Notes: generated from the sequence alone by a model not told the origin. A stretch of 64,000 bases of DNA from an uncultured bacterium (GCA_964497515.1 CAZCCV010000009.1:643-64642), one strand, 5' to 3'. Positions 1 to 64,000 are shown, counted from the stretch's first letter. Numbers and translations are program-made.

Positions 1-1360
1 GAAAACGACAACGTTCGAGTCGACTTCTGATGAAGAGTTCCTGCTGTTTGTCTCGACCGGCAACCAGTGCGCAAGCTCAGAGAAGACCAAGGAGTTCATC
101 GAAGCACGGAAAGCGGTAGCCCTTGAGTGGGAGAAGCGGTATGACAAACCGGAGCTTCAAGCTGCTTACGAAGGAATGTGGCGATCCGTTATCTGGAATA
201 CCATCTACGCTCCTTCGATTAAACGACCAGTGACTGTAGTATCCAGAGACTGGTGCGTCGATGGCAATTATGGAGATTTTGTGCTCTTTGAGTGGGACAC
301 TTTCTTTGCTGCACTTCAGGCAAGTACAGGCAGCAAAGAACTTGCATATAACAACGTCCGCGCAGTACTCTCCGGGATAACCGAGCGAGGTTTCGTTCCG
401 AGCATTTTCTGCGAGCTTGGAAAGAGCAGAGACAGATCTATGCTGCCGGTTGGTTCCATCATCGTTTGGAAGCTGTATGAGAAGTTCCAGGACAAAGAGT
501 TCCTGAAAGAGGTATTTCCTCAGCTCCTCGGTTGGCACAACTGGTGGATGCAGGCGCGCGATGGCAACGGCGATGGACTGCTGGAATGGGGCAGTGACAA
601 CTTCCCATCCCCACACCCACAGTGGCAGGCGTATACACTACAGGCAGCCAGGTACGAATCCGGACTCGACAACAGTCCGATGTACGACGATGTGGTGTTC
701 AACGAAGAGACCTGCACTATGGAGCTTACCGATGTCGGACTGAACTCTGCCTACGCAATGGACGGCTGGGCGCTTGCACAGATTGCTATGGCAATAGGCG
801 ATATGGTGACCGCAGAGACTCTAAGAGCAGAGCACGAAGAGATGAAAGTGCGAATCAACAAAATGCTCTGGAGTGAAGCCGATGGGATCTATCTCAACAG
901 AAGATGGAATGGCGAATTCTACAAACGACTTGCGCCGACTCTGTTCTACCCTATGACAGGCAGAGTTGCTGAACCGGAGCGAGCTGTCAGGATGGTTCGC
1001 GAGCACTTGCTGAACGATACTGAGTTCTGGGGAGAACACGTTGTGCCTAGTATTGCACGAAATGACCCGGCTTACCCAGATCAGGAATACTGGCGCGGTA
1101 GGATTTGGGGTCCGATGAACTGGCTCGTCTACGAAGGGTTGAAGGCATACAGGCTCGATGCTGCTGCAGCGTTGATGGGAGAAAAGTGCCTTAATACCTT
1201 CCTAAGTGAGTGGGTTGAGGAGTCACACGTGCACGAGAACTACAACGGAACTACCGGCGACGGAGACGATGCACGTTATTCGGAGCCTGTTTACTTCTGG
1301 GGTGGACTGCTCGCATTGATAGGACTTCTGGAAAGCCAGGTCGTAAAAGACGACGAGTAG
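1..1360 (+). CDS. Glycoside hydrolase, six-hairpin (GH63/trehalase-like) glucosidase. The 5' end is truncated by the window edge; the frame is open from nt 2.
   Basis: The frame of the track ORF 176-1360 stays open back to the window start. The WGPMNWLVYEGL, EFWGEHVV and WRGRIWG motifs are typical of (alpha/alpha)6 glycosidases. The spurious ORF 77-616 on the minus strand overlaps it. Confidence 0.55.
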   Translation, partial: KTTTFESTSDEEFLLFVSTGNQCASSEKTKEFIEARKAVALEWEKRYDKPELQAAYEGMWRSVIWNTIYAPSIKRPVTVVSRDWCVDGNYGDFVLFEWDTFFAALQASTGSKELAYNNVRAVLSGITERGFVPSIFCELGKSRDRSMLPVGSIIVWKLYEKFQDKEFLKEVFPQLLGWHNWWMQARDGNGDGLLEWGSDNFPSPHPQWQAYTLQAARYESGLDNSPMYDDVVFNEETCTMELTDVGLNSAYAMDGWALAQIAMAIGDMVTAETLRAEHEEMKVRINKMLWSEADGIYLNRRWNGEFYKRLAPTLFYPMTGRVAEPERAVRMVREHLLNDTEFWGEHVVPSIARNDPAYPDQEYWRGRIWGPMNWLVYEGLKAYRLDAAAALMGEKCLNTFLSEWVEESHVHENYNGTTGDGDDARYSEPVYFWGGLLALIGLLESQVVKDDE

Positions 1361-1383
1361 CTTTGCAACTGCAAAGAACCAGT

Positions 1384-1406
1384 GGGGAGGGTGATATAGC
1401 CCTCCC
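1384..1406. terminator. GC-rich hairpin between convergent genes (GGGAGGG-tgatatag-CCCTCCC).
   Basis: A perfect 7-bp inverted repeat lies in the 48-bp gap between the glycosidase stop and the minus-strand gene stop. A weak T tract follows on the plus strand. Confidence 0.3.
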
Positions 1407-1408
1407 TG

Positions 1409-2443
1409 CTACATTTTCAACGCTTTTTCGGCAAGTTCGATTGCAGTGACAAATACTTCCTCGGTTTGAGTTAGATCCGTAGTATAGCCTCTCCCCGATG
1501 TCGGTTGGCGCACTACCGCAATTTCCATATCCGCTTCTTTTTTCAGTTCGACAAGCTGTGATTTGAAACGTGCAAGCTTTGCTTCTTTCTTTGCATTCTT
1601 GTCGGCCGCAACACCAGTTTTGAAACCACCCGAGGGTGGCTTCTGGACTATTTCTTTGCATCTGTCGATTAGATAAAAGAGTGGCTTTGCTACCAGAATA
1701 CAGTACGTATATGGAAACTTTTTGGATTCAACGGAATTTAGAGTGGTCTGCACCTGCACACCTATGAAATCCTCATCGGAGTCCCTGAACTTGACGAGGA
1801 GCCTGCAATCCATAGGCACAGCGCCAGATTTCGTATTAGCTAACAACATCGAATAATGAAACTCCAACTGCGGCCAACTATCAGAGAGCCTGTGAATATG
1901 CATAAGCTGATTGATTCGCATGGCCAAATGAGGAGGTTGCCAAGCAACGACTCTTCCGGCAACAATCAACGGTAAAAACAGCGTAAACCCATCGATGATC
2001 AACACTTGCAGTAGCGGAGACTCATCGGGTGAGGTCAACCCAGAGTTCGGATTCAACAATCCGGTCAACAGTCGAAAGATCATCAACCCTACTACTAACA
2101 AAGCAAACAGAAAGAGACATCCACCCAAATTGGCGAGACAAGAGTTTCGAGAAATCCCTTGAGATCGCTTACTCATTTCGAGCGCAGATTCCAGTTCTTC
2201 GTATGTGACCTCACGCCACTCTTCTTTGCTCTTGAGCTTGGGTTTGTTCGATGCGTCTTTGATGCAAAGCAACAGCGCGGCAACTAAAACGAAGACCCAG
2301 CCTACGGCAAAAGACCAATCCAATTCGAAGCCAGAGACTGACTGAATGGTTATCCCAATCACTGCAGAAGCAGCAATTAGAACCATACGCACTTCGACAG
2401 ATAATGTGTTAGCTATAAGAAACTTGGGTTTCATCTCTTTCAA
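1409..2443 (-). CDS. Hypothetical 4-TM membrane protein with a roughly 200-aa cytoplasmic domain. It is the last gene of the rSAM cluster.
   Basis: Long ORF. The N-terminus has hydrophobic helices (VLIAASAVIGITI, VGWVFVLVAALLL, LFLFALLVVGLMIF, LIIDGFTLFLPLIVAG). The start (TTG 2443 or ATG 2434) overlaps or abuts the rSAM stop TGA at 2442-2440, which implies translational coupling. Confidence 0.5.
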   Translation of the reverse strand: MKEMKPKFLIANTLSVEVRMVLIAASAVIGITIQSVSGFELDWSFAVGWVFVLVAALLLCIKDASNKPKLKSKEEWREVTYEELESALEMSKRSQGISRNSCLANLGGCLFLFALLVVGLMIFRLLTGLLNPNSGLTSPDESPLLQVLIIDGFTLFLPLIVAGRVVAWQPPHLAMRINQLMHIHRLSDSWPQLEFHYSMLLANTKSGAVPMDCRLLVKFRDSDEDFIGVQVQTTLNSVESKKFPYTYCILVAKPLFYLIDRCKEIVQKPPSGGFKTGVAADKNAKKEAKLARFKSQLVELKKEADMEIAVVRQPTSGRGYTTDLTQTEEVFVTAIELAEKALKM

Positions 2444-3771
2444 CTGCGTGCTGCAACCGCAACAGCCGATTCAATCTCTTTGTAACCGATAGCATCCCAA
2501 TATATCGGGCAGGCACCAGTGCAGATGTCAAAATGCCGACAGTCGCGACAGATGCGGTGAGCATACCTTTTTCCCCGCCAATAGCGGGACTTTCTGTTAT
2601 TCCAAACGCGCTGGAAGCCATCCTTCAGGATATTACCGACGTTCTTTGACAGACTGGAACACGGCAGAACTCCGCCATCTGGTGCTATCGAGAGAAGCCC
2701 ATCGCAGGCAGCGCACGACTTCCCTCCTAATCCCATAGCAACCGGATTCACAATGCAGTAGGGCGTAGGTGAATACCATAAGAACTCGACATCTGCCTCC
2801 CAAGCAGCTCGCTTCAGTTTATCGAGTAATTCAGGCATCTCAGAGTACAAGACAGTGACTCCTGTGTCCGGAGCCGTCCCGCACGGAATAACCATATTCA
2901 TCGACAGGCGTTTCAGCCCGAGTTCTTTGACAAGTCCGACAATTTCTGCGAGATGAGGCGCATTAATCCGGTTGATAGTAGTGTTGGTATGAACGTGCAA
3001 GCCGGCGTCTTTGAGCAGCGATATTCCGCGCAGGGTTCGATCGTACGAGCCGGGAGTCTGCGTAAGGGAATCGTGTATCTCGGCATTGGCACCTTCCAGA
3101 CTCACCTGTGCACTTCTGAGTCCAGCGTTTTTGAGCTGGTCTACGAGCTCCTGCGTCAGGTTATTGCCGTTAGTGATCAGATTGACTCGCATACCGAGCT
3201 CTGTTGCGTACGCGGTCAGTTCGACCAGGTCGCTTCTCAGCGTCGGTTCCCCACCCGTCCAACTGACACTCGGCACTTCTGCATCGTAACGAATGGCATC
3301 TAGAACCTGTTTCACCTCGGCTGTAGACATTTCACTACTGAAATTTCTGTCGCTTTTGGTGCAAGTGCACCCCGCGTAGCAGAACTTACAGCTAAGGTTG
3401 CAGCGATATGTGAGCGCGATTTCAGAAAGCACCGGCAGCGAGTTGTGCGGACGTGTAAATGATGTCTCTTCCACTGCTCGACGCCCTTTTCCTTCGCCCA
3501 AGCAGCCCATCACAAGAGCGCGAAGATCGCAGAAGAAGTGAAAAACGTCGGTAAGCACCTTTTCGTCTTTGGATAGTCCCTCAGACTTTTGCTCTAATAC
3601 ATCGATCAGCGAAGAACCGGCCATCATACGCCCGAGTATTGCAAGGCCAGCGGGATTCAGCTTGTACGCCTGGTTAGGAAGCAGTATCAGCAAGCTATCC
3701 CGCTCCCGGACGTATACGTATTCCGAGATGCTTTTCACAAAATCATCAGCCCAAGATACATCCACACTCAC
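2440..3771 (-). CDS. Radical SAM/SPASM-domain maturase with an N-terminal PqqD-like RiPP-recognition element (RRE).
   Basis: CNLSCKFCYAG (CxxxCxxC). The SPASM auxiliary-cluster cysteines are CAACDGLL...LPCSS and CRDCRHFDICTGACP. The N-terminal region YKLNPAGLAILGRMMAGSSLIDVLEQ is PqqD/RRE-like. The proposed start is GTG 3771-3769, which shares its G with the TAG stop of the upstream gene (cTAGTG) and has GGAGG 9 nt upstream. The track ORF start at 3909 (GTG inside the repeat) is rejected. Confidence 0.8.
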   Translation of the reverse strand: MSVDVSWADDFVKSISEYVYVRERDSLLILLPNQAYKLNPAGLAILGRMMAGSSLIDVLEQKSEGLSKDEKVLTDVFHFFCDLRALVMGCLGEGKGRRAVEETSFTRPHNSLPVLSEIALTYRCNLSCKFCYAGCTCTKSDRNFSSEMSTAEVKQVLDAIRYDAEVPSVSWTGGEPTLRSDLVELTAYATELGMRVNLITNGNNLTQELVDQLKNAGLRSAQVSLEGANAEIHDSLTQTPGSYDRTLRGISLLKDAGLHVHTNTTINRINAPHLAEIVGLVKELGLKRLSMNMVIPCGTAPDTGVTVLYSEMPELLDKLKRAAWEADVEFLWYSPTPYCIVNPVAMGLGGKSCAACDGLLSIAPDGGVLPCSSLSKNVGNILKDGFQRVWNNRKSRYWRGKRYAHRICRDCRHFDICTGACPIYWDAIGYKEIESAVAVAARS

Positions 3772-5438
3772 TAGTGCGCACCTCCGCTCACACACGCACT
3801 GTGGCAAGCTGAATGACAGGCGCTGTGGCACGCCGAATGACACGCACTGTGGCAAGCTGAATGACAAGCATCGTGGCAAGCAGTGTGAACGTAACAGGCT
3901 GAGTGACACGCATCCGAATGAATAAACGCTGAGTAACTTAGGCCAGCGCCAAAAGCGCGCTCTCCAATAGCTTTACTGATTTCGCTCGCCCTGCCCTTGC
4001 CCTCATTAGTGAATTCTCGGTACAAATGATACGCATAGAACCTGGAATAACTGTTGCCCCAAGACGTATAAGTATCATCCAAAGAACCACCGCGTTCGAC
4101 AGCTTCGAATTGTTCCTTGATCTGTTTCTTGTAGTATTCCTTTGTGGCTTCGAGATCGCAATCCCAAGCCTTAGCCTGTACTCTGTCGGTCATCTCGCGG
4201 AAGATATCCTTGATTGTGCTATCATCCAGCAAGCCTTCGTTGTGGATGGCGTTTAGCAGCATATTCTCGTACAAGCTTTCTGCAGAGATTCCAGGAGGAT
4301 AGAGTCTTTCGACCCGTATTGGATCAAGTGAAAGAACCTTTACCAAACCTCGCCTCTCCAGACTCGCGATAATCGTACCTACGATCTTGGACAGGGAAAT
4401 ATCCAGCAGAAGAGCCGCCTCAATTGGATCGAGTTCGGCAACCTTCCCTTGCTGACGGAAGCTGGAGACTTTTATGAGCGGCGGCACCCAGTCTGCATTC
4501 TCCCATCGCACTTCATCGAGTCGACTTGCAGCCTTTGAATACGTGTTCAGTTTGCGTGAGAACAGAATAAGCACGCCTACGACTACACTGAAAACAGCCA
4601 CTGCACCCGGCAAGCCCAACGGTTTGGCAGGAGTCTCAGGCATCATCGGAGCGACTGGATCAATTGGAAGATAGGGTGCATCCGGCGGCAATGTCTGTTG
4701 CTGCCCACCCTCCCCTGAAGGTGCGTCAGTTTTCAGAGTAAAATACTTCGCGTCAATATAGCACTGCAGATTGAACTTATACTGCGGAGGAACAGCATCT
4801 TTGTGGAACCGAACAGTCATATAGTAAGCGTTTTGGCTCGGCTGCCCGTAGTAGCTGATGAGGTATTCGCGGTTGACGAACTTCTCTGTCTTAAAGCCTG
4901 TCTTGTTCAGTAAGGCTTCATCGACTACTTCGCTTGCTGTTTTGATGGGATAGTGAAGATAGAGGGTATAGTGTCCTGCTGCTTGGTCGAACTGGCACGG
5001 CGCCCAATTGAGATATGCGAGCTTCCCGTCTGGCGCATCGGTGTAGCCAAGCATTCCGGCTGCCGCCAAATCTGTGCCGTAAAGGATAACGTACGTAACC
5101 TCTCCTCTTGAAACCGCAGCACCGTTCGCTAGCACAATATCGAATTGGTTGCCCAAATCAGTGATGGAGAGCTTATACTTGCGCCCACTAGAATCGACGG
5201 CATACGATTCGTCGTAGCCGAAATGTGGATATGCTCCGCTAAAACCCTGCAAGTAGAAGCCGTGAAGATCGCCGCTAAGCACTTTGTAACGGACTTTGTA
5301 GACAATTGTCGCCTTACCGTCGACGTGCGGCGATATGTCGACCTCGACCCACTTGAGTTCTACCGAGGTCGCCCAAACTGAAACACAGGAGAGCAGCAAC
5401 AAGCTGCTCAAAATCAGCACACGACGCAAGACAGACAC
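3771..5438 (-). CDS. Membrane protein with a signal peptide, a roughly 280-aa exported domain, one TM helix, a roughly 230-aa cytoplasmic domain and a C-terminal Cys/His-rich (ACHS)n repeat tail. It is the putative rSAM substrate.
   Basis: GTG start (VSVLRRVLILSSLLLLSCVSVWA resembles a signal peptide). The TM segment is LPGAVAVFSVVVGVLILF. The 47-aa tail contains 11 Cys and 10 His with period 4. The stop is TAG 3773-3771. The topology resembles DUF2207-type proteins, which I cannot verify from sequence alone. Confidence 0.7.
   Translation of the reverse strand: MSVLRRVLILSSLLLLSCVSVWATSVELKWVEVDISPHVDGKATIVYKVRYKVLSGDLHGFYLQGFSGAYPHFGYDESYAVDSSGRKYKLSITDLGNQFDIVLANGAAVSRGEVTYVILYGTDLAAAGMLGYTDAPDGKLAYLNWAPCQFDQAAGHYTLYLHYPIKTASEVVDEALLNKTGFKTEKFVNREYLISYYGQPSQNAYYMTVRFHKDAVPPQYKFNLQCYIDAKYFTLKTDAPSGEGGQQQTLPPDAPYLPIDPVAPMMPETPAKPLGLPGAVAVFSVVVGVLILFSRKLNTYSKAASRLDEVRWENADWVPPLIKVSSFRQQGKVAELDPIEAALLLDISLSKIVGTIIASLERRGLVKVLSLDPIRVERLYPPGISAESLYENMLLNAIHNEGLLDDSTIKDIFREMTDRVQAKAWDCDLEATKEYYKKQIKEQFEAVERGGSLDDTYTSWGNSYSRFYAYHLYREFTNEGKGRASEISKAIGERAFGAGLSYSAFIHSDACHSACYVHTACHDACHSACHSACHSACHSACHSACHSACVSGGAH
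3774..3914 (-). repeat. Tandem coding repeat, about 24 nt at DNA level and 12 nt (4 codons) at protein level, encoding (A-C-H-S)n.
   Basis: The plus strand reads cactgtggcaagctgaatgaca(g/a)g / cgctgtggcacgccgaatgacac / gcactgtggcaagctgaatgacaag / catcgtggcaagcagtgtgaacg. The minus-strand frame reads ...DACHSACYVHTACHDACHSACHSACHSACHSACHSACHSACVSGGAH. Codons alternate TGT/TGC, CAT/CAC, TCA/AGT and GCT/GCG. Confidence 0.85.
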
Positions 5439-5447
5439 AATTAGCTT

Positions 5448-5837
5448 TTATTCCCTCGAGGACTCTGTTCTAGCTCGCAGAAGATCAGCCTGAGCAGAGA
5501 TATACTGTGCAAAATCGCTTTTTGACTGAGACCACTCGGATTCACCAGGGAATGTTGAGACTACTCCCTGCCAGATAATCTGGTAGGTACGTTCCAGGCA
5601 CGGTCGAGAGTCTCCCTTTCCAGTGAACTCAAAAGTGGCTTCGATGTTTGTCGGCCGAAACACAGGCGTCGGGCCGGAGACTATCTCCGTTGCTACTCCG
5701 AGAAAAACAACGCCTAATTCTTCCACAACATCGAGGTGCTCTCTGATAGCGCGGACGACGGACGCAACAGAAAAGTCCGCAGAAGAGAAACGCATTGTAA
5801 GCAAAGAGCCATTTATGTCTCCATAAGGCATCTGCAT
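5448..5837 (-). CDS. Hypothetical protein (129 aa). It is the first gene of the rSAM cluster.
   Basis: ATG start preceded by AGGAGG with an 8-nt spacer (reverse complement of 5838-5860). It ends 10 nt before the GTG start of the 555-aa gene. No recognisable motif. Confidence 0.5.
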   Translation of the reverse strand: MQMPYGDINGSLLTMRFSSADFSVASVVRAIREHLDVVEELGVVFLGVATEIVSGPTPVFRPTNIEATFEFTGKGDSRPCLERTYQIIWQGVVSTFPGESEWSQSKSDFAQYISAQADLLRARTESSRE

Positions 5838-6015
5838 TTTGGTTGCCCTCCTAAGCAGCGTTCATTGCAAATTCACAGTCTTATTCGTCGGCACGAAGCC
5901 CGTTTCCTGCACGTCTTCGTTTGCCGTATTGATGCAGGCCGTGTGACGAGAAAACAGTTGGAAGCACGATGAACTCGATACCAATGAGTTGTGGCATTAC
6001 TGCAACGGCATCGCG

Positions 6016-7131
6016 CTACCGAAGCACCTTCTCTGTTTCTGCGTCGAAGATATGTGTTCTCGCCATCTGCAAGACAAGCGATACATCATCACCCGGTGAA
6101 CAACCGGCAATCGGTGATTCCGAATCGATTGAAGCGACCATATCGTGATTGCCGGAGTTCAGGTACATTGTGACCGTTGCTCCCATTGGCTCGACAACAT
6201 CAACCCGGGCGGAAATGGTATTGTCTTCTGTTGGCTTCGCAACTGGGCTTAGGTCTCTATCGAAGATGTCTTCTGGTCTGATGCCGAATACTATCTGTTT
6301 GCCTGCGTAGTTTGATAGGTTCTCTGACTTCTCGGCGGTAGACCTTACAGTGAAGTGCCCTGTATTCACCAAATAGCCGTTCTCATCCTCTTCTAGTGTT
6401 GCTTGAACAAAATTCATTGCCGGACTTCCGATGAACCCTGCTACGAACAGGTTCGCTGGCTTGTTGTAGAGATTAAGAGGAGTATCTACCTGTTGGATTA
6501 CACCATCTTTCATTACGACTATGCGATCGCCCATCGTCATAGCTTCTACTTGGTCGTGTGTGACATAGATCGTTGTAATCCCGAGTCGCCTGTGGAGTTT
6601 AATCAATTCGGCGCGCGTTTGCACTCGCAGTTTTGCATCCAGGTTTGAGAGAGGTTCGTCCATAAGAAAGACTGCCGGTTCGCGCACGATAGCTCTGCCG
6701 AGCGCGACCCGCTGTCGCTGCCCGCCGGAGAGTTGCTTGGGCTTGCGATGGAGGAGTTCGGCAAGTCCCAGCAGCGCCGCGGCATCTTTTACGCGCTTTT
6801 CGATCTCCGCTTTGGGGAGTTTTTTGAGTTTCAGCGCAAACGACATATTGTCGTAGACGCTCATATGCGGGTACAGAGCGTAGTTCTGAAAAACCATCGC
6901 AATGTCGCGGTCTTTCGATGAGACGTCGTTTACGAGTTGATCACCGATGTATATCTCGCCTTCGGTAGCTTCTTCGAGACCGGCGACCATCCTGAGAGCG
7001 GTAGTCTTTCCACATCCAGAGGGACCAACAAGAACCAGAAACTCCTTGTCTTTGATCTCCAGGTTCATATTGTCGACAGCGACAACGTTCTTGAATGCTT
7101 TGGTAAGGTTCTTGAGAACCACTTGCGCCAT
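6016..7131 (-). CDS. Orphan sugar ABC transporter ATP-binding protein, MalK/UgpC/MsiK family, with a C-terminal TOBE domain.
   Basis: Walker A GPSGCGKTT, signature LSGGQRQRVALGRAIV, Walker B FLMDEPLSNLDAKLR. The likely start is the internal Met MAQVVLKNLTKAF at 7131, not 7362. No permease or binding-protein gene is adjacent. Confidence 0.85.
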   Translation of the reverse strand: MAQVVLKNLTKAFKNVVAVDNMNLEIKDKEFLVLVGPSGCGKTTALRMVAGLEEATEGEIYIGDQLVNDVSSKDRDIAMVFQNYALYPHMSVYDNMSFALKLKKLPKAEIEKRVKDAAALLGLAELLHRKPKQLSGGQRQRVALGRAIVREPAVFLMDEPLSNLDAKLRVQTRAELIKLHRRLGITTIYVTHDQVEAMTMGDRIVVMKDGVIQQVDTPLNLYNKPANLFVAGFIGSPAMNFVQATLEEDENGYLVNTGHFTVRSTAEKSENLSNYAGKQIVFGIRPEDIFDRDLSPVAKPTEDNTISARVDVVEPMGATVTMYLNSGNHDMVASIDSESPIAGCSPGDDVSLVLQMARTHIFDAETEKVLR

Positions 7132-7368
7132 AAGTAAGCAGCCTCCTAGTTTCGGGCCTGTCCCCATATCGCCGAAACCGCTAATAAAATGAAGTGCCCT
7201 GGGACTAGGGCTGAGCCCATTATATGGCCGAGAATTTGTGGTGTCAACGGAACAAGCTGCAAACAATGAATAGTCAGAACCTTGACTATCACAATACCGA
7301 TGATCGATGATGCTGCCGGAAATCAGCCATACTGCACATCTGATGACAATTTCACCGAGCAACCTTTC

Positions 7369-7397
7369 TTGACCTCGTCACAGGCGGGTAGTAGAAT
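7369..7397 (+). promoter_or_regulatory. Candidate sigma70 promoter for mfd (TTGACC-17-TAGAAT).
   Basis: ttgacc at 7369-7374, a 17-nt spacer, tagaat at 7392-7397. The predicted TSS near 7404 would exclude the first ATG of the track ORF at 7400. Confidence 0.35.
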
Positions 7398-7504
7398 ATA
7401 TGTGTTGGTCGGCAGTCTGTGCTGCCGATAATACTATGGATGATTCAGGGTTTTGGCGTCCCCCACTCTTTTGCGCCAAAGCCCTTTTGGCGCTGTACGG
7501 ATAT

Positions 7505-10500
7505 ATGGCACTTTCAGACTTGCTGCAACTAAATAGCGATCTTCCGCAGTTTCGGAGTATAGTCGACGCTCTTGAGCAGTCAAAAGCAAGCGTGCACCTC
7601 GACGGGCTTTCGAATTCCGCAAAAGGATTTGTCCTCGGGGCACTATCTAAAGAACTCGCGCACCCGATGTTCATTCTCACCTACTCCAGCGAGCAGGCAG
7701 AGCGGCTTGCTGATGATTTTGCACAGTTTGGCATTGATGACTCCGAGCTCTATGTGCTTCCTTCGTCGGATGCGTTGATCTTTGAAGAAGGCGCACCGGA
7801 TTATGGGGCGATCGGGCACCGGCTGGCTGCAATGGACGCTATATCGAGTGGACGCCAAGTTATCGTAGTTGCTCCGATAAATGGCGCTCTCAGGCGAACT
7901 ATGCCGCGACAGATGCTGCACGATTACCGCCTAGAAGCGAGCGTCGGAGAGACTCTTGTAGTAGAAGACTTCGTGAGCCGGTTAGTCGATCTCGGCTACG
8001 AACGTGTTGATGTGTGCGAGAGCCACGGCGAGTTCAGTGTGCGCGGCGGAATAATCGACCTATATCCATCGAACGAGGTTGAACCACTCAGAATTGAGCT
8101 TTTCGGAGATGACATAGAGAGCATTCGGGCGTTCGATCCAACATCACAGCGTTCTACAGACCGCCGCAAAAGAATCCTTGCTCTGCCTGCAAGAGAGGTC
8201 GTGCTGACTGCAGCAAACGCAGATTCGGCAGCCGAGTCGATACACGCAGAGATGCAGGAGCAGATCCGCAAGTTTGAAGAAGCGGATCAGTCGGAAGAGG
8301 CGGCGCGATTGGAAGCCAAGGTAGAAGATGATATCTCCAGACTGACCAACCTTGCATACTTCGATGGAATCGAAGGCTACCTGCCTTATATTTATCCTGA
8401 AGAATACTCAATACTCGACTATCTTACGCCATCGGCTATCGTAGTATTTGACGAGCCACATCAGACTGCATCTCAGTGGGAGCAGCACGAGCAAGAGATG
8501 TTGGAAGCTCTGATAAATCGTGCCGGACGTGGGCTTCTACTGGCGTCTACAAAGAGTCAGCACGTATCAGTCGACTCTGCACTGGCAAAGCTTTCGAAAT
8601 CCTGGCCGGGACTAATTCTTACGGTTCTAGATAGACCGCTACCATACGGATTGAAGGGCACAAGGCTGCACGTTGAGTCATCACCCGTTGAAACATTCGC
8701 TGGCAAAATCGATCTCTTCGTAGACCAACTGAAAACATGGAGTGCAAACAAACTGCGCGCTGTTATAGCCACTAATCAGCACGACCGAACTGTGGAATTG
8801 CTCGGCGAACACGGCATTCCGATACGGCCTAACGAGGAGCTGACAGCCAATGCGCCATCGGGCGTATATCTGATTGCATCGCAGATGCGCTCTGGATTCA
8901 AACTGCCAGAAGCAAATCTGGTTGTAGTCTCAGATTCCGAAGTCTTTGGCATTACGCGCACTCGTCGTCCAAGAAAGACCGCCAAAGAAGGTGTGCCAAT
9001 ATCAACAATCCTCGACCTCAAAGAAGGGGATTACATAGTGCACATCTCGCACGGAATCGGTGTATACCGCGGTATCGAGCAGCTTACAGTAGAAAACGTG
9101 TCGCGGGAGTATTTGCTGCTGGAATACGCGGGTGAAGACAAACTCTATGTGCCAACCGAACAGATAGACAGAGTGCAGAAGTACATAGGTGGCGAAGGAA
9201 ACACTCCGCTGGTTCACAGGCTCGGAGGCAGTGAGTGGGTTAGAGCCACAAAGCGTGTGAAGCAGGCAGTAAGAGAGATGGCTAAGGAGCTGATTGAGCT
9301 GTATGCCTGGCGTCAGGCGCTCGGCGGTTACTCGTTCAGCCCGGATACGCCTTGGCAGCAGGAGATGGAATCGGCATTTCCTTACGAAGAGACAGCCGAC
9401 CAGATTGAGGCCATTAACGATGTGAAGCGCAATCTCGAAGAGCCCAAACCGATGGATCGACTGATATGTGGTGACGTTGGCTACGGTAAGACCGAAGTTG
9501 CCGTAAGAGCCGCTTTCAAGGTAGTAAACGATGGCAAGCAGGTCGCTGTTTTGGCTCCCACAACGGTGCTGGCACAGCAGCACTGGAACACGTTCAAAGA
9601 GCGCCTGGGCGCGTTTCCGATAGGCATAGAGATGCTCTCTCGGTTCCGCACGCGCAAGGAGTCAAAAGCGGTAGTAGAGGGCTTGGAGCTCGGCACAGTT
9701 GATATTGTTATCGGCACGCACAGACTCTTCTCGAAGGACGTCAAGTTCAAGGATCTTGGACTATTGATAGTCGACGAAGAACAGCGCTTCGGCGTCAGCC
9801 ACAAAGAGCGTCTGAAGCAGTTGAAGAAGAACGTAGATGCACTCACCCTTACAGCAACGCCGATTCCAAGGACTCTGCATATGTCGCTTGCCGGCATACG
9901 CGATATGAGCGTGATTAACGATCCACCAGAGGGCAGAACACCGATTAAGACGTTTGTGCGCGAATATGACGACGAAGTAGTCCGCGAAGCGATAATCCGC
10001 GAGATTGACCGTGGTGGACAAGTATTCTTTGTACACAACAGAGTGGAAAACATCGAACACGTTGCAGAACATATCGCAAAGCTGGTGCCGTATGCGCGCG
10101 TCGATATAGGCCACGGTCAAATGGATGAAGACGATCTGGAACGGGTTATGCTCGATTTCTACGACCGGAAGTACGATGTGTTAGTCTGCACGACGATAGT
10201 CGAAAGCGGGTTGGACATTCCAAACGTCAATACAATTGTAGTGAACAACGCAGATAAAATGGGGCTCGCGCAGCTTTATCAGCTCCGAGGGAGAGTTGGC
10301 CGGTCAAATAAGCAGGCATACGCCTATTTGATGTACAAAGCCGACAAGTCTCTTACCGAAGTCGCGGAGAAACGACTCGAAGCGATTCGTGAGTTCACCG
10401 ATCTGGGTTCTGGCTTCAGAATCGCGCTTAGAGATTTGGAAATCCGGGGTGCGGGGAATCTATTAGGAGCTGAACAACACGGCCAGATAGCTCAAGTAGG

Positions 10501-11029
10501 TTTCGACCTTTACTGCCAACTGCTATCGCAGGCGGTTTCGGAGTTGAAGGGAGAGGAAGTTCAGGAGGTTCAGCTTCCACAAGTGGATCTGCCAATCGAC
10601 GCCTACATCCCTCAAGACTATATGACCGCTGAAGCGCAGAGAATATTCTTTTACAAGAAGATGGCAGCGGCGAAGACTGAAAAGGAAGTCCGTCAGATCC
10701 AGGACGAACTGGACGACCGTTTTGGCGACCCACCCAAGCAAGTATGGAATATGCTTTCGATACTGCGTATGAGAATCAGAGCGGCTGAGGTTGGTATTTC
10801 GTCGATATCTACCGACAAGCGGCAGATAATCATTCGATTTGCCCCAGGATTCAGGTTGATTCAGGAAGTGCAGCGCGAGCTTCAGCGCACACATAAGCGT
10901 CACTGGTTCCAGGGCGATAGAGTCGCGATCAACCCGGACACGCCGAGAATTGTCAATCTGGTGGAAGATATGATTGAGATTGTGGCAAAGGGGCTTAAAA
11001 CCAGTGCGAAGAAAATGCAGGTAGCTTAA
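7505..11029 (+). CDS. mfd: Transcription-repair coupling factor Mfd.
   Basis: UvrB-homology N-terminal region, helicase motifs GDVGYGKTEVA and DEEQRFGV, and a TRCF C-terminal domain. Start is uncertain (7400, 7436 or 7505). 7505 (MALSDLLQLN) gives an N-terminus of E. coli-like length and lies downstream of the candidate promoter. Confidence 0.9.
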   Translation: MALSDLLQLNSDLPQFRSIVDALEQSKASVHLDGLSNSAKGFVLGALSKELAHPMFILTYSSEQAERLADDFAQFGIDDSELYVLPSSDALIFEEGAPDYGAIGHRLAAMDAISSGRQVIVVAPINGALRRTMPRQMLHDYRLEASVGETLVVEDFVSRLVDLGYERVDVCESHGEFSVRGGIIDLYPSNEVEPLRIELFGDDIESIRAFDPTSQRSTDRRKRILALPAREVVLTAANADSAAESIHAEMQEQIRKFEEADQSEEAARLEAKVEDDISRLTNLAYFDGIEGYLPYIYPEEYSILDYLTPSAIVVFDEPHQTASQWEQHEQEMLEALINRAGRGLLLASTKSQHVSVDSALAKLSKSWPGLILTVLDRPLPYGLKGTRLHVESSPVETFAGKIDLFVDQLKTWSANKLRAVIATNQHDRTVELLGEHGIPIRPNEELTANAPSGVYLIASQMRSGFKLPEANLVVVSDSEVFGITRTRRPRKTAKEGVPISTILDLKEGDYIVHISHGIGVYRGIEQLTVENVSREYLLLEYAGEDKLYVPTEQIDRVQKYIGGEGNTPLVHRLGGSEWVRATKRVKQAVREMAKELIELYAWRQALGGYSFSPDTPWQQEMESAFPYEETADQIEAINDVKRNLEEPKPMDRLICGDVGYGKTEVAVRAAFKVVNDGKQVAVLAPTTVLAQQHWNTFKERLGAFPIGIEMLSRFRTRKESKAVVEGLELGTVDIVIGTHRLFSKDVKFKDLGLLIVDEEQRFGVSHKERLKQLKKNVDALTLTATPIPRTLHMSLAGIRDMSVINDPPEGRTPIKTFVREYDDEVVREAIIREIDRGGQVFFVHNRVENIEHVAEHIAKLVPYARVDIGHGQMDEDDLERVMLDFYDRKYDVLVCTTIVESGLDIPNVNTIVVNNADKMGLAQLYQLRGRVGRSNKQAYAYLMYKADKSLTEVAEKRLEAIREFTDLGSGFRIALRDLEIRGAGNLLGAEQHGQIAQVGFDLYCQLLSQAVSELKGEEVQEVQLPQVDLPIDAYIPQDYMTAEAQRIFFYKKMAAAKTEKEVRQIQDELDDRFGDPPKQVWNMLSILRMRIRAAEVGISSISTDKRQIIIRFAPGFRLIQEVQRELQRTHKRHWFQGDRVAINPDTPRIVNLVEDMIEIVAKGLKTSAKKMQVA

Positions 11030-11096
11030 CACGTTGAACCCTTAAGGGATCAAACTCAGCTCATAATTGGTGTTAAATGATCAGATGCCTCAGCGA

Positions 11097-11128
11097 GTTC
11101 GCACTCGCTGAGGCATTGTCACACATAT
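11097..11128. terminator. Strong hairpin (14-bp perfect stem, tcgc loop) between convergent mfd and nuoCD. Probably a bidirectional terminator.
   Basis: atgcctcagcgagt-tcgc-actcgctgaggcat. There is only a weak U tract on either strand. Confidence 0.45.
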
Positions 11129-11149
11129 ACTATCTGATTGGCCGTCGAC

Positions 11150-12808
11150 CTATCGATCGATTTCCCCCAAAACAATATCGAGCGTGCCGAGAGTTGCAAC
11201 TACGTCAGCGACCTTCCAACCACGAACCATCTGCGGCAGTGCCTGTAGTGTAATAAACGAAGGCGACCTCCACTTCAGTCGGTAAGGCTTAGACCCTCCG
11301 TCGCTTACAATGTAGACTCCTAAGTCACCTCTTGAGGATTCGATGTGGTGATAAATCTCCCCGGCAGGAACCTTAAACACTGGTGGAAGCTTATAGGTGA
11401 GTTTTCCTTCTGGCAGGCCATCGATTGCTTGCTCTATGATCTTCAGGCTCTCTCTTATTTCCTTAAGTCTTACGTGATAGCGCGCCAGATTGTCGCATTC
11501 CGGACGCACAGCAACTTCGAAATCGAAGCGATCGTAAATGGAGTATGGATCTGAGCGGCGGACATCGTAGTCCACTCCAGAGCCTCTTAGCGTCGGCCCA
11601 TTGACTCCGTAGTTCACGGCATCCGAGGCAGAGATTGGCGAGACGTCGCGCATCCGCAGGATAAATATCTCGTTATAACTGAGCAGATTGTCGTACTCTG
11701 GCAGCATATCACGCTGCTGCTTGATATATTCGCGACATTTCTCGATGAAACCGTCTGGAAGATCCCGGCTCACGCCACCCGGACGGAAGTAGTTATAGGT
11801 GAGCCTAGCACCGCAGAGCATTTCGAAGAGATCGATAATAAGTTCTCGTTCGCGGAATGCGTAAATGAACGGCGTAGTAGCGCCGAGATCGAGTCCCATC
11901 GAGCCAAAGAAGATCAAGTGGCTTGCAATCCGCTGAAGCTCCATAACGATGACCCGAATATACTCAGCGCGCTCGGAGACTTCAATGCCGGCCAGTTTCT
12001 CTATAGCCTGCACATAGACCGCATTGTTCATCATCGAAGATATGTAATCGAAGCGATCCGTAAGCGGAATGAACTGTAACCACGTACGCATTTCAGCGAG
12101 CTTTTCCATTCCGCGATGCAGATATCCAACATCGGGAATGCAGTCGACTACAGTCTCGCCATTGAGCACCAATTCCAGTCGAAGGACACCGTGAGTGCTG
12201 GGGTGCTGTGGCCCCATGCTTATCTGTATCTCCTGCGTGCGCAGCCTGCCAGCTTCATCACATATCAGAGTGCCATCCGGAGCTCTGTAGCAGACTGGCC
12301 CGGGTGGAGCAGGTTCGTCACTCTCTCCAAGCACCGACCAGTCCTCCGGAAGCCAATGCATATCATCCTCGGGGATGACATAATCCTTCCGCAACGGGTG
12401 ACCCTCCCACCCATCAGGAAGGAGAATGCGCCGCAAGTCTGGGTGATCCGTAAACTGCACTCCCAGCAGGTCGAAAATCTCCCGCTCCTGCCAGTCTGCG
12501 CCTTTCCACACCGAAAAGAGCGAGCAAATCTCAGGTGTTTCTCTGTTCAGATCGGTTTTCAAGACGACTTCTCGTCCGTTTTTGAGCGAGGAAAGGTGAT
12601 AGAGGAGCTCGATTCGATCTTGATAATCCACACCTGTAATGCTTGCGGGGTAATCGATCTGGTATTCGGGGTTATCCTTCAGGAACAGGCATATTTCGAG
12701 CAGTGACTCCGGCTTGATCTTGAGCGTAAGAACACTCTCTGCCGAATCGGTACTGATAACAGCATCTGCAAACTGTTCGCCGATTGCGGCCACTGTAGTA
12801 TCACTCAT
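11150..12808 (-). CDS. nuoC: NADH-quinone oxidoreductase, fused subunit C/D.
   Basis: The N-terminal half is NuoC-like ([23 protein letters not shown]). The C-terminal half is NuoD-like ([11 protein letters not shown], ending [11 protein letters not shown]). Confidence 0.9.
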
Positions 12809-13386
12809 TTGTCGGCCTCCTCAGCTTGTTTTTCCGGTTTACCAAGGATTTTGGCGCCCTTCATTCGCAGCTTCTTTTCGCGAGCCTCAGCTTTAATCTT
12901 CTCGTGAACCGTAAGACAACCGTGAAGAAGAGCCTCCGGTCTCGGAGGGCATCCGGGGATATAAACGTCGACCGGAACAATCAGATCGACACCCCTTACA
13001 ACGGCGTAAGAATCGCGGAACGGGCCGCCAGCGTTCGCGCAACTGCCCATTGCGATAACGTATCTGGGTTCAGCCATCTGCTCCCAAAGCCTGCGCACCC
13101 TCCACGCCATCTTTTTTGTAACCGTTCCGGCAACTATCATCAAATCGGCCTGACGGGGGCTGGAACGAAACATCATTCCAAACCTGTCGAAATCGTAACG
13201 GGCAGCGCCTGTTGCCATAAGCTCAATGGCACAGCAGGCGAGGCCGAACAGCATATACCAGAGCGACCCTTCACGAGCCCATCCGAGCACGTTTTCAACT
13301 GGCCCAACAACCAGACCGCCACCCGGAATCCTCTCAAAAAGCACATCTGTATGGCGCTCTATAGGGTCAACTCGCTCGATATCCAT
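12805..13386 (-). CDS. nuoB: NADH-quinone oxidoreductase subunit B.
   Basis: [15 protein letters not shown] and PGCPPRPE Fe-S motifs. There is a 4-nt overlap with the nuoCD start. Confidence 0.9.
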
Positions 13387-13419
13387 TGTGTATTTCTCCT
13401 GAAAGGAACCTGGGAAGTG

Positions 13420-13791
13420 TTACTCCCACTTGAGGACGCCTTTTTTCCAGGCGTATATAAGACCAGTTGCGAGGACGCCGATGAAGATGAACATATCGAC
13501 AATCGCAAAAATTGCCAGCGGCGTGCCCTTAAGACTGGAAAGCGCAAGCGCCCACGGCAGAACAAAGACCACTTCCACGTCGAAGATGACAAAGACCAGC
13601 ATATAAATGTAGTATCCCGGGCGGAGCTGCACCCAAGCGCTTCCCTTGGGGCGCTCACCACATTCGTAAGTGGAAGTTTTTTGTCCTACTGGATTAGATG
13701 GCCTGACCAGCCACGAAACGAACAGGGTCACAACAACGAAGCCAATGCCAACCGCGATGAACATCGCTACCCACAGATAATCAGTGGCCAT
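13420..13791 (-). CDS. nuoA: NADH-quinone oxidoreductase subunit A.
   Basis: 123 aa with 3 TM helices. TYECGERP motif. ATG start with a purine-rich RBS. Confidence 0.85.
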   Translation of the reverse strand: MATDYLWVAMFIAVGIGFVVVTLFVSWLVRPSNPVGQKTSTYECGERPKGSAWVQLRPGYYIYMLVFVIFDVEVVFVLPWALALSSLKGTPLAIFAIVDMFIFIGVLATGLIYAWKKGVLKWE

Positions 13792-13966
13792 AGACTCTCA
13801 CTCTCGGTGTAGTCGATAATGCGCAACGCGGAAAGCCAAAAAGCAAGCCGGCCGCGCCTTAGCTATTGTATGGCATAACAGGGGTCGTGTGCAACTCCCG
13901 AGAGGAGCAGACACATTTGATGAGGCAACCGATTGGCTGAGAGCCACAGCAGATATATGTAACATA

Positions 13967-13984
13967 GCACCTGGTAATTATACC
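13967..13984. promoter_or_regulatory. Perfect palindrome CCTGGTA-TAAT-TACCAGG (minus-strand reading) containing a TATAAT hexamer. Candidate operator or -10 element about 175 nt upstream of nuoA.
   Basis: Seen directly: plus strand cctggtaattataccagg. It lies 8 nt downstream of the transglutaminase-like gene stop. Confidence 0.3.
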
Positions 13985-13991
13985 AGGCACG

Positions 13992-15455
13992 TCACTCGTA
14001 CTTTTCGATGTCAGCCCTAAGCGATCCAAAGACTGGAGCCATCTCGAACATATTAGTGGCATCTCCCTCGGTGAGCTTAATATGAGTGGCATCCACAAAC
14101 GATTTGTTCTGTGTGGGGTCAAACGCAACCCATTCGCCGACGAAGCTCTCAGCCCAAGCGTGGTAGTAGAAGCTGCCGTTCATATATACAAGCCCGGCTA
14201 CGATTCGAGTGGGTATGCCTGCTGCACGTGCAAGAGATGCGTACAGTATTGCATAGTCACGGCAGACGCCGGCCTTGTTTTTGAGAACATCCACCGCAGG
14301 ACGAGCAATGCCAATATCTGTCCGCGGCTTCATATTTCCATAAACCCACGACTGGATCTTTGACGCTGCTTTAAATGCCGATTTCTCTTGCCCCACTATC
14401 TGCTTTGCTTTTCCTCTTATTTCCCAGGCATCACTCTGTAGATATGTAGTAGCTTTCAGATACTCAGCAACCGCATCATCAGTAACAGGGAGTTTTGCAG
14501 ACTTAGATCCATCGAACTTACGGGCAGTTATGACGAATTCTGCAGAACGTTCGTCGCCTTTCGGCTCGAGCCATTTTGCCGTCTGGCGGTGATCGCTAAT
14601 CGCCATTCGCGGTTCGATCTTACCCGAGAGTTTCACCTTCAGCTTTTTGATAGATCTCGGGTTTGGTAAATCGATGTTTGCACGCACACCTGTCGCTACC
14701 ACGAAGTCGTCTGGAGGAGTATAGTTCTCGTCAATGCCATTTACTGCATCCTGTGCAGATTCGATCAGCATTGTCAGCCCCATATTGGCTACTGATTTGA
14801 TAATCGTTCCATCGGCAGTCTGCCAGGTAGTGACTCCACCCATACTGCCTGTAGAGCTTTTGACAGCGTATGTATTGTAGGTTTTTCCACCGACTTCCAC
14901 CTTCTCCTTGTGTAGAACCTCTGAGGTAGCAGTATCGATTGTGAGAGTCATTGGGTTGAAATAGCGTGTGGAAGTCTTCCGACCGATCTGAGGTTCTCCC
15001 GAACCTACAGCATACATCGAATCGCTTACGAGACTAACCCCCTCGGGTATCTCTACAGTCTTCTCAGATTCCCCATTTGCAGTGACAACCTTGCATTTGA
15101 TCTCACGATCGAAGTATCTGGCCTCAATCCGAGTTCGCTCACCACCTGAGGCCATATCGTAAGACTGAAAAACAGGGGTCATTTGTTGGTCTGTATATGT
15201 AGACGTGCTTATGTCCTGCTGCACTGTGGAACCGAGAAGAACCATCTTGGTTCTGATGAAACTGGTAATCTTATAGCCAGGTTTGTCCTCAAAAACCGTC
15301 GCCTCAGTCGTAATACGCATATAGCCCATCTTCTGCCCTGCCATATATACACCGAGCCACTGTTCTGAAATAGGATCAGCGGCTTGAGAAAGCAGCGGGA
15401 GAGAAACCAGGTAGAGTACGGCAGCGAACAACGGGGAAAAACTAATCTTCTTCAA
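13992..15455 (-). CDS. Secreted transglutaminase-like cysteine protease domain protein.
   Basis: C-terminal CRDYAILYASLARAAGIPTRIVAGLVY...FYYHAWAE (transglutaminase-like Cys-His core). TTG start at 15455 preceded by AAGGAG 6 nt upstream. KKISFSPLFAAVLYLVSLPLLSQAADP is a signal peptide. The longer track ORF (to 15581) is rejected. Confidence 0.75.
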   Translation of the reverse strand: MKKISFSPLFAAVLYLVSLPLLSQAADPISEQWLGVYMAGQKMGYMRITTEATVFEDKPGYKITSFIRTKMVLLGSTVQQDISTSTYTDQQMTPVFQSYDMASGGERTRIEARYFDREIKCKVVTANGESEKTVEIPEGVSLVSDSMYAVGSGEPQIGRKTSTRYFNPMTLTIDTATSEVLHKEKVEVGGKTYNTYAVKSSTGSMGGVTTWQTADGTIIKSVANMGLTMLIESAQDAVNGIDENYTPPDDFVVATGVRANIDLPNPRSIKKLKVKLSGKIEPRMAISDHRQTAKWLEPKGDERSAEFVITARKFDGSKSAKLPVTDDAVAEYLKATTYLQSDAWEIRGKAKQIVGQEKSAFKAASKIQSWVYGNMKPRTDIGIARPAVDVLKNKAGVCRDYAILYASLARAAGIPTRIVAGLVYMNGSFYYHAWAESFVGEWVAFDPTQNKSFVDATHIKLTEGDATNMFEMAPVFGSLRADIEKYE

Positions 15456-15602
15456 TCGGGACTCCTTCAGAGAAAATGGTCTGAAGTATATATACCACAA
15501 AACCCACAAGTATACTGACGGTTGGCCAAACCAACCGATAAACAAAGAGCTCAAAAGGATTTTCCCCTTCGAGCCCTCCAATTGACGGTTAAAACCAGCA
15601 GT

Positions 15603-16016
15603 TTAGCGTCCTTCGCCCACCCTGATTCTGTTGATAGCTCGCTTTAGAGCTACTTCGGCGCGGGTAAAGTCTACACCCTCCTCGGCGTGCGCAAGCCATT
15701 CCTTGGCACGATGTTCGGCCTCTCTGGCACGGTCGATATCGATGTCTTCAGCCTTCTCCGCTGCATCCGATAGCGCAGTTACCCGGTTCTCCGAGACTTC
15801 CATAAACCCCTGAGTTGTAGCAATGCGAGTCTCTGAGCCATCAGCGCGCCTTACACGCATTTCTCCGATAATCAGTTCGGTTATCATCGGAGCGTGATTC
15901 GCCATTATGCCAAGATACCCCTCGGCGCCGGGTGCAACAAGCGACACCACCTGATCATCCGAAATAAGCACCTTATCTGGCGTTACAATCTCAAGAGTGA
16001 ATGTCTTTTCGGCCAT
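15603..16016 (-). CDS. atpC: F1 ATP synthase epsilon subunit.
   Basis: Sequence similarity (MAEKTFTLEIVTPDKV...). Last gene of the atp operon. Confidence 0.9.
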   Translation of the reverse strand: MAEKTFTLEIVTPDKVLISDDQVVSLVAPGAEGYLGIMANHAPMITELIIGEMRVRRADGSETRIATTQGFMEVSENRVTALSDAAEKAEDIDIDRAREAEHRAKEWLAHAEEGVDFTRAEVALKRAINRIRVGEGR

Positions 16017-16018
16017 AG

Positions 16019-17425
<1,407 letters not shown>

Positions 17426-17574
17426 TCAACCGACAGCCAACTTCCATTGGCTTTCAGTCTGCGAATGATGGGGCTTTTCAAGACTGACACATTCGCCCTT
17501 TTCGCACAACTGATCTTATTCAAAACGATACAAAATATTAAAACAATCTGTGGTGGCTTAGCAGGGCTATCGTC

Positions 17575-18432
17575 TTATGCCAGTGCCTCTGCACCACCAA
17601 CAATCTCCAAAAGTTCCGTCGTAATCATCTCCTGACGCGCCTTATTGTATGACAGCGTCAGGTTGTCGATGACTTCGCCAGCGTTCGATGTAGCAGCAGT
17701 CATTGCAGTCATACGCGCGCCGTGTTCACTCGCTACAGCTTCGACAGCAGCCCTGAAAACCTGCGTATCCACAAAACTCGGCAGCAGTCTTGCAAACAGG
17801 CGGGTAGCATCCGGCTCGAAAATGTAATCATTCGGAGCCTCGCGATCCTCTCCACCCGGAGCTTCAATCGGCAGTATCTTCAGCGCAGTAGGCCGCTGAA
17901 CAGCAGCATTGATGAACTTGCCGTAAACGAGGTATACCGCGTCCACCTCTTTGGATGCGAACATATCCCGCACCATATTTGCCGCACCCCGAACGTCAGA
18001 AAACTGGATGTTGGAGGCTGGAAGAGACTGGCTCAACACCATCTTGTACGGCTTGCGTCTGAAAGAATTGACCGTCTCCCGGCCAATCACCAACACCTTG
18101 ACAGTAGAAGGGTGACGCCCAGCCAGAAGATCCAACGCAGCTCGCACCATATTGACGTTGTAACTGCCAGCGAGTCCGCGCTCCGCACCGATTATAATGA
18201 CTGCAATGTTCTCTTCGGGTCTGACTTCAAGCAGCGGATGCTCCACCTGAGAAGCTGCACGCGACAGACTCTCAAGCATCAAAAACATCTTGTCTGCATA
18301 CGGTCTGGCCGATTCCGCGCGTTCCTGAGCTCTTCTGAGCCTAGCCGCCGCGACCATCTTCATTGCATTAGTTATCTGCTGTATATTTTTTACGACGCGT
18401 ATACGGCGTCGAATATCTCGCATACTGGCCAT
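17575..18432 (-). CDS. atpG: F1 ATP synthase gamma subunit.
   Basis: Sequence similarity and position between atpA and atpD. Confidence 0.9.
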   Translation of the reverse strand: MASMRDIRRRIRVVKNIQQITNAMKMVAAARLRRAQERAESARPYADKMFLMLESLSRAASQVEHPLLEVRPEENIAVIIIGAERGLAGSYNVNMVRAALDLLAGRHPSTVKVLVIGRETVNSFRRKPYKMVLSQSLPASNIQFSDVRGAANMVRDMFASKEVDAVYLVYGKFINAAVQRPTALKILPIEAPGGEDREAPNDYIFEPDATRLFARLLPSFVDTQVFRAAVEAVASEHGARMTAMTAATSNAGEVIDNLTLSYNKARQEMITTELLEIVGGAEALA

Positions 18433-18435
18433 TTG

Positions 18436-19956
18436 TTACTGACCTGCCATAAACTCCGCTTTGTAGTCTGCAATCGCGCCCGCCAGAAGTTCGGCGGTTT
18501 CGTCACTGAAATCACCAGTCTTCTCGATGTTGTGGGCTACAACTGCACATTTCTCATCGACGTATGCATAAAGACCTTTTTCGAAGTCTCTGATACGCTC
18601 GTTAGGAATATCATCCAGATAGCCGTTAGTAGCAGCGTAGATGATCATTGTCTGGTTCGCAACCGGCATCGGTGAATACTGCGGCTGTTTAAGTGTCTCA
18701 ACGATCTTCGAACCTCTGTTAAGCTGTGACTGTGTAAACTTGTCGAGATCGGTAGCAAACTGTGCAAACGCCTGAAGCTCCCAATAACGAGCCAAGTCAA
18801 GTTTCAGTTTGCTTGCGACATTCTTCATCGCCTTAGTCTGCGCCTTAGAGCCAACTCGCGAAACCGACAACCCAACGTTAATCGCAGGTCGAATCCCCGA
18901 ATAGAACAGTTCGCTTTCCAGATATATCTGGCCATCGGTGATCGAAATAACATTAGTTGGAATATACGCCGAGACATCTCCCGCCTGAGTCTCGATAATA
19001 GGAAGCGCTGTAAGGCTTCCTGCGCCGAGATCATCGGAGAGTTTCGCCGCACGTTCGAGAAGTCGCGCGTGCAGATAGAATATGTCGCCGGGATATGCTT
19101 CGCGACCCGGAGGACGCCTGAGAAGCAGCGATACCTGCCTGTACGCCTGTGCGTGTTTGGAAAGATCGTCGTAGACCACCAGGGCATGCTTGCCTGTATC
19201 TCGGAACTCTTCACCTATAGCACAACCCGCATACGGTGCAATATATTGAAGGGGAGCCGGATCACTCGCCGAGGCTACAACAATGGTGGTGTATTCCATA
19301 GCACCATTTGCATTCAACACCTCAACTATTCCCGCAACAGTAGAGAGTTTCTGCCCAATTGCTACATATATGCAGTAGACGCCTTTATCCTTTTGGTTAA
19401 GGATGGCATCGATGGCTATTGCTGTTTTGCCTGTCTGTCGGTCACCGATTATGAGCTCTCTCTGCCCTCTCCCGATGGGAATCATAGAGTCAACTGCCTT
19501 AAGCCCTGTTGCGAGGGACTCGTTAACAGTCTGGCGTTCGACCACGCCGGGTGCTTTAGACTCAATATGCCGACGCTTCTCAGCGACAACGGGGCCTTTG
19601 CCGTCAAGCGGGTCACCGAGTGAGTTCACCACTCTTCCCAAGAGTGCATCGCCTACAGGAACGTCGATAATGCGTCCCGTGCGCTTAACTGTATCACCTT
19701 CCTGAATCCCTTCGTCAGGCCCCATTATGATGATACCGACGTTGTCTTCTTCGAGGTTGAGCACCATTCCCATAACACCGTTAGGGAACTCAACCAACTC
19801 GCTTGCCATTACATCCTCAAGGCCGTAGACGCGTGCAATTCCATCGCCCACTTGAAGCACGGTTCCGACACCGACTTCTTTTATCTCTTTTTTGTAAGAG
19901 GCAAGTTGTTTCTCCAGTACGTTCGTTACTTCTTCAGGCTTTATCTTCGCAGCCAT
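18436..19956 (-). CDS. atpA: F1 ATP synthase alpha subunit.
   Basis: [12 protein letters not shown]-loop. Confidence 0.95.
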
Positions 19957-20003
19957 AGGTTCTCCTCAGTCAAAAGCGCGGTAACAACTGTCTGCCGCAC
20001 TCG

Positions 20004-20546
20004 CTACTGTCTATCCAAAAACTCGTCTTTCATCCTCCTGAGATGGCCGACAATACTCCCATCCATGATAGTGTCACCGATGCGCACTATCAGACCACCA
20101 ATTATCGACGGATCCACTTCGGTAGAAAGCGTCACCTGTCGACCTGTGCGCTTTGAGAGTCTCATTTGGAGCTGCGTACCCTCGTCCTCTGTCAACTCTA
20201 CTGCGGATGTCACTTTTGCAACTACAATTCCGCGGACTTCGTTTGCCAGAGAGACAAACTCGGCCTCCGTCTCCACGATAATCTCTTCTCGCCTATTATC
20301 AATAAGCAAATACAGGTAGAAAAGCGTTATTTCGTGAATCTTGTCGGCAAAGACATCCTTCACCACATCGCGCTTTTTCTCTGTAGGGATAAGCGGCGAA
20401 ATAATAGCTTCTTTCAGCTTTGGGACACTCTCACAGGTGTAAGAAATCAGCCCCAAGTCACTTTCAACCGCGTCGATAATCCCCTGCGATTGTGCTGAGG
20501 CAAACAGCGCCGCGGCGTACCGCCTGACTATGCGCTTATCTATCAC
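20004..20546 (-). CDS. atpH: F1 ATP synthase delta subunit (OSCP).
   Basis: Size and position in the operon. Overlaps the atpF stop. Confidence 0.85.
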   Translation of the reverse strand: MIDKRIVRRYAAALFASAQSQGIIDAVESDLGLISYTCESVPKLKEAIISPLIPTEKKRDVVKDVFADKIHEITLFYLYLLIDNRREEIIVETEAEFVSLANEVRGIVVAKVTSAVELTEDEGTQLQMRLSKRTGRQVTLSTEVDPSIIGGLIVRIGDTIMDGSIVGHLRRMKDEFLDRQ

Positions 20547-21037
20547 TTCGATTCCTCTATTGATGAGATAAACTGGTCGATAAGCTTGCGGTGGGCAGCA
20601 TCATCCATCGACTCTTCCAGCAGCTTCGAGGACGTGCCGATAACCAGATCAGCAACATCCTGGCGAAGTGACACCAGAGTCTTTTCACGGGATCTTGCCA
20701 GTTCCTCTTCGCCACGCTGAATCACCGCTTCAGCTTTTGCTCTAGCCTCTGCAACAATCTCGTCTCGAATCGCCTGGGACTCTTTTACCGCTGCCTGGAT
20801 TCGCTCTCTGGCCTCGAGTTCAATACCAGCCAATCGACTCTCGTAGTCGCGGCGCAAACCTTCCATAGTGTCCCGCTCGCGATTGGCGGTAGCATAGGTG
20901 TCTGCTATCTCGGATTTTCTATCTTCCAGCAGTTGGCCAATAGGACCGAACAGGAACCGCTTGAAGATGAAGAGCAACAGTATGAATCCGCCAATTTGCA
21001 GGATTAAAACTTTCGGATCTATATCAAGTATATTCAC
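20543..21037 (-). CDS. atpF: Fo ATP synthase subunit b.
   Basis: N-terminal TM segment followed by a long charged helix. Confidence 0.85.
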   Translation of the reverse strand: MNILDIDPKVLILQIGGFILLLFIFKRFLFGPIGQLLEDRKSEIADTYATANRERDTMEGLRRDYESRLAGIELEARERIQAAVKESQAIRDEIVAEARAKAEAVIQRGEEELARSREKTLVSLRQDVADLVIGTSSKLLEESMDDAAHRKLIDQFISSIEESK

Positions 21038-21113
21038 TTCGTGCTTCCGTTATGTTGACGAATAAGAAGAACCCTGGGGCGGTCGCCGTTGTCCGCCCCA
21101 AACCAGTCGACTA

Positions 21114-21380
21114 CTAGACCAACTTTTCGATCAGCGCAGTTGCTGAAGGTACGCCAAGGAAGAGCAGGATGAGTGCGATCAGCAGAGCGTAGATTACCAG
21201 CGACTCAATAAGAGCCAAACCGATAATCATCGCAGTCTGGATTCGTCCTGCCGCCTCCGGTTGGCGAGCGATGCCCTCAAGGGCAGCGCTGGCGGCCTTG
21301 CCTTGAGCGATTGCACCGGGAATTACCGCAATCGGCACTCCAAAACCGATTGCCAGAACCAGAGCGACTAAAAATGACAT
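21114..21380 (-). CDS. atpE: Fo ATP synthase subunit c.
   Basis: 88-aa hairpin proteolipid. [11 protein letters not shown] contains the carboxylate Glu. Confidence 0.9.
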
Positions 21381-22153
21381 TAACTTTGTCCTCCTTCTTG
21401 CTGATGTGCGTGATCTTCGTGATCTCCGAGCCCCACAGCTATATATATCGAAACGAGCATCGAGAAGACTAACGCCTGCACGAAGCCCGAAAAGACCGCA
21501 AACAACAACATCGGGAACTGCAGCGGAACAAGAATATGCCCCATGACGTTGGTTACGATAAGGATGAGAATGGCGATTACCATATCCTCACCAAAGATGT
21601 TGCCAAAAAGACGGATAGTGAGCGAAAGCGGTCTGGCCAGCTCACCGATGATGTGAAGCGGGAACAGAAGTGGAGCGAGCCACAATGGCTCACCCAGGAA
21701 GTGTTTAATATAGTTTTTGAACCCCACTCCACGTATGCCGTAGTATTGCACTATGAAAAATGCAGCAATAGCCATCCCTGCAGCCGTATTGATGTTGGCC
21801 GTCGGCGATATAAAACCGGGGATAATACCAAAGATATTCATCGTTAGAATAAAGATGAATATAGTGCCGATGACAGGAGTGAACTTGCTGCCCTTGTCCT
21901 GGCCGATAATATTTCTGGTGAAGCCATCGAGGGATTGATAAACCCATTCCATCGCGGTTTGCAGACCGCCTTGAGGTATCTTTTGCAGCCGTCTTGTAGT
22001 CAGAAACGCCAGAACACCCAGAATAACAATAACGAACCACGTAACCGGAACGGCTTCGGGTATCCAACTAGGCAAAATATGATACGTATAGAGGAAGTGC
22101 AGCCAAGTACCGTGTTCCAGCCCTGCTGCCGGGCTTGCAGCCTCTCCGTGCAA
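21380..22153 (-). CDS. atpB: Fo ATP synthase subunit a.
   Basis: Polytopic protein. The conserved Arg helix is [16 protein letters not shown]. Confidence 0.9.
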
Positions 22154-22166
22154 AAGAAAAAACCTC

Positions 22167-22550
22167 CTATTGCCCCAAACGTTTGTTTAGCGCAATACCA
22201 ACCACTTTTAACACCATTATCGCTTGAGTCAGTATCAGTCCGACACAGAATCCGATAATGACATCTACTCGGCGTGTCAGGACCACACCGATAACAACAC
22301 TCACAACTGCAGTCAACTGGAATGCCGAGAATACAGTCAAAGATCGGCCAGATGAAATCTTTCCAGGAACAAAGACCCGTCTGACTATATAGTCAAGGCT
22401 TGCGAGCACTCCCAAACTGATAGCCGCTCCCACAGTGAACCCCAGCGCAACGAACCACTTCTGCACCGAGAGCAGCATGATAGCGACTATCGCCCACACC
22501 ACAATACTAGTTCGATAAGTGCGATGCATAAATCCTTCGTCAATATGCAT
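22167..22550 (-). CDS. atpI: ATP synthase protein I (AtpI-like small membrane protein).
   Basis: 127 aa, 4 TM, immediately upstream of atpB. Confidence 0.6.
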   Translation of the reverse strand: MHIDEGFMHRTYRTSIVVWAIVAIMLLSVQKWFVALGFTVGAAISLGVLASLDYIVRRVFVPGKISSGRSLTVFSAFQLTAVVSVVIGVVLTRRVDVIIGFCVGLILTQAIMVLKVVGIALNKRLGQ

Positions 22551-22763
22551 TTAAACCTTCAGCAGCAGCTTAATCGATTCATAAAGGCCTGCAGCCAGCC
22601 CAATGAGTGTAAAAACGAAAGTCAGCCAAGGACTCGTATCAAACTTTTTGTCCAACCACAATCCGATTACCAGCCCAACGCCTACAGAGATTAGGATAAG
22701 AAACCCAATGCTCGATATCGATCCCAGCGCTCTTATCCACTCTCGATTCGAGTCCTGCCGCAT
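22551..22763 (-). CDS. atpZ: AtpZ/AtpI-family small membrane protein (putative F0F1-ATPase subunit, Ca2+/Mg2+ transporter family).
   Basis: 70 aa, 2 TM. Stop abuts the atpI start. GxxIGxxLDxxFxTxP-type motif. Confidence 0.55.
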   Translation of the reverse strand: MRQDSNREWIRALGSISSIGFLILISVGVGLVIGLWLDKKFDTSPWLTFVFTLIGLAAGLYESIKLLLKV

Positions 22764-22932
22764 TCGGGTGCTCCCAAACCAGAATAAAAAATCAGAAGTT
22801 GACCGTAACAGACACTGAAAAAGGGCAATTGATTAGCACAACATACCACTAATCAACAATGCCCTAAGCGATACAAAAACCCGTGACAGATTATAGCATA
22901 GTCCGAATCGGACATTCCAACAGGTAATCTAC

Positions 22933-22967
22933 AACGAGGCGCCTTCACTGATGAAAGGCGCCTCGTT
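22933..22967. terminator. Perfect 13-bp stem hairpin (AACGAGGCGCCTT-cactgatga-AAGGCGCCTCGTT) between the DUF1559 gene and the atp operon promoter region.
   Basis: Seen directly. cattttag follows on the plus strand. Confidence 0.4.
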
Positions 22968-22991
22968 CATTTTAGCAAAAACTGATAGAGT

Positions 22992-23714
22992 CTATGGTGG
23001 AACCGGGCAGAAAATGCGCTTTCCGTTCTTATACATTGCGTTATCGAACTGAAGCCCACCAGGAAGTCTTCCCGAGTGCCCGTCCAGATAAGTTATGGTA
23101 GCGTAACCACCGTGAACGTGGGTAGTCTTGTCAACGTAGCAGAAGTTTGTGTCGTTGACCAATGGATATATCGTAGGGTCAGTATTATCATCAATAACCA
23201 TTGGCAGTTTTGCCGGCTCTGAGATTAAACCGAATTTGATAGATCCGTAGTCCAATCCACCTTTGAAGTTCGGAACCAGTCCAGGGTTGTACTGTCCAAA
23301 AATGCTTCGAGTGAGGTATGCGTTGAACACTAGTGAATACTTGGGAAGTCGACCCGCACTATTTTTCATAGCAGCAGTACATCTCAGTATGCTCGACCCT
23401 GCGTTACCGCTTTTGAGGTACTTCCAAAGTGGACCGTTCATTATGTTCGTCTGACCACTGGCGTACGGATCAACACCGCCACCATCAAGCGATCCCCACC
23501 AGTTCTCGTGTGGGCCACCGCCATCGTTGTCGTCTGCATACAGCAAAATTGCCTGACCGATCTGTCTGCTATTGCTCAGACACTTTGTCTCCTGTGATTT
23601 CCGCTTGGCAGACATAAACACAGGGAACAAGATCGCGGCGAGAATGGCAATAATGGCAATTACTACTAAAAGCTCTATCAGTGTGAAGCCTTGTTTCTGC
23701 TTAACCAACTGCAT
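22992..23714 (-). CDS. DUF1559 (H-X9-DG) protein with a prepilin-type N-terminal cleavage/methylation domain. Type II pseudopilin-like.
   Basis: [34 protein letters not shown]-terminal YLDGH motif. Confidence 0.8.
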   Translation of the reverse strand: MQLVKQKQGFTLIELLVVIAIIAILAAILFPVFMSAKRKSQETKCLSNSRQIGQAILLYADDNDGGGPHENWWGSLDGGGVDPYASGQTNIMNGPLWKYLKSGNAGSSILRCTAAMKNSAGRLPKYSLVFNAYLTRSIFGQYNPGLVPNFKGGLDYGSIKFGLISEPAKLPMVIDDNTDPTIYPLVNDTNFCYVDKTTHVHGGYATITYLDGHSGRLPGGLQFDNAMYKNGKRIFCPVPP

Positions 23715-24010
23715 TAGCCCCCTCTCCATTCATTGTCACTAGCAGGGTCTTACATTACTCATTATAGGGGGGCTTTTTCGATGGTCAACCCAGATTACAC
23801 TGTTTTCGACCCTTTTCAGTAAGATTACGTGTTAATACGTACGCCAGAAGCCTGTGTTTCGATGACAGAACTGAACAGGTGCACAGGTAGCATCTTGGCT
23901 TAAGCTATTATTACCAAAACTTAGCACTATATTGCTCGATAAGTCAGAATTATGGTGGCATAATGTGATTAAATGGTCATATCAGCAAATGGATCCTTGG
24001 AGGCTCTCAA

Positions 24011-24724
24011 ATGAAAAAGCAAGGTTTTACACTGATTGAGCTGCTGGTTGTTATTGCAATAATTGCAATCCTCGCCGCAATACTCTTTCCTGTATTTATC
24101 TCGGCAAGACAGAAAGCGTGGCAGACTCAGTGCTCGTCGAACCTGAGACAGATTGGCATGGCAATGACTCAGTATATCGACGATAACGGTGGTCGCTACC
24201 CTATGTGGGTAGACTTTAGAGCAGAAGGCTACCGATGGTTCGATGCCGTGCAGAAGTATTCGAAGAGCAAACTCCTCACTCGGTGTCCCCTTTACGGTAA
24301 CAAAGACAAAAGCAAACCTGTTACTTACTGGAGAAACGTCTATACGGATTATTGGTCCAATATGTCCGGAGTTGCGCCCCCGCTTACGACAGCCATTGTC
24401 TTTCCAAGAAGCACCTGTCTGCTGATGGAAGGTCCTCCAAACCCTTCCGAATGGACTTGGTGGGGTCCACCGTTCTGTCGGACGCCTACCGACCCATCAA
24501 TCGACCCGGATTCCGACCTCATCCATTTGGGCAGAGGCAATGTGCTGTTCTGCGATGGTCATATTCAAACTCTGGATCACAACTCGTGGAAGAGTGACAG
24601 AGTCGGAACCAGCGAGGGCAATCCGCTGTTCGACCTTCCCAATAAAGGTGTACTGCCAACCGGCAACCTGGCGCGCTGGGCAGATAGAAACGACGGCAGC
24701 CATCCGTGGTTCAGAGGGGACTAA
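24011..24724 (+). CDS. DUF1559 (H-X9-DG) protein with a prepilin-type N-terminal cleavage/methylation domain. Divergent paralogue of the previous gene.
   Basis: [39 protein letters not shown] motif. Confidence 0.8.
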
Positions 24725-24793
24725 GAAGCAAGTCGATTGTCGAACGCGAGCATTAATGGCTCGCCCCTAGAAAAATATAATCCAAGTGGTTCT

Positions 24794-24834
24794 GAAGCGG
24801 ATCTCAAAGATAAAAGAGATCCGCTTCTTTATAC
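24794..24834 (+). terminator. Rho-independent terminator (12-bp perfect stem GAAGCGGATCTC/GAGATCCGCTTC followed by TTTATAC).
   Basis: Seen directly, downstream of the plus-strand DUF1559 gene. Confidence 0.5.
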
Positions 24835-24840
24835 AATTGG

Positions 24841-27021
24841 CTAGATAGCTGCACCAGCAAGAGAGTCTGAGGAGTTCTGTCCAGTGCTGCGCCTGTAATC
24901 GTCTGATGCAGTTCGAAAATCAATCTCTGGATAGCGCTTCCAGACATCCATCGTGAGTTTGAGAGCTCCCAAAACAAGGTCTGGACTGGATGTTCTTGTT
25001 ACGACAATCCCCACCTCCTCGGCTTTGCGCTCAACAGCACGAGCCAAAGCGGTCTGACCGATTATATGCAGGATCAACGGCAGCTCGCACTCCTTTATGG
25101 TGTGTGCTATCTTCTCCACTGCTTGAACGGGATCGGTGCCAACAGCTTTGCCATCGCTAAGTGACAGTGTAGCCCCTGGAACATGATAGCCGTAGTAGAA
25201 AACACCCGGACTGTCGAGCGTTTCTGTGGCCTTAAGAGTCTCAATGATGCCATCCAAAGTCACCGATCCTGTGAAATCGAACGGGTTCTTAGACGGATCA
25301 GCAAAGGCAGGCAGGTATCTAGCTACGGCAGAGCTAAACTCAACAGGTAGACCTTGCCGCAGTTCGATACCGACACGCTCTGCTGCATCTGCTGCAAGAA
25401 CGCCTTTGCCGCCTCCTCCAGTGAGAACAACTGCTTTTCCGCTGGCCTTTGGCAAAGTATGAAGCATCCAGATTGCAAGCCGCATTTCCTCTTCGTTTAG
25501 AGCAGCAATTGCCCCACCCTGCTTAAGTGCAGCCCTCAGTGCCTCTGCTCCACCTGTCATTCTCCCGGTATGCGAAGCAGCGCTCTCCCGACCTTTAGAA
25601 CTGACTCCTGCCGGGAGGACTATTACTGGTTTTACACTGGTAGCATTCTTCAGAGCTTTTATGAAATGGGGCCCTTCGCCTTCCTTCAACCCACCTTCTA
25701 AGTGGATAACTATCGCATCTACAGTCGGTTCATCTGCCACGCGGTTCACTATTTCTGTGAAGGTGATCCCCGAACCGTTTCCAAGAGAGAAGATCACAGC
25801 CACTGGAACGCCGTGAACTAAGTTGTACTCACAGAATGATTCGGCAGCAAGAGAACCACTTTGAGTGAAAAAAGCAAAGCTGCCGCCAGTGGCAGGATAA
25901 GCAATTCTCTTTTCATCTATGAAGAAAGTGTTATGTGATTCACTGTAGACACCAACGCAGTTTGGACCGATGTAAGGCATAGAACCCGCAGCTTTTTGCA
26001 AGTCTTCTTCCAAGCGCTTGTTTCCAGTCTCTGCAAAATCACTCGATACAATAACGGCGCCCTTGCCACCGTTTTCTCTGAACCTCTTCACGATATCCGG
26101 TGCATCGGCGGGAATTCCGGCGTATACAAGCAGGTCGCAGTCCGTCGGGACATCGTCGACAACGGGCACACGTAAACGCTTCAGGTTTTCTCTGCCTTTT
26201 TCGGTAGTCAGCATTACCCGCACATCACGCACGCTATTGGTTGCATTAGCTAGAAGCTTCATACCCACAGAATTTGGTCTGGCTGATGCTATAACTACAA
26301 ATGCACGTTTTGGCCAGACAAAAACAACAAGGCTTCTGTTTGTTTCAACCTCGGGCATAGTCCAGGGCCGACCAGTCTCAAACCTGGCATCTACAACGTG
26401 CACGCCTGAAGGTGTTGCAAAGATCGGATTAAGATCCACAGAATGAATCTCAGGGTGTTCATCCATTAGCTGCGAGACAGCCGAGACTGTAGCTGCAAGC
26501 GAGTCTATATCTGAAGGCTCCTCTCCCCGAGCGCCCATCAGTTTTTCCGACATGACGTGTTCTACTATCATCTGTTTGGCCTCATCAGTCGTGATTCTGC
26601 CTACCATAACAGATGGGGCAACAGCCTTTGCAGATATTTCGGCATACTTGCCGCCTTCGGGAGTGAAGATTATCTGAAAGCCAAAGATTGGATCTCTCTT
26701 AGCGCCAATCATCACTTCGTGCCCCGAACGACTCTCTTGTAGAACGAAACTGGCATCAGCGTGTCCGTGGGATCTGGCCGTAGCTTCCATTTTCTGCCAG
26801 GCCGAGTCGAGTTCCTCTGGGGTTGCTACTCTACTCACATATCCAAACTCTGTTTTGTGGGTTGCTTCTTCGCTGGATGAGGCGAGTTTGAGATAGTAAG
26901 CTCTGCCGTGAACGATCTGTTGTTTAGCTGTCTTAGGCGAGGCACAAAGCGCGCCTTCCAAAACGATGCCGTAATCTTGCAGAAGTTGTTTTGCGTCCAA
27001 GTGATTCAGCATTGAATACAC
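24841..27021 (-). CDS. Acyl-CoA synthetase (NDP-forming). The ATP-grasp domain is N-terminal and the CoA-binding/CoA-ligase domains follow.
   Basis: An ATP-grasp region, then a CoA-binding Rossmann fold and succinyl-CoA-synthetase-like flavodoxin domain (GPNCVGV). The domain order is beta then alpha. Confidence 0.7.
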   Translation of the reverse strand: MYSMLNHLDAKQLLQDYGIVLEGALCASPKTAKQQIVHGRAYYLKLASSSEEATHKTEFGYVSRVATPEELDSAWQKMEATARSHGHADASFVLQESRSGHEVMIGAKRDPIFGFQIIFTPEGGKYAEISAKAVAPSVMVGRITTDEAKQMIVEHVMSEKLMGARGEEPSDIDSLAATVSAVSQLMDEHPEIHSVDLNPIFATPSGVHVVDARFETGRPWTMPEVETNRSLVVFVWPKRAFVVIASARPNSVGMKLLANATNSVRDVRVMLTTEKGRENLKRLRVPVVDDVPTDCDLLVYAGIPADAPDIVKRFRENGGKGAVIVSSDFAETGNKRLEEDLQKAAGSMPYIGPNCVGVYSESHNTFFIDEKRIAYPATGGSFAFFTQSGSLAAESFCEYNLVHGVPVAVIFSLGNGSGITFTEIVNRVADEPTVDAIVIHLEGGLKEGEGPHFIKALKNATSVKPVIVLPAGVSSKGRESAASHTGRMTGGAEALRAALKQGGAIAALNEEEMRLAIWMLHTLPKASGKAVVLTGGGGKGVLAADAAERVGIELRQGLPVEFSSAVARYLPAFADPSKNPFDFTGSVTLDGIIETLKATETLDSPGVFYYGYHVPGATLSLSDGKAVGTDPVQAVEKIAHTIKECELPLILHIIGQTALARAVERKAEEVGIVVTRTSSPDLVLGALKLTMDVWKRYPEIDFRTASDDYRRSTGQNSSDSLAGAAI

Positions 27022-27284
27022 TTCCTCCAGTCATTCCTCATTGAATGTACTACATATTGGACAGAGAGCTCCCGGCTATACATCCGAAAACCAGGAAACC
27101 CATACATTTACTATTCTAGCACACTAATGGTCGAATTTGAGCCGATTCTTACGCCGTAAGCAACCAAATATGCCCAAGCTGCAGAATTGCTTAAGCTTCT
27201 GTGCAATGACCAGTAATGTCAAGAGAATTCCAAATATTTCCTAGCCCATTATTCCCCACCCGATTTGTCAGAAAACCCTCTTGA

Positions 27285-27335
27285 CGCGGTATATATAGTA
27301 TGATAGTGTTAGAAGTCCACGACATGTAGTATGTG
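27285..27335 (+). promoter_or_regulatory. Candidate tandem NrdR-box region, overlapping a TTGACG element, upstream of nrdR-nrdJ.
   Basis: gGTATATATAGTAtg and cgACATGTAGTATGTgg are AT-rich imperfect palindromes. They resemble the NrdR box consensus acaCwAtATaTwGtgt as I recall it. The match is weak. Confidence 0.25.
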
Positions 27336-27346
27336 GTTGGTAGTTT

Positions 27347-27829
27347 ATGAAGTGCCCTTATTGCGATCATCAAGAAGATAGAGTGCTCGATTCGAGGAGC
27401 GTTAGAGACGGAGAAGCAGTTAAACGACGCCGGGAATGTCTGCTCTGCAACCGTCGCTTCACTACTTACGAGCATATTGAAGAAATGCAGGTGATGGTTG
27501 TCAAAAAGGATCTGCGTCGGGAGCCTTTTGAAAGATCCAAAGTGCTAAGGGGGATGACCACAGCCTGCGAAAAGCGGCCAATCAGTGTCGAGACACTCGA
27601 ATCTGTAGCGGACGAAATAGAACGGAGCATAAGCGACTCTGGTAGAAGAGAAGTGAGCAGTGCAGAGATAGGCGACATGGTGATCGAGGCACTGAGACAA
27701 ATCGACCAGGTGGCCTATGTTCGATTTGCATCCGTTTACCGCCAGTTTGAGGATGTAACGCAGTTTATGGAGATCGTGGATGTTTTGGAGAGCCAGATGC
27801 GCAGTCCTTCAGATCAGGGCACTGACTGA
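27347..27829 (+). CDS. nrdR: Transcriptional repressor NrdR.
   Basis: MKCPYCDHQEDRVLDSR zinc ribbon plus an ATP-cone. Confidence 0.9.
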   Translation: MKCPYCDHQEDRVLDSRSVRDGEAVKRRRECLLCNRRFTTYEHIEEMQVMVVKKDLRREPFERSKVLRGMTTACEKRPISVETLESVADEIERSISDSGRREVSSAEIGDMVIEALRQIDQVAYVRFASVYRQFEDVTQFMEIVDVLESQMRSPSDQGTD

Positions 27830-27870
27830 AGACAACCATTTGGACGATTCGCCAGGGAGGGAAGGAAGGA

Positions 27871-30105
27871 ATGCTTACACAGAATGCGCTGACCGTACTT
27901 GAGAAGCGCTATTTGCGGAAGAGTGAAGATGGCAAGGTGGTGGAAAAGCCGAACGATCTGTTCAGTCGAGTAGCTACCTCGGTAGCAGAAGCCGAAAAAG
28001 CGTACGGCAAAACAGAGAAGGAAGTAAAGTCGATATCGCGCAGATTCTGCGATATGATATCGAACCTCGAATTCCTGCCGAACAGCCCGACTTTGATGAA
28101 CGCGGGGCGCGAGCTCGGACAGCTTTCGGCGTGCTTCGTGCTGCCCATCGGCGACTCAATGGAGAGCATCTTCGAGACAATAAAACACACTGCACTTATA
28201 CATAAAAGCGGCGGCGGCACAGGATTTGCGTTTTCACGACTCCGCCCTGCGAATGATGTCGTTGCATCGACAAACGGTGTCTCGAGTGGTCCAATAACGT
28301 TTATGGATGTGTTCAACTCTGCTACTGAAGCTATAAAGCAGGGTGGCACTCGCCGCGGCGCAAATATGGGTTGCCTCCGAATCGACCATCCTGATGTGCT
28401 GGATTTCATAACCTGCAAGAAGGACACGACGAAGCTTACTAACTTCAATATCTCCGTGCTTCTTACAGAAAAGTTTATGCAGGCTGTAGAGCAAGACAAA
28501 GACTACGACCTATTGAATCCGAGAACCGGCCAGGTAGTCAAGAGTCTTTCGGCGTCGAAAGTGTTCGATCTGATCGTCAATATGGCGTGGTCTAACGGAG
28601 AACCCGGAATTATCTTCATCGACCGGATCAATCGCGACAACCCTACACCATATATAGGCGAGATTGAATCGACAAACCCCTGCGGTGAACAACCACTGCT
28701 TCCATACGAGTCGTGTAATCTCGGTTCCATCAACCTTGCCAGGATGACCACCGTAGATGATGGACACGTAGTAATCGACTACGACCGCCTGCGACAGACA
28801 GTAAGAGACGGAGTGCGATTCCTCGACGATGTTATCGACATCAATCGCTATCCTATAGATGAAATAGCGGAAATGACTCGCGGCAATCGCAAGATCGGGT
28901 TGGGCATTATGGGATTTGCCGATCTGTTGATTCAGTTGGGCATCCCGTATGACAGCGAAGAAGGCATCCAGACGGCGGAGCAAGTGATGAGCTTCGTCTC
29001 TGAAGAGGCCAGACGGATGTCGGTTGAGCTTGCAGAGGAACGCGGAGTTTTCCCGAACTTCGAAGGAAGCATCTTCGATACTCGAGATGCAATGAAGGTC
29101 AGAAACGCGACAGTGACGACAATAGCACCAACAGGAACGTTGTCGATTATAGCTTCGTGTTCAAGTGGCATTGAGCCATTGTTCGCAGTGAGTTATGTGC
29201 GCAGGGTACTCGACGGCGCAGAGCTTATCGAAGTCAACCCGTATTTTGAGAAGATAGCTCGGGAGCGGGAGTTCTACAGCGACCGTCTGATGAAAGAGAT
29301 TGCAGAAAAGGGAAGTGTGCGCGGAATAGATGGAGTTCCGGCAGACGTGCAGAGGATTTTCGGCACAGCGCTCGATATAGCACCGGTATGGCACGTGCGC
29401 ATGCAGGCTGCGTTCCAGAGGTTTACAGATAACGCAGTCTCAAAGACGGTAAACTTCCCCGAAAGTGCAACACCTGAAGACGTTCGTGAAGTCTATATGC
29501 TGGCGTACAAAGAGGGCTGCAAGGGAGCCACCATCTATCGTTACGGAAGCAGAGACGCGCAGGTGTTGTCATTCACCAATTCAGCCTCCAATACAACAGG
29601 AACCGACTCGCCGCTAGCAGAGGTCAATCGCGCTCCGAGGCCGCGTCCGATGCGAACCTTTGGCTCGACGGAACGCATCAACACAGGTTGCGGCAATCTA
29701 TATGTGACAATCAATGAGGACGAGACCGGGCTTTGCGAAGTGTTCACCTCAATGGGCAAAGCTGGAGGATGTGCTGCCAGCCAGCTCGAAGCGATTGGAA
29801 GACTGATTTCCATTGCGCTGCGCACCGGCATAGCGCCGAGATCGTTGATTAAGCATCTGCGGGGTATCAGATGTCCATCGCCGGCTTGGGGTGCTGGCGG
29901 TTCGGTACTCTCCTGCGCAGATGCAATCGGTATTGCAATGGAGCGATATCTGAATTCGAAGGAAGTCGGAGAAGCTGGCGAAGGCATAAGCAAAATCGCA
30001 GATAAGCTCGACACCTTGATGGGAGCCTGTCCGGACTGCGGATGCGAAGTGGAGCACGAAAGCGGCTGCATAGTCTGCAGATTCTGTGGGTTCAGCAAAT
30101 GCTAA
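27871..30105 (+). CDS. nrdJ: Adenosylcobalamin-dependent (class II) ribonucleoside-diphosphate reductase.
   Basis: TNPCGEQPL and CNLGSINL active-site motifs. C-terminal Cys-rich zinc ribbon CPDCGCEVEHESGCIVCRFCGF. Confidence 0.9.
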   Translation: MLTQNALTVLEKRYLRKSEDGKVVEKPNDLFSRVATSVAEAEKAYGKTEKEVKSISRRFCDMISNLEFLPNSPTLMNAGRELGQLSACFVLPIGDSMESIFETIKHTALIHKSGGGTGFAFSRLRPANDVVASTNGVSSGPITFMDVFNSATEAIKQGGTRRGANMGCLRIDHPDVLDFITCKKDTTKLTNFNISVLLTEKFMQAVEQDKDYDLLNPRTGQVVKSLSASKVFDLIVNMAWSNGEPGIIFIDRINRDNPTPYIGEIESTNPCGEQPLLPYESCNLGSINLARMTTVDDGHVVIDYDRLRQTVRDGVRFLDDVIDINRYPIDEIAEMTRGNRKIGLGIMGFADLLIQLGIPYDSEEGIQTAEQVMSFVSEEARRMSVELAEERGVFPNFEGSIFDTRDAMKVRNATVTTIAPTGTLSIIASCSSGIEPLFAVSYVRRVLDGAELIEVNPYFEKIAREREFYSDRLMKEIAEKGSVRGIDGVPADVQRIFGTALDIAPVWHVRMQAAFQRFTDNAVSKTVNFPESATPEDVREVYMLAYKEGCKGATIYRYGSRDAQVLSFTNSASNTTGTDSPLAEVNRAPRPRPMRTFGSTERINTGCGNLYVTINEDETGLCEVFTSMGKAGGCAASQLEAIGRLISIALRTGIAPRSLIKHLRGIRCPSPAWGAGGSVLSCADAIGIAMERYLNSKEVGEAGEGISKIADKLDTLMGACPDCGCEVEHESGCIVCRFCGFSKC

Positions 30106-30172
30106 AAGCTGATGGCTAGGCATGGCTCTGCTTGGGTATAACTCCTGTAAAAGTTGTTATCAAGGAGGAGCT

Positions 30173-30607
30173 ATGCCAACCAGATCAGCTCAGGCACAGT
30201 GGAAAGGCAACCTGAAACAGGGCGAGGGACAGATGAAGACCCAGAGCGGGGCGCTCGACGGAAAATTCGGATTTGGCTCGCGTTTCGAACAGTCACCGGG
30301 CACAAACCCAGAGGAATTGATTGCAGCAGCGCACGCAGGGTGCTTCAGTATGGCTCTTGCTGCAGGGCTTTCACAGGCTGGCCACGAACCGAAGTCGGTA
30401 AACACAACAGCGAAAGTGACTGTTGAGAACATCGAAGGGGGCTTCGCCATCACACGCAGCGCACTGCAAACACGTGTGGAATCGCCTGGTATGGATGACG
30501 CCACACTCCAGAAGTTTGCGCAGGAAGCAAAAGTGAACTGCCCGGTCTCCAAGGCGCTGAAGGGAGTGGAGATCACTCTCGTTGCAGAGCTTGCTGCACC
30601 TGCTTAG
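30173..30607 (+). CDS. osmC: OsmC/Ohr-family peroxiredoxin.
   Basis: GTNPEELIAAAHAGCFSMALA motif. AAGGAGG RBS 3 nt before ATG 30173. The track ORF start at 30122 is rejected. Confidence 0.8.
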   Translation: MPTRSAQAQWKGNLKQGEGQMKTQSGALDGKFGFGSRFEQSPGTNPEELIAAAHAGCFSMALAAGLSQAGHEPKSVNTTAKVTVENIEGGFAITRSALQTRVESPGMDDATLQKFAQEAKVNCPVSKALKGVEITLVAELAAPA

Positions 30608-30644
30608 CAATTGATAGACCGGCACTGAAGAATGGGCCGGAGCG

Positions 30645-30668
30645 TATGACCCGGCCCTGATTCTATTC
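30645..30668 (+). terminator. Hairpin GGGCCGG-agcgtatgac-CCGGCCC followed by a T-rich stretch. Candidate osmC terminator.
   Basis: Seen directly. Confidence 0.35.
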
Positions 30669-30766
30669 ATTCTGCAAGCAACAACCTTCCTAACAAAAGA
30701 AACCAACCGCGCATCGGAATCTGTGTATACTGTAACCAATGCTCTTTGGAAAAGAGAGGAGAGGTT

Positions 30767-32876
30767 ATGGACGTCAGAGGATTTTTCATCACCCTCGCAA
30801 TCTCATTGTTATGTGTCACTCTGTGGGCAAAGGATAACGCGACAGATCGGACATTCCTGTTAGAAGGTGTGCGTGAAATCGCAGCGCCCGGAGCCCCTGG
30901 ACCTCTGTGTATATCTGGAAAAGACGCTTTTGCAGTAGTCGCAGGCAAAACGGGCGATGTATTGGAACCGGTTGTCGCGGCCGCCAAAATTGGAAGCGGC
31001 AGAGTTGTGATCTTTGGGCACGACGGTTACTTCGGTGCAGAAACGCTGAAGACTGCAGACACAGGTCGGCTTATGGCAAACGCCGTGCGGTGGGCAGGTG
31101 ACAAATCGATACCCGCTGCAGCACGAATCGCAGTTCTTGACTCTCCCGAATTGTTGGCATTCCTGCAGCAAAAGGGCTTCGGTGCGCAATCTCTTAATAG
31201 GTTCAAATGGGCGGAGAATCTCAGTGATTACGACGTCCTTTGTCTATCTCCGTTCAACATGAATGACTCTGAGATTGCCTCGCTGCAGAGTTTCGTGCAG
31301 TCTGGCGGCGGACTAATTGTAAGCGGGCTCGGATGGGGCTGGCTTCAACTGAGTTCCGGCAAGACTCTGCAGAGCCTGCCCGGAAACCGACTGATTGAAC
31401 CCTTTGGTGTAATGTGGGCAGATGGTGTTCTGGAGCGTACATCAAAGAACGGTTATCTGGCAAATGCAGAGCATTTGGATTTGTGCAACGCTCATCGAGC
31501 ATTGCCGTTTGTGTTGGATTACACCGCAGAAACCGACGGCGTTTCGCCTGAACAACTTGCGCAGGCCGCATGGATTGTATCGCGAGCAGTGCTAACACTT
31601 CCCACATCCGACAAAGCAATCCTTCCGAAGCTGAACACTCTACTTGCAAAGCACGAAAGCGAACTCATCCCAACAAAAGAGAAGCCGCTCACTTCAAAGG
31701 AACCGCTGGCTAAACTACTGCTTGCAATGCAGCTAAACAGAATGATGAATACCCCTGCAAATGAAGTGATGGCACACCCTGCTGCAAGCGCCTTTCCTGG
31801 GAGCTGCCCAACTGATGAAAACAAAACGGAACGAAAGATTGCGGTAGATACATCCGTTCCGGACTGGCACAGCACCGGCATATATGCTGCCCCTGGTGAG
31901 CATTTGGAATTCCTTACGCCATCGACCGCAATTGGCAAAGGGATGCGAGTTCGGATTGGTTTATATAGAGGTACCGGAAAATTGCAACGTGGGAATCGTT
32001 GACATAGTCATCCGAGGTGGAACCGAGGCCGCTCATTATGTTCTCGGCAAGACCAGCCAAGCAGACTGGGAAAGAATCCGAACAAGCCCCGCCCCCTGGG
32101 CCGAATTGGAGACGGAGAAAATAATACTCACAGTTCCTTCGGACGTTGTGCAAGCGTTGGACGATCCGGAGGATCTGATGAAGTTCTGGGATCGGGTCTC
32201 AGACGCATGCGCTGAATTAGCTGGGTGGCCGCTCGACCGACCACGGGCGGAGCGCTACGTTACCGATATACAGATCAGCGTAGGGTATATGCATTCCGGG
32301 TATCCAATTATGACCTTCCTCGACGTTGCACCGGTGCTGGTTGATAAACCGCGTATTTTGGCGGATGGCCACGGCGGAGTGTGGGGATTCTTCCACGAGC
32401 TCGGCCACAATCACCAGTCGCCCGACTGGACGTTTGACGGAACAGTAGAGGTAACGGTGAATCTGTTTACTCTCTACGTTTACGACCAGGTTCACGGGAT
32501 AAAGGCCGAAAACCTGCGAGATTTTGATGCCGATGGCAGACGCAAACGTATCGAACCGTACCTAGCAGAAGGCGCACCCTTCGAAAAGTGGAAATCCGAT
32601 CCATTCCTTGCTCTGATTATGTACATCCAGTTGCAGGAAGTATTCGGATGGGATGCGTATAAACAGGTCTTTGCGGAGTATCGAGATCTTTCCCCATCCG
32701 AACGCCCAAGAACAGAAGAAGAGCGGCGTGACCAATGGATGGTTCGAATGTCGAGAACTGTCGGCAAGAACCTTGGTCCGTTCTTCCAGACTTGGGGCGT
32801 GCCAACTTCAAAGAATGCAAGGGATTCAATCTCTGACCTGCCAGATTGGATGCCGGAAGGGTTCCCTCAAAACTGA
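30767..32876 (+). pseudogene. M60-like (enhancin/TCAF-type) zinc metallopeptidase gene disrupted by a +1 frame change near 31890-32000.
   Basis: The track gives two overlapping ORFs in different frames, 30746-32002 and 31884-32876. The N-terminal part has a signal peptide and the WHSTGIYAAPGE region. The C-terminal part has HELGHNHQ (HExxH). An A-run at 31978-31981 is a plausible indel site. ATG 30767 carries the RBS. Confidence 0.6.
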
Positions 32877-32886
32877 CAGCCATTTG

Positions 32887-32913
32887 GAGGGCGACGGCGC
32901 TGCTGTCGCCCTC
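32887..32913. terminator. 9-bp perfect-stem hairpin (GAGGGCGAC/GTCGCCCTC) between the convergent M60 gene and prfC.
   Basis: Seen directly. Poor U tract. Confidence 0.3.
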
Positions 32914-32922
32914 TATACTATC

Positions 32923-34557
32923 TTAGTGGCCACTTCTGGCCTTTGTCTGTGGTGCAACATCGGAAAAAGTGACGTCGGGATTCTTCTCGATAAGGCGAGA
33001 AAGCACATAGTCACTATCTGCGAGCACTACCAATTCGCCATCACAGTCCTCAACAAGGCGGCTTCCCATCGAGAGCGAGAGCTTATCCATACTCTCTTTG
33101 CTGCCTCTTAGCCAGCGAGCATACTTCATATCCATAGGCTCGAGAACTGTATCAACGGAGTACTCCCCCTTCAGGCGGTGCTGAATGACATCGAACTGAA
33201 GCCGACCAACCACCGCCACAATCGGTTCCCGCACGGCTCCTGAACCGGTGGGATAGAACACCTGCACAGCGCCTTCCTGCATAAGCTGTTCGAGACCGCC
33301 TGTGAATTTCTTTCGACTTGACGGATCCGGACATCGAAGCACAGCGAAATGTTCGGGAGCGAACCTAGGAATGCAGTCGAAGCTCACGGGGCCATTTGAA
33401 CTGACTGTATCGCCAATTGAGAAAGCTCCCGGGTTCACCAGTCCGAGAATATCCCCCGGATACGCTTCTTCCACGGTATCTCTATCTCGCGCGAAGAGCT
33501 TGTGTGGTCGCGAAAGCCGCATCTTTGTGCCAAGGCGTGAATGATGAACTTGCATATCTTTCTCGAAACGCCCCGAACATATTCTCAGAAACGCAACACT
33601 ATCACGGTGCTTCGGATCCATATTTGCCTGGATTTTGAAAACAAAGCCCGTAAAATGCGGGTAAGTCGGATCGATGGATTCATCGGCTGCCTCCCTGGGG
33701 CCGGGGTACGTACCGAATGCAAGGAAAGAGTCCAAGAACAGCTTTACGCCGAAGTTGTTCGCTGCACTTCCGAAGTAGATGGGCGTCAAGAGCCCTGCTG
33801 TGAACTGCTCTTCATCGAACTCCTCACCTGCCAGGTCAAGGAGTTCCATTTCTTCAAGAAACTGCTTGTGCGTTGTTGTATCGACAAGTGCTGCACACTC
33901 CGGAGAATCCGGCGCAGTTACAATCTCTGGAGCCTTGGTGGCTCCGTGGAAAGTACGCTCGAAGAGGTGCATTACTCCTTCGCGACGATCGTAGACGCCT
34001 TTGAATGTCTGTCCGTTTCCGAGTGGCCAATTCATTGCTATAGTTCGAATGCCGAACTCCTTTTCCACTTCGTCTAGAAGATCCAAGGGCTCACGGCTGG
34101 GTCGATCCATCTTGTTGATAAAAGTGAGTATCGGAATCCCACGCATTCGGCACACGGCGAAGAGCTTTCGGGTCTGCGGTTCAATGCCCTTCGCACCATC
34201 GATCAGCATAACGGCAGCATCTGCAGCAGTGAGTGTGCGGTATGTATCCTCGCTAAAATCCTGGTGGCCTGGAGTGTCGAGTAGATTCAATACATAACCT
34301 TCGCACTCGAATTGAAGCACAGTAGACGTTACAGAAATGCCGCGTTGTCGCTCCAGCTCCATCCAGTCTGATGTGGCGTGACGCTGATCTTTCTTTGCTC
34401 TTACGGAGCCTGCAAGGTCGACAGCTCCAGAGTAGAGCAGCAGCTTTTCGGTAAGAGTAGTCTTCCCCGCGTCCGGGTGAGAAATTATAGCAAATGTCCG
34501 ACGGCGACGTATCTCGGCGTTCAGCTCTGTTAACAATATATATGCTCCAATAATCAC
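32923..34557 (-). CDS. prfC: Peptide chain release factor 3.
   Basis: AIISHPDAGKTTLTEKLL G1 motif. EF-G-like GTPase domains. Confidence 0.9.
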   Translation of the reverse strand: MIIGAYILLTELNAEIRRRRTFAIISHPDAGKTTLTEKLLLYSGAVDLAGSVRAKKDQRHATSDWMELERQRGISVTSTVLQFECEGYVLNLLDTPGHQDFSEDTYRTLTAADAAVMLIDGAKGIEPQTRKLFAVCRMRGIPILTFINKMDRPSREPLDLLDEVEKEFGIRTIAMNWPLGNGQTFKGVYDRREGVMHLFERTFHGATKAPEIVTAPDSPECAALVDTTTHKQFLEEMELLDLAGEEFDEEQFTAGLLTPIYFGSAANNFGVKLFLDSFLAFGTYPGPREAADESIDPTYPHFTGFVFKIQANMDPKHRDSVAFLRICSGRFEKDMQVHHSRLGTKMRLSRPHKLFARDRDTVEEAYPGDILGLVNPGAFSIGDTVSSNGPVSFDCIPRFAPEHFAVLRCPDPSSRKKFTGGLEQLMQEGAVQVFYPTGSGAVREPIVAVVGRLQFDVIQHRLKGEYSVDTVLEPMDMKYARWLRGSKESMDKLSLSMGSRLVEDCDGELVVLADSDYVLSRLIEKNPDVTFSDVAPQTKARSGH

Positions 34558-34666
34558 AGAATTGCCTTCCCGAACCAGAGAGAAGGGAAGGGTGAACAGC
34601 CTATTTTATCACAAAAGCGCGAAGCCCGTTGATGAAAACACCTGTGGAAAAACTTCAAAACCGAGG

Positions 34667-34695
34667 TTGACACAGCGAAAAACCTGGTTTATACT
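34667..34695 (+). promoter_or_regulatory. Consensus sigma70 promoter TTGACA-17-TATACT, about 275 nt upstream of the PEP-CTERM gene.
   Basis: ttgaca at 34667-34672 and tatact at 34690-34695, with an exact 17-nt spacer. Confidence 0.5.
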
Positions 34696-34970
34696 ACAGG
34701 CAGGCGAGCAAGATGGGTTGTTCTGTGTGGCTAATGACGGGAATAAACTGCCATAACACAACACAAAGTATTCTCCCGCATAGACCAAAAGCCACTCAGT
34801 AAACAAACACGCCATAGTCGCACTGTAGTACTTCGTTTTGGGACAACACATCAACTGAGACAGCCACACGTCAGTAGGTTTTGTCCTAAATCAGCATCCG
34901 AAGTGCCAAGCACTATTCGGAATTGACTGGCACAGTGCACTCAAAATGGAAGGAAGGAGAAACGAGATTG

Positions 34971-35738
34971 ATGAAAAGACTGTTTTTTGTACTGGCAGCA
35001 GCCATGCTGTTGGTCTCCGTTGGCGTTCAGGCGGACGTAGTAGAGGTAACCTACGTATTTACTGGCGCAGATCTGATTAACAACGTATTTGATGCAACCG
35101 CCCGCCACGGCGCGGATGGTTCTCTAAAGGTTTACGAAGGCATGCGCCAAATTGGCCCTGCCGAGGGAACCGCAGTTGGTGCCACATTCCTCAGCGGCAA
35201 CTACCTCACCAAGTTCAACCAGGCTTGGGACGAGGCCGTGGAGGAAGGACGAGTTCTTAGCCTTTTCCACCTGTCCGGAAACAATGGTTATGCTGGACAG
35301 TGGGGTGAAGACTACAAGCCGTTTGAGTGGGTTTCTGGAACAGCACCAGATGGTTGGGTGTTCTCGATAGAGCCGGATTCATCTCCGAACCCCGCTGCTC
35401 ATACGAGCATGATTCCTGTATGGCAGAACGAGACCGGTGGTCTGGTTCTCACAGACCCGAACCTGGCAGACGAGATATTCACCGTAACGGTTAAGTTTGA
35501 CACCGAAGATATGTGGTGGGGTAACCCGAACGACTATCTCTACGGCTGCAACACTGCGCCGAACTCCATTTACGGACTGACCATGTACTTCAATTCCTGG
35601 TTCAGCGAGCCTGGTGGAGATTACGAGAACCGATACGTTGGCAATATGTTTGCCGAGGCAGTACCAGAGCCAATGAGCCTTCTGGTTATAGCAACAGGAC
35701 TTGGTTCGCTTGTTGGCTATCGCAGATTCCGCAAGTAA
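34971..35738 (+). CDS. PEP-CTERM sorting-domain secreted protein.
   Basis: Signal peptide MKRLFFVLAAAMLLVSVGVQA. The C-terminus VPEPMSLLVIATGLGSLVGYRRFRK is a PEP motif plus TM plus a basic tail. AGGAAGGAG RBS 11 nt before ATG 34971. Confidence 0.75.
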   Translation: MKRLFFVLAAAMLLVSVGVQADVVEVTYVFTGADLINNVFDATARHGADGSLKVYEGMRQIGPAEGTAVGATFLSGNYLTKFNQAWDEAVEEGRVLSLFHLSGNNGYAGQWGEDYKPFEWVSGTAPDGWVFSIEPDSSPNPAAHTSMIPVWQNETGGLVLTDPNLADEIFTVTVKFDTEDMWWGNPNDYLYGCNTAPNSIYGLTMYFNSWFSEPGGDYENRYVGNMFAEAVPEPMSLLVIATGLGSLVGYRRFRK

Positions 35739-35769
35739 GCTAGTACTATTGCTCGCTTAAGACAATCAG

Positions 35770-35801
35770 AAGCCACCTCTAACCAGAGGTGGCTTTTCTT
35801 C
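35770..35801 (+). terminator. Rho-independent terminator (AAGCCACCTCT-aacc-AGAGGTGGCTT-TTCTTC).
   Basis: Seen directly, after the PEP-CTERM gene. Confidence 0.5.
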
Positions 35802-35902
35802 AGTCTTTGCGTCCACAGTTTTCGTAGAAGTCAGCACCACATAGACTCTTTTGCAGGAGAACGGCTATGCTGTAGATAAGTGAACCCTGAAAGGAGTCTG
35901 TT

Positions 35903-37039
35903 ATGTACACACACATGAAAAGATCCACTCTACTGGTTTTGGCTCTGGTTGTTCTGGCAGCTTCCGCTTGGGCAGCACCGAACAACATTATATTGATGAT
36001 TGGTGATGGAATGGGTCTGGCGCACGTCGCCGCCGCCAGGATTGCCTCAAATGGTCCCGATGGCAGACTTGCCATAGATACGATGCCTGTCACCGGACTT
36101 GTCTGCACTCATTCTGCAAATGCAGTGGTCACCGACTCTGCTGCTTCGGGAACTGCCCTTGCATCCGGAACAAAAACCAACAATGGAATGCTGAGTATGA
36201 CTCCCGATGGCACTCGCGTGAAGACGATTTTGGAGGCAGCACGAGGCATTGCAAAGTCAACTGGGTTGGTAACAACCACCTCTATCTGCGATGCTACACC
36301 AGCGGCCTTCGCATCGCACGTTCTAAACAGAGGACAGCACCCCGAAATCGCCGGCCAACTGCTGGCATCGAGAGTCGATATACTTCTTGGGGGCGGCAGG
36401 AGTTCGTTCATCCCTAAGACTGAAGAGGGCAGCAACCGCAGCGATGAGCGCAACCTGATGACCGAGGCCAGTGCTCGAGGCTATGCAGTGGTCACGACAG
36501 CTGAAGAGTTTGCAGGCACCAAGAGCGACAAAATTCTAGGGCTTTTCGCCAAAGGAGCTCTCACCACACGAGAACCCGAGCCACCGCTATCTGACCTTGC
36601 AAAAAAAGCGATTGATGTTCTCTCTAAGAACAAAGATGGGTTCTTCCTGATGGTCGAAGGAGGCCAAATAGATATCTACGCGCACGGCAACGACGGCGAG
36701 GGAATGATCAGACAGCTTCTCGAGTTCGACAAGGCTGTAGCGCACGCCCTGGATTTCGCCAAGCGCGATGGGAATACTCTAGTTATTGTCACCGCCGACC
36801 ACGAGACCGGCGGCCTTACCCTTTTGGACGAAGAGGGAAAGATCAAGCATTCTTGGAGCACGCGGGGACACAGCGGCAGCCCTGTTCCGCTTTATGCCTT
36901 CGGACCAGGTTCTGAGCGTTTTTCTGGAATCCTAGACAACACCGATGTAAGCCGCGGGATGGCTAGTCTGTGGAGAGTGAGTATCGGCACGACCAAAACC
37001 TCCGCTATTCCCAGTCTCCTTGCAGCAACAATTCAGTAA
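35903..37039 (+). CDS. phoA: Alkaline phosphatase (PhoA family), secreted.
   Basis: MIGDGMG. DSAASGTALASG with the active-site Ser. VTADHETGG. Signal peptide present. AAGGAG RBS. Confidence 0.85.
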   Translation: MYTHMKRSTLLVLALVVLAASAWAAPNNIILMIGDGMGLAHVAAARIASNGPDGRLAIDTMPVTGLVCTHSANAVVTDSAASGTALASGTKTNNGMLSMTPDGTRVKTILEAARGIAKSTGLVTTTSICDATPAAFASHVLNRGQHPEIAGQLLASRVDILLGGGRSSFIPKTEEGSNRSDERNLMTEASARGYAVVTTAEEFAGTKSDKILGLFAKGALTTREPEPPLSDLAKKAIDVLSKNKDGFFLMVEGGQIDIYAHGNDGEGMIRQLLEFDKAVAHALDFAKRDGNTLVIVTADHETGGLTLLDEEGKIKHSWSTRGHSGSPVPLYAFGPGSERFSGILDNTDVSRGMASLWRVSIGTTKTSAIPSLLAATIQ

Positions 37040-37116
37040 GACAGTAGCTGCCCAAATGCACAACAGGGCATAAGGCTGATTCCTCAGCCAGGTTAGTAAC
37101 GACTTGCAGAACACGG

Positions 37117-37154
37117 CAGGCCGATGGGATACATTCCCTCGGCCTGCTTGTTTT
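37117..37154 (+). terminator. Rho-independent terminator (CAGGCCGA-loop-TCGGCCTG followed by CTTGTTTT).
   Basis: Seen directly, after the phosphatase gene. Confidence 0.55.
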
Positions 37155-37223
37155 GGCATTAATCCGGTCTTTGATTCTCAAAGCGCGCAGTGAAGGAACA
37201 ATTTCGAGATTGCACAAGTCATC

Positions 37224-37252
37224 TTGACAGGCACATCTTGATGATATATCAT
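37224..37252 (+). promoter_or_regulatory. Candidate sigma70 promoter TTGACA-17-TATCAT for the AbrB-like/efflux operon.
   Basis: ttgaca at 37224-37229 and tatcat at 37247-37252. Confidence 0.45.
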
Positions 37253-37312
37253 TCAAATGGTTCTTATATGAAATGTATGATTTGCATGGAATCATAGAAA
37301 GAGGTGGTCGAA

Positions 37313-37603
37313 GTGAAATCGCAGGATGCACGCTCAATAGACGACAATTTCTTCGGTTCTGTCACCGTAGGTGAGCGTGGGCAAGTGGTAATACCCGCTG
37401 AAGCAAGGAAAATGCTGAGTATTCACGCAGGAGACAAGCTGCTTGTAATTGGTCATCCCTCTAGTTCGGGATTGGTTATGGCAAAGCTAGACTCAATGCG
37501 GGAATTCATCACCTCGCTTATGGAAGGGCTGAGGGAAGTGGAGGAGACCAGTCCCTCTGAAGCAGAGAATGCTGCAAGAAAGACCAAAGACGGTCAGAAC
37601 TAG
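37313..37603 (+). CDS. AbrB/MazE/SpoVT-family DNA-binding protein.
   Basis: GSVTVGERGQVVIPAEARKML swapped-hairpin motif. GTG 37313 has an AAGAGG RBS at good spacing. The track start is 37304. Confidence 0.65.
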   Translation: MKSQDARSIDDNFFGSVTVGERGQVVIPAEARKMLSIHAGDKLLVIGHPSSSGLVMAKLDSMREFITSLMEGLREVEETSPSEAENAARKTKDGQN

Positions 37604-37628
37604 AAACCATCGAATATGGAGGCTGGAA

Positions 37629-39137
37629 TTGCCAGATAGAGTCATAACTCTTTGTCTTGTTGTCCTATTGGCGGTAATGACTCCTGCGGTAGGACTCAGT
37701 GAATCAAAGGAAGAACAACCGGAGAAAGCAATCGCGACGGCAACCACTTTATCCGCGCTATCCGGAATCGAACTAACCGATCCGATACTCACTATAGATG
37801 AGGCCATTGAGTTAGCGGTATCAAACAGTCCGATGATTGCAATAGCAGTGGACAATACACTTAAGGCTGAAAACCAAAGCCGCGCAGCAGCAAGAGCTGG
37901 GAAACTGCAGGTTAGTGTGCAGTCACAGTATGTGAGATTGGAACCATCTTCTACAATGTCCTTCCCTGGATCAGATGGAACGCCTATACAGATTGAAACT
38001 CGGCCATCGTCGCAGCTTACGGCTTCTGCATCGGCTGCACTGCCGATAGATATATCCCGCAGAATAGCAGTCGGTCGTGAGCTTGCCCGATTGAACATTG
38101 GCATACAGGGCTATTCCGCACAGCAGTCGCTGCAGCAGTTAATCTGCGATGTGAAAAGCGCATATTACAACGTTCTACGAGCCCAGGCGAGTGTGGGGGT
38201 TGCGCAATCTGCTATTTCGGCAGCCGAGGAACGGCTTCGCGTGTCGAAGGCGCAGTTCAATGTGGGGCTTTCACCGAAATTCGATGTTATGCAGGCTGAA
38301 GTGGACGTTGCAAACCTCAACCAGATGATGATCCAGGCTCAAAACGGTGTCGATGCGTCTAAAGGTGTGCTGAACAGACTCATCGGGCTCGACGCCAACA
38401 CGCCATTTGAGGTTGAGGAGCCGACCACAGGCACTATAGCTGCAAAGACACTTGATATTCCAGCGTTGACTCAACAAGCGCTTACAGTTAGGCCAGAGAT
38501 AATGCAATCTACGGTCGCAATTACCGCAGCCGAAAAGGGAGTGCAGTTTGCTCGGACAGAAGACAAGCCAACACTGGCTGCTTTCGTCACACCAAACTAT
38601 ACAAACAACGCCTCAGCGTTCAGTCCCGACAAGATGACCTATTCTTACGGGCTCAGCGCGACTTGGTCCATATGGAACAGCGGGGTCACTCGAGCAAATG
38701 TGGCCGTGGCTAAAAATGATTTAGATATGGCGCAACAGGGGTTGAAGGCTGCTTCACTCGGAGTGGAGCTCGATGTACGGACGAGCGCGCTGAGCGTAAT
38801 GGAAGCCTCACGCCGTGTTCAAACTGCACAATCGAATGTCGACTTAGCAAAAGAGGCGCAGAGACTATCCAACGTAAGATACAAAGAGGGTGTATCTACA
38901 CAGGTTGAGGTAAGCAGTGCCGAAGCCGCGTTGACCCAGGCTTTAAACAACCTTGTAAGCGCGCGTTACGATTATCTCACAGCAGTTGCCCAGTTGGAAC
39001 GAGCAACAGTGACACAACCAGAGTACGAGGTTTATACTCTGCCGGGAGTGCCCTCGCTGCCGACAACTGCCAAAGAGGCGAGTCGGGTTGATCTGCTGTC
39101 TGAAAAAACAATTGGGATCGAAGGAGCTGCTAAATGA
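37629..39137 (+). CDS. TolC-family outer-membrane efflux protein.
   Basis: Signal peptide. Two repeats of the coiled-coil/beta-barrel OEP architecture. TTG 37629 with GGAGG 6 nt upstream. The track ORF starts at 37569. Confidence 0.8.
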   Translation: MPDRVITLCLVVLLAVMTPAVGLSESKEEQPEKAIATATTLSALSGIELTDPILTIDEAIELAVSNSPMIAIAVDNTLKAENQSRAAARAGKLQVSVQSQYVRLEPSSTMSFPGSDGTPIQIETRPSSQLTASASAALPIDISRRIAVGRELARLNIGIQGYSAQQSLQQLICDVKSAYYNVLRAQASVGVAQSAISAAEERLRVSKAQFNVGLSPKFDVMQAEVDVANLNQMMIQAQNGVDASKGVLNRLIGLDANTPFEVEEPTTGTIAAKTLDIPALTQQALTVRPEIMQSTVAITAAEKGVQFARTEDKPTLAAFVTPNYTNNASAFSPDKMTYSYGLSATWSIWNSGVTRANVAVAKNDLDMAQQGLKAASLGVELDVRTSALSVMEASRRVQTAQSNVDLAKEAQRLSNVRYKEGVSTQVEVSSAEAALTQALNNLVSARYDYLTAVAQLERATVTQPEYEVYTLPGVPSLPTTAKEASRVDLLSEKTIGIEGAAK

Positions 39138-40609
39138 GCAGAAACAGAATTATCGCACTTTCACTGGTTATAGCGATCATAGCTGGTTTGATGGTGCTTG
39201 CAAAAAATCGAAATGTGAGGAAAGTCGCTCCCACAACGCAAGAGATTCAGGCAGATGTTGGAATTCCCATACAGACCGCACCAGTTCACTTCGGACACAT
39301 AGATGACGCTATACCAGTTACAGGCGACATCAAAGCGCTAGACAGTGTGACTCTGTCGTCTAAGATATCAGGGAAAGTAGCCACAGTATATGTCCGCGAA
39401 GGCGATGTTGTGCGCAAAGGGCAGACGGTGGCAACCCTAGATAGAAGCGATGCAGAAGCGCAACTGAGACAGGCTCAGGCCGGGCTGCAATCGGCACTGG
39501 CACGACTCTCACAGGCACAAACCAGTGCAAATGTGGTGTCTGTTCATTCTGCCGCAACAATCCAGCAGGCAAAGGCAGGGCTCGAAGCCGCGGAAGCAAC
39601 CTACGAAAAGGTTCTAAAAGGCGCACGCTCGCAGGAGCGTATGATATCGGAGAGTCAGGTAGTTACAGCAAAGGCCGGTCTGGACAACGCGCAGGCAAAC
39701 CTCAAACGTTACAAACAGCTCTTCCAAGAAGGCGCAATCGCTGCGGCACAGCTCGAAGTCAGCCAGACTCAGTATGATGTCGCTTTAGCACAGTACAACG
39801 CCGCCAAGCAGGGACTGTCGCTGGTGGAAGAAGGTGCAAGAAGTGAGGACGTTCGAGCTGCTGCCACTCAGGTTACACAGGCTAAAGAAGCCCTGAAGAC
39901 CGCAAAAGCCAACGCTGCTCAAAATGAACTTAGTAAGGAAGACATAAAGAACGCCAAAGCCGGCGTAGCCCAGGCTGAAGCACAGGTAGCGCTGGCACAG
40001 GAGCAATTAAACAATACAAGCATCGTATCTTCGATCAATGGCATCATTTCGAAACGGATGACTGAGCCAGGCCAGATGGCTTCGCCTGGTGCCCCGCTGA
40101 TGGAAGCTGTCGATTTAAACAGCGTGTTTTTCCAGGCTAACGTATCCGAAACGTTGCTTGCACGCGTGAAACCTTCGCAGGTGGTGACTGTAATCGTAGA
40201 TGCCTATTCGGACAGAGTATTCTCCGGCAAAGTTGAAAAAATCTATCCGACCACCACTGGAGGCGCAAGAAGCTTCGATATTCGAGTGAATGTGCCGAAC
40301 CAGAACAACGAATTGAAACCGGGAATGTTTGCCAGAGGATCGATTATTACATCGGTCAATGGTGGGGCGATGCTCATACCGGTAGATGCTATCGAAGAAC
40401 GAAACGGAGAGAGCATCGTCTTTGTGTTGAAAGGCAATACGGTAAAGAAACGTATTGTCACCAAAGGAATGACAAACACCGATTTTGTTGAAGTGCTTCC
40501 TCCAACGCATCTGAACCCGGGAGACGCAGTCGTAATATCGGGTCATGAGAACTTGGAAGATGGGTCGAAGGTATATGTGCCCGGCGCTACAGAGAAGGCA
40601 CTCCGGTAG
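39134..40609 (+). CDS. Efflux RND transporter periplasmic adaptor (HlyD/MFP family) with a long coiled-coil hairpin.
   Basis: N-terminal TM, then a biotinyl-like domain, an extended Ala/Gln-rich coiled coil and a beta-barrel. ATGA overlap with the TolC stop. Confidence 0.85.
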   Translation: MSRNRIIALSLVIAIIAGLMVLAKNRNVRKVAPTTQEIQADVGIPIQTAPVHFGHIDDAIPVTGDIKALDSVTLSSKISGKVATVYVREGDVVRKGQTVATLDRSDAEAQLRQAQAGLQSALARLSQAQTSANVVSVHSAATIQQAKAGLEAAEATYEKVLKGARSQERMISESQVVTAKAGLDNAQANLKRYKQLFQEGAIAAAQLEVSQTQYDVALAQYNAAKQGLSLVEEGARSEDVRAAATQVTQAKEALKTAKANAAQNELSKEDIKNAKAGVAQAEAQVALAQEQLNNTSIVSSINGIISKRMTEPGQMASPGAPLMEAVDLNSVFFQANVSETLLARVKPSQVVTVIVDAYSDRVFSGKVEKIYPTTTGGARSFDIRVNVPNQNNELKPGMFARGSIITSVNGGAMLIPVDAIEERNGESIVFVLKGNTVKKRIVTKGMTNTDFVEVLPPTHLNPGDAVVISGHENLEDGSKVYVPGATEKALR

Positions 40610-40621
40610 AGGTTTCAATAT

Positions 40622-43600
40622 ATGTGGTTAACTGATGTAAGCATAAAGCGTCCAGTCTTCATTATTATGGTGGTGCTGGCGCTGATTGTTCTTGGGGTTA
40701 GGTCTCAGCAGACTATGCAGACAGAGCTGACTCCAAAAATGGACTTCCCGTTCATTGCGATCATCACGGCTTATCCTGGTGCAGGGCCTCAGGAGATTGA
40801 GACTCTTGTTTCCAAACCTACTGAAGAAGCAGTTGGCTCAACACCCGGACTTAAGAATCTGACGTCCGTATCTCAGGATGGCATTTCGCTGGTTGGTCTG
40901 GAGTTTGAGCTCGAAACCGATATCGAAACGGCCGCTGCTGACGTAAGAGACAAACTCGCTGTGATTAAGGGAACTCTGCCGAAAGATATAATCGATCCAA
41001 TCATTTACAAGGCAGATATTAGCGCGCAGCCAGTCATCACGCTGGCAATGGAAAGCAATTTGTCTAGCAGGGATCAGAGGATTCTTGCGGACAAAATGAT
41101 CAAAGACTCACTGGCAAAAGTGAAAGGTGTCGCAGCAGTCTCTGTAAACGGAGGTGCGGAGCGAGAGGTTACGGTATCAATTGATCGGGACAGGCTGCAA
41201 GCCTACGGACTTTCGATAGATCAAGTAGCTGGTGCTCTAAGTGCAGAAAACCTGAATGTTCCTTCGGGTTCGATAAAAGAAGGACCTGAGGGTGCATCGT
41301 CGAGAGACTATGCCGTTAGAACCGTTGGAGAGTTCCGAAATGCGGATGAAATCGGCAACATACGGCTGAAACTGCGTGGTGCAAGTCCATTTGGGGGCGC
41401 AGACACTGTCCGACTGGGCGATATAGCTACAGTGAAAGACACAGTGAAAGACCCGGACAGGCTCACCCGTCTAAACGGCGTGGACGCGGTGACCATGGCG
41501 GTTCAGAAACAGTCGGACGCCAACATTGTTGAAGTTGTCGACGGGGTGAAGAAGCAACTGGCGGAGCTAAACGGCCACACAGACCCGAAAACGAAGCAGC
41601 ATATTCGAGGTGTCTTACCGGAGGGCACCAAGATCATCGTGGCGACAGACGACTCGACGTTTGTAAAAGACTCATTGCGAGACGTAAAGCGATCGCTCTT
41701 AGAAGGAATCCTGCTGGTTGTTATAATCGTATTCCTGTTCCTGCACTCAGGCAGGGCGACACTAATAGTTGCGCTCGCAATCCCGACTTCTATTGTGGCG
41801 ACGTTCATACCAATAACAGTGTTCGGGTTTTCGATCAACGTCATGACAATGCTTGGGCTTTCACTGTGTGTAGGCATTCTTGTAGACGACTCGATTGTTG
41901 TGCTTGAGAACATCGAAAGGCACTTGCGAAAAGGCGAGTGTCCGAAAGAAGCTGCATTGAATGGAAGATCGGAGATAGGTCTGGCAGCAGTTACAATTAC
42001 ACTCGTTGACGTGGTGGTATTTGTACCAATTGCATTTATGGGCGGCATAGTCGGACAGTTCTTCCGACAGTTCGGAATTACCGTTGCCACAGCAACGCTG
42101 TTCTCGCTGTTTATGTCTTTTACACTGACGCCGATGCTTTCGTCGCGCTGGCTGAAGTCCAAGGAACAGGAAGAAGCGGATATTGCCAGGACATCTGGAA
42201 GTATCTTCACCAGAATATCGCAAGGGTTTGAAAGGTTCTACTCGAAGCTCGATGTACGATACCGTGGGGTGCTGCACTGGGCTCTCGACAACCGATTCCT
42301 GACAATTATGATAGGCATCGTAACCCTTCTGATGATCCTCGGAATGGTAACGCCCGGGATTGGAGAGTCTGCAGGGCACGCGGCTCAGGGATCCAAGCAC
42401 TCCATACCTTTGAGAATTGTCATAATGGTGCTCTGCGCGATCCCGCTTATAATAGCGGCAGTCATCAACCCGAAGAGTCGAAGATTGGCTTTGGGTTATC
42501 TGGTAGTAGCCGTTTTCCTGCTTGCGACTATCAAGTTCCCTCTTGGATTTGAGTTCATGCCAGACGTCGACCGAGGCGAGTTTTCTGTATCGATAGAACT
42601 GCCTGCGGGGCGTGGTCTGGGGGCTTCAGATCGCATAGCTCGACAGGTTGAAAACTATCTGAAAGATATTGAGGGCATGGAATACTACATGACCACCGTA
42701 GGAGCATCGAGCGCCGGACATTTCGCTGCCGGCTCCACCGGCTCTCAGTATGCTCAGATTAGTGTCAGCTTGAAAGATCGTGGCAAAGAGCGCCAGAAGA
42801 GAATCAATGATGTTGTGAGCGAACTCAACGAAAAGACTGCCCTCATTCCTGGCGCAAAGATCCGCATTGCCACAAGTGGTATGGCATCTATGGGCGGACA
42901 ACCTATCCAGATGGAAATAACAGGGTCTAACGAGGATGAGCTGGTGCGGATTGCACATCAAATCGAAGAGACTGTTAAAGTCATCCCAGGAGTTATGGAC
43001 GTCAAGAACTCGTGGGAAATCGGCAAACCTGAACTCCGAGTGACGGTCGATAGACTTCGAGCAGCCGACGTAGGAATAAGCGTCGGGCAGATTGGTAGTG
43101 CGCTTAGAACCTCGATAGAGGGCAACACCGATGCAAAGCTTAGAGACCGAGGTGACGAGTACGATATTCGGGTTCAGCTTGCGAAAGTGGACAGACACAA
43201 CTCTGCGGATGTGGGCAACATACTCGTTGGCAACAACAATGGTACGCCCGTATATCTAAGAGATGTAGCGAAAATCGACTTGGAACCCGCTCCGAACAAG
43301 GTTGAACGAAAGAATCGACAGAGATTAATAGTAGTCGGAGCAAACTTTCAGGACGGTTACACCTTAGGCAACGTACAACAGGAAATCTCTAAGGAAATCG
43401 CAGGCATTCCACTTGGCTCTTCGCAAGTAAAACCTGGTGGACAAAGCGAGATGATGATAGAGAGCTTCGGCTACCTGATAGGTGCGATGATACTGGCAAT
43501 TGTGCTGGTGTATATGCTTATGGGTGCGCTGTTCGAATCGTTCGTCACCCCGCTTGTCATTATGTTGAGTCTGCCTCAGGCTCTCGTTGGGGCTCTGCTC

Positions 43601-44074
43601 GCGATAATCATAACGGGCAAATCGCTTTCGATCGTGACTATGATCGGGTTTATTATGCTGATTGGTCTCGTATCGAAGAACGCTATTCTGCTTGTAGACT
43701 ACACGAACACCCTACGCAGCAGAGGAATGAAGCGGAATGATGCTGTGTTGGAAGCAGGACCTACAAGGCTCCGACCTATTCTGATGACTACGTTTGCTAT
43801 GGTCGGAGGTATGACGCCAACGGCAATAGCAATGTCAAGAGGCTCCGAGATGCGTGCCCCTATGGCAATTGCTGTTATTGGAGGATTGATACTCTCAACT
43901 CTGCTGACGCTCTTAGTCATCCCGACGGCGTACACCGTTGTGGACGACGTCTGGGAGTGGTTGAGGCGACTCTTCGGTTATAGGGATTCGCCTGAGAACC
44001 TTGCAGAAGGCCACGAAAGCGACAGTATGGCGCTGGAGCCCTCGGTTCTGGATGGCGACGGCAGAAAACCGTAG
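40622..44074 (+). CDS. Efflux RND permease (AcrB/HAE1 family).
   Basis: 1150 aa and 12 TM. MWLTDVSIKRPVFIIMVVLAL. Two large periplasmic loops. Confidence 0.9.
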   Translation: MWLTDVSIKRPVFIIMVVLALIVLGVRSQQTMQTELTPKMDFPFIAIITAYPGAGPQEIETLVSKPTEEAVGSTPGLKNLTSVSQDGISLVGLEFELETDIETAAADVRDKLAVIKGTLPKDIIDPIIYKADISAQPVITLAMESNLSSRDQRILADKMIKDSLAKVKGVAAVSVNGGAEREVTVSIDRDRLQAYGLSIDQVAGALSAENLNVPSGSIKEGPEGASSRDYAVRTVGEFRNADEIGNIRLKLRGASPFGGADTVRLGDIATVKDTVKDPDRLTRLNGVDAVTMAVQKQSDANIVEVVDGVKKQLAELNGHTDPKTKQHIRGVLPEGTKIIVATDDSTFVKDSLRDVKRSLLEGILLVVIIVFLFLHSGRATLIVALAIPTSIVATFIPITVFGFSINVMTMLGLSLCVGILVDDSIVVLENIERHLRKGECPKEAALNGRSEIGLAAVTITLVDVVVFVPIAFMGGIVGQFFRQFGITVATATLFSLFMSFTLTPMLSSRWLKSKEQEEADIARTSGSIFTRISQGFERFYSKLDVRYRGVLHWALDNRFLTIMIGIVTLLMILGMVTPGIGESAGHAAQGSKHSIPLRIVIMVLCAIPLIIAAVINPKSRRLALGYLVVAVFLLATIKFPLGFEFMPDVDRGEFSVSIELPAGRGLGASDRIARQVENYLKDIEGMEYYMTTVGASSAGHFAAGSTGSQYAQISVSLKDRGKERQKRINDVVSELNEKTALIPGAKIRIATSGMASMGGQPIQMEITGSNEDELVRIAHQIEETVKVIPGVMDVKNSWEIGKPELRVTVDRLRAADVGISVGQIGSALRTSIEGNTDAKLRDRGDEYDIRVQLAKVDRHNSADVGNILVGNNNGTPVYLRDVAKIDLEPAPNKVERKNRQRLIVVGANFQDGYTLGNVQQEISKEIAGIPLGSSQVKPGGQSEMMIESFGYLIGAMILAIVLVYMLMGALFESFVTPLVIMLSLPQALVGALLAIIITGKSLSIVTMIGFIMLIGLVSKNAILLVDYTNTLRSRGMKRNDAVLEAGPTRLRPILMTTFAMVGGMTPTAIAMSRGSEMRAPMAIAVIGGLILSTLLTLLVIPTAYTVVDDVWEWLRRLFGYRDSPENLAEGHESDSMALEPSVLDGDGRKP

Positions 44075-44093
44075 ATTCCGAGTAATGAAAGAC

Positions 44094-44130
44094 GGTGTGG
44101 GTTAATGGTAAGACCCGCACCGTTTTTTTT
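44094..44130 (+). terminator. Rho-independent terminator (GGTGTGGGT-taatggtaag-ACCCGCACC followed by T8).
   Basis: Seen directly after the RND gene. It is the cleanest intrinsic terminator in the window. Confidence 0.7.
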
Positions 44131-44209
44131 GTACCCCTAATACTAGTCCACGGATCGATTTCTTCGCACTTGGCGAAAGACAGCATCGTCGAGAATCCGG
44201 GATTCTGCT

Positions 44210-44239
44210 TTGACTTCTGCCTTGTTTCTCCCGTAAAAT
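44210..44239 (+). promoter_or_regulatory. Candidate promoter TTGACT-18-TAAAAT.
   Basis: ttgact at 44210-44215 and taaaat at 44234-44239. GGAGG RBS 5 nt before ATG 44271. Confidence 0.4.
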
Positions 44240-44270
44240 GTAGTCCGAGAATCGAAGTGCGGAGGAAAAA

Positions 44271-45317
44271 ATGAAGTTCGAAGGCACATTTACAGCGATA
44301 GTGACCCCTATGCTCCCTGATGGGGCGGTTGATTGGGACGGATTCAAAAAGAATGTTGAGTTCCAGATTGAGCAGGATATCACTGGGATTGTTCCGGCAG
44401 GCACGACTGGGGAATCCCCCACTCTTAACTGGGAAGATCACAACGCAGTAGTTGAGCGAACAATTGAGTTTGCTGCAGGCAGATGTCCGATTATTGCTGG
44501 GGCAGGCAGCAACTCCACCGATGAAAGCCTGGAAAATGCCACACACGCTGTACGTGCGGGTGCTGCAGCACTTCTGATGGTCGATTGCTACTACAATGGG
44601 CCTTCATCACTCGAAATGAGAGACCATTACTACTCCGCAATAGCCAAAATACTTCCAGACGTCCATATTATCCCGTATGTCATACCAGGAAGAACCGGAA
44701 CTGCCCTTACTGTAGAAGACTTGGCAATACTCTACGCTGCACATTCGAAAATAGCGACGGTGAAGGAAGCTACTGGCGACCTCGAGCGAATGAAGCGCAC
44801 GCGCGAGCTTTGCGGAGATGACTTCTCGATACTCTCTGGCGACGATGATCTGACGTTTAAGATGCTCTCCGACCCACAAATAAGGGCAAACGGAGTTATA
44901 TCGGTTATGTCGAACGTCGCACCAAAGGCTTGCAGTGAGATGGTCAGGCTTGCACTAGCAGGCGATGTAGCGGGGGCAGAAAGACTCCATAAGGCGCTTG
45001 CGCCGCTGTTCGGCATAGTGACGGTGAAGGTCGAAAACGAGCGCACACTGCCAAACGGGGAAACCGTAACACTAACCGACAGGTATCGCAACCCTTCGGC
45101 GATCAAAACACTGATGGACGGGCTTGGAATGCCGTCCGGTCCGTGCCGCCCGCCGCTTGGAAAGATGACTCAGGCAGGTATTGATGTAGTCCGCCAGGCT
45201 GCAAAACAAGTCTGGACCAACAACCCGGAGATTCTGTCGCCGATTGCAGACTTCTACGGTGTAGACGTCCAGGCCAGACTAAACGATGATGCACTCTGGC
45301 ATTCACTCTCGGAATAG
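44271..45317 (+). CDS. Dihydrodipicolinate synthase-family (DapA-like) class I aldolase with a roughly 50-aa C-terminal extension.
   Basis: GTTGES. Schiff-base Lys in IATVKEATGD. 348 aa, against about 295 for canonical DapA. Confidence 0.75.
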   Translation: MKFEGTFTAIVTPMLPDGAVDWDGFKKNVEFQIEQDITGIVPAGTTGESPTLNWEDHNAVVERTIEFAAGRCPIIAGAGSNSTDESLENATHAVRAGAAALLMVDCYYNGPSSLEMRDHYYSAIAKILPDVHIIPYVIPGRTGTALTVEDLAILYAAHSKIATVKEATGDLERMKRTRELCGDDFSILSGDDDLTFKMLSDPQIRANGVISVMSNVAPKACSEMVRLALAGDVAGAERLHKALAPLFGIVTVKVENERTLPNGETVTLTDRYRNPSAIKTLMDGLGMPSGPCRPPLGKMTQAGIDVVRQAAKQVWTNNPEILSPIADFYGVDVQARLNDDALWHSLSE

Positions 45318-45352
45318 AAGCCGGCATCGAACTCTGTTAACTCTTGTTTGGA

Positions 45353-45397
45353 AAGCATTTGCTCGCTCCGAAGGCCGAAAACCGGGCGAGCAAATGC
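45353..45397. terminator. 13-bp perfect inverted repeat (AGCATTTGCTCGC...GCGAGCAAATGCT) between the convergent DapA-like and redoxin genes.
   Basis: Seen directly. U tracts are weak. Confidence 0.35.
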
Positions 45398-45416
45398 TTC
45401 TTACGTTACCTCACCA

Positions 45417-45890
45417 CTACAACCACGTCGAAATACCGCATTCCGGGCACTCCAACTGAGCGAGTTGGAGCGCTGTGAGTAGCCTCTCTTGATTCGGCAA
45501 ATGAGCATCGTCGGACGACAAACTCGTCATACGCACTTCACCGAAACGATCAGCTACAAATACCGCCGGAACCTCGGTTGAGTATAAGCTAAGCACGCTG
45601 CCTTCGGGATCGGCGAGCACTGGGAATGGCAGAGAACGGGCGTGGGCAATCTCTCGAACTCTGTCGTCTGTCCCCTCCCCTATTGCCAGGATTTCCGCAT
45701 CTGCGGATTTGTATTCGTCGTATCTGCTCGCAAGCGCGCTTAGAAAGTCGTTGCACTTACTGCAATCTGTTCCGAAGAATACGAGCACAAGGCTCTGCTT
45801 ACCTTTGTAAGTGTAGATGTCGATAGAACCTCCGGTTACCGATTCAAGCTGGAAGCTTTTCAGCATATCGCGTTCTTTCAACAGTTCCAT
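45417..45890 (-). CDS. Thioredoxin-fold redoxin (AhpC/TSA / TlpA-like).
   Basis: LVLVFFGTDCSKCNDF CxxC motif. ATG 45890 has a GGAGAG RBS. The longer track ORF (to 45977) would overlap the divergent promoter region. Confidence 0.7.
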   Translation of the reverse strand: MELLKERDMLKSFQLESVTGGSIDIYTYKGKQSLVLVFFGTDCSKCNDFLSALASRYDEYKSADAEILAIGEGTDDRVREIAHARSLPFPVLADPEGSVLSLYSTEVPAVFVADRFGEVRMTSLSSDDAHLPNQERLLTALQLAQLECPECGISTWL

Positions 45891-46003
45891 TGCATACTCT
45901 CCATATCTCTGTTTTGGTGATCGAGCCTCACAATAGTCTTTACCCTGTTTGCATAGCAGCGTACTCTGCGGTAACATGAAGTATCTTGTTAGGAGGGCAG
46001 CCT

Positions 46004-46729
46004 ATGACACACCAAGAGATGGTCGAGCGATTTATGGATGCGTTGGGACTCGATACCCAACCAGTAGCAGTATACTACACAGAAGACATACCTGAAGATG
46101 CTACACTTGGCGGGTGTGAAGATGAGTATTTCTGCACCATCAAAGGTGTAGAAATGGCTAAACAAGGCACGACAATTGCCATCGACGGTCTGCACCCTGG
46201 ATGTATGGGAGCAAGCTTCTCACTTGGCTGGTCGAAAGAGTTCCGCCCGGGATTCGAGCATTTCCTTTCTCACAATGAATCCGGAGAGGGAGAGCGTTAC
46301 AAGAAGACCCCGGAGCTTGCAAAAGCCTTTATAGAAAAGCGGAAGTTCGTGCCCGCAAACGGGCGATACTGCATTTTTCAACAACTGAGAAGCCTTCCTG
46401 AGACGCTGACTCCGGAGGTGGTCATCTTTGCAGCAGACTCTGTAGGAACAAGCGGGCTGCACTGCCTCGCCAACTATGGCAGAGCTGATGCTGCAGTAAT
46501 TGCACCATTTACTGCCGGGTGTGGGAGTATCGTGAGCGAACCCCGAGCACAGGCAGCAGAAGCCGAACCGAAGGCAGTTCTTGGCATGTTTGACCCATCA
46601 GCACGACTATTTGCAGACGAACGACACCTTACCTTCTCCGTTCCGTGGTCCATGTCCATTGAGATGCTCGAGAATATTCCGGGCAGCTTCCTTGAAATAG
46701 AACCCTGGACTAAGGTTCGCAAGTCTTAA
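46004..46729 (+). CDS. DUF169 (COG2043)-like protein.
   Basis: N-terminal ...MDALGLDTQPVAVYYTEDIPEDA pattern typical of DUF169, as I recall it. AGGAGG 7 nt before ATG 46004. Confidence 0.45.
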   Translation: MTHQEMVERFMDALGLDTQPVAVYYTEDIPEDATLGGCEDEYFCTIKGVEMAKQGTTIAIDGLHPGCMGASFSLGWSKEFRPGFEHFLSHNESGEGERYKKTPELAKAFIEKRKFVPANGRYCIFQQLRSLPETLTPEVVIFAADSVGTSGLHCLANYGRADAAVIAPFTAGCGSIVSEPRAQAAEAEPKAVLGMFDPSARLFADERHLTFSVPWSMSIEMLENIPGSFLEIEPWTKVRKS

Positions 46730-46790
46730 GCTGAAGCGCGTGTATTACACGTCGTAAACATGCCCTTCTGAAAACAATACTGCCCATTCG

Positions 46791-46840
46791 CAGACGGCGT
46801 CGCGCGATTGTTTGGCGCCGTCTGCTTTCAGGTTCTTCAC
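46791..46840 (+). terminator. Hairpin GCAGACGGCG-loop-CGCCGTCTGC followed by TTTC.
   Basis: Seen directly after the DUF169 gene. Short U tract. Confidence 0.4.
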
Positions 46841-47055
46841 AAAACTCGACCAGTCGACCTTCACCAGGAAACTCTCACGAATCCTTCTGCGCCTCTACAT
46901 TGCCATCAGCATAGAGTCACTAACAAAGAGTAATGACGCTCATTCTTTGTAGCTGACTTCGAGTTATACGCGGACGAACGTGTGAACTCATCCGCAGTTC
47001 CCAGCAGACTGAGCCTATGGTAACATTATGTATACGTTCGGTTGGAGGATTGTTG

Positions 47056-47766
47056 GTGAACAAATTCCAGGAATACCAGACTAAAGCGCTGGCAGTATTG
47101 CAGAAGATTGTTGAGACTCAGGGTGAAGCCATCGAAGCTGCGGCAGAATTGGTGGCACAGCATATTGCAAACGACGGGATACTATACATCCTGGGAAGCG
47201 GGCATTCGCTGATCACAGCTTTGGAGTCATCGGGACGAGCCGGTGGGATGGTGCCGATAGATATTATCTTCGACAAGACCTTTGGCAAAATCGAGAGGCT
47301 CCCCGGCTACGCTGAATACCTGTTGAAGGACTATCCGGAGATCGAGAATGGCCTCGTGATAGTGGTATCCAATTCTGGCCGCAACTCGCTGCCGGTGGAA
47401 GTGGCTCTTGAGAGCAAGAAGCGAGGAGCAAAGGTGATCAGTCTCACATCGCTCGCGCACACGAAGTCTGTAACGAGCCGTCACCCCAGCGGTAAGAGAG
47501 TCTTTGAAATCGCCGATGTAGTAGTAGACAACTGCTGCGAAGTCGGAGATGCAGCAGTAGAAATCGACGGTCTGCCTGGAAAAGTGGGAGCTACATCGTC
47601 GGTGGCTTGCACGTTTATCATCAACTCCATACTTGCACAGGCGACTGAAAACCTTGTAAGGATGGGCATAACGCCGCCAGTGCTAATCAGTGCAAATCTG
47701 GATGGAAGCGATGAGCATAACGACAGGCTGCGCGCACAGTATAGAGGAAGAATCCGCGGGCTGTGA
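47056..47766 (+). CDS. SIS (sugar isomerase) domain protein.
   Basis: ILYILGSGHSLITALE phosphosugar-binding motif. GTG 47056 has GGAGG 7 nt upstream. Confidence 0.6.
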   Translation: MNKFQEYQTKALAVLQKIVETQGEAIEAAAELVAQHIANDGILYILGSGHSLITALESSGRAGGMVPIDIIFDKTFGKIERLPGYAEYLLKDYPEIENGLVIVVSNSGRNSLPVEVALESKKRGAKVISLTSLAHTKSVTSRHPSGKRVFEIADVVVDNCCEVGDAAVEIDGLPGKVGATSSVACTFIINSILAQATENLVRMGITPPVLISANLDGSDEHNDRLRAQYRGRIRGL

Positions 47767-47929
47767 ATTGTAGCGGTATGCAAAAGCATTGCTCTAGCAA
47801 TCAGTAATGTGGTAAACTAATAGGGTTTAATATCACGCACCGCATCTGGATCGGTAGTCGGGGTGCCCTGCTGGGTCGACGCCGGGATGATGGAGCGGGA
47901 GGATACAACTACAGGAGGAAAATCGGAAT

Positions 47930-48772
47930 TTGGCATCAATCACAATGAAAGAACTTCTGGAGGCTGGAGTACACTTCGGCCACCAGACCCGCAGATGGAA
48001 CCCAAAGATGAAACGGTACATCTACGGGGGACGCAACGGAATCTACATCATCGATCTGCATCAGACCCTCAAACTCTTTGAGGAGGCTCGCCAGTTCATC
48101 CAGGACGTAGCATCGCAGGGGGAAGTTGTCCTGTTTGTTGGAACAAAGAAGCAGGCGCAGGAAGCGGTTGAGGATGCGGCAAAACGCTGCGGAATGTACT
48201 ACGTCAACCAGCGCTGGCTTGGAGGAATGCTTACCAACCTGGTGACCATTCGCACGAGAATAGCTCGACTGAATGAGCTGAAGAAGATGGAGACCGATGG
48301 TGTTTTCGAGCAGCTTCCGAAGAAAGAGGCGGCTCTTCTGCGTGAGGAATACAACAAGCTCGAGAGATTCTTGAGCGGCATAAAGGATATGCCTAAGCTT
48401 CCTGGCGCGATTTTTATAGTGGACCTCAAGAAGGAGCGCATAGCCCTTGCAGAGGCCAGAAAGCTTGAAATCCCGGTGGTAGCTATAGTCGATACGAACT
48501 GCGACCCGGATGAGGTTGATTATGTAATCCCCGGCAATGATGACGCCATCCGCGCCATCAAGCTGATTTCAAACAAGCTAGCAGATGCAATTCTCGAAGT
48601 CCGACAGGTTGAAGCCGAAGGCGAGGACATAGAGATAGACGCTGAGGCTGAAGCCGGTGCTGAAGTGGAAGCCGAAGCCGAAAAAGAGAAGCCGGAAGTT
48701 GAAGTCGAGGCGTTTCAGGAAGAGTCTAGCCCGGAGCCAGAGGCAGCCGAAGAGACTCCCGCAACTGAATAA
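47930..48772 (+). CDS. rpsB: 30S ribosomal protein S2 with a roughly 60-aa acidic (Glu/Ala-rich) C-terminal extension.
   Basis: [25 protein letters not shown] start 47930 with GGAGG 11 nt upstream. Confidence 0.95.
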
Positions 48773-48887
48773 TCCCGACGGCACTCGCCCGCCGGAGTAA
48801 TGGAAACAAGAATTACCCAATTGCGCAAGGCGACAACGTCCTGCGCATCACCACATATAGCGCGCCACAGGCGCTTTGGAGGCATTA

Positions 48888-49487
48888 ATGGAAATAACAG
48901 CCAAGATGGTCAAGGAATTGAGAGACAAGACCGGCGCCGGTATGATGGACTGCAAACAGGCGCTCGGGGAGACCAAAGGCGATTTTGATAAGGCGGTAAA
49001 TCTTCTTCGACAGAAGGGCGTAGCAGTAGCAGCAAAAAGAGAGACTCGATGTGCAACCGAGGGAATCATCGGCAGCTACATCCACACTGGTGGCAAGATC
49101 GGCGTTATGGTCGAACTCGGCTGTGAAACAGACTTCGTCGCAAAGACCGATGAGTTCCAGAACCTTGCGAAAGATATCGCTATGCAGCTTGCCTGGGGGA
49201 GCCCGAAGTATCTGACCCGAGAGGATGTCCCAGCCGAAGAGATAGAGCAGGAGCGCCAGGTTCATCGCCAGTGGGCCATCAAGGAAGGTAAACCCGAAAA
49301 GGCAATCGAAAATATTGTAAACGGCAGAATGGAGCGGTTCTATGAGGATACTTGCCTTATGGATCAGCCGTTCATCCGAGATGCAGACGTTAAAATCGGC
49401 GACCTGGTCAACGAGGTTATGGGCAAGCTGGGCGAGAAAATTGCCATCCAGCGATTCGTCCGATACCGAGTTGGAGAGCAGGAGTAG
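48888..49487 (+). CDS. tsf: Elongation factor Ts (short form).
   Basis: [31 protein letters not shown] 5 nt before ATG 48888. Confidence 0.9.
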
Positions 49488-49495
49488 ATAGATCC

Positions 49496-50224
49496 ATGAG
49501 CGATAGGCCGCGTTTTAGTCGTGTACTCCTGAAACTGTCGGGGCAGGTGTTTGCTGGCAGCGACAACAGTGGTATCTCATTCGAGACTGTCGCGGCTATC
49601 GCACAGGATATCAAGGAGCTTAAAGACGCTGGTATCGATATTGCAGTAGTCGTGGGTGGTGGAAACATCATCCGCGGCCACTCTGCTGAAGCAGCGGGAA
49701 TGGATAGAGCGAGCGCTGACTATATGGGAATGCTCGCGACGGTGATCAATTCGCTTGCATTGCAAGATGCGCTCGAGAAGCTAGGCATTGAAACCAGAGT
49801 ACAGACAGCGATTAATATGTCGGAAGTGGCTGAACCGTTCATTCGCAGAAAAGCCCTTCGACATATGGAGAAGAGCAGAATCGTAATTTTGGCAGCCGGA
49901 ACCGGAAACCCATTTTTCACTACTGATACAGCAGCAGCGCTTCGGGCGCTCGAAATCAAGGCGGACGCTGTGCTTAAGGCCACAAATGTAGACGGCGTTT
50001 ACGACAAAGACCCAAACAAATACCCTGACGCACAGATATACCGCGAGCTAGGCTATCTCGAAGCTATAAACAAAAACCTGGGAGTTATGGATCTTACAGC
50101 GTTTGCACTCTGCAAAGCGCACAACATCCCGATTGTCGTGTTCAACATCACCGAACGGGGCAATATAAGGCGTGCCGCGTCGAGTGATTCAATAGGAACG
50201 ATTGTTGGAGGTAAAATCGAGTGA
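49496..50224 (+). CDS. pyrH: UMP kinase.
   Basis: [13 protein letters not shown] and [12 protein letters not shown] motifs. Confidence 0.95.
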
Positions 50225-50778
50225 TACCTGAGATAATCAAGGACACCGAGCATAGAATGACCAGGACTGTGGAAGCCGCTCAACACGATTTCTCGACGAT
50301 CCGTACAGGGCGAGCAAATCCACTGATTCTCGAAGGAGTACAGGTAGATTGCTACGGCAGCAAGATGCCTATCAATCAACTGGCGACTATCTCCGCACCG
50401 GAGCCGAGACTACTTGTAATCGCCCCTTGGGACAAGAGCACCATACCCGCCATCGAAAAAGCCATCACCAACTCAGACGTCGGAATGACGCCGCAGAACG
50501 ATGGCAATGTGGTGAGATTGAACGTGCCTTACCTTACCGAAGAGCGGCGCAAAGAGATGATCAAAATGCTACACAAGAAGGCCGAAGAGCACAAGGTAGC
50601 AGTTCGAAATGTCCGCAGAGACGCAAATGAGCAGCTAAAGGATCTTGAAAAGAAACACGAGATCTCTGAAGACAACAACAAACGAGGCCAGGAACAGGTA
50701 CAAAAACTGACCGACAAGTACATCGAGCAGATCGACAAGCTTTCTCAGACAAAGGAAGCTGAATTGATGGAAGTCTAA
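50221..50778 (+). CDS. frr: Ribosome recycling factor.
   Basis: [13 protein letters not shown]...[11 protein letters not shown] start in a GTGA overlap with the pyrH stop. Confidence 0.95.
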
Positions 50779-50802
50779 GAATCAACCATTTGTTGGTTAG
50801 CG

Positions 50803-50843
50803 GCCGTCAGTCGGAATTAAACAGTCTGACTGGCGGCTTTTCT
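50803..50843 (+). terminator. Rho-independent terminator/attenuator after frr (GCCGTCAGTC-loop-GACTGGCGGC followed by TTTTCT).
   Basis: Seen directly. One G-U pair in the stem. Confidence 0.5.
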
Positions 50844-50860
50844 AATAAGAGGATCGCTAA

Positions 50861-51589
50861 GTGAGCAATCAGTCTGAAACAAAGTGCGCGCCAAAACACG
50901 TAGCAGTAATAATGGATGGCAATGGACGTTGGGCAACCAGACGCGGGCTGGAACGCATTGAAGGGCATTTCCAGGGATACCGGGCGTTGAAGCGATTCGT
51001 GGAATTCGCACCCGATTTCGGAATAGAAATCGTTACCGCGTACGGATTTTCAACGGAAAACTGGCACCGCCCCAAAGAAGAGACAGACGCGCTGATGCAA
51101 CTAATTGCGGAAGCTGCCCATCGTGAAGCTGAAAGCCTGCACGAGCAAGGCGTAAAAATGATAATAAGTGGGCGACTGTCGGAACTCCCTGAGCATACCA
51201 GAATCGCGCTCTCTCACGATATGGAGCTCACAAAGGACAATACGAAACTCACTCTAAACCTCGCTATAAACTACGGTGGGCGGGCTGAAATAGCCGACGC
51301 TGCTAAGGCGATTGCGCGACGAGTCGAAAATGGAGAGATCGACCCTGAATCGGTGGATGAGGAGCTTTTCGCAGCGCATCTCTATGCCCCTGGGCTCCCC
51401 GACCCCGACCTGCTGATACGCACTGCAAACGAGATGAGAATAAGCAATTTTCTGCTGTGGGAGATCGCCTACAGCGAGATATACGTTACAGAAAAGCTAT
51501 GGCCCGACTTTGACAGTGATGAATTGGCCAAAGCGATCGAGGTTTATCAGGGTAGAACGCGGAAGTTCGGAACGGTAGTTGAACAATGA
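50861..51589 (+). CDS. uppS: Isoprenyl transferase (undecaprenyl-diphosphate synthase).
   Basis: HVAVIMDGNGRWA. GTG start. AAGAGG RBS. Confidence 0.9.
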   Translation: MSNQSETKCAPKHVAVIMDGNGRWATRRGLERIEGHFQGYRALKRFVEFAPDFGIEIVTAYGFSTENWHRPKEETDALMQLIAEAAHREAESLHEQGVKMIISGRLSELPEHTRIALSHDMELTKDNTKLTLNLAINYGGRAEIADAAKAIARRVENGEIDPESVDEELFAAHLYAPGLPDPDLLIRTANEMRISNFLLWEIAYSEIYVTEKLWPDFDSDELAKAIEVYQGRTRKFGTVVEQ

Positions 51590-52761
51590 AGAAGCGAATA
51601 TCTGTGCTGGGATCAACTGGATCGATCGGAACGCAGGTGCTGGATGTAGCCGAACGATTGCCCGAAAGCATTGAAATAACAGCACTCGCAGCGCACTCAA
51701 ATGTTAAACTGTTGGCAGAGCAGGCGCTGAAGTTTCAGCCAAAACTGGTAACAATTGGTAAGACAGAGCTTGAGAAGGAACTGAAGGAACTGCTGGCAGG
51801 CACTGATACCGAGGTAACATCCGGAGACGAAGGCTGGCTAAGAGCAGCGACAGAGCAGGATGCCGACCAAGTTGTCGTTTCGGTGGCGGGGACTCCAGGA
51901 CTTCTTCCGACACTGGCAGCGATCGACGCAGGCAAAGAGATAGCACTTGCCAGCAAAGAGGTGCTAGTCTGTGCTGGCGAAATTGTGAGTGCGCGAGCTG
52001 CTGAGAAGGGTGTAAATATCCTTCCCATCGACAGCGAACATTCCGCAATATTCCAATGTCTGAATGGCGAAAATGCCAAATCGATAGAGAAGCTATACCT
52101 TACCGCCTCAGGCGGCCCATTTCGCAATGTATCAAGCGAGGAAATGGCAAAAGTTACACCTGCGCGCGCCCTTGACCACCCTACGTGGCGAATGGGTCGA
52201 AAGGTTACGATAGACTCGGCAACACTGATGAACAAGGGTCTGGAAATAATCGAGGCGCGATGGTTGTTTGGCGTTGAAGCAAACGATATTGAGGTGGTCG
52301 TCCATCCTAAGAGCATCGTGCACTCTATGGTAATGTTTAGAGACGGCTCAGTAATCGCACAACTCGGATTGCCAGATATGAGGCTACCGATTCAATATGC
52401 TCTTCTTTATCCTGAAAGGTATGACTCACGACTGCCGCGGGTAGATATTCTAGAGGTAGGTTCGCTTGAGTTCTTTCCACCGGACTATACGAAGTTTCCG
52501 GCGCTCGAATTGGCTCGGGCAGCCGTAAATGCTGGCGGAACGATGCCTGCCGTTATGAATGCGGCTGATGAGGTCGCAGTAGGATTATTTTTGACCGGAA
52601 AAACCGGTTTTCTTGACATAGCAAAGCTGGTAGAACGCACAATGCAGTCCCATAACCCAGTGCAGCAACCTTCGCTGGAAGATATTCTGGCGGCAGACGC
52701 TTGGGCAAGGGAGACTACGCGAAGCTTTGTTGGAGGAACGGATAATGGCTCATATATTTAA
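51586..52761 (+). CDS. dxr: 1-deoxy-D-xylulose 5-phosphate reductoisomerase.
   Basis: ISVLGSTGSIGTQ NADPH motif. ATGA overlap with the uppS stop. Confidence 0.95.
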   Translation: MKKRISVLGSTGSIGTQVLDVAERLPESIEITALAAHSNVKLLAEQALKFQPKLVTIGKTELEKELKELLAGTDTEVTSGDEGWLRAATEQDADQVVVSVAGTPGLLPTLAAIDAGKEIALASKEVLVCAGEIVSARAAEKGVNILPIDSEHSAIFQCLNGENAKSIEKLYLTASGGPFRNVSSEEMAKVTPARALDHPTWRMGRKVTIDSATLMNKGLEIIEARWLFGVEANDIEVVVHPKSIVHSMVMFRDGSVIAQLGLPDMRLPIQYALLYPERYDSRLPRVDILEVGSLEFFPPDYTKFPALELARAAVNAGGTMPAVMNAADEVAVGLFLTGKTGFLDIAKLVERTMQSHNPVQQPSLEDILAADAWARETTRSFVGGTDNGSYI

Positions 52762-53845
52762 TACCGCTGTAGTATTTGCCGTGGTACTTGGCGTCCTTGT
52801 AGTTGTCCATGAGCTTGGTCACTATTGGATGGCAAAACGAGTAGGTATGAAGGTTCACGAGTTTGCATTCGGATTCGGGCCGAGAATTGCAGGACTGTTC
52901 AAACGTGGCGATACACAGTTCAACGTCAGAGCGATTCCTCTGGGAGGATTTGTGAGCATTGCCGGAATGGATCCAAACGAGGAGAACATGGAGGGAGGTT
53001 TCAACTCGAAGCCAATCTCTGCGAGAGCCCTGGTAATTCTAGCAGGCCCAGTTATGAGCCTGTTACTTGGATATGTGGTTTTCCTGTTGATTGGGTTTGT
53101 TTGGGGATTTCCTACAGATAGAACACTGGTTGCACAGGTCGAACCTAACAGTCCGGCACAGAGATCTGGACTTTGCAAGGGTGACGTTATCTATGGGCTG
53201 AATGGCAAACATCTTGACACAGAGCAACTGGTAAAAGCCATCCATGAGAGTCCTGAAAAAGAAGCAGTCCTGCTGGTTCAAAGAAATGGTAAAGAGATCA
53301 CCATCAAAGCCACTCCTGAACTGAAACCTAATCCCATTCTTGAACAGGTGACCCCGGAAAAGCGTGCAGAACTACTACGTGATCCAGAGTTCAACAGAAA
53401 TGTGGGTTTGCTGGGATTCAAACCAGCATCGCAACTGGAACGAACCAGTGTAATCATGTCGATCATGAAAGGCACAATACAGAGCTACGAGGCAGCTCGA
53501 GCGATAATCCTCACCTTCGCAAGTTGGTCGAAAGTAAAAGAGGGTGTTGGCGGAATCGTGGCGATTGCGTACGTAACAAACGATATGGTGAAAGCCGGCA
53601 CAAGAGCAGTATTTGTTGAATTGGCACTACTGTCGGTTATGCTGGGGATTCTCAATCTGGTTCCTTGGCCTGTGCTCGACGGTGGACATATTCTGTATCT
53701 GATCATCGAAAAGATACGTGGCAAGAAGATGAGAGCTGAAAACTGGTATGCAATCCAGTTGGCTGGGATGGGCGTGCTGATCTTCCTGGCGATTCTTCTG
53801 GTATATGTAGATATTTCCAGAATCGCCGGTGGGAAGTTCTTCTAA
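52745..53845 (+). CDS. rseP: RIP zinc metalloprotease (site-2 protease) RseP with a PDZ domain.
   Basis: HELGHYWMAKRVGM HExxH motif. LDG motif in LVPWPVLDGGHILY. PDZ region. Confidence 0.85.
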   Translation: MAHIFNTAVVFAVVLGVLVVVHELGHYWMAKRVGMKVHEFAFGFGPRIAGLFKRGDTQFNVRAIPLGGFVSIAGMDPNEENMEGGFNSKPISARALVILAGPVMSLLLGYVVFLLIGFVWGFPTDRTLVAQVEPNSPAQRSGLCKGDVIYGLNGKHLDTEQLVKAIHESPEKEAVLLVQRNGKEITIKATPELKPNPILEQVTPEKRAELLRDPEFNRNVGLLGFKPASQLERTSVIMSIMKGTIQSYEAARAIILTFASWSKVKEGVGGIVAIAYVTNDMVKAGTRAVFVELALLSVMLGILNLVPWPVLDGGHILYLIIEKIRGKKMRAENWYAIQLAGMGVLIFLAILLVYVDISRIAGGKFF

Positions 53846-54911
53846 TAGGGATATGCAGCGAAAACAGACCAGACCAGTGAGAGTCGGAAGCGTTATAATC
53901 GGCGGTGATGCCCCGATTGCAATTCAGTCGATGACCACAACCGACACGCGCGACGTGGCATCTACGGTGGCGCAGATTCATCAACTTGAGAATGCCGGGT
54001 GTGAAATCGTCCGTGTGGCAGTTCCTGATGAGGCCGCTGCAGCAGCTCTGGGAGATATCAAGCGCCAGATTCACATTCCTCTGGTCGCCGACATCCACTT
54101 CAATCATCAGTTCGCACTAACCGCGCTAAAGGCCGGCGTAGATAAACTTCGCATCAACCCGGGAAATATCGGCTCACGCGACCGGGTAGAGGCTGTAGCA
54201 TCGGCAGCCGCAGAGCGCAATGTGCCTATTAGGATCGGCGCTAATGTGGGCTCGATAGACAAAAAGCGGTATGGTGAACCCTCACCTGAGACCCTCGCAG
54301 CAAGTGCTCTCGACCAAGTGAAAATACTGGAGGATGTAGGGTTCGAGGATATTGTTTTATCGCTTAAGGCGTTCGACGTGCCGCTCACGGTTGAAGCATA
54401 TCGAATCGTCTCTCAAGCCGTCCCCTACCCGCTTCATCTCGGCATAACCGAATCTGGTTTGCCTTGGGAGGGAACGATACGGTCTGCTGTAGGAATCGGA
54501 GCACTGCTTGCGGAAGGAATTGGGGACACTCTGCGGGTATCGTTGACAGGTGATCCGATTGAAGAAGTAATCGTTGGAGCCGAGATTCTCTCTGCACTAA
54601 ATTTGCGGTCGAAGCCATACACTATAGTGTCGTGTCCGACGTGTGGTCGGTGCGAGATCGACCTGAAAGAGATAGCCAATGAGGTCAGACAGCGGCTTGC
54701 ACAAACGCCACCATCACGCCCGATGAAAATTGCGGTTATGGGGTGCGTTGTAAACGGTCCCGGAGAAGCCGAGATGGCCGATGTGGGAATAGCGGGTGGA
54801 GCTGGAATCGGTCTGATCTTCGCTAGAGGCAAGATGCTGCGCAGGGTGCCCGAAACCCAGTTGGTAGATGAGTTAATGAAGGAAATCAAAGAGATTGAGC
54901 ATAATACGTAA
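53829..54911 (+). CDS. ispG: 4-hydroxy-3-methylbut-2-enyl diphosphate synthase (flavodoxin).
   Basis: GDAPIAIQSMTTTDT and CPTCGRCEIDL [4Fe-4S] motifs. Start is ambiguous (53829 or 53853). Confidence 0.9.
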   Translation: MGSSSNRDMQRKQTRPVRVGSVIIGGDAPIAIQSMTTTDTRDVASTVAQIHQLENAGCEIVRVAVPDEAAAAALGDIKRQIHIPLVADIHFNHQFALTALKAGVDKLRINPGNIGSRDRVEAVASAAAERNVPIRIGANVGSIDKKRYGEPSPETLAASALDQVKILEDVGFEDIVLSLKAFDVPLTVEAYRIVSQAVPYPLHLGITESGLPWEGTIRSAVGIGALLAEGIGDTLRVSLTGDPIEEVIVGAEILSALNLRSKPYTIVSCPTCGRCEIDLKEIANEVRQRLAQTPPSRPMKIAVMGCVVNGPGEAEMADVGIAGGAGIGLIFARGKMLRRVPETQLVDELMKEIKEIEHNT

Positions 54912-55350
54912 GGCAAGAGTTGAAGACGTAGCGGTAATGCAGAAGCTCGTAAACGGTTTTGCGGACCGCGGCGAGATGCTGTATCGGTCGCTAAATGATA
55001 TATATGAAAACATCAGAGACTACAACATAGTTGAAGTGAACGGTGAAATCGTAGGCTGCTGTGCGCTGCACGTTAGCTGGGGTGACCTAGCAGAAATCAA
55101 GTCGCTGGCTGTTGCCGAAGAGTTCCACGGTCAGGGATGGGGCAAGATGCTAATCGAGAAGTGTATCGAGGAAGCTCGTGAACTCGGTGTGCCGCAAGTC
55201 TTTGCGCTGACTTACAGGCCCACTTTCTTCGAACGCATGGGTTTCAGCAGAATAGATAAGAACGATTTACCACGCAAGATATGGTCTGAGTGCATCAACT
55301 GCCCAAAGTATCCGGACTGCGGCGAAGAAGCGTTGACAAGAGACGTTTAA
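54895..55350 (+). CDS. GNAT-family N-acetyltransferase.
   Basis: Acetyl-CoA-binding motif QGWGKMLIEKCIEEA. 17-nt overlap with ispG. Confidence 0.7.
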   Translation: MSIIRKARVEDVAVMQKLVNGFADRGEMLYRSLNDIYENIRDYNIVEVNGEIVGCCALHVSWGDLAEIKSLAVAEEFHGQGWGKMLIEKCIEEARELGVPQVFALTYRPTFFERMGFSRIDKNDLPRKIWSECINCPKYPDCGEEALTRDV

Positions 55351-55441
55351 GCAGGAATGGATTCCTTTCTCTTGATATCGCTTGACAATGGCTGCCGGCA
55401 AGAAGATCGGTAAGGCGCCTTTCAGCGCAGTAGAGAGTGAA

Positions 55442-55936
55442 ATGAAATACTACTTTGCTACAGTAGAGACCCCTATTGGTTGGCTGACAGTTATCGGAAG
55501 CAACGATAAACTGGTCGAAATCAACTGGCCAAAGCCCACTAAAGAGGCCGCACTGGCCGAGATTTCCAGGGATATGACCGAGTCGAAGGAAAAACTAGGC
55601 GAACTCGTGAATCGCCTGCGTCTCTATTTCAATGGGGAGCGTGTAGATTTCTCGGATGTAGGTGTTTCTTTCGACCATATGGGCGCGTTTGAGCAGCGAG
55701 TACTCCGAGAGACAATGAAGATTCCATACGGTAGGCTTACTACCTATGGAGCGCTGGCGGTTGCGGCAGGATCGCCTAGGGCAGCAAGGGCGGTTGGAAA
55801 CACTATGCGCAAGAACCCGCTTCCGATCGTAGTGCCCTGCCACAGGGTGGTGCACAGCGACGGAGGTCTCGGCGGCTATGCCGGCGGGCTGCATATTAAG
55901 CGTATGTTACTTGATCTGGAGGGTGCAAGTCTGTGA
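55442..55936 (+). CDS. ogt: Methylated-DNA-protein-cysteine methyltransferase.
   Basis: IVVPCHRVV active-site PCHR motif. Likely start is MKYYFATV (55442) rather than 55382. Confidence 0.8.
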   Translation: MKYYFATVETPIGWLTVIGSNDKLVEINWPKPTKEAALAEISRDMTESKEKLGELVNRLRLYFNGERVDFSDVGVSFDHMGAFEQRVLRETMKIPYGRLTTYGALAVAAGSPRAARAVGNTMRKNPLPIVVPCHRVVHSDGGLGGYAGGLHIKRMLLDLEGASL

Positions 55937-56328
55937 ATGTGCTTGTCAGGTGGATAGTTGCGGCGATTGCCGTTTGGCTTGCTGTGTGGCTGGGCGATAA
56001 GATAGGGATCGGGCTCGAATGGATGGGCTTCGGCAAAGCGTTGATCTTTGTGCTGGTACTTGCACTGTTAAATACCCTTGTTCGCCCAATAGTGCTGATT
56101 CTGATTAATCTGTTCGCAATGCCACTGAACTGCCTTACAATGGGGCTGTTTGGATTAGTGTCTGCGCTGATTTTGAACGTGCTGTTCTTCTGGTGGGCGG
56201 CCAACCTGACCGGTGGGCTTAAAGTGGATGGCTTCCTGGCAGCATTTTTCGGATCGGTAGTCGTCAGTGTGGCAAGCGGTGCCATTAGCGGCCTTGCCTG
56301 CAAAGCAACGCAACCAAGAGAGAATTAG
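55933..56328 (+). CDS. DUF360 / phage-holin-family-4-like small membrane protein.
   Basis: 4 TM. LLNTLVRPIVLILINLFAMPLNCLTMGLFGLVSALILNVL pattern. 4-nt overlap with the ogt stop and 1-nt overlap with the rapZ start. Confidence 0.65.
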   Translation: MNVLVRWIVAAIAVWLAVWLGDKIGIGLEWMGFGKALIFVLVLALLNTLVRPIVLILINLFAMPLNCLTMGLFGLVSALILNVLFFWWAANLTGGLKVDGFLAAFFGSVVVSVASGAISGLACKATQPREN

Positions 56329-57218
56329 TGAAAACAGAGAGACAGCTTGTAGTCGTAACAGGGATGTCTGGGGCGGGAAAGACTCTCGCGATCCGCACTT
56401 TTGAGGATCTCAACTATTTCTGCATCGACAATCTTCCGCCGGATCTACTTACAAACGTAGTAAACCTGTGGAAGAAATCCGGAGCCAGCTTAGAGGATCT
56501 GGCCATAGTAGTAGACATTCGCACCGGGCAGTTCTTTGGTGACTTCCTGGAAGCATATCAGGAACTCGCCATCACCAGTGTGGAAGGCTATGGGCGTGCG
56601 AAAATTCTGTTTCTGGACGCCTCCGATCCGGTGTTGATACGCCGTTTCAAAGAGACCAGAAGAAAACACCCGCTCGTGAACGAATCGAGAGGGATTCTCG
56701 ATAGTATCAAAGAAGAGCGCAGACTCCTCGCTGACATCAAAGAGAAAGCCGACAAAATCGTCGACACATCTAACCTCGAACCAGAGGGGCTGCGAAGGGA
56801 GATCCGACAGTATTTCGGCCAGAAGGACGTGCAGCAGGGGATGGTCATAACTGTTGCATCTTTCGGCTACAAGTATGGAATACCTCTCGACGCCGACCTT
56901 GTATTTGATGTGCGATTTTTGGCAAACCCATATTGGGTGGAGAGTCTGTCTAAACTGGATGGAACTCACCAGGAAGTGCGGCACTATGTGTTGTCGGATC
57001 CGCTTACAGAGCCGCTTATGGAGCGACTCTCTAACCTGGTAGAGTTCTCGATTCCTCAGTATGAAAAAGAGGGCAAGGCGTATCTGACGATAGCTATCGG
57101 CTGCACCGGCGGCAGACACAGGTCGGTGGTTGTTGCAAGTGAACTGGCTAGATATCTGGATGTCAGAGGTTTTCGGGTGGTAGTAGAGCACAGGGACTGC
57201 CCTAAGGACAACCGCTGA
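56328..57218 (+). CDS. rapZ: RNase adapter protein RapZ (YvcJ family P-loop protein).
   Basis: VVVTGMSGAGKTLAIRTFEDLNYFCIDNLP. Confidence 0.9.
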   Translation: MKTERQLVVVTGMSGAGKTLAIRTFEDLNYFCIDNLPPDLLTNVVNLWKKSGASLEDLAIVVDIRTGQFFGDFLEAYQELAITSVEGYGRAKILFLDASDPVLIRRFKETRRKHPLVNESRGILDSIKEERRLLADIKEKADKIVDTSNLEPEGLRREIRQYFGQKDVQQGMVITVASFGYKYGIPLDADLVFDVRFLANPYWVESLSKLDGTHQEVRHYVLSDPLTEPLMERLSNLVEFSIPQYEKEGKAYLTIAIGCTGGRHRSVVVASELARYLDVRGFRVVVEHRDCPKDNR

Positions 57219-57237
57219 GAGCGGCTCGATAGACATT

Positions 57238-58524
57238 ATGTGGAGTTCCATCAAATGGCTGTACCCGGGTATGCGGGTCAAACGATGGCTGCTGCTGGTT
57301 CCGGTTGGAGCCTTTGCCATAGTTGTGGGGGTAGCGTTACTTGCTAATGTAGCGGTAATTGACTATCTGGATTCTATCGCCCGTTTTTCGTTGACTCATT
57401 TCGGACTGAACCTCAGACAGCCGGCAGCGTTGTTGACTATCAGTATCGCGCTGATGCTGCTCGGACTGCTTCTTATATTCGTCGCACTTAGGCAGGTAAT
57501 CCGCTCGATAGTGAGTGTTGTAGACCCTGAAGCACGCGACCAGTTAGCAAACGTCATCTTCAAGAAGCGCTATCTAGCTCAGGGGCGGCGCATAGTTGTG
57601 ATAGGCGGCGGAACGGGTCTTTCCACGATGCTAAGAGGTCTCAAGCAGTACTCCAGCAACATCACGGCAATAGTCGCTGTAACTGACGATGGTGGGAGTT
57701 CTGGCGTGCTGCGACGTGAACTCGGCGTGTTGCCACCTGGCGATATTCGCAACTGCATAGTCGCACTCGCTGACGAGGAACCTCTTATGACCGAACTGTT
57801 GCAGTATCGGTTCAATGGAGGCACTGGCTCGCTGCAAGGGCACTCTTTTGGAAACCTCCTGATTGCAGCGATGACCAATATAACTGGCGATTTCGAGCGT
57901 GCCGTCACAGAAACGAGTAATATCCTGGCTATCAGAGGGCGAGTGCTGCCAGCAACCACTGATAATGTTCAACTCCACGCCGAGCTGGCAGATGGCTCGC
58001 TTGTAGATGGTGAGACTAGTATTGTAGAATCTGGCAAACCTATCCGACATATATTTATGACGCCAGCCGATGCAAAACCGCTGGATGAAGCTATAGATGC
58101 TGTTCTTTATGCCGATGTAATCGTTATAGGACCCGGAAGCGTTTACACTAGTGTAGTGCCTCCGCTGCTCGTAAAAGGCGTTGTCGATGCGATTGCAGAA
58201 TCGGGTGCCGCCAAGATATATGTATGCAACGTGATGACCCAGCCTGGTGAGACAGATGGCTTCACAGCTTCGGAGCACGTAAGCGCAGTTGCGAATCATT
58301 GCAGCAAAAAGATATTCAATTATGTTCTTGTTAACCGACAGATACCCAGGCCGGACTTGCTCGACAAGTACCGCGAGACTAATGCAGAACTCGTGCTGCC
58401 TGACACCGACAAGATCAAAGATATGGGCTATAGAGCGATTGTAGGTGATTTCATCAGCCAGACGGACGTGGTTCGCCACGATCCCGAGCAGCTTGCTAGT
58501 GCTATCATCAAGTTGATTGACTAG
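57238..58524 (+). CDS. yvcK: YvcK/CuvA-family (UPF0052, CofD-like) gluconeogenesis factor with an unusual N-terminal extension of about 100 aa and two TM helices.
   Basis: RIVVIGGGTGLSTMLRGLK. The N-terminal hydrophobic helices are LLLVPVGAFAIVVGVALLANVAV and LLTISIALMLLGLLLIFVAL. Confidence 0.85.
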   Translation: MWSSIKWLYPGMRVKRWLLLVPVGAFAIVVGVALLANVAVIDYLDSIARFSLTHFGLNLRQPAALLTISIALMLLGLLLIFVALRQVIRSIVSVVDPEARDQLANVIFKKRYLAQGRRIVVIGGGTGLSTMLRGLKQYSSNITAIVAVTDDGGSSGVLRRELGVLPPGDIRNCIVALADEEPLMTELLQYRFNGGTGSLQGHSFGNLLIAAMTNITGDFERAVTETSNILAIRGRVLPATTDNVQLHAELADGSLVDGETSIVESGKPIRHIFMTPADAKPLDEAIDAVLYADVIVIGPGSVYTSVVPPLLVKGVVDAIAESGAAKIYVCNVMTQPGETDGFTASEHVSAVANHCSKKIFNYVLVNRQIPRPDLLDKYRETNAELVLPDTDKIKDMGYRAIVGDFISQTDVVRHDPEQLASAIIKLID

Positions 58525-58563
58525 CGGCTTTACAGTTTCTCTTATGAGCTCTACACTATTGTT

Positions 58564-59157
58564 ATGACTCGACTAATACTAGCTTCAGCTTCACCGAGGC
58601 GGAAGGAACTGCTCGCGCTGATATGCAGTCAGTATGAAGTAGCCCCATCCAAGTTCGATGAAGGGCAGGTCAGCGATAGTCTTGATCCAGAGGAACGCGT
58701 GCTGCAATTGGCAAAAGAAAAGGCCTGTGAAGTCGCCGACAGCATTACCGATGGTATAGTGATCGGAGCTGATACCGTGGTTGCAATCGACGGTCAGATA
58801 CTGGGCAAACCGGCAGATGAAGCCGATGCCAGAAGGATGCTCCGACTGCTATCCGGAAGAATACACAAGGTATATACCGGCGTATGCGTAATAGCAGTGG
58901 AAAACGACTATTGTCGCGAGATATTAGATACTGAGTGCACGGAAGTCTCTTTCTCTGAGTTATCGGACGATGTGATCGACCGTTATATATCGACTGGCGA
59001 GCCGCTCGACAAGGCGGGAGGATATGCAATACAGGGTAAGGGCAGCGTCCTGATAAAGGGGATAAATGGGTGTTATTTCAACGTTGTTGGCCTCCCCATT
59101 TACAGGCTCGCGCAGCTTTTGGAAGACATAGGTGTGGAAACGCTGGACTGCGATTGA
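58564..59157 (+). CDS. maf: Maf-like dTTP/UTP pyrophosphatase.
   Basis: LILASASPRRKELL motif. Confidence 0.9.
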   Translation: MTRLILASASPRRKELLALICSQYEVAPSKFDEGQVSDSLDPEERVLQLAKEKACEVADSITDGIVIGADTVVAIDGQILGKPADEADARRMLRLLSGRIHKVYTGVCVIAVENDYCREILDTECTEVSFSELSDDVIDRYISTGEPLDKAGGYAIQGKGSVLIKGINGCYFNVVGLPIYRLAQLLEDIGVETLDCD

Positions 59158-59273
59158 TTTCATTGCACACAATAGCCCAGTCATTGTATTGCGCAATATC
59201 TCAATTAGAATTGTAATATAATGACTATTATTTCGACGCTAACTGAACCGAAAAACAGAGAGGAAGTGATAAG

Positions 59274-60761
59274 ATGGGTACACGAGTATACTTGCTGGCA
59301 ATCGCTTTTGTCCTAATTTTTGCTGCTATTGTTGTTGCTGCATCCTCAGGGACGAGCTTCCGAAAAGGAATCGAACACTACCGAAATGGCGATTTGGTGT
59401 CGGCTACCATCGAGCTTAAGCAGGCTGTGGATACCGATCCACGCAACGCCTCTGCACAAAGCTGGCTGGGATTTGTATTGCTGAAGCAAAACAGAAATGC
59501 AGACGCTGTTGCACATCTCCAGATTGCATCGGAGCTTGCGCCGAAAGACGCTGACGTATGGACCAACCTCGGCTCAGCTTATTTGATTATAGGCGAAAAC
59601 GAAAAGGCCGTTAAGGCTTATGAAGAGGCCAACGCACTTCGTCCAAATTCGGGTGATACAAAGTACAATCTGGCCAATGCCTATCGCCGTGTCGGCAGGC
59701 TATCTGACGCCGAGAGAGTGTTTGCGGAAGCAGCCACAGCCAAACCGACGGACGTGAACATCCTGAACAACCTTGGGATAACACTTCAGGAACTATCGAA
59801 GATAGATGAGGCTATAGCTGTCTTCAGAAGAGCACTGGAAATCGATCCCGATAACACGACAATTCTGACCAACCTGGGCAGTGCACTGCAGGTGAAGGGT
59901 GACAAAGCCGGTGCAAAGAAGGCTTTCAGCAGGCTTTTGGAGCTTGATAGTTCCAACTATTATGCGTATACATCACTCGGAAAGGTTCTGGCTGATGAGG
60001 GAAACACCGATGCTGCCATTGAGCAGTACAGAAAGGCCGCCGAATCAAAACCCGACCAATTTACGGCCAACTACGATCTTGGAGTGCTCCACAGCAGAAT
60101 CGGCAACCATAAAGAGGCTGTAGAGGCTTTCTCTTCTGCAAACAAAATCAAGCCGAACGACATCAATACAATGATCAATTTGGGATGGTCGTTGTTCAAA
60201 TCTGGACGAGTTACCGATGCCATCAACCAGCTCAATCTGGTGATTGATCTGGAGCCAGGCAACCTTGACGTGCACACCAGACTGGCGATTATCTATACTA
60301 CCGAGCTTGAGACGGTTTCGGATGCGACTCTGAAACAGAACTACACCAAGAACGCCATAACTGAATGGGGACACGTATCTCAGATAGATCCGTCGAATGT
60401 GGCGGCTTTCGTCAATATGGCTAATATGTATCTGGACACTAACCAGCACGAAAAGGCTGCCGAAAACTACAGTGCAGCTTTGGAGATCGAACCCAATAAC
60501 CCGCAGGCAGGATTGGGGCTGGGGCTGGTGTATGTAGCTCAGGGAGAACTCGATAAGGCGATAACCCAATACCGGGCGCTAATTAAGACAAATCCGAGTC
60601 TGGCTTCCGCTCACAACAACTTGGGTGTTGCATTGGAGAAGAATGGTCAGGTAGAAGAAGCGAAAGAACACTATCGAAAGGCATTGACGCTCGACCCGAA
60701 TTACTCTGATGCCAAATACAATCTGGAACGATTGAGTCATACAGACAAGCCGAATGGATAA
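59274..60761 (+). CDS. Tetratricopeptide-repeat protein with an N-terminal TM anchor.
   Basis: About 12 TPR units of 34 aa (W/LGxxY, AxxxYxxAL patterns). Confidence 0.75.
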   Translation: MGTRVYLLAIAFVLIFAAIVVAASSGTSFRKGIEHYRNGDLVSATIELKQAVDTDPRNASAQSWLGFVLLKQNRNADAVAHLQIASELAPKDADVWTNLGSAYLIIGENEKAVKAYEEANALRPNSGDTKYNLANAYRRVGRLSDAERVFAEAATAKPTDVNILNNLGITLQELSKIDEAIAVFRRALEIDPDNTTILTNLGSALQVKGDKAGAKKAFSRLLELDSSNYYAYTSLGKVLADEGNTDAAIEQYRKAAESKPDQFTANYDLGVLHSRIGNHKEAVEAFSSANKIKPNDINTMINLGWSLFKSGRVTDAINQLNLVIDLEPGNLDVHTRLAIIYTTELETVSDATLKQNYTKNAITEWGHVSQIDPSNVAAFVNMANMYLDTNQHEKAAENYSAALEIEPNNPQAGLGLGLVYVAQGELDKAITQYRALIKTNPSLASAHNNLGVALEKNGQVEEAKEHYRKALTLDPNYSDAKYNLERLSHTDKPNG

Positions 60762-60770
60762 CACACAGTC

Positions 60771-61640
60771 TTGAAGTCGATAGGACTGATTATTAACCCC
60801 CAGAAAAAAGGGGCTTTGGAGCTTGGCGAGGAACTGTCAAACTGGCTAGGCTCGCGAGGCATAAAGACTCTTGTCGAAGATGAACCGGCTAAGCTGATGA
60901 ACAGGTCAGACCTGGCCGCCAAATCTGACGAAGTCTATTCCACGGATATGGTCGTCGTGTTAGGCGGCGACGGGACGATTCTGAGGGCTGCCCGAACCGC
61001 TGGGCCAAAAGGCACACCGATGTTAGGAGTGCACCTTGGCCAATATGGTTTCATCACTGAGATATATCCGCCGGACGCGAAAGATGCTCTGGAGCGGGTG
61101 TTAGAAGGTGACTACCAGATCAGCGAGCGAATGATGCTCCAAGCCAATCTGTATCGCGGCAGCGAAGTGATCTATAGCGCGGCTGCGCTCAACGATATTG
61201 TAGTCTCGAAGGGGCCATTCGCGCGACTGCTGAACCTGCACACTTTCGTAGATGAAAAACCCATTGCTGTCTATGCAGCCGACGGCATCATTGTATCGAG
61301 TCCCACGGGATCGACGGCATATTCGCTATCGGCAGGTGGACCGGTTATCAATCCAAATGTTGAGGTGATGATGATCATCCCCATCTGCCCGCACACACTG
61401 AATGCACGGTCGTTGGTGATACCCGACGAAGAAAGCGTGCAGATTGTAGGTGAGTGCAGCGATGATGAACACGAAATGATGCTGACAGTCGACGGTCAGT
61501 TAGGGTATAGTATGGAATGCTTCGATCGAGTCGACATTCGCCGCGCTGAGTATACGGCAAAAATCGTCTCTTGGAACCCCATGGGCTTTTACGACAAAAT
61601 CCAGCGGAGGCTGAAATGGGGAGAGAGGTTCAGCACGTAA
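60771..61640 (+). CDS. nadK: NAD kinase.
   Basis: GGDGT motif (VVVLGGDGTILRAA). NE/D and conserved C-terminal region. Confidence 0.9.
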   Translation: MKSIGLIINPQKKGALELGEELSNWLGSRGIKTLVEDEPAKLMNRSDLAAKSDEVYSTDMVVVLGGDGTILRAARTAGPKGTPMLGVHLGQYGFITEIYPPDAKDALERVLEGDYQISERMMLQANLYRGSEVIYSAAALNDIVVSKGPFARLLNLHTFVDEKPIAVYAADGIIVSSPTGSTAYSLSAGGPVINPNVEVMMIIPICPHTLNARSLVIPDEESVQIVGECSDDEHEMMLTVDGQLGYSMECFDRVDIRRAEYTAKIVSWNPMGFYDKIQRRLKWGERFST

Positions 61641-61670
61641 CTCTGGATTAGAGATTTCGGATTCCAGGAC

Positions 61671-63359
61671 ATGCTATCGCACATACAGATCAGGAACTTT
61701 GCGCTGATCGACGATCTCAGCCTGCAACTCGAAGAGGGTTTTAGCGTGCTTACAGGAGAGACAGGCGCAGGGAAATCCATCATAATTGACGCCATCACAG
61801 CGGTTCTTGGGGAACGGCTTTCGGCAGATATGATCCGCACTGGAGCCGATCGTGCGACTGTCGAAGCATCGTTCGACGTTTCAACTAATAGTGCCACGCA
61901 GGCAAAAGCTGCTGAACTAGGCATAGAAATAGAAGATGGGCAGATACTGATCTCACGCGAACTTTTCCAAGGCGGCAAAACACAGGGAAGAATCAACGGG
62001 CGACTGTCGACTATCTCTATGCTGAAAGACCTCACATCCGGGATGATCGACATACACGGTCAGCACGAGCACCAATCGCTCCTCTCTGTCGAACAACACC
62101 TCGAAATCATCGACCAATGGTGCGGAGAATCGGTGACGGAACTCAGAGGCAAAGTGAAGAATTTGCACACTGAGTTGCGGTCGCTGAACTCGGAGCTTGA
62201 ACAACTGAAGAGCGATGAGCGTGAGCGCGCGAGACTTCTTGATCTTTATGAGTTCCAGCGCACGGAAATCAGCAGTGCAAATCTGAGTCCGGGAGAAGAT
62301 GAAGAGCTCCTTCTGGTACGCTCCAGGCTGGCAAACGCGGAACGACTGCGCGAGCTTGCGTGCGGTGTGTACTCTGCAATAAACGGCAGTGAAGGTATTG
62401 AAGGCGGAGCTACCGATATGCTCTCTGCTGCTCTTGTGCAACTGAAGGCTATGGCCGAAGTTGATGAGTCGTTGGCAACTACAGTTCAGGATCTGGAAAC
62501 GGCCTTGTATGCTGCAGAGCAAGCACAATCGGCAGTGCTGACATATCGCGACAGAGTGGAATCCGACCCGTCAGAACTGGAAAGCGTCGAAGACAGGCTG
62601 GATCTGATTAGAACCTTAAAACGCAAGTATGGCGACACAATTGAGGAGATAATCCTCTACGGCAAAAACGTGGCTGCCAAGACGAACGACCTCACCCATA
62701 GCGAGGAGAGGGCTGCCGAGCTCCTTGAAAAGATCGAAAACGTTCAGGACAAAATGCTGGGATCTGCACGCAGGCTTTCTGATGAAAGAAAGGCCGGAGC
62801 GAGCAAGTTCGCTGAAGCGGTGAAAGAGCAGCTAAATGATCTTGCTATGGAAAACACCCAATTTGATGTATCATTTGAAGAAGTATCGCCCAGCGAAAAA
62901 GGTATAGACTCTGCTGAGTTCGTAATATCGCCAAACCCGGGGGAACCGCTGAAACCTTTGGCGAAGATAGCATCAGGTGGTGAGATATCTCGAGTAATGC
63001 TGGCGCTAAAGACTGTAATGGCCGGCGCTGACGCAGTTCCTACACTCATCTTCGATGAGATAGATACCGGAATCGGAGGAAGAACGGCGCAAGTGCTTGG
63101 GCAAAAGCTGCAGGCAGTAGCACAAACAGCACAGGTTCTTTGCGTGACTCATCTACCGCAGATAGCAAGCTGCGCGGACATCCACTATTCTGTAGAAAAG
63201 ACGGTCGAAAATGGAAGGACTGTAGTTCGAATCAACCGAATGGAAGGCGACGGAAGGGTTGAGGAGACCGCACGAATGTTGAGCGGTTCTGAACAGAGCG
63301 TAGCCGCAATCGAACACGCCAAGGATATGCTGGCTGCAGCCGGCCACTATACCCCATAG
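61671..63359 (+). CDS. recN: DNA repair protein RecN.
   Basis: MLSHIQIRNFALIDDLSL. Walker A GETGAGKS. Coiled-coil middle region. C-terminal signature. Confidence 0.95.
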   Translation: MLSHIQIRNFALIDDLSLQLEEGFSVLTGETGAGKSIIIDAITAVLGERLSADMIRTGADRATVEASFDVSTNSATQAKAAELGIEIEDGQILISRELFQGGKTQGRINGRLSTISMLKDLTSGMIDIHGQHEHQSLLSVEQHLEIIDQWCGESVTELRGKVKNLHTELRSLNSELEQLKSDERERARLLDLYEFQRTEISSANLSPGEDEELLLVRSRLANAERLRELACGVYSAINGSEGIEGGATDMLSAALVQLKAMAEVDESLATTVQDLETALYAAEQAQSAVLTYRDRVESDPSELESVEDRLDLIRTLKRKYGDTIEEIILYGKNVAAKTNDLTHSEERAAELLEKIENVQDKMLGSARRLSDERKAGASKFAEAVKEQLNDLAMENTQFDVSFEEVSPSEKGIDSAEFVISPNPGEPLKPLAKIASGGEISRVMLALKTVMAGADAVPTLIFDEIDTGIGGRTAQVLGQKLQAVAQTAQVLCVTHLPQIASCADIHYSVEKTVENGRTVVRINRMEGDGRVEETARMLSGSEQSVAAIEHAKDMLAAAGHYTP

Positions 63360-63368
63360 CCAACGATC

Positions 63369-64000
63369 TTGAATGTAACCGGCACCCTGAGACTTGATAA
63401 ACGGACAAAGAACCTAGCCACGCGATTGCGGCCTGGAGAGATCGCGCTCATCGACCACGATGACATCGATTCAGTAGCCGCACAGATGCTGATAGAGCGG
63501 CGCGTGGCTGCAGTAGTCAACGCCGGAAAATCCACTTCTGGCAGATATCCGAACCGCGGGCCACAGATGCTGCTTGAAGCTGGCATACCGATTCTCGATG
63601 CAGTTGGACGCGAAGTATTCGACCAACTCCACGAAGGAGATAGCGTAAGCGTCGTAGATGGTGAGATGCTATCGGATGGAATTGTCGTATGTGCCGGCAC
63701 TGAGCTTACAATTGAGCTTGCAAAGGAACTGCTGGAAGAGTCGAAGCTGAACCTGGACACTGAGCTTGAGAGCTTCGCTCAAAACACTCTAGCATACGTG
63801 GTAAATGAAAAGTCTATTCTGTTCGATGATACCAACCTGCCTGCTGTAGATACACGAATAGCCGGGCGGCACGTGCTGATTGTGGTGCGAGGCGAAGATT
63901 ATAAGGACGACCTTACAAGCCTTAGATCATACATACATGAAATGAAGCCGGTGCTGGTAGCAGTGGACGGAGGAGCTGATGCCCTTCTGGAAATGGGGCT
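63369..64000 (+). CDS. steA: SteA-like (thiamine-pyrophosphokinase-fold) putative cytokinetic protein. The 3' end is truncated by the window edge.
   Basis: The frame is open from the TTG at 63369, 10 nt after the recN stop, to the window end; it has no stop, so it is not in the ORF track. The predicted sequence LRPGEIALIDHDDID...AAVVNAGKSTSGRYPNRGPQMLLEAGIPILD matches actinobacterial SteA from memory. The recN-steA synteny is conserved in Actinobacteria. Confidence 0.5.
   Translation, partial: MNVTGTLRLDKRTKNLATRLRPGEIALIDHDDIDSVAAQMLIERRVAAVVNAGKSTSGRYPNRGPQMLLEAGIPILDAVGREVFDQLHEGDSVSVVDGEMLSDGIVVCAGTELTIELAKELLEESKLNLDTELESFAQNTLAYVVNEKSILFDDTNLPAVDTRIAGRHVLIVVRGEDYKDDLTSLRSYIHEMKPVLVAVDGGADALLEMG

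Follow-up and report, generated by a model that had tools for sequence, protein, structure and literature searches.

We believe that three genes on the minus strand of DNA from an uncultured bacterium probably encode a conserved three-component system, consisting of a membrane protein, a radical SAM (rSAM) maturase and a partner with four transmembrane (TM) helices, in which the tail of the full-length membrane protein is the substrate. The genes lie in a stretch of 64,000 nt, hereafter the window. Judged by related sequences, the three-gene cassette occurs in a dozen or more bacterial phyla. It appears to be a system not yet described, one whose target is the tail of a full-length protein and not a small peptide. 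A literature search returned no paper on the cassette, and no NCBIfam or Pfam family claiming any of its partners was found.

Genes and domain architecture

The ORF positions agreed with the initial annotation in that four co-directional genes follow each other on the minus strand, encoding a 129-aa protein, a 555-aa protein, the 443-aa rSAM enzyme and a 344-aa protein. The features are as follows.

5448..5837, minus strand: gene of the 129-aa protein, cytoplasmic, a lineage-restricted accessory; no Pfam, NCBIfam or PDB match
3771..5438, minus strand: gene of the 555-aa type-I membrane protein, the proposed substrate
4734..5363, minus strand: exported β-sandwich ectodomain, aa 26-235 (AF2 pLDDT 70-88; Foldseek)
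4563..4619, minus strand: single TM helix, aa 274-292 (Kyte-Doolittle 2.51; AF2 helix 277-309)
3939..4562, minus strand: cytoplasmic domain, aa 293-500 (conservation profile, invariant columns, low-confidence AF2 model)
3879..3938, minus strand: pre-tail motif, aa 501-520 (conservation 0.54 vs 0.28 in the linker)
3774..3878, minus strand: strict period-4 core and C-terminus of the tail, aa 521-555, (ACH[D/S])x7-ACVSGGAH
2440..3771, minus strand: gene of the rSAM enzyme with RRE and SPASM domains (443 aa), its translation coupled to that of the membrane-protein gene
3457..3771, minus strand: N-terminal RRE-like (PqqD-like) domain, aa 1 to ~105 (AF2, Foldseek)
3379..3402, minus strand: CX3CX2C motif, C124 N L S C128 K F C131 (invariant columns)
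2509..2757, minus strand: SPASM domain, aa 339-421, all eight Cys invariant
1409..2443, minus strand: gene of the 344-aa (or 341-aa) membrane protein, four TM helices and a cytoplasmic C-terminal domain of ~180 aa

The 129-aa and 555-aa genes are separated by 9 nt and not by 10 nt as first reported, and AGGAGG stands 8 nt upstream of the ATG of the 129-aa gene. As had been noted, the rSAM and 555-aa genes overlap by one base: the first G of the rSAM start codon, GTG, also closes the TAG stop of the 555-aa gene, and GGAGG lies upstream. The 344-aa gene has two possible starts. The 4-nt overlap described earlier holds with TTG at 2443, whereas ATG at 2434, the choice of the Logan gene caller (giving 341 aa), leaves a 5-nt gap. 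Gene calling done independently on a Logan contig of identical sequence reproduced the 129-, 555- and 443-aa gene models. This contig came from a separate assembly of run SRR8925753, a run that possibly shares reads with the source of the window. The neighbours of the cassette in the window are housekeeping genes.

From its N-terminus, the 555-aa protein has a signal peptide, then a β-sandwich ectodomain and a single TM helix, and after these a cytoplasmic domain that leads into the Cys/His tail. The tail was placed in the cytoplasm because the protein has a signal-peptide-like segment (residues 7-25), one strong TM helix and an enrichment of K/R after it (six K/R after the helix; two K/R and six D/E before). 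Hydropathy and charge thus agree with the topology proposed at the outset. In Foldseek, the ectodomain matched Ost1/ribophorin I and the N-terminal domain of M1 aminopeptidase. We describe it as ribophorin-I/DUF2207-like, the DUF2207 similarity being borderline: the N-terminal Pfam model matched 17 of 57 orthologues at E<=0.01, the best orthologue of one search (P0001) reached 24.1 bits against a gathering score of 24.4 (PF09972), and the 555-aa protein of the window gave no match to the profile at E<=10. The cytoplasmic domain carries the conserved juxtamembrane motif W..DWxPPxIxVSSFRxxGK, a helix-helix-hairpin module (338-378) and a WDCDLEATKxYY motif, followed by a variable linker (451-500). 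A comparison of aa 293-500 with PDB and Pfam gave no match. In the pre-tail motif, F505 and C511 are >90% conserved; from this conservation the motif is a candidate recognition sequence for the RRE, and we infer its role as ligand.

The rSAM enzyme scored 103.8 bits with Pfam Radical_SAM (PF04055, cutoff 29.5) and 39 bits with SPASM (PF13186, cutoff 21.5). Among 43 orthologues, C124, C128, C131 and the SPASM Cys were invariant, and C135 and C137 nearly so. The SPASM Cys are C339, C353, C356-x9-G-x4-C371 and C408-x2-C411-x5-C417-x3-C421; the usual last downstream Cys is missing, and the upstream C339 and C353 are invariant instead. The AF2 model of the N-terminus (pLDDT 90) contains β19-22, β27-30, β34-37, α40-50, α55-62 and α70-87. 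This is the winged-helix RRE fold, three β-strands and then three helices, N-terminal to the catalytic domain. Foldseek aligned the enzyme with SuiB over the full length (452 columns, TM 0.66) and also matched SkfB, and the rSAM core has the same offset as in SkfB, CteB and SuiB. Matches to PqqD (PF05402) were weak, with 26 of 43 orthologues matching, a best E of 2.2e-4 and none for the enzyme of the window at E<=1. The AF2 fold, the SuiB/SkfB alignment, Pfam and these weak matches in orthologues together bear out the RRE, CNLSCKFC motif and SPASM clusters that had been read from the window. The nearest solved relatives by sequence are the peptide-modifying SPASM enzymes PqqE, SkfB and CteB, and the C-C bond formers PqqE and SuiB are among the nearest solved relatives. 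The top NCBIfam scores were those of AhbD (164 bits) and NirJ (140 bits), and no family cutoff was reached among the best 25 of 92 matches listed. Membership in AhbD/NirJ was rejected: these scores cover the rSAM core only, the cutoff is 500, and the enzyme has an extra N-terminal RRE.

The 344-aa protein has four TM helices with both termini inside, as predicted by TM and charge analysis. Its invariant residues include R19, W76, G163, P210, Q230, Q232, N236, P244, Y245, Y247, R312, Y320 and T322. No relative was found in Pfam, NCBIfam or PDB, and no transporter signature was detected. By hydropathy and charge, its C-terminal domain, the rSAM enzyme and the 129-aa protein are all cytoplasmic. 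A homologue of the 129-aa protein lies directly upstream of the membrane protein in only 32 of 146 loci (Armatimonadota, WOR-3, Acidobacteriota, Kuenenia, Fischerbacteria and Aminicenantes). These homologues are 47-75% identical and have no conserved Cys. The 129-aa protein, which had been suggested as an accessory or export partner, is retained as a lineage-restricted accessory and not as a core component.

Conservation of the tail and linkage of the genes

Relatives were gathered through motifs of the ectodomain and not through the tail. This gave 146 loci, of which ~85 are distinct at 75% identity, in ~13 named lineages. The carriers belong mostly to uncultured phyla, including Armatimonadota, Planctomycetota (anammox included), Omnitrophota and Elusimicrobia. 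Where enough sequence was available, 110 of 111 loci have the rSAM gene immediately downstream in the same orientation, and 86 of 88 have the 344-aa gene after it. One locus (L055) encodes a tailed protein with no rSAM gene within 8 kb downstream. The 1-nt overlap in the window leaves no room for a separate small precursor, and elsewhere the median gap between the membrane-protein and rSAM genes is 17 nt. The divergence of the membrane protein was correlated with that of the rSAM enzyme (Spearman 0.65). In Elusimicrobia, NifU and NifS follow the cassette, a synteny confined to this one phylum.

The sequence of the 47-residue tail was confirmed, as were its 10 His, while the 11 Cys counted previously proved to be 10. 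The spacing of the Cys is 4, 6 and then 4 seven times; therefore, the strict period of 4 that was claimed for the whole tail applies only to the last eight Cys (521-549), an earlier interval being 6. The complete orthologues in these loci are 486-583 aa long, and all complete relatives in the 146 loci end in (ACH[S/D/G/N])n-ACVS(G)G(A)H. An exhaustive search with a query lacking the tail gave the same picture: the full-length matches also terminate in ACHx units. Eight or nine period-4 Cys were counted in 138 of 143 loci, so that the tail length is nearly fixed.

Among 57 diverse orthologues, the A, C and H columns of the tail were invariant and its mean top-residue frequency was 0.94, compared with 0.28-0.59 in other parts, which makes the tail the most conserved part of the protein. 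Protein identity in the tail is ~95% and codon identity ~42%, and the remainder of the protein is ~40% identical. This conservation of the protein over diverged codons indicates, from comparative sequence data, that the tail is under purifying selection. Runs of three ACHx units have five overlapping occurrences, in this tail only, and shuffles expect 0. The underlying DNA repeats imperfectly (period 24, 83% match) and mixes synonymous codons; the tail is therefore not an artefact of slippage or assembly. The AF2 model of the tail has low confidence. The checks that the initial annotation had named as able to refute its reading were carried out, and the reading withstood all of them.

Proposed mechanism and alternative readings

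In the mechanism that we propose, membrane insertion of the 555-aa protein would leave the ribophorin-like domain outside and the C-terminal half inside. The RRE would dock on the pre-tail segment aa 501-520, which is set off from the folded cytoplasmic domain by the variable linker. The rSAM core and the two SPASM clusters would then modify the (ACHx)n tail processively at its 8-10 Cys. Thioethers (sactionine/ranthionine-type) or other radical Cys crosslinks, one per four-residue unit, are the likely products. Cys-based crosslinks are the most likely chemistry, as a guess made from analogy with related enzymes. The product would not be released from the membrane protein; it would be a rigid rod of fixed length, lined with His and probably binding metal, and the cytoplasmic domain of the 4-TM protein is likely to be the partner or reader of the tail. 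The common cytoplasmic location of the tail, the rSAM enzyme and the C-terminal domain of the 4-TM protein was counted in favour of this explanation, as were the gene linkage, the conservation of the tail and the architecture of the enzyme. Counted against it were the AhbD/NirJ scores, the C-C bond formers among the nearest solved relatives, the altered set of SPASM Cys, locus L055, the missing PqqD match of the enzyme in the window and the low confidence of the tail model. A further extension, which we offer as speculation and hold to be rather unlikely, is that the matured tail is a membrane-anchored protein-derived cofactor. Its ladder of fixed length, made of 8-10 radical-installed Cys crosslinks, would present a row of His and any thiolates left over, would bind a chain of metal ions or clusters and would form, with the ectodomain and the 4-TM partner, a transmembrane device for sensing or for electron/metal transfer. 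If true, such a cofactor tail device, previously unknown, would be a housekeeping function in many mostly uncultured phyla, and the enzyme would be the first RRE-dependent maturase of RiPP type whose dedicated substrate is a large integral membrane protein.

An unlikely alternative to tail maturation is that the tail binds metal or Fe-S without modification, while the rSAM enzyme acts on another target, for instance a small molecule or a different protein, or uses the tail only as a cluster or electron donor. Equal numbers of Cys and His (10 and 10) are typical of metal-binding tails, the best NCBIfam scores of the enzyme belong to AhbD/NirJ, which are small-molecule enzymes, and NifU/NifS adjoin the cassette in Elusimicrobia. 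However, that synteny is limited to one phylum, and the near-absolute linkage and translational coupling tie the enzyme to the tailed protein. In addition, the AF2 model gives the enzyme an RRE-type, predicted peptide-binding domain, and the Ala and the register are invariant too, which is more than simple chelation requires. The tetrapyrrole scores could also be read together with the repeat itself. CX3CH is a known variant of the heme c motif, and ACHSACH is readable as repeated CX3CH, so the C-x3-C-H units might be thioether attachment sites for heme or tetrapyrrole, with His as axial ligand, installed or tailored by an AhbD/NirJ-like rSAM enzyme (top matches AhbD, NirJ2, NirJ and AhbC). 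We give this very little credence, since attachment of c-type heme is periplasmic and the tail cytoplasmic, the likeness to AhbD (164 bits vs a cutoff of 500) spans the generic rSAM core, AhbD and NirJ have no RRE, and the cassette is not linked to tetrapyrrole genes.

A Cys-rich C-terminal core paired with an enzyme of RRE, rSAM and SPASM domains follows RiPP logic, and the variable linker and conserved pre-core motif resemble a leader/core junction. The protein could thus be a classical RiPP with an unusually large 'leader', whose tail is modified, cleaved and released or exported, perhaps through the 4-TM protein. We consider this improbable because the cassette lacks any conserved protease or ABC exporter, the 4-TM protein shows no signature of a transporter, conservation extends to the ectodomain and the cytoplasmic domain, and housekeeping genes surround the cassette in the window; moreover, the core is nearly invariant over phyla, whereas RiPP cores usually vary. 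That the tail is an artefact has practically no chance of being right, whether the cause is a frameshift, misassembly of a tandem repeat or low complexity arising by chance. A few database proteins (P0147, P0159 and P0230) and the longer 489-aa ORF of the rSAM gene do read the repeat in a wrong frame. Nevertheless, the artefact is refuted by the in-frame fusion of the tail to the membrane protein in ~140 loci, the 124 distinct DNA sequences that encode one protein tail, and the codon divergence. The shuffles and the identical contig from SRR8925753, with the reservation on shared reads, point the same way.

Comparison with known systems

DUF2207 proteins and ribophorin I/Ost1 share the layout of the membrane protein, with a signal peptide, a β-sandwich, one TM helix and a cytoplasmic C-terminal part. 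No Cys/His tail or rSAM link for DUF2207 was found in the literature. Cytoplasmic rSAM/SPASM enzymes such as anSME and QhpD, the latter acting on QhpC, modify Cys of proteins that retain the modification for function. The enzyme anSME is among the structural neighbours of the cassette enzyme, and its sequence similarity is marginal (E=9.5e-4). It carries no RRE and yields a single formylglycine in each substrate; QhpC, unlike the 555-aa carrier, is a soluble subunit of small size.

SuiB, SkfB and CteB have the same three-domain RRE-rSAM-SPASM (or twitch) architecture with an RRE of ~105 aa. They are 16-24% identical to the cassette enzyme, act on small leader-core peptides, and catalyse different reactions (Lys-Trp C-C bond, Cys-Met sactionine and SCIFF thioethers). 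The ACGX system pairs an Ala-Cys-x-x period-4 repeat with an rSAM/SPASM enzyme (TIGR04340), its substrates being peptides; TIGR04341 is presumably a family of the same ACGX-repeat system. The TIGR04340 maturase model gave 106.2 bits against a cutoff of 400, the repeat here is ACHx, and no match of the ACGX peptide model to the tail was obtained at E<=10. HxsC4 gave 102.3 bits against a cutoff of 500, and the tail repeat reads C-H-S-A and not H-x-S. The links to ACGX and HxsA made in the initial annotation are analogies only; both cutoffs were widely missed.

PapB, an rSAM/SPASM enzyme, forms thioethers within the CX3D motifs that recur along the repetitive C-terminal core of PapA (PMC9413430, PMC10739248). 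One thioether per short repeated Cys motif in this system (freyrasin) can be likened to one crosslink per ACHx unit. However, PapA, a secreted RiPP precursor of small size, uses Asp as acceptor, whereas the i+4 residue here is the next Cys and not Asp/Glu; the PapB model NF047865 gave 82.7 bits against a cutoff of 340.

Of all known families, the 'Cxxx-repeat rSAM target' peptides of TIGR04117 come closest; this family is uncharacterised and bioinformatically defined. TIGR04117/PF27846 (Syntroph_Cxxx) is the sole family matched by the tail at all, with 16.0 bits for the tail, 10.7 for the whole protein and 10.6-15.5 for orthologues against a cutoff of 50; the precomputed Pfam match is 'faint'. 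The model TIGR04115, which we take to be the dedicated rSAM partner family of TIGR04117, was absent from the best 25 of 92 NCBIfam matches of the enzyme and therefore scores <78.8 bits. TIGR04117 proteins likewise have period-4 Cys repeats at the C-terminus and are encoded next to an rSAM/SPASM enzyme. They are stand-alone proteins of ~98 aa, whereas the repeat here is the tail of a 486-583-aa membrane protein with an exported domain, and the cassette differs further by the invariant A-C-H-x unit, the fixed C-terminus ACVSGGAH and the conserved 4-TM partner.

Gene cassette and its distribution

Four co-directional open reading frames (ORFs), all on the minus strand, fill positions 5837-1409:

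5837-5448, minus strand, ORF of the 129-aa protein
5438-3771, minus strand, ORF of the 555-aa membrane protein with a C-terminal Cys/His tail
3771-2440, minus strand, ORF of the radical SAM-SPASM enzyme (rSAM)
2443-1409, minus strand, ORF of the 344-aa membrane protein

These ORFs confirm the four-gene cassette with a Cys/His tail described in the initial annotation. A Logan assembly contig of run SRR8925753 was 100% identical to the window over 4,038 nt and gave the same 129-, 555- and 443-aa gene calls; it was assembled separately, but its reads are possibly those of the window's source. The GTG start of the rSAM does share a base with the stop of the 555-aa gene, the first G being the last base of TAG, and GGAGG lies a short way 5' of it. 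The gap between the 129-aa and 555-aa genes is 9 nt and not 10 nt as first counted. For the 344-aa gene, the TTG start at 2443 is possible, but ATG 2434 may be the start instead. A promoter and terminator scan gave results no better than shuffles.

The neighbours of the cassette in the window are housekeeping genes (MalK-type ATPase, Mfd, NuoCD, class II RNR, RF3, TolC/AcrB and RecN). The gene content of the 64 kb is the ordinary chromosomal housekeeping of a diderm bacterium with TolC/AcrB efflux. The whole 64-kb window contained no tRNA genes and no Rfam families at the gathering threshold.

A word-index protein search with the 555-aa protein, with or without its tail, returned only 5 relatives; the rSAM returned hundreds. 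All three of the relatives reaching the C-terminus were tailed. The membrane-protein family, the window's own protein included, is almost absent from the 5.8-billion-cluster collection, where the rSAM has a 100% match. This near-absence may be one reason why the family went unnoticed, and because of it locus searches at the DNA level and exhaustive HMMER searches were preferred. The locus searches were seeded on ectodomain motifs and not on the tail, and the loci came from 62 species-representative genomes and from metagenomes (80 loci kept from 333 matches). The genome hosts were Armatimonadota, Planctomycetota (including Candidatus Kuenenia stuttgartiensis), Omnitrophota, Elusimicrobia, Acidobacteriota, Aminicenantes, WOR-3, Nitrospiraceae, Hydrogenedentota, Spirochaetes, Firestonebacteria, Fischerbacteria and one Clostridia MAG. 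The loci closest to that of the window belonged to Armatimonadota MAGs. Overall, the three-gene cassette is conserved in at least a dozen phyla.

The membrane protein, the rSAM and the 344-aa protein (the trio) are tightly linked, co-evolving and translationally coupled. The rSAM lay directly downstream of the membrane protein on the same strand in 110 of the 111 loci that had a complete membrane protein and at least 1.8 kb downstream, so the adjacency expected from the initial annotation was borne out. Where at least 3.2 kb of downstream sequence was available, a 344-aa homologue came next after the rSAM in 86 of 88 loci. The median gap between the membrane-protein and rSAM genes was 17 nt, and the divergence of the two proteins was correlated (Spearman 0.65). 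ORF clustering showed that only the trio is universally linked. No protease or exporter genes were linked to the cassette in the compared loci.

The 129-aa gene was present in 32 loci. In Elusimicrobia, a gene for a 187-aa membrane protein takes its place and NifU-NifS genes lie downstream. At L030 (12292-14446) and about 23 other loci of this type (clusters 13 and 20), the 344-aa homologue is followed on the same strand by a full-length NifU (NifU_N + BFD + NifU) and the cysteine desulfurase NifS, and an ACT-domain gene lies upstream along with that of the 187-aa protein. This synteny may hint at a function in Fe-S supply, or it may be no more than phylum-specific. Of the informative loci, L055 (913-4346) alone has a tailed membrane protein with no rSAM after it; only 912 nt were available upstream, and downstream come a gene fusing homocysteine S-methyltransferase to MTHFR and genes for type IV pili. 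L149 (1-902, minus, and 1784-3595) carries a distant member (30% identity). Its Radical_SAM gene, with a weak PqqD match, is upstream and divergent, and two small ORFs of no assigned family lie between the two genes; remote branches thus vary in gene order.

The membrane protein and its tail

The last 47 residues of the 555-aa protein contain 10 Cys and 10 His, and not the 11 Cys counted at first. The strict period of 4 proposed for this tail holds for the last eight Cys and not for the whole tail, where the Cys spacings are 4, 6 and then 4 seven times. The repeat was found only once in the 64-kb window and was absent from shuffles. The underlying DNA repeats imperfectly, with a period of 24 and 83% matches, and its synonymous codons are mixed.

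Orthologues keep the tail, both in the loci found through ectodomain motifs and in searches with a tail-less query. Those complete at the C-terminus all end in (ACH[S/D/G/N])n-ACVSGG[A/S]H or -ACVSSGH, save three variant endings (L061, L107 and L125). The sole exception among the loci is L002, which is truncated and diverges after residue ~340. The number of period-4 Cys was 8 or 9 in 138 of 143 loci. The mean top-residue frequency was 0.94 in the tail, compared with 0.56 in the ectodomain, 0.28 in the preceding linker and 0.54 in the 20-residue pre-tail motif (aa 501-520). Among 74 distinct tail DNAs of the group ending in ...ACVSGGxH, protein identity over the last 32 codons was 95%, and the codons for conserved tail residues were only 42% identical; whole membrane proteins of this group are ~40% identical to that of the window. 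The tail is thus nearly constant while the remainder of the membrane protein drifts to 35-40% identity. Judged from these comparisons, the tail is under strong selection. So strong a constraint implies that the tail has an exact role, structural or chemical; it could, for example, be a metal-binding rod held by crosslinks, or a cofactor derived from the protein.

An exhaustive HMMER search of 1.84 billion representatives, with a tail-less query (residues 1-508), yielded no more than 326 relatives. Most full-length relatives carry ACHx tails, with 2-12 units in remoter members. Among apparently tail-less database proteins, P0267 and P0212 were cut by contig ends, and the stop of P0141 lies 20 nt from the end of its contig; for P0142, either a true lack of the tail or a misassembly is possible. 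Other forms were also seen: P0255 has ACHx units, then CDSS/CHSS units and the end ...CVSDV, P0137 and P0155 have tails of only 2-3 units, and P0248, at 843 aa, has its ectodomain duplicated. Seven matches to the ACHx DNA pattern in viral contigs were rejected as family members, all being short stop-to-stop ORFs of simple tandem repeats. The IMG/VR contigs L153-L155 have ORFs that lack both a start codon context and a linked rSAM, and that resemble simple DNA repeats of 12 nt.

The longest ORF of the rSAM (489 aa, GTG 3909) reads the tail-coding repeat out of frame, as LSFSLPQCVSFGVPQRLSFSLPQCV, before the true start (window 3771-3909, minus), and the database proteins P0147, P0159 and P0230 end in the same LPQRL/LGLPQ-type frame. 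These alternate-frame readings suggest that frameshift errors or mis-annotation arise easily at the repeat in assemblies.

Hydropathy of the 555-aa protein showed a signal-peptide-like segment (7-25) and one strong TM segment (274-292), with 6 K/R directly after the TM and 2 K/R plus 6 D/E before it. Given this charge distribution, the C-terminal 260 residues, tail included, are predicted to be cytoplasmic, in agreement with the location first suggested for the tail. The AlphaFold (AF2) model, from an alignment of only 6 sequences, had a mean pLDDT of 59, so the cytoplasmic domain and tail can be read only to secondary structure. The ectodomain is a β-sandwich in this model (pLDDT 70-88), and its Foldseek matches were Ost1/ribophorin I and the N-domain of M1 aminopeptidases. 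The DUF2207 N-terminal profile touched 17 of 57 membrane-protein orthologues. The cytoplasmic part has a conserved juxtamembrane W..DWxPPxIxVSSFRxxGK element, a helix-helix-hairpin module and a WDCDLEATKxYY motif, and no relative of this part was found in Pfam and PDB searches.

The radical SAM enzyme and the partner proteins

The rSAM scored 103.8 bits with Pfam Radical_SAM and 39 bits with SPASM. In NCBIfam, it approached no family cutoff (best scores in bits against cutoff: AhbD 164/500, PqqE 121/381, ACGX maturase 106/400, HxsC4 102/500, PapB 83/340). The ACGX and Hxs systems, cited at first as parallels, thus fall below the cutoffs of their models and are analogies only. Among 43 rSAM orthologues, C124/C128/C131 and eight SPASM Cys (C339, C353, C356, C371, C408, C411, C417 and C421) were invariant, and C90, C135 and C137 were nearly so. 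C135 and C137 come just after the CX3CX2C motif (CNLSCKFCYAGCTCT; window 3361-3378, rSAM aa 132-137), and C90 lies in the RRE-core linker. Such additional Cys are unusual for SPASM maturases and might form an additional metal site or serve as catalytic thiols.

The AlphaFold model of the rSAM, built on the 43-orthologue alignment, had a pLDDT of 90.4. Its first ~90 residues have the topology of an RRE, with three β-strands ahead of three helices. Foldseek ranked SkfB and SuiB at the top, and the SuiB alignment, including the SuiB-precursor peptide complex, spans the full length (452 columns, TM 0.66). In sequence comparison, the start of the core has the offset seen in SkfB, CteB and SuiB, all of which bear an RRE. 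The Pfam PqqD profile weakly matched 26 of the 43 orthologues and did not match the window protein. On this basis, the PqqD-like RRE assigned initially is accepted at the fold level.

Pfam, NCBIfam, PADLOC and PDB sequence and profile searches with the 555-, 344- and 129-aa proteins gave nothing usable. The 344-aa protein has four TM segments, both termini inside, a ~180-residue cytoplasmic domain and, in its orthologues, an invariant set of polar and aromatic residues; no relative was found in Pfam, NCBIfam or PDB, profile search included. The 129-aa protein is soluble, well conserved where present and without conserved Cys, and family and PDB searches detected no relatives. Profile-profile comparison showed no relation of the 129-aa protein to the rSAM/RRE or of the 344-aa to the 555-aa protein. 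In a Candidatus Fischerbacteria MAG (L025, 10976-12896), the rSAM is followed by two tandem 344-aa paralogues (326 and 317 aa). The 540-aa protein P0224 (L152, 124-1746) joins the first ~400 residues of a membrane-protein homologue to a 344-aa-like C-terminal domain (...VGVQFQMAINNG...PYVYAVF...STGYRTD...). Since it was seen once, on a 1.9-kb contig, it may have arisen by natural fusion or deletion, or by chimeric assembly.

Proposed tail modification and known systems

The RRE-rSAM-SPASM enzyme and the constrained Cys/His tail share one compartment, the cytoplasm. Comparative genomics, the decisive evidence here, supports the proposal to the extent that tail and rSAM would form a dedicated tail-modification system. 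The RRE would bind the conserved pre-tail motif presented on the variable linker, an arrangement that mirrors a leader/core junction, and the rSAM would modify each four-residue unit of the tail. By analogy, the products are most likely thioether crosslinks, because SPASM enzymes acting on Cys-rich repeats make such products. SkfB and CteB act similarly to PapB. PapB installs one thioether per CX3D unit (PMC9413430, PMC10739248). C-C or Cys-His links are a less likely but possible outcome: PqqE and SuiB are among the nearest relatives of the rSAM, and its highest HMM scores are with AhbD/NirJ. The crosslink acceptor was also sought from the Cys-to-His spacing, and no one register (i+1, i-3 or i+5) fitted all units in both tail variants.

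The fixed tail length, the invariant Ala/Cys/His register, the lack of a linked protease or exporter and the housekeeping neighbours argue for a product, probably thioether-crosslinked, that stays on the membrane protein, and against its release as a natural product. Our working model is a crosslinked, His-lined rod that would bind metal and be read by the 4-TM partner.

The only family recognising the tail was TIGR04117/PF27846, 'Cys-Xaa-Xaa-Xaa repeat radical SAM target protein' (16 bits against a cutoff of 50). Its members are uncharacterised small proteins, whereas here the repeat is the tail of a full-size membrane protein. Full-text searches for the tail sequence, the DUF2207-rSAM link, the Cxxx repeat and the TIGR/Pfam accessions found no literature on this system in the library covered. 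Because no specific family model or publication was found for any of the four proteins, the cassette opens a testable question: what rSAM chemistry is performed on (ACHx)n, and why do these bacteria need (ACHx)n at the membrane? The system may account for some of the many rSAM/SPASM enzymes that count as 'orphan' because they lack an obvious precursor peptide.

To our knowledge, the products of RRE-dependent radical SAM/SPASM enzymes are almost all small secreted peptides, together with a few cofactors. In this cassette, the RRE-rSAM machinery is firmly tied to a full-size membrane protein through the cytoplasmic tail, which would bring integral membrane proteins into the substrate range of RiPP-type recognition. 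SPASM enzymes with protein substrates exist, and since anSME and QhpD act on proteins, the principle is not categorically new. What would be new here is that an RRE-type maturase serves only the tail of a large integral membrane protein, alongside a conserved membrane partner and over a broad phyletic range.
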